Both the position numbers and the translations under genes were made by a program. A stretch of DNA of 30,303 bases from an uncultured Candidatus Bathyarchaeia archaeon (lineage in GTDB: Archaea > Thermoproteota > Bathyarchaeia > Bathyarchaeales > Bathycorpusculaceae): assembly GCA_964450845.1 (NCBI GenBank), contig CAYVGZ010000006.1:1-30303 (forward strand). Direction: 5' to 3'. Shown here one piece after another: positions 1 to 30,303 of the stretch. The first letter of the stretch is position 1; the number at the start of each line of letters is the position of its first letter. The notes beneath the pieces are model-generated. The model saw only the letters and a program-made list of their open reading frames with translations. It had not been told where the DNA came from and did no database searches.

Positions 1-1254
1 ACATTGAACGCTTCAGGAGCAGTAGTATCTACTAGTACTGAATACGTTGAACTCGAGGTAACTGCCAAACTCGATGCTGCAATAAGTTGCAAACAATTTA
101 ACGTCACTATCAAAAATGATCAGCGATCAGCAATAAACCTTACATTAACAAAGATTTTAATTAATAGGATGCTTATTGAGGACGTTAGTCGACTTTCAGA
201 TAACCAAAATGTTACTTTTCCAATAGATGCCGTTGCAGGAAACTCGATTTCACTTCGATGTTTGTATGATTGGGAAACCTTCAAAAATCCAACGATTCGA
301 GTGGAAACATCTGAAGGATACTATGCAGAAACATCACCAAATGCAACTGCAAGCGTGCTTTTGTTGATAACTGACGTAGCGTTTAATGAAATGAATCCTA
401 ATGAAGTCAGCATAACAGTTTTAAATTCAGAATTGTCAAGCACTCCAGTTGACGTATCAGATATCGTTCTAACTTACAATAACGGCACAGAATATCACAT
501 AAATGGAAGTCTAACCAGCCCATCTCTTCCACATCCGCTTCAAACAAACAGTAATGTTACATTTAGATGCGTTTGGCCATGGAGAGATTATCGCGACAAA
601 AATGTCTCGATAACCGTATATACAAAACAAGGCTACACCCCAGTTTCAGAGACGGTGAAAACTCCTCCAGAGATTATCTTTAAAATAATGGCAAACTTCA
701 ATCTAACCGACACTGAACATTTCTTAGTAAATGTCACAAACATGCCATGCTCCCTCCAAAACATTACAATTACACAAATAAAGTTTGATACAAACCAAAC
801 AAGTTTCACTTCCCAAAATATAACTGTGGGCGAGTGGAAACAGTTTAATTGCACATTTGATTGGACAGCTTTCAGAAACGATACAATCACTGTCACAGTT
901 AATGCATCAAATAAAATCGCTTTTCAAAACGTAACATTGCCTTATACATATTTGAAAATAATCAATGCCAACTTTACAACAACTGAAAATGACAAAAATT
1001 TCAACGTAACCATTAAAAACATCGAAAACTCTTTACTAAACACAACTATAACCCGAATAGTTATACGCTTTGAAAACGAAACAGTTTTCGAAGTTACCGG
1101 TATCGAATATATGATCGAAGTCGGCAAAAATGCCACACTTACATTTTCATGGGACTGGGGTCTATATGAAAATGAAGAGATAACAATAAGTGTTTACACT
1201 TCAGAAGACCTTGAATTCGTCGACACATTTACAGTAGCAACAGTCTCTCCATAA
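1..1254 (+). CDS. Secreted or surface glycoprotein with four tandem ~95-aa beta-rich (Ig-like) repeats; 5'-partial
   Basis: Frame 1 is open from base 1, so the TTG at 4 is probably not the true start. Four repeats share F-N-V-T-x-x-N...C/F-x-x-D/P-W...I-x-V-x-T. About 23 N-x-S/T sequons by hand count. No C-terminal TM helix is visible. Confidence 0.75.
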   Translation, partial: TLNASGAVVSTSTEYVELEVTAKLDAAISCKQFNVTIKNDQRSAINLTLTKILINRMLIEDVSRLSDNQNVTFPIDAVAGNSISLRCLYDWETFKNPTIRVETSEGYYAETSPNATASVLLLITDVAFNEMNPNEVSITVLNSELSSTPVDVSDIVLTYNNGTEYHINGSLTSPSLPHPLQTNSNVTFRCVWPWRDYRDKNVSITVYTKQGYTPVSETVKTPPEIIFKIMANFNLTDTEHFLVNVTNMPCSLQNITITQIKFDTNQTSFTSQNITVGEWKQFNCTFDWTAFRNDTITVTVNASNKIAFQNVTLPYTYLKIINANFTTTENDKNFNVTIKNIENSLLNTTITRIVIRFENETVFEVTGIEYMIEVGKNATLTFSWDWGLYENEEITISVYTSEDLEFVDTFTVATVSP

Positions 1255-1255
1255 T

Positions 1256-1269
1256 CTTTATTTCTTTTT
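1256..1269 (+). terminator. T-rich archaeal terminator-like tract
   Basis: TCTTTATTTCTTTT lies just after the stop codon at 1254. Confidence 0.35.
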
Positions 1270-1307
1270 AACGCAAAAGCCTAAAAATCTCTAGAAGGTG
1301 GAGATCC

Positions 1308-2513
1308 TTGGCAAAAGTAAAAGTTACTGAAAGAGTACGCACAATAGAGTACGCTATCCGAGACGTTACTGTTCATGCAAAGCAACTTGCAAAAACAGGC
1401 AAAAAAATCTATTATCTTAATATAGGGGATCCTGTTGCGTTTGACTTTGACACTCCACAGCACATCAAGCAAGCTTTAATAAAGGCTGTTGAAGAGGGAG
1501 CAAACGCCTACTCACCCTCTGAAGGATTGCCAGAGCTTAGACAAGCCATAACCCAAAAGGAAAAGAGAGTTAATGGCGTGGATATTTCTTTTGAGGATGT
1601 TATTGTTACTTCAGGAATCTCTGAAGGCATCCAAATGGTTATGGCTGCACTTATTGACGCTGGAGACGAAATTCTTCTTCCTGGACCAACTTATCCACCT
1701 TACATTTCCTATGCCAAATTTTTCGGCGGAACCCCAGTCACATATGAAACTATTGAGAAAGAAGGCTGGCAACCGAACATTGATGATTTGAGAAAAAAAA
1801 TATCGAAGAAAACTCGTGGAATTGCAATCATCAATCCCAACAATCCTTGCGGTGCACTTTATGAGGAGAAGGTTGTGAAGCAAATATTAGACTTAGCAAG
1901 TGAACATGACCTCCCAGTTTTGTCAGACGAAATCTACGACCAAATAATATACGAGAAAAAGTTTGTCAGCACCACTCACATTGCCAAAGATGTTCCAGTA
2001 ATAGGTTTTAACGGTTTTTCAAAAGCATACTTAATGACTGGATGGAGACTTGGCTATGTGTATTTTCACGACCAAGAAGATCAGCTGCAGGAGCTAAAGC
2101 AGTGTATAGAAAAAGAAGCGAGGATTAGGCTTTGTGCAAACACTCCAGTACAGAAAGCTGGAGTTGCTGCTCTTAATGGACCACAAAACCACGTAATGGA
2201 GATGGTTGATAAACTCGGGCAGAGAAGAGACTACGCTTGGAAAAGACTGAATGAAATTGAAGGAATAAGTTGTGCAAAGCCAGAAGGAGCGTTCTATGTT
2301 TTTCCAAAAATCCACACAGTTGGGCGAAAATGGAAAACAGACAAAGAATTTGTATTGGAGCTTCTGAAGGAAACTGGAGTGCTTTTAGTGCATGGATCAG
2401 GATTTGACCCCGTCTATGGTGCTGGACATGTCCGAGGAGTTTTCCTTCCTCCGATAGAAACCCTCGAACAAGCCTTGAATGAACTTGACAGGTTCATGGA
2501 GAAAAATAAATAA
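1308..2513 (+). CDS. PLP-dependent class I/II aminotransferase, alanine aminotransferase-like
   Basis: Motifs LNIGDP, GGYSxSxG-like AYSPSEG, INPNNPCG, SDEIYD and GFSKAYLMTGWRLGY (PLP lysine). TTG start after AGGTGGAG. Confidence 0.92.
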   Translation: MAKVKVTERVRTIEYAIRDVTVHAKQLAKTGKKIYYLNIGDPVAFDFDTPQHIKQALIKAVEEGANAYSPSEGLPELRQAITQKEKRVNGVDISFEDVIVTSGISEGIQMVMAALIDAGDEILLPGPTYPPYISYAKFFGGTPVTYETIEKEGWQPNIDDLRKKISKKTRGIAIINPNNPCGALYEEKVVKQILDLASEHDLPVLSDEIYDQIIYEKKFVSTTHIAKDVPVIGFNGFSKAYLMTGWRLGYVYFHDQEDQLQELKQCIEKEARIRLCANTPVQKAGVAALNGPQNHVMEMVDKLGQRRDYAWKRLNEIEGISCAKPEGAFYVFPKIHTVGRKWKTDKEFVLELLKETGVLLVHGSGFDPVYGAGHVRGVFLPPIETLEQALNELDRFMEKNK

Positions 2514-2548
2514 ACTATAAAGCTTTGGCTCTCCTGAGCCTTATTCTA

Positions 2549-3436
2549 CTAGTAAATGGGTGTTCCTTCTTTTGGATCTCTAACCAGCTTTGAAAATGTT
2601 TCCATTAATCTTTTGGTTATTGGACCTGGAATTCCGTCGGCTATTGTTCTTTTGTTTATTTCTCTTACTGGCACGATTTCTGCGGCTGTTCCCGTGAAGA
2701 ATACTTCTTTTGCATTGAACAATTCATAGGGTGTTATGTTCTTCTCTATGACTTCGTATCCTAACTTTTGGGCAAGTTTCATTACTTCTTCAGCTGTTAT
2801 TCCGGGCAATGCGCCAGTGTAGCTTGGCGGAGTGAATAGTTTTCCGTTTTTGACTATGAATATGTTTTCGGCTACTCCTTCACACACAAAGCCGTTCTTA
2901 TCCAGACATATGGCTTCATCGACCCCACTTATGTTTGCCTCGATTTTTGCTAATATGCTGTTAAGGTAGTTAAGCGACTTTATCTCGTGCGTTGTTGCGT
3001 CCACGGGGTCTCTTTTAACCCATGAAAGCATGGCGGTAACTCCTTTTTCTTTAGCTTCGTTCCCGTGAAGCGCTATCTTGTCTGTTATGACAATTATTGT
3101 CGGTTTTGAACACCTTCTTGGGTTTAGCCCTAGGTCGCCTATGCCTCTTGTGACTACTAGGCGGATGTATGCGTCTTTTAAGTTGTTTTTCCGTAAAGTT
3201 TCAAGAACTATCTGTATCATTTCCTCTTTTTCTATTGGAATCTGCAGCATTATTGTATGAGCTGAACGATAAAGCCTTTCAATATGCTCTTTTAGCTTAA
3301 ATACCGAACCCTCGTATGCTCGAATGCCTTCAAATATGCCGTCTCCATACAGAAGCCCATGGTCATAAACTGAAATCTTTGCTTGCGATCTTGGATAATA
3401 TTCCCCATCTATGTAGACAAATAGCTCTCTTTCCAA
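2549..3436 (-). CDS. ilvE: Branched-chain amino acid aminotransferase (class IV)
   Basis: Motifs [43 protein letters not shown] and [12 protein letters not shown]. Start placed at TTG 3436, 8 nt after GGAGG; the track ORF begins at 3451. Confidence 0.93.
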
Positions 3437-3522
3437 CAGTTCATCCTCCAAACGAGAGAGTTTAGTTTATTCAATTAAGGTTTGATATACTTTTTGCAAA
3501 AATTGGCCAATTCTCACCGTCG

Positions 3523-5385
3523 TTAACCATAGAATTGGGGCCTTTTCGAAAGATACCTTGGCAGGGGCAAGGGTTTGAAGAGCTTGCCTTTTATTATTTC
3601 TTCAATCTCACTTATTAGCTGTTCAAGTTCCATTCTACGTATTTCCCCGCTTTTTCTCTCCCTTACTGGAAGTACACCAGATTCAACCTCTTTTTGTCCA
3701 ACAACAATTATGTAAGGGACCCACTCCGTTTCAGCCTCGCGGATTCTTTTTTGTAAAGTCAACGCTCGATCGTCAATGTCTACGCGTATGCAATGCTTCT
3801 CCAGTGTTTTAGCCAGTTTTTCAACATCTTCAAGGTATTTATCTGACATTGGTGTTATGCGTACTTGTGTTGGTGAAAGCCATAAGGGAAGCATTGGTGG
3901 CTTATGACCTTGCTGTTCTTTGTAGGCTTTTTCTAACAACGCGTACACGCATCTTTCAATTGCCCCGCTTGGAGAACAGTGCAGAATCAGCGGATAGTGC
4001 TTTTCGCCTTTTTCGTCAACATAGTTTATGTCGTATCTTTTGGCGTTCTCAAAGTCTATTTGGTCTGTTGAGAGGGCTGCAGCCTTGTCTTGGTTGTCTA
4101 CGAAGTTGAAGTCCCATTTCAGTCTAAAATAGAAGAAAGGCTCGCTCCACATCTCAACTAATACTGGTTTACCAAGGGTTTTCGCTAAAGAACCAATGGA
4201 ACCTTCATTTTCTTTGTAGAAGTCTTTTGTAAATCGCACTGCTGCTTCATAATCATATTTGGATAAGCCAATTTCCTCCAAAATCTGTATGCACAATTTG
4301 AACCTTGTCATCAACTCTTTTTTAGCTTGTTCCAGATCTATACAGAACGCGTGACAATCTGGCATTGTGAAGGCTCTTAGACGTCTTAAACCAACAACTT
4401 CTCCGCTCTTTTCTCGCCTAAAACTATAGCGAGTTAGTTCGTAAACCTTCAGCGGCATGTGCTTGTAAGAGAACTGTGCATCGTGAACCATTAAAAATTG
4501 CCCGAAACACGCAGCAAACCGCAAAAAAAGCTCTTTATCCTCTGATTTTAGCAGATATTGTCTTGCGGGAAAACGGCTTAAGTAGTCAGCCAAGCTTGGA
4601 TGTTGATAATCATACATAACTGGAGTCTCAACTTCCATGGCACCGTACTCCATCATTTTAGCGGTAACAAACTGCTCAAGTAACGATTTGATTAGCCTCC
4701 CTTTAGGATACCAGCGTATGTTTCCAGGGTCGCTTCCAGGCTCATAATCGGCTATTTCCAGCCTCTTCATTAAGAGCACATGGGGCGGCATCTGCTGGCT
4801 TGCCCTCACCTTAGAGATTTCATGTTTTGTGAACTTTTCGAGGTTTTCATGTCCTTTGAAATTGAATTCTTCAACAGGCGTCATTTTCCCGTTTGGCTGA
4901 AGAATGTGCCAGAACGACTTTAGTTTTTCCTCGGCTTTTACCGCTTCAGAAACCGTTTCTTCTTCTTTTGTCTCGACTGGCAGAATTACACGAGATTGTT
5001 CTGCAAGCGGGTGCCCTTTTATTGATATGGTGAATTGTTTGTTCCAGCCAAAGGGTCCACGGTATGTTTCTATTCCTTTCTCTTTTGCATACGATTCCAT
5101 AGCCTTAACTACTTTTAATGCTTCAGTTGGCTTTGCTAGGTTACTGCTTAGGTGCGCGTAAGGATAGATTAAAATTCGATTCACCTTCAGCTTTTCGACG
5201 AAGGCTCGAACCTCGTCTATGGCTTTTTTGGCTACTGTTACGTCGTCGCCTTCCTCTATTGCCGTGAACAAAACGATGATTTCTTCTAGGCGCACTGTTT
5301 TCTTTTCGGCTTCTTCAGCCATGGCTATTTCTTTCTGGATTGGTTTATACTCGATGAAGTTTGAGTGCAACTGTAATATTCGCAT
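3523..5385 (-). CDS. thrS: Threonine--tRNA ligase, archaeal type with N-terminal editing domain
   Basis: N-terminal MRILQLH...YPYAHLSS...PFGWNKQFTISIKGHPLAEQSR editing domain. Class II core motifs LRFAACFGQF, FRREKSGE, MPDCH and HCSPSGAIER. C-terminal anticodon-binding domain. Confidence 0.97.
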   Translation of the reverse strand: MRILQLHSNFIEYKPIQKEIAMAEEAEKKTVRLEEIIVLFTAIEEGDDVTVAKKAIDEVRAFVEKLKVNRILIYPYAHLSSNLAKPTEALKVVKAMESYAKEKGIETYRGPFGWNKQFTISIKGHPLAEQSRVILPVETKEEETVSEAVKAEEKLKSFWHILQPNGKMTPVEEFNFKGHENLEKFTKHEISKVRASQQMPPHVLLMKRLEIADYEPGSDPGNIRWYPKGRLIKSLLEQFVTAKMMEYGAMEVETPVMYDYQHPSLADYLSRFPARQYLLKSEDKELFLRFAACFGQFLMVHDAQFSYKHMPLKVYELTRYSFRREKSGEVVGLRRLRAFTMPDCHAFCIDLEQAKKELMTRFKLCIQILEEIGLSKYDYEAAVRFTKDFYKENEGSIGSLAKTLGKPVLVEMWSEPFFYFRLKWDFNFVDNQDKAAALSTDQIDFENAKRYDINYVDEKGEKHYPLILHCSPSGAIERCVYALLEKAYKEQQGHKPPMLPLWLSPTQVRITPMSDKYLEDVEKLAKTLEKHCIRVDIDDRALTLQKRIREAETEWVPYIIVVGQKEVESGVLPVRERKSGEIRRMELEQLISEIEEIIKGKLFKPLPLPRYLSKRPQFYG

Positions 5386-5401
5386 GAAAATCGTCTCTCA
5401 T

Positions 5402-5611
5402 TTAGCCTTTATATCGCCACTGTTCAAGTTGCTTGTCTTTCTTTGTTTTCTTCTTATATTCTTTATAATGTTCCTTACATAGATAGGCACGCCTTTCACT
5501 GCTGCCAACATTTAAGCCAGCAGACCTGACCTTTTCTGCAGAAAGCGAACGGATAGCTTCTCTACTGCAGCCAGATACGCTGCATTTGACACCTTTATCA
5601 ACACGTCCCAA
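5402..5611 (-). CDS. Small basic putative Zn-binding protein (C-x4-C...C-x2-H), 69 aa
   Basis: TTG-GRVDKGVKCSVSGC...YLCKEHYKEYKKKTKK. Fills the gap between pfkB and thrS. Start placed at TTG 5611; the track ORF begins at 5641. Confidence 0.75.
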   Translation of the reverse strand: MGRVDKGVKCSVSGCSREAIRSLSAEKVRSAGLNVGSSERRAYLCKEHYKEYKKKTKKDKQLEQWRYKG

Positions 5612-5640
5612 AGTTAACGCCTCTCTTAATAAACTGTGCA

Positions 5641-6555
5641 TTATTCCTTAATTTCCTTTTTATAAAGTAAACGGGCTCTACGATAAATCTCCTCCTTGTC
5701 ACCGAAAAACGTCGGACCAATGCCTTCAACAACAAGTGAAGCGGCTGCAGAGCCCACATATGAACACCATGAACAGTCTTCACCATTAACATATTCAGCT
5801 AAGAAGCTTCCGATGAAAGCGTCTCCAGCTCCGGTTGGGTCGATAATTTTCTCGGGCTTGTAAGCTGGAACGCTATGGATTGTGTCTTCGACAGAAATTG
5901 CAGCGCCATTCGCTTTTAAAGTAACGATGACTATTTTAACGCCATGCTCGTGAATCGCTTTTATAGCTGAATCAACGTCAGATAAACCTGTTATAGCTTG
6001 AATTTCTTTTAATGATGATTTGTAAATATCAACAAGTCCCAATATGCGCTTGTCTGTGAACCCTCCAGTAGTAACATTCCCATTTTCGTCAAAAATTCGC
6101 ACTAGTCCTTGTGGGTCAAGAGACAAAATATCAGCACAACTTCTCAGCTTCTCGGCTATTTCATAAGTGATCTCGCCAGCTATGGGTGCTATGTGAATAG
6201 CTTTGGCTTTCAGAGAATTAGGCAAATCTTGGACACTAATAGGAGGCGCTCTGTTCTTTAACTGCAAAATGCGATCAGACAAGTCGCCACTGTATTTTAG
6301 CTCAAAACGCGTAGTTTGGGCATTTGCGGCTTTGGATACTCCAGACAAATCGACGCCCTCTTGCCCGAGCCACCATAAGTAAGCGGTTGGAAAATCATTG
6401 CCAACATTGGAGACAACCGCAACTCTAGCATTTAAACGTCTGGCAGCAAAAGAAACATAAGCTACAGAACCACCCAAAACAACAAAGGGCGTAGTCCTTT
6501 CTGGCAAAAAAATGGAATCCAAACTGAAGTGCCCCACGGAAACTATGTCAAACAC
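5641..6555 (-). CDS. PfkB-family carbohydrate or nucleoside kinase
   Basis: N-terminal GGSVAY motif and C-terminal PfkB signature DPTGAGDAFIGSF. GTG start. Confidence 0.92.
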   Translation of the reverse strand: MFDIVSVGHFSLDSIFLPERTTPFVVLGGSVAYVSFAARRLNARVAVVSNVGNDFPTAYLWWLGQEGVDLSGVSKAANAQTTRFELKYSGDLSDRILQLKNRAPPISVQDLPNSLKAKAIHIAPIAGEITYEIAEKLRSCADILSLDPQGLVRIFDENGNVTTGGFTDKRILGLVDIYKSSLKEIQAITGLSDVDSAIKAIHEHGVKIVIVTLKANGAAISVEDTIHSVPAYKPEKIIDPTGAGDAFIGSFLAEYVNGEDCSWCSYVGSAAASLVVEGIGPTFFGDKEEIYRRARLLYKKEIKE

Positions 6556-6700
6556 TTGTGAGCTTAACCCCCATCAGAAATATTATGTGTGACGGAACTT
6601 AAAAGCAGCGGAGCATTATATGTCTAACTGATGTTAGGTTACTGCTAATTTGTTTGTCATGGGATGGAAGTTGGGTTTTCTCTTTTTGCTGTTCTGTGTT

Positions 6701-6755
6701 GCGTGCAACAGCGCTAAGCACCTCCATTTGGAGCCAAATATGTTTTGTAAATTAG
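6701..6755. repeat. 55-bp dispersed intergenic repeat, copy 1
   Basis: GCGTGCAACAGCGCTAAGCACCTCCATTTGGAGCCAAATATGTTTTGTAAATTAG matches 21466-21520 at 49/55 positions without gaps, in the same orientation. Confidence 0.85.
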
Positions 6756-6961
6756 GAGGGTTTTTTGTTTGTTGATGTGGAATGGCGGGATTTTGCATCC
6801 TCAGGATAAAGTTTTTGAAATTGAAGATTTTCACGTAAAAAAATCGACTGGAACAAGGAGGCTTTAGTCGTACTGAAGGCAAAGCTATTAGAGTGGCTGA
6901 AAAATGTTCAAACCGAAGTCCTATGTTGCCCATACGCCATAAAAAGACTAATGAAGACGTA

Positions 6962-7312
6962 TTAAATCTTTGACTGAAGTAAGAGAATTGCCTTAGCCAA
7001 GTCTCCCCCACTTTCTTCTAGTGCTTTTCTTGCTTCTTCAATGCTTTTGCCTGTTTGGTCTGCTACAAGCCTCACGTCTTCTTCTGGAAACGTTGGTTTG
7101 CGTTCCGTGACCTTTTCGCTGATTTTTCCGCCAGTCACCTGAAAGATTTTTTGTCCCTGCATTTCGAGTATCGCCACCTCTGGCTCTTCAATGATTATTT
7201 CTTTACTGCTTGTTTTGATGACAACTTGCTCTACATTTGGGACTGCGTCCATGCTCAATCCCATGCGTTGCATCATTCGTTTTGTCTCACGGGGACTTAC
7301 GCGTCTATGCAT
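6962..7312 (-). CDS. nac: Nascent polypeptide-associated complex protein (archaeal NAC)
   Basis: MMQRMGLSM..V..VEQVVIKT NAC domain, plus C-terminal UBA-like EEDVRLVADQTG...ALEESGGDLAKAIL. Confidence 0.95.
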   Translation of the reverse strand: MHRRVSPRETKRMMQRMGLSMDAVPNVEQVVIKTSSKEIIIEEPEVAILEMQGQKIFQVTGGKISEKVTERKPTFPEEDVRLVADQTGKSIEEARKALEESGGDLAKAILLLQSKI

Positions 7313-7356
7313 AAAGTTCGCCTTCCACCAAATACTTCTATTTAAAACTCAAATAC

Positions 7357-7851
7357 TTAACTTTCTTCCTTGCAACCACGTCTAACCTTAACAGCAACAC
7401 CAGTTTTGAAGGATTTTATCTCTTCGCTTGATAAGACAGCCCGCCCAACCGCCAAAACTTTGCCACTTTCGTCAACAACGATAACCTCGTTTTTTGGGCG
7501 AATTTCATCATCAGCCTTAACGATATGTGCCGCGAAGGCATCGCCACCTTCAGCAATAAACTCTGAAACATCATTTTGAACGGTGACAAAACATTTCGCA
7601 GACCCAGCATTTTCAGCAATTCTCTTTGCACCCTTAATGCTTAGAGAGAATAAACCATCTATTGGGCGGAGAGTTGTTAGCCTTTTACCATTCAAGTAAA
7701 TGTAGCGGATTCTACCAGTTCTTTTGGAATAAATTATTTCCACATTTTCTGGAAAAAGCCCGATGCCTACTCCTTTTCCGAACTGATAGTCTGCCACGCT
7801 TCTAATCCGTCTAAGGGCATCTTCCAAGCCAACACATCCATTAATCAGCAC
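7357..7851 (-). CDS. Stand-alone PUA-domain RNA-binding protein, similar to the C-terminal domains of archaeosine tRNA-guanine transglycosylase
   Basis: Motifs IADYQFG-like VADYQFGKG, SKRTGRIRYI, FAAHIVKADDEIRPKNEVIVVDE, LAVGRAVLS and GVAVKVRRG. The real start may be the internal TTG (MEDALRR). Confidence 0.88.
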   Translation of the reverse strand: MLINGCVGLEDALRRIRSVADYQFGKGVGIGLFPENVEIIYSKRTGRIRYIYLNGKRLTTLRPIDGLFSLSIKGAKRIAENAGSAKCFVTVQNDVSEFIAEGGDAFAAHIVKADDEIRPKNEVIVVDESGKVLAVGRAVLSSEEIKSFKTGVAVKVRRGCKEES

Positions 7852-7902
7852 AATTGCAATTCGACAACTATAAACACAACCAAACTAATAAAAACAGTTT
7901 AG

Positions 7903-8445
7903 GTGCAAAGGCAATTGCGCTGCGAAGTCTGTGGACGCAAAATCTACGGTAGCCCCCACAAAGTTATGATTGAAGGAGCAAAGCTGACAGTATGCAACGA
8001 ATGCTCAAAACATGGAACAATTGTTTTGGAAGAACCCCTGCGCAAAACCATCACGTTAAAACCAAAATCAACGCCTCAACCCTTGAAAGCGCAAAGCAAA
8101 AAACCGCCCGAAACAACAATAGACGCATCTCTAGAACTCATAGAAAACTTTGACCAGAAAATAAGACAAGCAAGAGGAAAACTAGGGCTTTCGCACGAAG
8201 AACTGGGCAAAAAAATAAGCGAAAAAGTATCACTCCTCAAAAAAATTGAAACACGAAAAATGATCCCCAACAACAAACTCGCAACGAAATTGGAGTACGC
8301 TCTAAAAATTAAGCTACTGGTCCCACCTACGAAGGAAAAAATTCAGCAAACAAAAATTCCTAAATCAACCAGCCACGAACTCACCTTAGGAGATTTGATT
8401 CAACTAAACAAGAAGGAGGAGCCAGCCGAACGAAAGCCATCATAG
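7903..8445 (+). CDS. mbf1: Archaeal multiprotein bridging factor 1 (Zn ribbon + HTH)
   Basis: N-terminal CEVCG...IEGAKLTVCNECSKHG, HTH region IRQARGKLGLSHEELG...LLKKIE, and terminal LTLGDL. Confidence 0.92.
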   Translation: MQRQLRCEVCGRKIYGSPHKVMIEGAKLTVCNECSKHGTIVLEEPLRKTITLKPKSTPQPLKAQSKKPPETTIDASLELIENFDQKIRQARGKLGLSHEELGKKISEKVSLLKKIETRKMIPNNKLATKLEYALKIKLLVPPTKEKIQQTKIPKSTSHELTLGDLIQLNKKEEPAERKPS

Positions 8446-9689
8446 TTCAACGCCGACAATCCCTTGAAACTTCAAGCCTGGAAGAACTCAAAAATTTGGC
8501 GGAATCCGCAGGATACACGGTCGTCGGCAAAATAGAGCAAGTTAGAGAACCGGACTCTCGCTACCAAATAGGCGCCGGAAAAGTGGAAGAACTTGCTGAA
8601 CTTGCAAAAGAAACGCATGCCCAAAAAATAATTTTTGACAATCCATTAAAACCGGTTCAAGCTTACAATTTAGCAAAAGCCACAGACGTCGAAGCCATCG
8701 ACCGCTTTCAGCTAATCCTCGAAATCTTCACAAGAAGAGCAACAACGACTGAAGCTCAGCTGCAAATTCAATTAGCGAGGCAGCAATACGAGTTAGCACA
8801 TGCAAAGGAAAGGGTAAGATTGGCAAGAAAGGAAGAGCAACCAGGATTTATGGGACTCGGCGCATACGAAGTAGATGTTTATTATGAAGCCGTAAAGAGA
8901 CAAGTACACACCATACGCAGAAAACTAAAGAAAATACGAGAAAAACGGCTTCTACACCGCGAAAGAAGAGCGGAGCTAGGTTTTTCATCAATTTCTCTAG
9001 CCGGATACACAAACGCTGGAAAAAGCTCTCTGTTTAACTCCCTCGCAGAGGAAGAAGTTACTGTGGATGAAACTTTATTCACAACCCTCTCCACAACAAC
9101 AAGGCTTGTCAACTTTTCAAAGAAGAAGTTTATATTAACTGACACCGTTGGCTTCATAGACCGTTTACCACTAACGCTAATAGAGGCGTTCCATTCAACA
9201 CTTGAAGAAACCATCTACTCAGACCTAATACTTTTGGTTGTGGATGCAAGCGAGCCAATCAATATCATTGAAAAGAAACTTATCGTCTGCCTAGAAACAA
9301 TAGAACGCATAGGAGCATCTGGCATCCCAATAATAACAGCCTTAAACAAAATTGACTTATTGCCAGAAACAGAGGCCCACCAAAAACTCGAAAACCTAAA
9401 ACGGAAAGTACTAAACCCCATGCCTGTTTCGGCACTGTACAAAACCAATCTTGATGAACTAAAACAGGATGTACTGAAAATGCTGAAAAACTATGTTCGC
9501 GTCTCCTTTACTATTCCTTCAACAAGCGAAACAATGTCACTTATATCATGGCTTTTCAAAAGGGCAGATGTTCAAACAATAAAGTATGTGGATAATTCTG
9601 CCTACGTGGTTTTTGAGGCAATTCCTTGGTTTGCGGAGAAAGTGAAAAGTCGTGTGGAAGAACTTCATGGAAAATTCGAAAAGGTCTAA
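8430..9689 (+). CDS. hflX: Ribosome-associated GTPase HflX
   Basis: Motifs IDRFQLILEIF, G1 AGYTNAGKSSLFN, LFTTLSTTT, G3 DTVGF and G4 NKID. The family-like N-terminus extends in frame upstream of the track start (TTG 8496) to ACG-AAA-GCC-ATC at 8430; see findings. Confidence 0.95.
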   Translation, partial: TKAIIVQRRQSLETSSLEELKNLAESAGYTVVGKIEQVREPDSRYQIGAGKVEELAELAKETHAQKIIFDNPLKPVQAYNLAKATDVEAIDRFQLILEIFTRRATTTEAQLQIQLARQQYELAHAKERVRLARKEEQPGFMGLGAYEVDVYYEAVKRQVHTIRRKLKKIREKRLLHRERRAELGFSSISLAGYTNAGKSSLFNSLAEEEVTVDETLFTTLSTTTRLVNFSKKKFILTDTVGFIDRLPLTLIEAFHSTLEETIYSDLILLVVDASEPINIIEKKLIVCLETIERIGASGIPIITALNKIDLLPETEAHQKLENLKRKVLNPMPVSALYKTNLDELKQDVLKMLKNYVRVSFTIPSTSETMSLISWLFKRADVQTIKYVDNSAYVVFEAIPWFAEKVKSRVEELHGKFEKV

Positions 9690-9716
9690 ACACAGAAAAA
9701 CTGCAAAGTGAAAAAC

Positions 9717-10259
9717 ATGCCCAAAGTCGTAGTGTTAAGGTGGGGTCACCGACCTCGCAGAGATGCAAGGCTTACAACACATGTCGCATTAACGGCTCGA
9801 GCGCTAGGAGCATCAGGCCTTATATTATCAGACACAAAAGACGAAAAAATTAAGGAAACAATTGAGAAAGTCGCAAAAAACTGGGGAGGCCCTTTCTTCT
9901 TTGAAATGAAAACACCTTGTAAAGAAGCTGTTAAACAATGGAAAGCAAAAGGGGGAATAGTTGTTCACCTAACAGCCTATGGAGAAAACATCCAAACAAG
10001 CGATGTGCTGAAGAAGATTAAAGAAGCTGGAAAAGATATTTTAGTTATTGTTGGAAGCCAAAAAGTTCCACGAGAATTCTTTTCAGAAGCTTTTTCCGAC
10101 TTTAACGTAGCAGTTGGGAATCAACCCCACTCAGAATGTGCTAGCCTAGCTGTTTTCCTAGACCGCTTATTCGAAGGAGAGGAATTGAAGAAAAACTTTG
10201 AGGACGCAAAGGTGATTATAATCCCTCAGAAAAGGGGAAAGAAAACTATACATTTCTGA
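9717..10259 (+). CDS. trm56: tRNA (cytidine(56)-2'-O)-methyltransferase, SPOUT family
   Basis: Motifs LRWGHRPRRDARLTTHVALTARALGA, VHLTAYG, VGSQKVP and NVAVGNQPHSECASLAVFLDR. ATG at 9717; alternative GTG at 9708. Confidence 0.95.
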   Translation: MPKVVVLRWGHRPRRDARLTTHVALTARALGASGLILSDTKDEKIKETIEKVAKNWGGPFFFEMKTPCKEAVKQWKAKGGIVVHLTAYGENIQTSDVLKKIKEAGKDILVIVGSQKVPREFFSEAFSDFNVAVGNQPHSECASLAVFLDRLFEGEELKKNFEDAKVIIIPQKRGKKTIHF

Positions 10260-10329
10260 TTCAGATTTCTGATAAAGAGATTTAAATTAAAGCTTACATA
10301 TATACTATAGAGAGACGAGTGTTCAACAG

Positions 10330-10860
10330 TTGAGCAAAAGGTTCACCATGTTATCAACCATAGACGGCATAACCTTAATGAAAGTTGCAGAAGCATTAGG
10401 CGAAGAGGAAGCTGTTAAATTAATCGAGATTCTAAAAAATTCAGAAGAAACAACAGATGATGAAATAGCCAACAAAACGGGCATAAGGCTAAACTCCGTC
10501 CGCAAAATTCTCTATAAACTTTACGACCATTCTCTTGTTAGTTTAAGGAGAACACGCGACCCAAAAACTGGATGGTTCATATTCCACTGGAAGCTGCAAC
10601 CAGATCAGCTTGAAGGCTTCATACTAAGCCAAAAACGCCGAGTACTCGAAAAGCTTGACACCAGACTTGAATACGAGAAAAACCACGACTTTTTCTATTG
10701 TAATACTCCAGGATGCAGACGAATTCCATTCGAGGAGGCTGTGGAACTTGTCTTTCGATGCCCAACATGTGGCAAACCTTTAATGCATTATGAAAACGAC
10801 AAAATCGTTCAATCGTTAACACAGAAACTCGAACAGTTAAGGAAGGAACTAGGTGAGTGA
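10330..10860 (+). CDS. tfe: Transcription factor E (archaeal TFE alpha)
   Basis: Winged-helix region TDDEIANKTGIRLNSVRKILYKLY, GWFIFHW, and Zn ribbon FYC...FEEAVELVFRCPTCGKPL. Start may be ATG 10348. Confidence 0.95.
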   Translation: MSKRFTMLSTIDGITLMKVAEALGEEEAVKLIEILKNSEETTDDEIANKTGIRLNSVRKILYKLYDHSLVSLRRTRDPKTGWFIFHWKLQPDQLEGFILSQKRRVLEKLDTRLEYEKNHDFFYCNTPGCRRIPFEEAVELVFRCPTCGKPLMHYENDKIVQSLTQKLEQLRKELGE

Positions 10861-11392
10861 AAAGCTTCCATCAAGAGAGCAAGCGTTGCAATTTCTCCGT
10901 CAAAGTGGATGCTCAAGGAATGTAATAAAACATTGCGAAGCAGTAGCTGAACTTGCCGTAGAAATAGCTGACGCTTGTAAGGAGAGAGGAGTAGAAGTTG
11001 ATTCGGAACTTGTGGAAATAGGAGCCATTCTGCATGACATTGGACGATCAAAAACTCACAGCGTCCACCACGCAGTAATAGGAGCCGAAATTGCAGAATC
11101 ATTGGGGTTACCAGAAACAGTTGTTTCACTAATAAAAAGGCATGTTGGCGGAGGAATTACAGCAAGAGAGGCGAAGAAATTGGGATGGCCGATGGATATT
11201 TATGTTCCCCAAACCCTTGAAGAAAAGATTGTTTCTTATGCGGACAAGCTGATTGAAGGTTCAAAACGGGTACCAATAGAGAGGACTATAAAAAATTTTT
11301 CTAAAGAGTTACCACCATCTGCCATTGCAAAGATACAACGGTTGCACAGGGAAATGCTGGCTTTAGTTGGCGACTGCAAATGCCTACCGTGA
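10853..11392 (+). CDS. HD-superfamily phosphohydrolase (archaeal TIGR00295-like)
   Basis: Motifs IKHC, GAILHDIGRSKTH, HAVIGAEI, RHVGGGI and EEKIVSYADKL. Overlaps the tfe stop codon. Confidence 0.9.
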   Translation: MSEKLPSREQALQFLRQSGCSRNVIKHCEAVAELAVEIADACKERGVEVDSELVEIGAILHDIGRSKTHSVHHAVIGAEIAESLGLPETVVSLIKRHVGGGITAREAKKLGWPMDIYVPQTLEEKIVSYADKLIEGSKRVPIERTIKNFSKELPPSAIAKIQRLHREMLALVGDCKCLP

Positions 11393-12162
11393 CTTTACTC
11401 GCAAAAACCTATGACAGGTTTCAACTAAAACTCGTTGACAAGTTTTTAAAGTCCACACTTAAAGGTTTAAAAGTTGAAGTCAAGATTTGTGGGGTTACCT
11501 CTCGCGGATGGATTCAAATAGCCGTTTCTGGTGAAGATGAAAAAGTGGCGTTACGCTATCTATCTGAAGCGATAGGACTATGCCCAACACGTTTAGAGGA
11601 TGTAGAGAAATTCACAACAATAAAAGGTCGTATAGTATCCATGGACAAAAGCAAGAGTGAACTCTATGTAGACATAGGAGCTTTCTCGCCTAAAATCATT
11701 GACGCTACAATTCCTCTGCAACGTTTACAAGGACAGCTTGTCGATGGAAGAAAAGTTGCATTCAACAAACTAGTTCAACTTTTTGGGTTCTGCGAAAACT
11801 TGCCATTAAGCGTTAAAATTCTCAGCATAGACAAAGAAAAAAACCACGCTGAAGCCATGCTTTCGGAAAAACAACTCACTCAGTATGGAAATTGGACAAA
11901 ATCTTTGCTAGACAGATTAATAATCTTGGGCTCATCAATTTATGACGTTAGATTGACCTTAAAAAAAGCAGATTTAAACCGAGACATATTGAACATAGAA
12001 ACGTTAAGCTTATTTGAGCTTGCCCTCATATGCAAACTTGGAACAGACGCTGCAGGCTTAATTCCGAAAATTGGTAGAAACCTACGAAACGCAACATTTA
12101 AGGTATTTAATCCCAAAAAAGTGCTAGAATTCCTAGACTATCCACATGTATTCATCTCCTAG
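11380..12162 (+). CDS. Conserved archaeal protein, DUF2110-like
   Basis: Motifs GWIQIAVSGEDE, LYVDIG, ICKLGTDAAGLIPKIG. Usual position after the tfe and HD genes. Confidence 0.75.
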   Translation: MPTVTLLAKTYDRFQLKLVDKFLKSTLKGLKVEVKICGVTSRGWIQIAVSGEDEKVALRYLSEAIGLCPTRLEDVEKFTTIKGRIVSMDKSKSELYVDIGAFSPKIIDATIPLQRLQGQLVDGRKVAFNKLVQLFGFCENLPLSVKILSIDKEKNHAEAMLSEKQLTQYGNWTKSLLDRLIILGSSIYDVRLTLKKADLNRDILNIETLSLFELALICKLGTDAAGLIPKIGRNLRNATFKVFNPKKVLEFLDYPHVFIS

Positions 12163-13060
12163 CAACCAAGTATACCCCTATAAATACCAGAAAACCCCCT
12201 ACAAGAATAAACGTGCTTAATTCTTCTCCCACAAATATGGTCGCAAATAACACGGTGACCAACGGTTCTGCGAACAAAAACGAACTAGTAATTGCCGCTT
12301 CCACATGCTTCATTACATAGAACCAAATGTAATAGCCTAACAGCGAACATGTAACAGCTAAGAAGAGAATTGCCAACCAACTGTAGAGACTCATCGTAAA
12401 AATTTGATAAAAAGAGTTCTCAGCTAAGGAAAAAGGAATTAGACATAAGCCCCCTAGCACATTTACGTAAGCCACGACGAGAAAAGGACTGTACCTGTCC
12501 ATTATCTTCTTTCCAACAAGACTGTACGTAGCCCAAAGAGCAGGAGTGAACAGCAAAATCACGCTTCCAAGAAGGAATTCTCGGTGACTAGGAAGGCTTA
12601 TGGTGCCACCAGTAACAACAATGATGGTGCCCAGCGCAGCAATTCCAACTCCGAAAACCTGCTTTTTCACTAAATGTTCCTTGAATATTATAGTAGAAAG
12701 AAGAGTTATGAGAACTGGTGAAAGTAGGCAGACTAAGATAGCAGCGATGGAAGCTCCTGCCATTTGGATACCTGTATACTGAGCGATAAAGAAGAACGTT
12801 ACACCCGTAAGAGCAAGAAATAAAAGCATTGGAAAATCTTTCCTTTCAACAAGAAACCTATAATTTCTCCTTATTCTTTTCTCAATTAAAATCGTGGCAA
12901 GAAAAAGTCCGCCTGCAATAAGAAACCTGAAAGTCGCTATTGAAATAGGAGTTAGCCCTTCTCTCAACGCTATTTTGACAATCACAAAAGAGCTTCCCCA
13001 AAATAGAATTAGAGTGAACATTAGGAAGGTGTTAAAGCGACTGATTGCCCTGTCATTCAT
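12152..13060 (-). CDS. EamA/DMT-family transporter
   Basis: About 10 hydrophobic segments in two repeats, with WGSSFVIVK, RFLIAG and EPLVTVLFATIFVGE. Its 3' end overlaps the DUF2110 gene by 11 nt. Confidence 0.92.
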   Translation of the reverse strand: MNDRAISRFNTFLMFTLILFWGSSFVIVKIALREGLTPISIATFRFLIAGGLFLATILIEKRIRRNYRFLVERKDFPMLLFLALTGVTFFFIAQYTGIQMAGASIAAILVCLLSPVLITLLSTIIFKEHLVKKQVFGVGIAALGTIIVVTGGTISLPSHREFLLGSVILLFTPALWATYSLVGKKIMDRYSPFLVVAYVNVLGGLCLIPFSLAENSFYQIFTMSLYSWLAILFLAVTCSLLGYYIWFYVMKHVEAAITSSFLFAEPLVTVLFATIFVGEELSTFILVGGFLVFIGVYLVARR

Positions 13061-13310
13061 GAAAGAGATTCTATTTGTGCATCTATAAAGGATTAGCTAA
13101 AAACGTTACACTTGAATTTTCCAAATTCCAATTCTAAATCCGCTTATTTCCGAAATTCTATGTTTCTTCACGTTTAGAATTTAGAAAATTAGAAACTTGA
13201 TCGTTGCTTGAGAAAAGAGAATTAATGTTTTGGAGTCGTACAAGTGGTTCAAAACGTTTATTAAGTCTTAATATACAACTAATATGCATAAGCTGAGCAG
13301 AGGACGGAAA

Positions 13311-13493
13311 ATGAAAAATTACTTGAAAATAAACATGAGCCCAGACAACGAATTCTCTCTCACTCCAATATCTGAAAAAACCAGAGAAAAACACCTGACC
13401 GAAATACTGAGTGTTTCCTCTCTGAAGAACCTGACTTTGAAACAACGGAAGAAAGAGGCAAGTAGACCGATTTACCTAGTTCGATATGAATAG
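13311..13493 (+). CDS. Possible small hypothetical protein (60 aa)
   Basis: ATG ORF MKNYLKINMSPDNEFSLTP...RPIYLVRYE in an otherwise empty 600-bp gap, with TATA-like TTAATATA upstream. No recognisable motif. Confidence 0.35.
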   Translation: MKNYLKINMSPDNEFSLTPISEKTREKHLTEILSVSSLKNLTLKQRKKEASRPIYLVRYE

Positions 13494-13675
13494 CAACTGT
13501 TTTTTCTACTGAAGAATTTTTGGAAATATAAAAGCTTCATTGTTAACTGAGAAAATGAAGCCTGACAAATGATAGTATTAACAGCAGTAGCAGTTGAGAA
13601 GTGTTTAAACAACAGAGAGGCTGGAGAGAACTAAGAGGTTGCAAAGAGGTATAGACTAAGCGCACGAAGTGCATT

Positions 13676-14080
13676 CTACTTTTCAATCATTTTCGGATGA
13701 ACCAGTTGACGACAATGGGGGCAATGTACTAATGCTTTGTCTTCAGTTGATCTCCACTTTTTGTTGCAGTAAGGACATTGAAACCACACAGTTTTTCCAG
13801 GAAGAAGAAACCATTGTCGGCTCAAAACCCATACTATCACTCCTAAAACTAGCAATGCGTCACCCAAAATGACAAAGTATATGAGTTTAAACTCGAATCC
13901 AGAAATGAGAGTCAACTCCTCCGTCCAGAGAAGTGAGATATAAGTTGAAAAAGCATTTTCACTCGTAGAGATTTGTGGCCATGTTAGCCACACAGTCACA
14001 AAAAGAGCTGTTATTCCCATTAAGCAAAGTATTAGGCTGAGAGCATGCGCGGATTTCTGAGTGCGAAGAATTTTCTTCAT
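13676..14080 (-). CDS. Hypothetical membrane protein, two TM helices plus C-terminal Zn ribbon
   Basis: Two hydrophobic segments followed by CPYC-x13-CPHC. Confidence 0.8.
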   Translation of the reverse strand: MKKILRTQKSAHALSLILCLMGITALFVTVWLTWPQISTSENAFSTYISLLWTEELTLISGFEFKLIYFVILGDALLVLGVIVWVLSRQWFLLPGKTVWFQCPYCNKKWRSTEDKALVHCPHCRQLVHPKMIEK

Positions 14081-14237
14081 TTTGGATTCTTACTTTTTGT
14101 TCAGTCGTTCTGTTTTATTAGATTTATGAAGTAGGAGTAAACGTGTGTATTTTCAACCTCAGTCTGAAACAGTTGTTGACACAACTTCCACCAATAGCTA
14201 CACAGAACAACGCAAATCAATTGATAAAAACATTGAT

Positions 14238-14315
14238 TGGTGGGCCGGGCCGGACTTGAACCGGCGACCTTTGGCTCGTAAAGCCAATGTCCTAACCAAG
14301 CTAGACGACCAGCCC
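14238..14315 (-). tRNA. tRNA-Val (anticodon TAC), intronless, CCA encoded
   Basis: Minus strand GGGCTGGTCGTCTAGCTTGGTTAGGACATTGGCTTTACGAGCCAAAGGTCGCCGGTTCAAGTCCGGCCCGGCCCACCA. Acceptor stem GGGCTGG/CCGGCCC, anticodon arm TTGGC-TTTACGA-GCCAA, T arm GCCGG-TTCAAGT-CCGGC. Confidence 0.96.
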
Positions 14316-14401
14316 CAACATTGGTAAATTCATTCTTACATATGCAAATTTCTTAATAACGTAAATCACAGTATTATTTGTTTTTGATACGGTATTCTAG
14401 T

Positions 14402-15382
14402 TTATATCGTTGACACTATTTTTTCAATAACGTCAACAGGATTGTCAAGCTTTTCTAGCAGATTTTTCACATTCCATCTCCGTCCCAAATTCTTTCTAGC
14501 GCATCTTAATGCCTGTGGCATGTCACTAAAAGTGAAGATAGGGAAGCCTTTTCTCTCCAAATAATCATTTACGTGAAAGCGACCTATTGTTGAAATGATG
14601 ATGCTACATGTTCCTTGAAGTGCTGCTTCCCGAGCGATCGTTCCGCCGGCACTCACCACGATATCTGCTTGAGCTGCTAGACTGACGGAATCTACAAGTT
14701 TTGTAGGAATAACAATTCCCTTTCTCGTGCGTCTATAATATCTCGATAAGAATACGACTTTCCCCAGAGAAGTTAACTTCTTGGCCAAGGCTATGGTAGT
14801 GTCTGGTTTGCCCTTGGCATAAGAAGCCTTAGTCTGTAATTGTCTAACCACAATCAGAGGGCGCTCATATTTTTGCTCGATTTTTGGCTGAACGTTTTTT
14901 ACCCAAGCCACTTCGTCCACACCATCGAATTGTATGATTCGCTTAGCTCCGTAACCCTCAAAAAAGGACGTTGGGATAGCCTTTGGGATCACTAAGTAAT
15001 CTGTAAGAGGCGTCGTTAGTCTTTTTACAGCCTCTGCGTGGGGAGTATCATTTGTACATATTGATGGAATACCCAGACCGAAAGCGACTCGGCATAATTC
15101 TACTGAACCATGAGATATGCCTATGTCCGGCGGGTTTTTTTCGAACATTCTGCAAAACTTGAGCTGACGTCTAGTGCTTTCCATTAATTTTCCAGAAAGA
15201 GAACCTAAACCATATCTCCCTACAACTACAAAATTTTCATTCAGCAGCTTTGCAAGCGGTAGAGTATCAGGATGCTCTCTTGTAGTTAAAATAACGTCGT
15301 GTCCGAGTTTTCTAAACCGCTGAGCAACCGCCACTGCATATCTAACATGTTTTCCGGTGCATGCATCATACCAAATTTTCGT
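14402..15382 (-). CDS. DUF354-family protein (GT-B-like fold; putative glycosyltransferase or epimerase-related)
   Basis: Motifs KIWYDACTGKHVRY, GHDVILTTR, SHGSVELCRVAFGLGIPSI..NDTPHA, GGTIAREAALQG. The N-terminus extends upstream of the track start (GTG 15334) to ACG at 15382. Confidence 0.85.
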   Translation of the reverse strand, partial: TKIWYDACTGKHVRYAVAVAQRFRKLGHDVILTTREHPDTLPLAKLLNENFVVVGRYGLGSLSGKLMESTRRQLKFCRMFEKNPPDIGISHGSVELCRVAFGLGIPSICTNDTPHAEAVKRLTTPLTDYLVIPKAIPTSFFEGYGAKRIIQFDGVDEVAWVKNVQPKIEQKYERPLIVVRQLQTKASYAKGKPDTTIALAKKLTSLGKVVFLSRYYRRTRKGIVIPTKLVDSVSLAAQADIVVSAGGTIAREAALQGTCSIIISTIGRFHVNDYLERKGFPIFTFSDMPQALRCARKNLGRRWNVKNLLEKLDNPVDVIEKIVSTI

Positions 15383-15424
15383 CTCGACACCTCCAGAAAA
15401 TGGGGTTGAACTAGCATTTAAACA

Positions 15425-16138
15425 TCATTTGAAATCACTAAGGACCTTGTCTAGAAACTTTGTCAAATCCTCTTCACTTACTCTTCTTCGAAACTCCTGA
15501 AAGAGTTCTTCGGGCAATCTCCACTTCTCATCGACAGTTTTTGCAACTTTTGCAGGAACTCCATAGGCAACGGAAAAATCTGGCAAGTCCTTGGTGACAA
15601 CCGAATGCGCCCCTATTATGCATTCTCTACCTATAATAACTCCAGGAAGCACTGTTACATTCACAGCTATTCCTGTACCAAATTTGATGCGTGGTGCGTG
15701 AGGCACAAACTTCTTCAAGTGTCTTCTTCCGTGCAGCATGTCAGGGTCGTTAGCGCCAACAAACTCTGGAGCTATAAACACCCAATCTTCAATGATGAGC
15801 CCTGTAGTCAGGTGACATTGACTATGTATCAGAACATTGTTACCAATCCAATTTTTGCCCTCGCTAGCACTCAGCGACCCAAATATTGAATTGTCGCCAA
15901 TGTTGGTTTCCCTTCGTAACACGGCATTGGTGCCTATTCTAGAATGTCTTCCTATGTTGCAGTTATGCTCTATGAAAGCCCCGAATTGTATGATGCTCTC
16001 GTCGCCAATCTTCGTGTTTTCACCAATGTATACGTTAGGAAATATAACAACATCATCACCTATGGTAGCGTTGTCTTTGATGATGCTATTCTGCCCTATC
16101 TTTACCCTTTTACCAAGACTGACATTATCACCTATCAC
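15425..16138 (-). CDS. Hexapeptide-repeat (left-handed beta-helix) acyltransferase, sugar N-acetyltransferase-like
   Basis: Long [LIV]G-x4 repeats (IGDNV, IGQNS, IGENT, IGRHS), and IGAHSVVTKDLP...YGVPAK. GTG start after AGGAG. Confidence 0.9.
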   Translation of the reverse strand: MIGDNVSLGKRVKIGQNSIIKDNATIGDDVVIFPNVYIGENTKIGDESIIQFGAFIEHNCNIGRHSRIGTNAVLRRETNIGDNSIFGSLSASEGKNWIGNNVLIHSQCHLTTGLIIEDWVFIAPEFVGANDPDMLHGRRHLKKFVPHAPRIKFGTGIAVNVTVLPGVIIGRECIIGAHSVVTKDLPDFSVAYGVPAKVAKTVDEKWRLPEELFQEFRRRVSEEDLTKFLDKVLSDFK

Positions 16139-16300
16139 TTTTCTGCCTCTCCTAAGCTAGTTGCCACCTACTATATTTTACAATTAATATTTATTTGTTA
16201 ATGATTACACATTTTTCATTTTAGATTGTTGTACGCAATCTTCCTTTCAACGGTGCTCAACGCCTTAAGAAACAATGGAAGATTTTAAATAGCTCAAAGA

Positions 16301-16317
16301 GAAAGCGACTTTTAAAA
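16301..16317 (+). promoter_or_regulatory. BRE/TATA-like promoter for the Gfo/acyltransferase/DegT operon
   Basis: GAAAGCGAC-TTTTAAAA about 80 nt upstream of ATG 16395, with strong SD AAAGGAGGAG at 16381-16390. Confidence 0.4.
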
Positions 16318-16394
16318 CGAGAAGAGTTGATAATACACACTTACATATTTGATTAACCCACTATTATCAGTAGCGGAATTAAAGGAGGAGAGGC

Positions 16395-17393
16395 ATGAAA
16401 CCAAAAATTGTCTTGGTTGGCGTTGGAAGATTTGGAAAAAATCATCTACGCGTATTGAAAGAGTTAGAAAAAGATGGACTGTGCACACTTTATGGAGTTG
16501 CAGATAAACAGGTTAAAATTTTAGAAAGCGTTAAAAGAGAGTATAATGTTGAAACGACCACGAACTTGAATGAATTTTTGAAAAGTGACATTGATGCCGT
16601 GGACATAGTAACTCCAGCAGATACTCATTTCGAAGTATGTCAAGAATGCTTGACAACGGGGAAACACGTTTTTGTAGAAAAACCTTTAGCCACAAACTAT
16701 GCTGAAGCAAAAAAACTTGTTCAATTCGCCACAGATAAAGACAGAATTTTGATGGCTGGACCCATTTATAGGTATAACCCAGCTGTAAACAAAATTAAAG
16801 AATTAACTGACCTAGGGGAACTAGGAAAAATTTACTACGTGTTTGGGCATTATATGGGCTTTAAAAATCCACGAGCAGAAGTTGGTGCATTGATAAACTT
16901 CGCAGTGCATCACATTGACATCTATGATTATTTACTTGAAGAAGTCCCAGAGGAAGTTACATGCAGTGTAGCCCACTTTTTAGGAAGAGAAAATTTTGAG
17001 GATCTAGCAGTCCTTGTTCTGAGATACAGAAATGGCACTGTTGGAATTATTGAAATCGGTTGGTTGCCGCCAGGTAACCACAGGAATTTAACAGTTATCG
17101 GAAGCAAAAAAAGTGTAACCTCTGACCTTTCAAAGCAGACGGTAATTCTCCATGATATTCACATGGAAAAAAATAATGGAACATTTAAAGCCATAGACAA
17201 AGGAGCATTGGATTTAAATGTGAAATTTGAGGAACCGCTTAAACTTGAGCTCAAAGATTTTATAGAATGCGTCAAAACCGGACGTAAACCGATAGCTCAA
17301 GGTGAAATAGCATCAAGAGTAGTGATGATTGCAGAGAAAGCGTTAGAATCTGCTCGTTTAAAAAGAAGTGTGAAAATTGATGAAGACAAATAA
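16395..17393 (+). CDS. Gfo/Idh/MocA oxidoreductase, WbpB/WlbA-like sugar 3-dehydrogenase candidate
   Basis: Rossmann motif VGVGRFGKNH, plus TPADTH, HVFVEKP, YRYNPAV and HHID. Confidence 0.9.
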   Translation: MKPKIVLVGVGRFGKNHLRVLKELEKDGLCTLYGVADKQVKILESVKREYNVETTTNLNEFLKSDIDAVDIVTPADTHFEVCQECLTTGKHVFVEKPLATNYAEAKKLVQFATDKDRILMAGPIYRYNPAVNKIKELTDLGELGKIYYVFGHYMGFKNPRAEVGALINFAVHHIDIYDYLLEEVPEEVTCSVAHFLGRENFEDLAVLVLRYRNGTVGIIEIGWLPPGNHRNLTVIGSKKSVTSDLSKQTVILHDIHMEKNNGTFKAIDKGALDLNVKFEEPLKLELKDFIECVKTGRKPIAQGEIASRVVMIAEKALESARLKRSVKIDEDK

Positions 17394-18063
17394 AAACGTG
17401 GTTATTTACGAGCCGATTGAAATTGGAAAGGATCCAATCGTTGAAGATTTTGTGATTTTAGGCAAACCACTTGTAGGAACTAAAACCAACAAAATGAAAT
17501 TGATCATAGGAGACTTTCCCGTCATCAGAGCTGGAACAATAATTTACACTGGAAACATTATTGGAAACAACTTTCAAACAGGTGATAACGCTAGAATAAG
17601 AGAGAAAAATCGAATAGGCAATTACGTCAGCGTAGGCTCAGGATCGATAATAGAACGGGAATGCGAGATAATGGATAACGTTAAGATTCACTCAGGTTGT
17701 TTTATACCAGAATACACGTCAATTAAAAACAACGCTTGGATCGGACCCGGTGTCATTATGACAAACGTGCTACATCCACCATGTCCAGCATTTAAAAAAT
17801 ACGCTCCAACTACTGGAAAAAAATGCTGCCACGGACCTATCGTGGATAAAAATGCTGTTGTTGGAGCAGGAGCTGTCATTTTGCCAGGCATAGTAATTGG
17901 CGAAAACTCTCTTGTTGGAGCTGGATCTGTTGTTGCCAAAGATGTGCCGCCTGATTATCTTGTTGGTGGTAATCCCGCTAGAGTTATTAAGAAGGTTAAA
18001 GAGGTTGAATGCCCGTTGGGATTTTATAAGCGAGGAGAGGTTTACTCATGGAGGAAAAAATGA
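17377..18063 (+). CDS. Hexapeptide-repeat acyltransferase, WbpD/WlbB-like N-acetyltransferase candidate
   Basis: Beta-helix repeats, WIGPGVIMTN, and VGAGSVVAKDVP...GGNPARVIK. Overlaps both neighbours. Confidence 0.9.
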   Translation: MMKTNKNVVIYEPIEIGKDPIVEDFVILGKPLVGTKTNKMKLIIGDFPVIRAGTIIYTGNIIGNNFQTGDNARIREKNRIGNYVSVGSGSIIERECEIMDNVKIHSGCFIPEYTSIKNNAWIGPGVIMTNVLHPPCPAFKKYAPTTGKKCCHGPIVDKNAVVGAGAVILPGIVIGENSLVGAGSVVAKDVPPDYLVGGNPARVIKKVKEVECPLGFYKRGEVYSWRKK

Positions 18064-19151
18064 ATATACCATTAGTGAAGGTTTACGTGGATGATGATGT
18101 AAAGAAGGCTGTTTTGGAAGTTTTAGATAGTGGATGGTTTATTCTGCATGAAAAGGTCCGCGAATTTGAAAGAAAATTTGCCAAATTTTGCAATGTAAAG
18201 AATGCCATTTGCGTCAGTTCTGGAACAGCTGGCATTTTCCTATCTTTACTAGCTTTAGATATAAAGCACGGAGATGAGGTTATAGTTCCGTCTTTCTCTT
18301 TTGTATCCACAGCCACTCCAGTTATAGAAGTTGGAGCTAAGCCCGTTTTTGTAGACGTAGAACCGAGAACATGTACAGTTGATCCTGAAAAAATAAGAGA
18401 AGCGGTGACAAAGCGAACTAAAGCCATAATGACAGTCCATCTATATGGGCATCCTGCCAACATGGAACCGATTTTAGAGATAGCAGAAGAGAATGACATT
18501 TATGTTATCGAAGACGCTTGTCAAGCACATGGTGCAGAATATAAGGGACGAAGAGTTGGCGGAATCGGGCATGTTGCATGCTTCAGTTTTTACCCATCGA
18601 AAAACATGACTGTTTGTGGCGACGGCGGCGCTGTTGTAACTAACAATGAAGAAATCGCAGAAGTGGTTAGGAAGCTGAGGGATCATGGGAGACGGGATAA
18701 ATACGTCTTCGAATTGAAGGGCTATAATTTAAGGTTTAATGAAATTCAAGCAGCTATTGGAATAAAGCAGTTGGAAAAGCTTCCTGAGTGGAATGAAGCC
18801 AGGCGAAATATCGCAGGGATGTATAACAAAGCTTTAGAGGGCTTAGTGACTACGCCTGTTGAGGAACCATGGGCTAAACATGTTTACCATGTATATGTGA
18901 TAAGAACCAAGAAACGTGATGAACTTAGAGAATTTTTAAGTCACCACGGAATATCTACTCTTGTGCATTACCCAGTTCCAATTCATATGCAACCGGCCAT
19001 AACCAGCGTTTTGGGTACTCAACAAGCATTAAAGAATACTGAGAAGGCTGCTAAGGAAGTACTTTCGATACCAATGTATCCGGCGTTAACTAAGCGTGAA
19101 GTCGAATATGTTTCAGATAAAATAGCGGAGTTTTTTGAAGGTTGTAAATGA
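18060..19151 (+). CDS. DegT/DnrJ/EryC1/StrS sugar aminotransferase, WbpE/WlbC-like
   Basis: Motifs VSSGTAG, VHLYGHP, IEDACQAHGA, FSFYPSKNM (PLP lysine) and GYNLR. Start placed at ATG 18060 after GGAGG; the track ORF begins at 18048. Confidence 0.95.
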   Translation: MNIPLVKVYVDDDVKKAVLEVLDSGWFILHEKVREFERKFAKFCNVKNAICVSSGTAGIFLSLLALDIKHGDEVIVPSFSFVSTATPVIEVGAKPVFVDVEPRTCTVDPEKIREAVTKRTKAIMTVHLYGHPANMEPILEIAEENDIYVIEDACQAHGAEYKGRRVGGIGHVACFSFYPSKNMTVCGDGGAVVTNNEEIAEVVRKLRDHGRRDKYVFELKGYNLRFNEIQAAIGIKQLEKLPEWNEARRNIAGMYNKALEGLVTTPVEEPWAKHVYHVYVIRTKKRDELREFLSHHGISTLVHYPVPIHMQPAITSVLGTQQALKNTEKAAKEVLSIPMYPALTKREVEYVSDKIAEFFEGCK

Positions 19152-20003
19152 CTATTTGCCCATCACTACTGATTTTAACACTGCCAAGTAGGATTCAGCT
19201 GTACCGATGTCTACTCTTCTCTCGGTAGGGCTTAGTTTTAAACCATAAACTTTGCAGTTCCATTCTACCAACATTTTAAGAGCATCTGCCAGTTGTATTT
19301 CTCCGTTTTCGTCGGGTTTTACCTTGCTGATCGCTTTGTATATTATTGGTTTGAAAATGTAAAGGGCAACTATGGCTAGGTTTGACGGAGGTCTCTTGGG
19401 TTTTTCAACAATGTTTGTGACCTGGAAGATGCTTGGCTTCATTTCTTTTCCAGTTATAACGCCATAATTTCTGGGATCAGGAACCTCTTCGACTAGGAAT
19501 AGAGTGTCTGCATCGTATTTTTCGAAAGTTTCAGTGGCCCTTTTTAAGTGGTTGTTGTTTTTGGACATGATTAGGTCGTCACCTGCTTGCATTAGAAATT
19601 TTTCGTTTCCAGTGAACAATGACGCCCGTGCAACTGCGTCTCCGAATCCTTTTGGCTTTGGTTGGTTTATGAAAACTATGTTTGAGTCGTTTATTTTATT
19701 GTAGAACTCTTGGAGCTCTTGTGCAAGGTCTTTTCTGTTTTTGTTTTTTAGATACCGTATGAAGTCTTCGTCTGGTAAGAAGTGGTCTTCTATTGCTCTT
19801 TTGCCTCTGCCTACGATGAAGGCAAACTCTCTGAAGCCTACGTCATATAGCTGTTCAAAAATTATTTGTAGCATGGGTTTTAGGCATGGTTGACCGTTTT
19901 TCATTAGTGCAACTATTGGAAGCATTTCTTTTGGGAGTTCTTTTGTTATTGGTAGCAGTCTCGTCCCGAGGCCTGCCGCTGGAATTACCGCTTTTTTAAG
20001 CAA
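19152..20003 (-). CDS. Sugar-phosphate nucleotidyltransferase, GalU-like
   Basis: Motifs KAVIPAAGLGTRLLPITKELPKEMLP, QPKPKGFGDAV, VEKP and GEIQLADAL. TTG start. Confidence 0.93.
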   Translation of the reverse strand: MLKKAVIPAAGLGTRLLPITKELPKEMLPIVALMKNGQPCLKPMLQIIFEQLYDVGFREFAFIVGRGKRAIEDHFLPDEDFIRYLKNKNRKDLAQELQEFYNKINDSNIVFINQPKPKGFGDAVARASLFTGNEKFLMQAGDDLIMSKNNNHLKRATETFEKYDADTLFLVEEVPDPRNYGVITGKEMKPSIFQVTNIVEKPKRPPSNLAIVALYIFKPIIYKAISKVKPDENGEIQLADALKMLVEWNCKVYGLKLSPTERRVDIGTAESYLAVLKSVVMGK

Positions 20004-20040
20004 GGTGAAACCTCATGTAGTTTTTGTTGGCGAGGTGAAA

Positions 20041-21399
20041 TTAACGTTGTGGTTTTAAGGGTTCGCCTAGGCCTATTGCTGTGTATCGCAGTTTTTTGGA
20101 GAATTCTTGTGGGGCGTATATTCTTCTGCCGTCTATCAAGATTAATTTTCGCATGTTCTGGATAAAGTCTTCTGGTTTCAGTTTTTTGAATTCTTCCCAT
20201 TCTGTAACCAGTATTGCACAGTCGGCGTTTTTTAGGCATTTCGTTGGTGAAGAGGCATATTTTATTTTTTCTTTGAAAACTTTTTTGATGTTTGGCATTG
20301 CCATTGGGTCGTAAGCGGTTATTTTTGCTCCTTCTCTTAGAAGTTGGTGTATTATTTTTGTTGATCGGGCTTCTCTGATGTCGTCTGTGTCTGGTTTGAA
20401 GCTTAATCCTAGGATAGCTATTGTTTTGCCTTTTAATGTTTTGAGTTCTTTTTTAGCTTTTTGTATTGTGAATTTTATTTGGTCTTCATTGGCTTTCCAT
20501 GTTGCTTCTATTAGTGTGGGGTTGTAGCCGAGTTTTTTGGAAAAGCTTATCAGGGCTTTTACGTCTTTGGGAAAGCAACTTCCTCCCCAGCCTAGGCCTG
20601 CGTTTAGGAAGTGGGGGTTTATTCTATGGTCTTTTCCTATGGCTTCTGCTATTTTTTTGATGTCTATGCCTGGTATCTTTTCGCATATGTTTGCTAGTGT
20701 GTTTATGAAGCTGATTTTTGTGGCTAGGAATGCGTTGTTTGCGTATTTTATGAGTTCTGCTGTTGGAATGTTTGTTTTGATTGTTGGTGGGGGGTTTTCT
20801 TTATGGAATTCTTTGTATAGGGTTTCGAGTGTTTCTGTGGATTTTTTGTTGTATCCGCCTATGACTATGTAGTCTGGGTTTAGCGTGTCGTAGATTGCGT
20901 TGCCTTCGCGTAGGAATTCTGGGTTAAAGCATAATTGGAATTGTTTGCCGCAGGTTTTTCCGCTTTGTTTTTCTATGTTTGCTTTGACGAGTTTTTCTGT
21001 TGTGCCTGGCGGGACTGTGCTTTTTACAACTACGAGGTGGTTGTCTTTTTTCTTTTTTAGTGCTTTTCCTATTTCCTTAGAGGTTTCTTCTATGAATTTG
21101 AGGTTGACGCTTCCGTCGGGGTTTGATGGGGTTCCAACTGTTATGAATGACGTGTCTGTTTCTAGAATGGCTTCTTTTCGTCCAATGACAGCGTTTAAGT
21201 TTTTGTTTTTTATGACTTTTTTGAGTAAAGCTTCAAGTTGGGGTTCGTAAAATGGGGGTTTTCCTTTGTTGATCATTTCTATTTTTTGGGGGTCGTTTGT
21301 TGAGATTGTGGTTTTGAATCCTTTGTTTGCGAAACATACGGCAGTGCAAAGACCAACATAGCCCATGCCGATGAAGGAGATTTTGTGCATGTATTCCAT
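20041..21399 (-). CDS. UDP-glucose/GDP-mannose dehydrogenase family protein
   Basis: Motifs IGMGYVGL, ITVGTP, VKSTVPPGT, FNPEFLREG, ELIKYANNAFLATKISF, GWGGSCFPKD (catalytic Cys) and GLSFKPDTDDIRE. Confidence 0.95.
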   Translation of the reverse strand: MEYMHKISFIGMGYVGLCTAVCFANKGFKTTISTNDPQKIEMINKGKPPFYEPQLEALLKKVIKNKNLNAVIGRKEAILETDTSFITVGTPSNPDGSVNLKFIEETSKEIGKALKKKKDNHLVVVKSTVPPGTTEKLVKANIEKQSGKTCGKQFQLCFNPEFLREGNAIYDTLNPDYIVIGGYNKKSTETLETLYKEFHKENPPPTIKTNIPTAELIKYANNAFLATKISFINTLANICEKIPGIDIKKIAEAIGKDHRINPHFLNAGLGWGGSCFPKDVKALISFSKKLGYNPTLIEATWKANEDQIKFTIQKAKKELKTLKGKTIAILGLSFKPDTDDIREARSTKIIHQLLREGAKITAYDPMAMPNIKKVFKEKIKYASSPTKCLKNADCAILVTEWEEFKKLKPEDFIQNMRKLILIDGRRIYAPQEFSKKLRYTAIGLGEPLKPQR

Positions 21400-21428
21400 C
21401 TTCTCTTAGGAAGATTTTGATTAAACAA

Positions 21429-21441
21429 ATATAAAGTTTTC
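21429..21441 (-). promoter_or_regulatory. BRE/TATA promoter of the dehydrogenase-nucleotidyltransferase unit
   Basis: Minus strand GAAAAC-TTTATAT, about 30 nt upstream of ATG 21399. Confidence 0.5.
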
Positions 21442-21465
21442 ATGAAACCTGTGGATTTTGTGTAC

Positions 21466-21520
21466 GCGTGCAACGGTGCTAGGCCCCTCTATTTGGAGCT
21501 AAATATGTTTTGTAAATTAG
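21466..21520. repeat. 55-bp dispersed intergenic repeat, copy 2
   Basis: GCGTGCAACGGTGCTAGGCCCCTCTATTTGGAGCTAAATATGTTTTGTAAATTAG, 49/55 identical to 6701-6755. Confidence 0.85.
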
Positions 21521-21858
21521 TTTGTTGACATGTTTGTGCTTCGGGAAGCGATGGCATTAATACTGAAAGCTTGATAGGTTTGTAGGGTCTAGAATGGTGA
21601 GATACTTGGAAGATGGGTAAATGTAGTGGTGTTTTTTGAAATAGTATCCGTTCATCTGTGCAGGGTCTTCGTCTAGCATGGGCTCAGATTCCAGCGAAGG
21701 CATCTCCCGCAGTCCTTTTTTTGGAAGGTGGCATTGTAACTTCTGCAAGAAGGCTCTTTAAGTTTTATTCAACCAACTTTGGATCATTCTCGTACGCAGA
21801 GGATACCACAAGATTTACTTGCATCGGATTTCTAGGGCCATATAACTGAGGCCTAGAT

Positions 21859-22941
21859 TTGGCTGTGAAAGTTGCGGTCGCACATTTAAGCAGAAACGAT
21901 GATCCTTTCAGAGAAGCCTTAAAACAGATGGGTACAATCGAAGACCTGAATTCTCCAAGCACATCTGTGGTCATCAAAGTCGGCGTCTTCAACCATCAAG
22001 CACAAAACCATACATCTGTTGAAGTTCTCAAGGCTATCATTGATAGCTTCACAAAAGCCCCAAAAATCTACATTGTAGAATCTGACAACTACATTGGAAA
22101 TGGCTTAGAACGTCTCCAGATTTGGAAGCAACTTTTCAACGAACGCGTTGTTCCCTTCAATTTGTCTGAAGATAGTGATTTGAAGAAGGTGAAGGTTGCT
22201 GATGAAGAGATAGGCTTATCTCATTTATTGTTTAAGCCCAATGTATTTGTGAGCACGCATATTCTACGTAAATATGAACGAGGAAGTATTCTGAAAAACT
22301 TGCTTGGTTTGATACCTGATCGAAAGAAGGCAAGATTTCATAGGAAACTGGAGAACGCTCTTCTTGACATGTACGAAGCTATTGGTGGAATAGACCTTGC
22401 CGTTTTGGATGGCACATATTTGCGCTATGGAACAAGCAGTAACCCGCATATTGGGCCAGACGGTGACAAATGCAAAACAGCAACAGACATAGTTTTGTTG
22501 GGCAGAGATTCCGTGGCTGTAGAAACTGTAGGTCTTGTTCTTGCAGGCCTGAACCCTGAGAGAACCCCAATCATACAAGAAGCAGTCAAGAGAAGACTTG
22601 GAATTGGAAACATGAAGGGCATCAGAATTGTCGGTGACTCTCTGGGAAGGTTAGAAGAAGAAGTAGCCCTTGGATTGCGAGCACTCAAGAAATCGCGACC
22701 CAAAGGTGCTCAAACATGGGGTGGACGAGCGAATCGAGCGTTCAGGGAATTGATGAGCGAGGGATATTTTGGGCTACCAAACAAGAGAACCATTGATGAT
22801 GTAATGAAGGCATTACAGGCTAAGGGACTGGAAACTATGGGCAAGAAAGACAAAATCATAGCCGCATTGATTAGAAGAGTGAAGAATAGAGCTTTGCAGT
22901 CATCCAAAAACCTAGACAAGCAACTCTTCTGGACAGAATAA
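21859..22941 (+). CDS. DUF362-domain protein with extra C-terminal helical (winged-helix-like) domain
   Basis: DUF362-like segments VVIKVG, AIIDSF...IYIVESD, LKNLLGLIP, DLAVLDG and LLGRDSVAVETVG. The ~80-aa basic tail is not part of the DUF362 core. Confidence 0.75.
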   Translation: MAVKVAVAHLSRNDDPFREALKQMGTIEDLNSPSTSVVIKVGVFNHQAQNHTSVEVLKAIIDSFTKAPKIYIVESDNYIGNGLERLQIWKQLFNERVVPFNLSEDSDLKKVKVADEEIGLSHLLFKPNVFVSTHILRKYERGSILKNLLGLIPDRKKARFHRKLENALLDMYEAIGGIDLAVLDGTYLRYGTSSNPHIGPDGDKCKTATDIVLLGRDSVAVETVGLVLAGLNPERTPIIQEAVKRRLGIGNMKGIRIVGDSLGRLEEEVALGLRALKKSRPKGAQTWGGRANRAFRELMSEGYFGLPNKRTIDDVMKALQAKGLETMGKKDKIIAALIRRVKNRALQSSKNLDKQLFWTE

Positions 22942-23020
22942 CGTTTCCACATTTCAAATCGAAGACATTATTGTCTAGTTGGGGTAGAGTTCTATTTTGG
23001 GTTTGGTTTGGGGTAAGGTT

Positions 23021-23515
23021 TTAGCATGTGCCGCTTTTCTGTTCTGTCAGCCAGTAAGCTCTTGTTTTGTTTTTCTTATCTGTGACATATTCCTTCTTGA
23101 AGATAGGCGCTTCTTTTTTGTATCTTTCCACAGCTTCCTCTAAAACTGGGAAAATATTTTTTCGATGATCACCTGCAACCAAAACATATACAAGGTCTTC
23201 GCCAACGCTAAATTCGCCGAGTAAATGGTGAATTTGAACCTCTAGTATGCCCTTCTTTTTCTTTAAGTCATCACAGATGCTGACTAAGATTTCGTTTGCC
23301 TTTTCTTCGTAAGCTTCTAACTCCAGTTTTTGAACTTTATCGCCTTCCAGAGTTTGTCCACGGACTAAGCCGATAAATATGGCAATTGCTCCTGCTTTTT
23401 GAAAATCTGTTTTGCTTTTCACGTTTTTTATCATGTCTGAAAGAGAGAATTTTCCTTTTTTAGTAACCCCTGCCTGTGTTGTCACAGTGATTCCCCTGAG
23501 AATCAATTGCTTCAT
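23021..23515 (-). CDS. moaE: Molybdopterin synthase catalytic subunit
   Basis: Motifs GAIAIFIGLVR, LELEAYEE, IHHLLGEFSVGE, VAGDHR and YKKEAPIFKKE. The start may be the internal GTG. Confidence 0.92.
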   Translation of the reverse strand: MKQLILRGITVTTQAGVTKKGKFSLSDMIKNVKSKTDFQKAGAIAIFIGLVRGQTLEGDKVQKLELEAYEEKANEILVSICDDLKKKKGILEVQIHHLLGEFSVGEDLVYVLVAGDHRKNIFPVLEEAVERYKKEAPIFKKEYVTDKKNKTRAYWLTEQKSGTC

Positions 23516-23564
23516 GAATTCTATAAATGTTAGCGTTTCTGCTGCAAAAGAGTGCCATGTTGAC

Positions 23565-25271
23565 TTATGACTTCTTTATCAACTTCTCGCTTAGGGTGTT
23601 AAGAAATTTATGGTATTTGCCTATTTTTTCGTGGGCCTGTTGCATCGTTATTTTGGAAAACTCGATAATATCGTTTGTTTTGGCTTGTCCAAGTGTGGAA
23701 ACATCAGGAGTTATTATTACGGCGATTTTTGGGTAACCACCTGCTGTCTGAGCGTCCCGCATTATCATTATTGGTTTTCCATTTTTTGGAATTTGAACGG
23801 CACCTGGTAATAGGGCGTCTGAAATAATATCCGCCTTTGCTTTATGCTCTATCGTTGGGCCTTCCAGCCGGTATCCCATTCGATCTGCCTCTAATGTAAC
23901 CTTATATTGGCTTGAGAGAAAAGTGGTTATTCCCTCTTCTGTGAACATGTCAGCTTGTGGTCCCAGTGTCACATGTGCTTTAAACTGCCCTGTGAATTGT
24001 GGCACTAGTTCTTCTGGCATTAAGTATTCAAATTTGAGAAGAGAGACATTGAATCCTCCAATTATATCTTCAGTTTTCAGTTGTCTGCCGTTTATTCCTC
24101 CAAATCCCCCGCGCACGTATGTTGATCTGCTTCCAAGTACTGGCGGAGTATCTACTCCTCCTCTTATTGCGAGGTATGCTCGGCATCCACTTTCCATTTT
24201 TCCAAAAGAGACTACAGCGCCTTCTTGTACTTCTAATGTTTGCCACATAGGGACATGTTGATCATTAATTTTTGGGGAAGTGGCTCCTCCAGTTATGGCT
24301 ATCTGTGTTTTTGTCAAGGCTTGGAGTTCTGGACCGATTAGGGTTGTTTCTAGACATGCGTCATCTGGATTGTTTGCAACTAAGAGGTTTGCTGCAACTA
24401 GGGAGAATGTGTCCATTGTACCAGAAATTGGGACTCCATATTTGAGATAGCCATATCTCCCTAGGTCTTGGACGGTCGTGAAAAACCCGGGTTTTAGCAC
24501 TTGAAAAACTTTTATTCCCTTTTTCTTCTTCGGAAAGTGGCTTGCAGGTTGCTTTTGAGTGGTCTTTTCAGAGATGCCAAACTCTTTTTCTGAGATTGGT
24601 TTAAATTTGACAATGTCTCCGAGTTGCAGAAGTGCTGGTGGTTGCTGCAGCGGATTAAACAATCTTAATGGCGTTCTGCCTATTATTCGCCATCCGCCAG
24701 GTGCTTCACACGGATATATGCCCGTCTGTTTTTCCGCTATGCCGACCGAGCCTGCTGGCACTTTCAGTCTCGGAGTTTCAAGCCTTGGCGTTGCGATTTC
24801 GTCCGAGACCTCTCCTAGGTAAGGAAAGCCAGCAACAAATCCTACCATGTAAACCCTATATTCTCTGCCAGAATGTATCTTAACAACCTGCTCTTCAGTT
24901 GACCCGTGAAATCTGGCAACATCAGCGAGGTCTGGTCCATACTCTCCTCCATAAACAACTGGAATGATTGTTTTTCTGCCAACTTTTTCCTTTTTTCGCT
25001 CTTCCATCGTTTTTTCAACATCTTTTATGCTGAAAACGAGGTGTTCATAGCTTGTTTTTGAAGCGTTATATCTGACAAGTAATGAGCGATAGGTCGGAAC
25101 GAGTTCTTCGACTCCTCGAATTTTAGCGCCTATAATTGCTTCGCTTAAAGCGATAACTTTGCGGTTCACTTTCAAATTTATTACATTTCCAAATTCGATT
25201 AGCAGACCGTTGTCGCCGAAAGGCATGTATCGCGCGGCTGTATAGATTCCTGTGCTCATAATGTACTCCAT
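23565..25271 (-). CDS. pxpBC: 5-oxoprolinase subunits B and C fused (allophanate hydrolase subunit 1+2 family)
   Basis: N-half: ELVPTYRSLLV, IPVVYGGEYGPDL, GFVAGFPYLG, VPAGSVGIA, PGGWRIIGRTP. C-half: TTVQDLGRYG, GSRSTY, DRMGYRLEG, DAQTAGGYPKI. Confidence 0.93.
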   Translation of the reverse strand: MEYIMSTGIYTAARYMPFGDNGLLIEFGNVINLKVNRKVIALSEAIIGAKIRGVEELVPTYRSLLVRYNASKTSYEHLVFSIKDVEKTMEERKKEKVGRKTIIPVVYGGEYGPDLADVARFHGSTEEQVVKIHSGREYRVYMVGFVAGFPYLGEVSDEIATPRLETPRLKVPAGSVGIAEKQTGIYPCEAPGGWRIIGRTPLRLFNPLQQPPALLQLGDIVKFKPISEKEFGISEKTTQKQPASHFPKKKKGIKVFQVLKPGFFTTVQDLGRYGYLKYGVPISGTMDTFSLVAANLLVANNPDDACLETTLIGPELQALTKTQIAITGGATSPKINDQHVPMWQTLEVQEGAVVSFGKMESGCRAYLAIRGGVDTPPVLGSRSTYVRGGFGGINGRQLKTEDIIGGFNVSLLKFEYLMPEELVPQFTGQFKAHVTLGPQADMFTEEGITTFLSSQYKVTLEADRMGYRLEGPTIEHKAKADIISDALLPGAVQIPKNGKPIMIMRDAQTAGGYPKIAVIITPDVSTLGQAKTNDIIEFSKITMQQAHEKIGKYHKFLNTLSEKLIKKS

Positions 25272-25280
25272 AAAAATCGT

Positions 25281-26054
25281 TTAAATGAAGCTACCTACGG
25301 GTTTGACTTCGATGCCAGCTCTTATCAACCCTTTTCTTATTGTTTCTGCGAGTTCTAGAGCTACAGGAGTGTCACCATGCACACAGACTGTATGCACCCT
25401 GCCTACGTCTAAAACTTCACCATTAGCGGCTGCAACTGTTCCATCTTCAACAGCTTTGACAACCCGTTCAACAACCTTTTTTGGATTTTGAATTATAGCA
25501 TTCGATTGTTTTCTTGAAACAAGACTGCCGTCTGGATTGTAGGCTCTGTCGGCGAAAAATTCATGTGCCACGCGTAACCGATTTTTGGCGGCGGCTTCTG
25601 ATAAAGTGGAATTCGGAGGCGCAAAAACTATCAGGTCAGTGTCTAGTGCTTTTATGGCTTCTATTATTGCGTTCGAGAGCTTTTCGTCTTTTGCTGCCAT
25701 GTTGTAAAGCGCTCCGTGAGGTTTTACGTGTTGGAGATCGAGATTAGCTGCTTTTGCAAATCCTTGGAGGGCGCTTACTTGATAGAGCGTGTAATTTTTT
25801 GCTTCTTCCGAAGTCAGTTGCATTTCTCTTCTTCCAAAACCCATAATGTCCGGGTAACCCGGATGTGCTCCCACGGCAACTCCGTGTTTTTTGGCAATGT
25901 CAATCGTATGCGCTATTGTCGTGGGGTCTCCGGCGTGGAATCCGCAGGCGATGTTCGCTGAAGTTATGTGGGGCATTATTTTCTCGTCGTTTCCAATCTT
26001 GAATACTCCGTAGCTTTCGCCTAAATCACAGTTTATGTCGATTTTACGCTTCAA
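25281..26054 (-). CDS. pxpA: 5-oxoprolinase subunit A (LamB/YcsF family)
   Basis: Motifs IDINCDLGESYG, SANIACGFHAGDP, GAHPGYPD, HVKPHGALYN, EFFADRAY and TVCVHGDTP. Confidence 0.96.
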   Translation of the reverse strand: MKRKIDINCDLGESYGVFKIGNDEKIMPHITSANIACGFHAGDPTTIAHTIDIAKKHGVAVGAHPGYPDIMGFGRREMQLTSEEAKNYTLYQVSALQGFAKAANLDLQHVKPHGALYNMAAKDEKLSNAIIEAIKALDTDLIVFAPPNSTLSEAAAKNRLRVAHEFFADRAYNPDGSLVSRKQSNAIIQNPKKVVERVVKAVEDGTVAAANGEVLDVGRVHTVCVHGDTPVALELAETIRKGLIRAGIEVKPVGSFI

Positions 26055-26057
26055 CTA

Positions 26058-27128
26058 TTATCTCCTTAAACGAGAATGTGGTTTTAGGCTGAAATATTTT
26101 CTCATGTCACATAAGGCAGCGGATGGGACTGACAAATCCTTCATTGTAAGCAGGCCTGACGGCGCGTTGATGACTTTTGGAATTGAGTTAACCACCATTG
26201 CCACTGTGCTTATATCGCCGTGTACACATGGCTGAATCTTCTGCTTGACGTTTGGAACGCCATAAATTGTTACAGCATCATACTCTTCCTCAGCGCCTAT
26301 GTAGGCTTGAAAATCAAGAACTATAATCTCTCTGTTCTTCATTACACCTCTTGCTTTTTGCCTCAAACCCGATGCGTCCCCAGCTCTAACTTTTATGTCC
26401 ATGCTTTCAACAGGTTTTTTGGCAATTACGGGTTCAACGGGTTCGACCGATATCTTGTCAAGTTTCCATGCCAAGGCATCAGCAATCATAGCGATAGATT
26501 GTTCAAGTCCAACATGTCCTGTAATCTGTTTATTTTCGATTTTCCTGCGAAATTCTTCGACCGTTAAACCTGCGCCTATCTTCTTTTGAAAGGGTAATCG
26601 CCTTGTTGCAGCGTTCATGACTCTGACTGCTTTGATTTTCTCTATTTTTTGGCAGACAGCAGTAAGCGTTATTACAAGTGTGTCCATTAGAAAGCCTGGA
26701 TTTATGCCTGTGCCTAAAACTGTTGCGTTGTGTTTTTTAGCGAGTGTGTCTAGTTTTTTTGCAATTTCGTTTTCAGTACAGTAGGGGTAGCTTAGTTCTT
26801 CACATGTAGATATTACTTTGATGCCATGTTTTATGATTGAGGCTATTTGCGGAAATGTGTCCTTAAGGAAGGATGAGGTTGCGTGTATAGCAATGTCTGC
26901 CTTGGCTTTAGAAAACAACGCATCAGCATCAGCCGAAATTTTTATTCCAAGTTTTTTCTTTAGACCTAGAATTTCGCCTAAATCCTTGCCGATTTTGTCT
27001 TTGGCTATGTCAACAGCTCCTATTATTTCTAATCCTTCTTTTTCTAGCAAAAACTTTGCAATTAGGCTGCCAACAGCACCAACTCCATATAAAGCAACTC
27101 TTAGCTTTCTCATTTTTGCCTTCCTCAA
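26058..27128 (-). CDS. NAD(P)-dependent amine dehydrogenase, 2,4-diaminopentanoate dehydrogenase (Ord)-like
   Basis: Rossmann motif YGVGAVG, plus ISTCEELSYP, LGTGINPGFLMD, TGHVGLEQS and GDISTVAMVVNSIP...GLLTMKDL. Start may be ATG 27113. Confidence 0.82.
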   Translation of the reverse strand: MRKAKMRKLRVALYGVGAVGSLIAKFLLEKEGLEIIGAVDIAKDKIGKDLGEILGLKKKLGIKISADADALFSKAKADIAIHATSSFLKDTFPQIASIIKHGIKVISTCEELSYPYCTENEIAKKLDTLAKKHNATVLGTGINPGFLMDTLVITLTAVCQKIEKIKAVRVMNAATRRLPFQKKIGAGLTVEEFRRKIENKQITGHVGLEQSIAMIADALAWKLDKISVEPVEPVIAKKPVESMDIKVRAGDASGLRQKARGVMKNREIIVLDFQAYIGAEEEYDAVTIYGVPNVKQKIQPCVHGDISTVAMVVNSIPKVINAPSGLLTMKDLSVPSAALCDMRKYFSLKPHSRLRR

Positions 27129-27217
27129 TGTTCACTTTTTAGTATGTCCAACTCTATAAAAATGTGTTCGCAAATATCACGTGTTATGTATGATTGTTTA
27201 AAACCTTTACGTTTGTA

Positions 27218-27228
27218 AACCTTTATAT
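27218..27228 (+). promoter_or_regulatory. TATA-like promoter upstream of the hdr-associated operon
   Basis: AAACC-TTTATA about 40 nt upstream of TTG 27265, preceded by a near-identical AAACCTTTAC at 27201-27210. Confidence 0.4.
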
Positions 27229-27264
27229 CTTTGGGAAACCCCAAAATTAGAGAGGACCCAAAAC

Positions 27265-28701
27265 TTGGAAACGCCAAAGACCATAATCTCCAACGAAGAT
27301 ATCAAAAGGCTTTTAGATGTTGAAAAACTCAAATACTGCTTTGAATGCGGCATTTGCACAGCCAGCTGTTCAATGGCAGAATTGCTTGGAAAAGATTACA
27401 ATCCAAGGAGCCTTCTAGAAAAAATTTTCCTAAAGCCTGAAGAGACTTTGAATTCTGATGAGCCTTGGCTTTGCGCTTGGTGCTACAGTTGCTACAGACA
27501 TTGTCCTCAAGCTCTAAGATTACCTGAAATATTTCTATTCATACGAACAACTGCCATAAAAAATGGGTACACAGAGCCAGTTGAAAAAGCCCTTAAAAAA
27601 ATCGTGGAAAACATTCCTTTGCCACTTATAACGACTCTAGTTTGTTTTCATCCGGAACGCGCTGGATTAGATAGAGATAAAATTTTGGAAAAAACTGAAC
27701 AGATGCAAATAGAATGTTTAAAGAAGGAAAGAAGGAAAAAAGCCTCCAAAGGCTCTGAAAAAAAGATTGCAGTTATAGGCTCTGGACCTGCTGGGCTTAC
27801 AGTCGCCTACGAGCTAGCTCGGAAAGGACATAAAGTTACAATTTTTGAGTCTCTTCCGGAACCGGGCGGAATGTTAAGAAAATGTTTACCAGAATATCGC
27901 CTACCGAAAGAGGTTTTAGCAAAAGAAGTTCAGTTCATAAAAGACTTAGGTGTAGAAATGAAAACTGATGTAACAGTTGGAAAAGACTTGAATTTTGACG
28001 ATTTATTGAAGGAGGGGTTTAAAGCCATTTTTGTCGGTTCAGGCGCTCATAAAAGCCAAAAGTTGAAAATTGAAGGTGGAAATTTGAAAGGCGTGATTCA
28101 CGCACTTGACTTTTTATGGAGCGTTAATTGTGGGGAAAAAGTGGAAATTGGAAGAAACGTTGTTGTGATTGGCGGCGGCAACGTTGCCATAGATGCTGCG
28201 AGAACTGCTTTGAGACTTGGGGCAAACGAAGCAGCCATATTGTATCGTAGGTCGAGGGAGGAAATGCCTGCAAATCCATGGGAGGTTAAAGAGGCGGAGA
28301 ATGAAGGGGTAAAAATCGAGTTTTTGGTGGCGCCTAAAAAAATTCTGGGAGAAAATGGAAGGGTTTCAGCTGTTGAGTGTGTTCGCATGCAATTAGGCGA
28401 ACCAGACGAGTCTGGAAGAAGAAAACCAATGCCAATAGAAGGTTCCGAATTTACGCGCGAAACAAATATAGTGATTCTGGCAATAGGTGAAGCCCCAGAC
28501 TTAGAGTTTTTGCCGAAAGAAGTAGACCTGAGTGAAGGTGGCACAGTTTGGGTTAACCCAATAACTATGGAAACAAGCTTACAAGGCGTTTTTGCGGGTG
28601 GAGATGCTGTGACAGGACCAGCGAGCGTGATTGAAGCAATCCGTGCTGGAAAATGTGCTGCAGAGTCAATTGAAAATTACTTGAAATCACTAGGAGGTTA
28701 A
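27265..28701 (+). CDS. Fusion protein: HdrC-like 2x[4Fe-4S] domain plus GltD/SudA/NfnB-like FAD/NAD(P)H oxidoreductase domain
   Basis: C25xxCxxCxxxC35 followed by YNPR, and W68LC70xxCxxCxxxC80P, as in HdrC. Then IAVIGSGPAGL, GGMLR..LPEYRLP, VIGGGNVAIDAARTALRLG, LYRRSREEMPA and GVFAGGDAVTGP. Confidence 0.9.
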   Translation: METPKTIISNEDIKRLLDVEKLKYCFECGICTASCSMAELLGKDYNPRSLLEKIFLKPEETLNSDEPWLCAWCYSCYRHCPQALRLPEIFLFIRTTAIKNGYTEPVEKALKKIVENIPLPLITTLVCFHPERAGLDRDKILEKTEQMQIECLKKERRKKASKGSEKKIAVIGSGPAGLTVAYELARKGHKVTIFESLPEPGGMLRKCLPEYRLPKEVLAKEVQFIKDLGVEMKTDVTVGKDLNFDDLLKEGFKAIFVGSGAHKSQKLKIEGGNLKGVIHALDFLWSVNCGEKVEIGRNVVVIGGGNVAIDAARTALRLGANEAAILYRRSREEMPANPWEVKEAENEGVKIEFLVAPKKILGENGRVSAVECVRMQLGEPDESGRRKPMPIEGSEFTRETNIVILAIGEAPDLEFLPKEVDLSEGGTVWVNPITMETSLQGVFAGGDAVTGPASVIEAIRAGKCAAESIENYLKSLGG

Positions 28702-28705
28702 TATA

Positions 28706-30303
28706 GTGGCTGAAAAGGAAAAGTCGGGCTCTAAGGAAGGCGGCGGAGAAATCCGTATTGGAGTTTATGTTTGCCACTGTGGCTTAAACATTGCAGGTTC
28801 TGTGGATTGTGAAGAAGTGGCAAAATTTGCTGGAACACTTCCACACGTTGTTTTAGCCCAAGACAATCGATACACATGTTCAGACCAAGGACAAGAACTA
28901 ATAAAAAAAGACATAAAAGAACACAACCTCAACCGCGTCGTTGTAGCATCCTGTTCGCCACGCCTTCACGAACCAACATTCAGAAAGACATGCGAAGACG
29001 CTGGATTAAACAAGTATCTTTTTGAAATGGCTAACATACGCGAACAATGTAGCTGGGTCCACTTACATGACCGAGAGGCGGCTACGGAAAAGGTGAAAGA
29101 CCTTGTGAAAATAGCTGTAGCCAAAGCTGCTTTGCTTCAACCAGCAGAAGAAATTGAAGTGCCGATAACCCGAAAAGCATTAGTCATAGGAGGCGGAGTG
29201 GCAGGCATTCAAGCCGCTTTGGACTTGGCTGACACTGGCTATAAAGTCTATTTAGTGGAGAAAGAACCAAGCATCGGCGGAATGATGGCGCGAATAGACA
29301 AAACTTTCCCAACAATGGACTGTTCAATATGCATTCTTGCACCTAAAATGTCTGACGTTGGGCATCATCCAAACATCGAGTTGCTGGCTAATAGCGAAGT
29401 TGCGGATGTGAAAGGATACATTGGCAACTTTCATGTTAAAGTGCTGAAAAAACCACGGTACGTCAAAAAAGACTGCTCGGCTTGTGATGAATGTTCAAAA
29501 GTCTGTCCAGTAATTGCTCCAAACGAATTCGACGCGGGTTTAGCCTTAAGACACGCTATTTACACGCCTTTTGCACAAGCTGTTCCATCGACATACATAA
29601 TTGACATGAACATATGCCTCAACAAAGACGGCGTAATCGTCTGCGACAAGTGCATCAAAGCGTGTGAGAGGCAAGCCATAAACTTCGAAATGAAACCAGA
29701 AACCGCAGAATTTGATGTGGGAACAATAATAGTGGCAACAGGCGCAGACGTATTTGATCCATCAACATTGCCAAATTATGGGTATGGCAAATATTCAAAC
29801 GTAATAACCTCACTTGAATTTGAAAGATTAATCAACGCAGGTGGTCCTTCAGGTGGGCACCTAATAAGACCTAGTGACATGCAGATTCCTAAACGGGTTG
29901 CTTTCGTTCAGTGTGTGGGTTCTCGTTCCGACAGAACTGGAAGATTATATTGTAGTAATGTTTGCTGCATGAACACGATTAAAGATAGCCTACTAATTAA
30001 GGAACATTGGCCTGAAACCGAAATCTATGTTTTCTATGTTGATATACGAGCGTATGGAAAAGGTTTTGAAGACCTCTATAAACGAGCGAGAAAAGAAGGT
30101 GTCGTGTTTATACGGGGTCTTCCAGCCGAGATAATAGAAAACAGAAAAACCCAGGACCTATGGCTTATTGGAGAAAACACCCTGCAAAAAGAACTGTATA
30201 AGATAAATGTTGACATGGCAATCCTTTCTATAGGCTTAGAGCCTAGAAAAGACAGCGAAATAATACAACGCTTGTTAACACTTTCCAGAACCCAAGACGG
30301 ATT
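28706..30303 (+). CDS. hdrA: Heterodisulfide reductase subunit A; 3'-partial, absent from the ORF track
   Basis: Translated by hand from GTG 28706 after AGGAGGT and open to the window end. Motifs RIGVYVCHCG, VVVASCSPRLHEPTF, NIREQCSWVH, ALVIGGGVAG, KTFPTMDCSICIL, two ferredoxin-type Cys clusters, SLEFERL, FVQCVGSR and YCSNVCCMNTIK. Confidence 0.96.
   Translation, partial: MAEKEKSGSKEGGGEIRIGVYVCHCGLNIAGSVDCEEVAKFAGTLPHVVLAQDNRYTCSDQGQELIKKDIKEHNLNRVVVASCSPRLHEPTFRKTCEDAGLNKYLFEMANIREQCSWVHLHDREAATEKVKDLVKIAVAKAALLQPAEEIEVPITRKALVIGGGVAGIQAALDLADTGYKVYLVEKEPSIGGMMARIDKTFPTMDCSICILAPKMSDVGHHPNIELLANSEVADVKGYIGNFHVKVLKKPRYVKKDCSACDECSKVCPVIAPNEFDAGLALRHAIYTPFAQAVPSTYIIDMNICLNKDGVIVCDKCIKACERQAINFEMKPETAEFDVGTIIVATGADVFDPSTLPNYGYGKYSNVITSLEFERLINAGGPSGGHLIRPSDMQIPKRVAFVQCVGSRSDRTGRLYCSNVCCMNTIKDSLLIKEHWPETEIYVFYVDIRAYGKGFEDLYKRARKEGVVFIRGLPAEIIENRKTQDLWLIGENTLQKELYKINVDMAILSIGLEPRKDSEIIQRLLTLSRTQDG

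Follow-up and report, generated by a model that had tools for sequence, protein, structure and literature searches.

To our knowledge, the high-potential acceptor in HdrA-based electron bifurcation is in almost every known case a heterodisulfide or a DsrC-type disulfide. The locus described here raises the question of where the HdrC arm of an HdrA leads when no HdrB is encoded beside it. It is situated at the end of the window, i.e. the whole 30,303-nt stretch analysed, which is contig CAYVGZ010000006.1 (C6, forward strand) of assembly GCA_964450845.1 from a member of the Bathyarchaeia (Bathycorpusculaceae). An earlier note on this DNA had described a protein with an HdrC-type N-terminus and a GltD/NfnB-type body, encoded 4 nt upstream of hdrA. 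Both open reading frames and the 4-nt gap are as described (Table 1). The TTG start of the fusion gene recurs in a 90%-identical relative, and the hdrA frame (28706-30301+) stays open at the end of the window and contig.

Table 1. Positions of the features of the fusion-hdrA locus in the window.
Feature	Position	Strand	Remarks
Intergenic region, 136 nt	27129..27264	.	common to fusion gene and divergent Ord-like dehydrogenase gene
A/T-rich TATA-like stretches	within 27129..27264	.	
Fusion gene, HdrC-like::NfnB/GltD-like flavoprotein, 478 aa	27265..28701	+	TTG start
HdrC-type two-[4Fe-4S] domain, aa 19-114	27319..27606	+	Cys motifs 27337-27369, 27472-27504
Degenerate GltD/NfnB cluster-motif remnant IPLPL...VCFHPER	27613..27660	+	Cys127 alone retained
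FAD and NADPH dinucleotide sites	27778..28254	+	GSGPAG 27778-27795, GGGNVA 28171-28188, YRRS 28243-28254
GGAGGT, ribosome-binding-like site for hdrA	28693..28698	+	within last codons of fusion gene
HdrA2-type hdrA, 5' part, 532 codons	28706..30303	+	GTG start, cut by contig end
hdrA motif sites	EFER 29816-29827, CCMNTIK 29963-29983	+	

The rest of hdrA is carried by contig C16, which overlaps the window end by 55 nt with an exact match. Its bases 56-899 complete the gene with an MvhD domain (the last 298 residues of HdrA are encoded on C16) and are followed by korD, korA, korB and korG, a set for a putative 2-oxoglutarate-type ferredoxin oxidoreductase (OGOR). The spacing along the operon is 4 nt, then 2 nt, followed by three gene overlaps. 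The MvhD fusion and korDABG had escaped the earlier note because both lie beyond the contig end.

The first ~110 residues of the fusion protein are HdrC-like, the remainder being an FAD/NADPH body of the NfnB/GltD type. Two CxxCxxCxxxC motifs (aa 25-35 and 70-80) contribute eight cysteines that are invariant or nearly so among 20 aligned homologues. When the N-terminal domain was searched against PDB sequences, the top five matches were HdrC chains (1.8e-16 to 6e-10), whereas the next ferredoxin followed at 5e-4. Fold comparison likewise placed HdrC chains 7bkb_C (Z 9.7, rmsd 2.5 A, 93 residues aligned) and 5odc_C (Z 9.3, rmsd 3.9 A, 97 residues aligned) first and second, with the N-terminal domains of GltD and NfnB at a Z of only about 5.5. 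Moreover, the domain is 43-48% identical to free-standing HdrC proteins adjoining hdrB in other genomes. As the best matches in both sequence and fold are HdrC chains, the N-terminus is genuinely of the HdrC type and not a generic ferredoxin. The C-terminal part of HdrC, which holds HdrB, is absent, and beyond residue ~114 the protein is NfnB-like. Scores with the HdrC models remain below the cut-offs (TIGR03290, 61 bits against 160, covering profile positions 2-92 of 144; NF041779, 52 bits against 350).

The two-Rossmann body of the fusion protein matches NfnB chain 5jca_L over 392 residues (Z 33.6, rmsd 3.2 A) and is recognized by Pyr_redox_2 (2e-32). GSGPAG (aa 172-177), GGGNVA and YRRS (aa 327-330) align with the same motifs of NfnB-type chains, EYRLP is found at aa 210-214, and YRRS supplies, by motif, the arginine pair for the 2'-phosphate of NADP(H). 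This confirms the FAD and NAD(P)H body that had been claimed, with one correction: of the two proposed GxGxxG motifs, GSGPAG conforms, but GGGNVA reads GxGxxA. In place of the fusion's lone Cys127, the canonical relative P0270 retains a Cys-rich cluster motif in the alignment, and Fer4_20 (Pfam) was detected in canonical paralogues and relatives but not in the fusion protein. Five further candidates for larger HdrC+GltD proteins (P0190, P0191, P0193, P0223 and P0238) carry the canonical Fer4_20 instead and were discarded. The fusion also scores below the cut-offs of PRK12771 (371 against 516 bits) and of the gltA model TIGR01316 (317 against 472 bits).

Neither an NfnA nor a GltB partner gene is present at the fusion-hdrA locus. 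An NfnA-like gene on C45 adjoins the canonical NfnB gene of the genome, whose product is only 41% identical to the fusion and thereby less similar than the GltD parts of the HdrA genes on C29 and C12 (52-54%). A function as small subunit of glutamate synthase was rejected, since the genome has no credible GltB (best Glu_synthase match 34 bits) and the fusion no GltD cluster domain. The NAD-binding subunit of phenylglyoxylate:NAD+ oxidoreductase is GltD-like; homology to PadH was rejected too, as the PadH model NF045765 gives no match to the fusion gene.

HdrA contains the EFER (aa 371-374) and CCMNTIK (aa 420-426) motifs, and 20 sequences show no variation in any of its cluster cysteines, in EFER or in the lysine of CCMxxxK. 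The HdrA2 model NF040770 matched the window fragment with 854 bits and the C16 fragment with 424 bits, while a full-length relative 94% identical to the window fragment reached 1265 bits over profile positions 1-777, above the cut-off of 1100. The MvhD end is recognized as a VhuD domain (1.5e-34, C16 fragment). Of the canonical hdrA in the earlier description, the two motifs therefore stand, but not the plain canonical type: the gene is of the HdrA2 type with a C-terminal MvhD.

Kor alpha and gamma score above their model cut-offs (PRK08659, 587 against 411 bits; PRK08537, 252 against 235 bits), beta and delta below (PRK09628, 270 against 364 bits; OGOR_delta, 69.5 against 125 bits). KorD is a small two-cluster protein that travels with HdrA: at locus L102, kor is absent and a small ferredoxin gene still follows hdrA; at L074, korABG is inverted and korD remains behind hdrA; and a second Kor-type enzyme of the genome, on C20, has no delta subunit. 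Since the operon continues into korDABG, its gene content points to OGOR as the probable low-potential partner of the HdrA module, rather than, or besides, free ferredoxin.

A search for the fusion architecture and its neighbourhood, as the earlier note had proposed, uncovered a conserved gene arrangement. In 76 of 82 related loci, hdrA is the next gene downstream of the fusion gene, so the pairing is not due to chance. The full korDABG set in the six-gene order is present in 53 of the 60 related loci with enough flanking sequence. Across related loci, HdrA is 71-100% identical and the fusion 48-91%. Of 70 related loci, 44 have retained a divergent Ord-like neighbour at a distance of 116-300 nt upstream. 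Matches 2 kb in size were considered as an insertion and dismissed, because the GltD query aligns with the neighbouring HdrA's FAD domain as well. Other lineages combine the pair with other enzymes. Two genomes from a lineage that carries the label Hadarchaeota show the order mtd-ftr-fusion-HdrA-fwdDB-fwdA-fwdC, and cdhA'-cdhB-fusion-HdrA-ferredoxin-cdhC was found as well; elsewhere the pair lies beside a polyferredoxin gene with or without an AOR gene, and at the variant locus L097 the module is accompanied by a gene of the AOR family and a small gene of the Fe-S type. Formylmethanofuran dehydrogenase, CODH/ACS, AOR and OGOR-type partners all work near -500 mV. The literature covered by our search classifies HdrA proteins and includes the GltD-insert type, but neither the fusion nor the operon was found described in it; Appel et al. 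2021 was outside this search.

The absence of hdrB upstream, already noted before, extends to the downstream side. A whole-genome search for the CCG domain detected no hdrB on C6 or C16, and no CCG-domain gene occurs in the related operons. Reading on beyond hdrA revealed korDABG instead of an hdrBC pair. Elsewhere, the genome encodes four HdrB-type and several HdrC-type proteins, and every hdrB or hdrBC adjoins its own, different hdrA.

Structural modelling speaks in favour of a complex in which the HdrC-like domain docks on HdrA. The predicted complex of the fusion N-terminal domain with HdrA had an ipSAE of 0.71 (0.72, 0.70 and 0.71 in individual runs), whereas the best of three control pairs reached 0.00; among 80 solved complexes, 58 attained the same mark, as did 2 among 110 mismatched pairs. 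At least 93% of the contacts were common to the three runs, with a partner pLDDT of at least 77. The modelled interface comprises residues 21-49 and 79-83 of the fusion and residues 404-412, 446-447, 472-476 and 489-498 of HdrA. Because the window's hdrA is split over two contigs, the HdrA of the 94%-identical relative L009 was used, together with alignments of our own making. The model may have passed through memory of, or likeness to, solved HdrA-HdrC structures. On the three points on which the earlier note had let its reading depend, the results are in its favour: no hdrBC follows downstream, an interface with HdrA is predicted, and the N-terminal domain is HdrC-like. Together they lend partial support to its proposal of an NAD(P)H-ferredoxin coupling independent of the heterodisulfide.

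These data suggest a wiring to which we attribute an even chance of being correct: an HdrB-less HdrA module with NADP(H) at the end of its HdrC arm and with OGOR supplied by its low-potential branch. The fusion and HdrA-MvhD would form a two-subunit redox module with three arms. In the first, the HdrC-type domain would dock on HdrA at the position of HdrC in methanogens and pass electrons to the FAD/NADP(H) site of the NfnB-like body instead of to HdrB and a heterodisulfide. The second would lead from the ferredoxin domain inserted in HdrA via KorD to KorABG. In the third, the [2Fe-2S] domain of the fused MvhD would serve as entry or exit for a mid-potential partner encoded outside the operon, for which an orphan MvhAG-type hydrogenase (genes on C49) or free ferredoxin are candidates. 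F420H2 is an unlikely third substrate: no cofH gene for Fo synthase was found in the genome, which is 93% complete, and the donor would be energetically too weak; two FrhB-like genes are present. The complex would be reversible, acting by flavin-based bifurcation or confurcation according to: donor near -410 mV (H2/ferredoxin) + NADP+ + succinyl-CoA + CO2 <-> NADPH + 2-oxoglutarate. Against this scheme, the six-gene operon does not encode a third redox partner, and a two-terminal enzyme has no need of bifurcation.

Among the alternatives, a stand-alone soluble ferredoxin:NADP(H) enzyme, possibly Nfn-like with a further substrate and outside any supercomplex, fares best, although we consider it unlikely overall. 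Here, kor would be co-transcribed because Kor makes or uses the free ferredoxin. Such an enzyme would fit the occurrence of the two-gene module without kor, beside other ferredoxin-dependent enzymes or polyferredoxin alone, and Methanosarcina HdrA2 indeed takes free ferredoxin (PMC5296606). It is harder to reconcile with the very tight packing of the genes in a widely kept order, with the small ferredoxin that stays attached to hdrA and with the physical Hdr-Fwd wiring of methanogens (PMC13518236); besides, the genome already has a canonical NfnAB.

A non-bifurcating 2-oxoglutarate:NADP+ oxidoreductase appears more improbable still. Electrons would run downhill from Kor via KorD, the HdrA clusters, the HdrC-like clusters and the NfnB-like FAD to NADP+, with HdrA acting as a wire. 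The two substrates revealed by the operon would suffice for it, and OFORs with an NAD-linked flavoprotein exist, such as the NADH-dependent phenylglyoxylate dehydrogenase PadEFGHI (NCBIfam), but the PadH model fails on the fusion and about 180 mV would be wasted. No other protein of the set is as conserved as HdrA, which has kept FAD, all clusters, the bifurcation-linked EFER/CCMxxxK residues and MvhD; this counts against a wire, as a wire would not need such features. Finally, an ordinary HdrA served by HdrBC from elsewhere, next to an unrelated GltD-type (e.g. glutamate synthase) subunit, is very improbable: HdrB- and HdrC-type genes are available in the genome and M. acetivorans HdrA2 pairs with unlinked hdrB2C2 (PMC5296606), but each hdrBC pair here has its own hdrA, a credible GltB is lacking, the fusion-HdrA adjacency persists across 48 to 91% identity, and the N-terminal domain is HdrC-like and modelled on HdrA.

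For the proposed NADP(H)-terminated module, the gene inventory points both ways as to the physiological direction. Citrate synthase was not found in the 93% complete genome, which favours reductive synthesis of 2-oxoglutarate. In turn, the conserved divergent Ord-like and 5-oxoprolinase genes and two glutamate dehydrogenases favour catabolism.

Comparison with known systems shows which parts are shared. In MvhAGD-HdrABC and Hdr-Fwd/Fmd of methanogens (PDB 5ODC, 7BKB, 8RVU; PMC13518236), HdrA likewise contains FAD, a cluster near the N-terminus and ferredoxin domains that are inserted and C-terminal, the HdrC-type arm has two clusters and MvhD is the input adaptor. The HdrC arm is the high-potential branch there, and the inserted ferredoxin domain is the low-potential exit, passing electrons straight to polyferredoxin and Fwd; the potential of CoM-S-S-CoB is given as -281 mV, close to NADP+ (PMC13518236). 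A low-potential arm reaching a CO2-converting enzyme near -500 mV via small or polyferredoxins would be a further likeness. In contrast to these assemblies, HdrB and non-cubane clusters are missing here, the HdrC arm terminates in a FAD/NADP(H) site of the NfnB type, HdrA and MvhD form one fused protein, and the operon has no hydrogenase or formate dehydrogenase gene. The low-potential client would be a 2-oxoglutarate-type OFOR, and in other lineages Fwd, CODH/ACS or AOR. HdrA2B2C2 of Methanosarcina acetivorans (PMC5296606) shares the fused MvhD, but its HdrA partners with HdrB2C2 and CoM-S-S-CoB and receives electrons from F420H2, whereas an HdrC::NfnB fusion is the partner here. NfnB (NfnSL/NfnAB; PDB 5JCA, 4YLF) and GltD have the same fold, FAD/NADPH motifs and an N-terminal helical two-cluster domain at the same position; in the fusion, which falls below the family cut-offs, their Cys motifs are lost and an HdrC-type domain takes their place.

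The GltD-insert HdrA type, which this genome encodes on C29 and C12, also couples an NAD(P)H module of the GltD type to HdrA. However, GltD interrupts the HdrA ferredoxin domain there, in the low-potential arm, and HdrBC is retained, whereas here GltD belongs to the HdrC arm as a protein of its own and HdrB is lacking. The class II benzoyl-CoA reductase BamB-I of Geobacter combines HdrA-like and MvhD-like subunits with a pyridine-nucleotide module as high-potential end. This bacterial system, whose NAD module is NuoEF-like, drives a very low-potential reduction with ferredoxin as proposed donor. NAD module and client enzyme differ from those of the fusion-HdrA module; the AOR-family and small Fe-S genes at L097 are ones that we take to resemble BamBC.

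More tentatively than the wiring at this locus, we suggest that the pair is a transferable HdrA engine that needs no thiol and has NADP(H) as its terminus. Non-methanogenic archaea would couple it directly to various CO2-converting enzymes, namely 2-oxoglutarate synthase, formylmethanofuran dehydrogenase, CODH/ACS and enzymes of the AOR type. Bifurcation of electrons supplied by H2 or ferredoxin would let NADP+ reduction pay for carbon fixation; in reverse, fermenters would dispose of NADPH as H2 or ferredoxin. The six genes of the operon are few enough to be suited to expression in a heterologous host and to cryo-EM. Bathyarchaeia are among the most abundant archaeal groups in sediments, and the supply of electrons near -500 mV is a central question in the energy metabolism of these and other uncultured sediment archaea. 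If the proposal is true, the locus would represent a flavin-based bifurcating supercomplex of a new class in Bathyarchaeia and would show how archaea free of thiol cofactors obtain or dispose of electrons near -500 mV, likewise where the pair stands beside Fwd or CODH/ACS.

The fusion of an HdrC-like domain with an NfnB/GltD-like body and the hdrA gene behind it, described in the earlier note, were confirmed. The window makes up the entire contig C6, which belongs to a 1.64-Mb genome of 120 contigs, 93% complete, and close homologues of its proteins carry the label Bathyarchaeia. The TTG start of the fusion is common to a 90%-identical relative; more distant relatives have ATG at that place. 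The end of the contig (30249-30303) and the start of contig C16 of the same genome (1-55) form an exact 55-nt overlap inside hdrA, across which the frame runs on. Here the assembly broke, at k-mer length; the gene has no biological end at this point. The joined hdrA has 813 codons, and its relatives encode 812-814 aa. All motifs listed in the earlier note are present except the second dinucleotide motif, which is GGGNVA (GxGxxA) and not GxGxxG; GxGxxA is the form found at the matching position of an NfnB-type chain in the alignment.

Location of the module and of related genes in the same genome
Feature	Location	Strand	Description
Ord-like gene, pxpA, fused pxpBC	window, 23565-27128	-	divergent from the fusion; first gene of the 2,4-diaminopentanoate-dehydrogenase family (343 bits, cut-off 400)
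Fusion ORF	window, 27265-28701	+	478 aa, TTG start
GGAGGT	window, 28693-28698	+	precedes hdrA GTG
hdrA, 5' part	window, from 28706, open at contig end	+	GTG start 4 nt past fusion stop, 532 codons
KorD-like gene	C16, 2 nt after hdrA		92 aa, two clusters; best match OGOR delta, under cut-off
Kor-type alpha, beta, gamma genes	C16, overlapping, after KorD		alpha 587 bits (cut-off 411), gamma 252 (cut-off 235)
Second HdrA2-type gene	C24 (L107), 4041-7410	-	809 aa, 53% identical; 312-aa FwdF-like polyferredoxin before, amino-acid permease adjacent
Type III HdrA	C29 (L109), 2759-7530	-	1127 aa, inserted GltD-like domain; then hdrC, hdrB
VhuA/VhuG-type (MvhAG-type) [NiFe] hydrogenase genes	C49 (L111), 1440-3718	-	mvhD or hdr not adjacent

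Judging from sequence and predicted fold, the N-terminus of the fusion is an HdrC by descent. Residues 22-84 form a Fer4_8/Fer4_17 dicluster domain (Pfam), and the HdrC models of NCBIfam align to residues 11-114 (1e-16 to 7e-14). In a search of residues 1-170 against PDB sequences, the first five matches were all HdrC chains (5odc_C, 1.8e-16, to 7bkb_C, 6e-10); FwdG came next (5e-4), with SdhB-type proteins further down (near 0.3). When residues 1-165 were modelled with AlphaFold (pLDDT 88) and compared with 48,161 PDB representatives, HdrC was again on top: 7bkb_C was the best fold match (Z 9.7, rmsd 2.5 Å, 93 aligned), 5odc_C gave Z 9.3 (rmsd 3.9 Å, 97 aligned), and SdhB/FrdB (Z approx. 6) and the N-domains of GltD/NfnB (Z 5.4-5.6) were lesser matches. 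A scan of the class (301 genomes) turned up free-standing proteins, 160-250 aa long, with 43-48% identity to the domain, and all four inspected were real hdrC with hdrB directly after. Together, these matches and relatives bear out the HdrC-type N-terminus postulated earlier. The closest free-standing relatives come from divergent hdrCB operon pairs with tandem HdrA-like genes in other genomes of the class (loci L115-L118).

The body of the protein resembles NfnB. Residues 167-462 are assigned to Pyr_redox_2 by Pfam, which did not detect in the fusion the cluster domain proper to GltD, NfnB and DPD (Fer4_20); GltD/NfnB-type NCBIfam models match only from approx. residue 71 on, all under their cut-offs. 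The model of the whole fusion (pLDDT 89, pTM 0.90) superimposes on Pyrococcus NfnB over residues 10-475 (Z 33.6, rmsd 3.2 Å, 392 aligned, 43% identity). Thus, the HdrC-type domain occupies the place of NfnB's own cluster domain. What remains of the GltD motif, IPLPL...VCFHPER with a single cysteine, separates the two parts; among the aligned sequences, a canonical relative keeps the Cys-rich version. The YRRS past the GxGxxA strand suggests NADPH as the nucleotide; in some distant members of the family, acidic residues take its place.

The HdrA fragment in the window matches HdrA2 best (NCBIfam, 854 bits), and the C-terminal part on C16 adds the second ferredoxin domain, together with a domain of the VhuD/MvhD type (1.5e-34). 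The unbroken HdrA of a related locus (L009), 94% identical over the window's part, reaches 1265 bits end to end (HdrA2 cut-off 1100). Across 20 aligned HdrA sequences, no variation occurs in any of the cluster cysteines, in EFER or in the lysine of CCMxxxK. The absence of hdrB upstream holds, and a search of the genome found no CCG-domain (HdrB) gene on either contig of the module. All four HdrB-type genes of the genome adjoin other hdrA genes; two are in mvh-hdr clusters on C12, and another, on C45, is part of a TfrB-like HdrCB fusion.

A binding model supports an association of the HdrC-like domain with HdrA. Because the window itself has only part of HdrA, the rest being on C16, the L009 protein (20-row alignment) was combined with fusion residues 1-165 and their own alignment. 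The pair scored 0.71 (runs 0.72, 0.70 and 0.71; best control 0.00), a mark at which 58 of 80 solved complexes pass, against 2 of 110 mismatched pairs, but because HdrA-HdrC complexes have already been solved, this speaks for likeness and is no proof of binding by this very pair. At least 93% of the contacts were common to the runs, with a partner pLDDT of at least 77. The predicted interface comprises fusion residues 21-49 and 79-83 around the first cluster (Cys25/28/31/80), and HdrA residues 404-412, 446-447, 472-476 and 489-498, which carry or flank the invariant Cys404/417/421/422.

Scanning one genome per species yielded 148 relatives, and 80 loci were retained. They are from Bathyarchaeia with few exceptions: one locus with the label Atabeyarchaeia, one with the label Hadarchaeota, and two contigs that were binned with bacteria. 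HdrA lies directly 3' of the fusion in 76 of 82 loci, including three in which the two genes overlap, and in 53 of the 60 loci with enough flank a complete korDABG comes next, on the same strand. HdrA is more conserved (71-100% identity) than the fusion (48-91%). The module is distributed patchily over the class: approx. 35 of the 301 sampled genomes have a full-length fusion, most of them from four or five families. Among 70 related loci, 44 keep the Ord-like dehydrogenase gene 116-300 nt upstream of the fusion, and approx. 30 keep pxpA/pxpBC.

Other genomes place the module beside other enzymes. The Hadarchaeota-labelled locus and a second genome of that group have the order mtd-ftr-fusion-hdrA-fwdDB-fwdA-fwdC, with all C1 genes above NCBIfam cut-offs. 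In one Bathyarchaeon, the module and a small ferredoxin are embedded in a CODH/ACS operon (cdhA fragment, cdhB, fusion, hdrA, ferredoxin, cdhC). A 322-aa polyferredoxin replaces kor in six loci, one of which also has an aldehyde:ferredoxin-oxidoreductase-family gene and a small Fe-S subunit. The small ferredoxin remains with hdrA where kor is absent (L102) or inverted (L074). Every client enzyme of the module, Kor included, is ferredoxin-dependent and works near -500 mV. In Bathyarchaeota BA2 (L085), the place of HdrA2 and kor behind the fusion is taken by two HdrA-like genes (443 and 577 aa) and an ORF of 1004 aa.

The genome is rich in related machinery. A canonical NfnAB pair is present: on C45 (L108), an NfnB with Fer4_20 (cut at the contig end) and an NfnA-like gene come before genes for a 406-aa protein with Fer4 and a double MvhD and for a TrxR-like flavoprotein; further along, the TfrB-like HdrC-HdrB fusion diverges from a third HdrA-MvhD. 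In one of the two clusters on C12 (L110), a 1005-aa HdrA occurs together with an MvhD encoded by its own gene and a GltD-like protein (585 aa) whose C-terminus is a ferredoxin domain of the HdrA type. The GltD part of the type III HdrA on C29 is 54% identical to the fusion. The hydrogenase on C49 is a candidate input module for HdrA-MvhD fusions. A second Kor-type enzyme, on C20, is without a delta subunit. Two glutamate dehydrogenases and one SucC were found; citrate synthase, a credible GltB and cofH were not found in the 93% complete genome.

In the Hdr of methanogens, three arms lead to or from the FAD of HdrA: electrons enter through MvhD/VhuD, the high-potential electron passes the HdrA/HdrC clusters to HdrB, and the low-potential electron takes the inserted ferredoxin domain to polyferredoxins and directly to Fwd; CoM-S-S-CoB lies at -281 mV and polyferredoxin at approx. 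-500 mV (PMC13518236). In the arrangement proposed here, the HdrC arm would end at NADP(H), KorD and Kor would serve the low-potential arm, and the MvhD arm is left open. The potentials of NADP+ and H2/H+ are -320 and -414 mV. Compared with CoM-S-S-CoB, NADP+ would thus be only a modest change of acceptor. Moreover, the mean of -320 and approx. -500 mV is close to H2/H+ and ferredoxin, so that it would be thermodynamically reasonable for H2 or ferredoxin to react reversibly with NADP+, succinyl-CoA and CO2. CO2 fixation is suggested as the direction by the Fwd and CODH/ACS variants and by the lack of a citrate synthase hit. Glutamate-family catabolism, in which electrons from NADPH and Kor would be confurcated to H2 or ferredoxin, is suggested by the conserved, divergently placed genes for the Ord-like dehydrogenase and 5-oxoprolinase.

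Two related forms of HdrA have been described: type Ia/HdrA2, to which MvhD is fused, and type III, into which a GltD/NfnB domain is inserted (PMC12054007, PMC9012536, PMC5296606); a literature search found no published description of an HdrC::GltD protein or an hdrA-kor operon. The earlier proposal, that a pyridine-nucleotide domain in HdrB's place redirects one branch to or from NAD(P)(H), stands in part, namely in the HdrC-type domain, the absent hdrB and the predicted HdrA interface. On the sequence evidence, the fusion-HdrA module would be a new version of the HdrA bifurcation machines.
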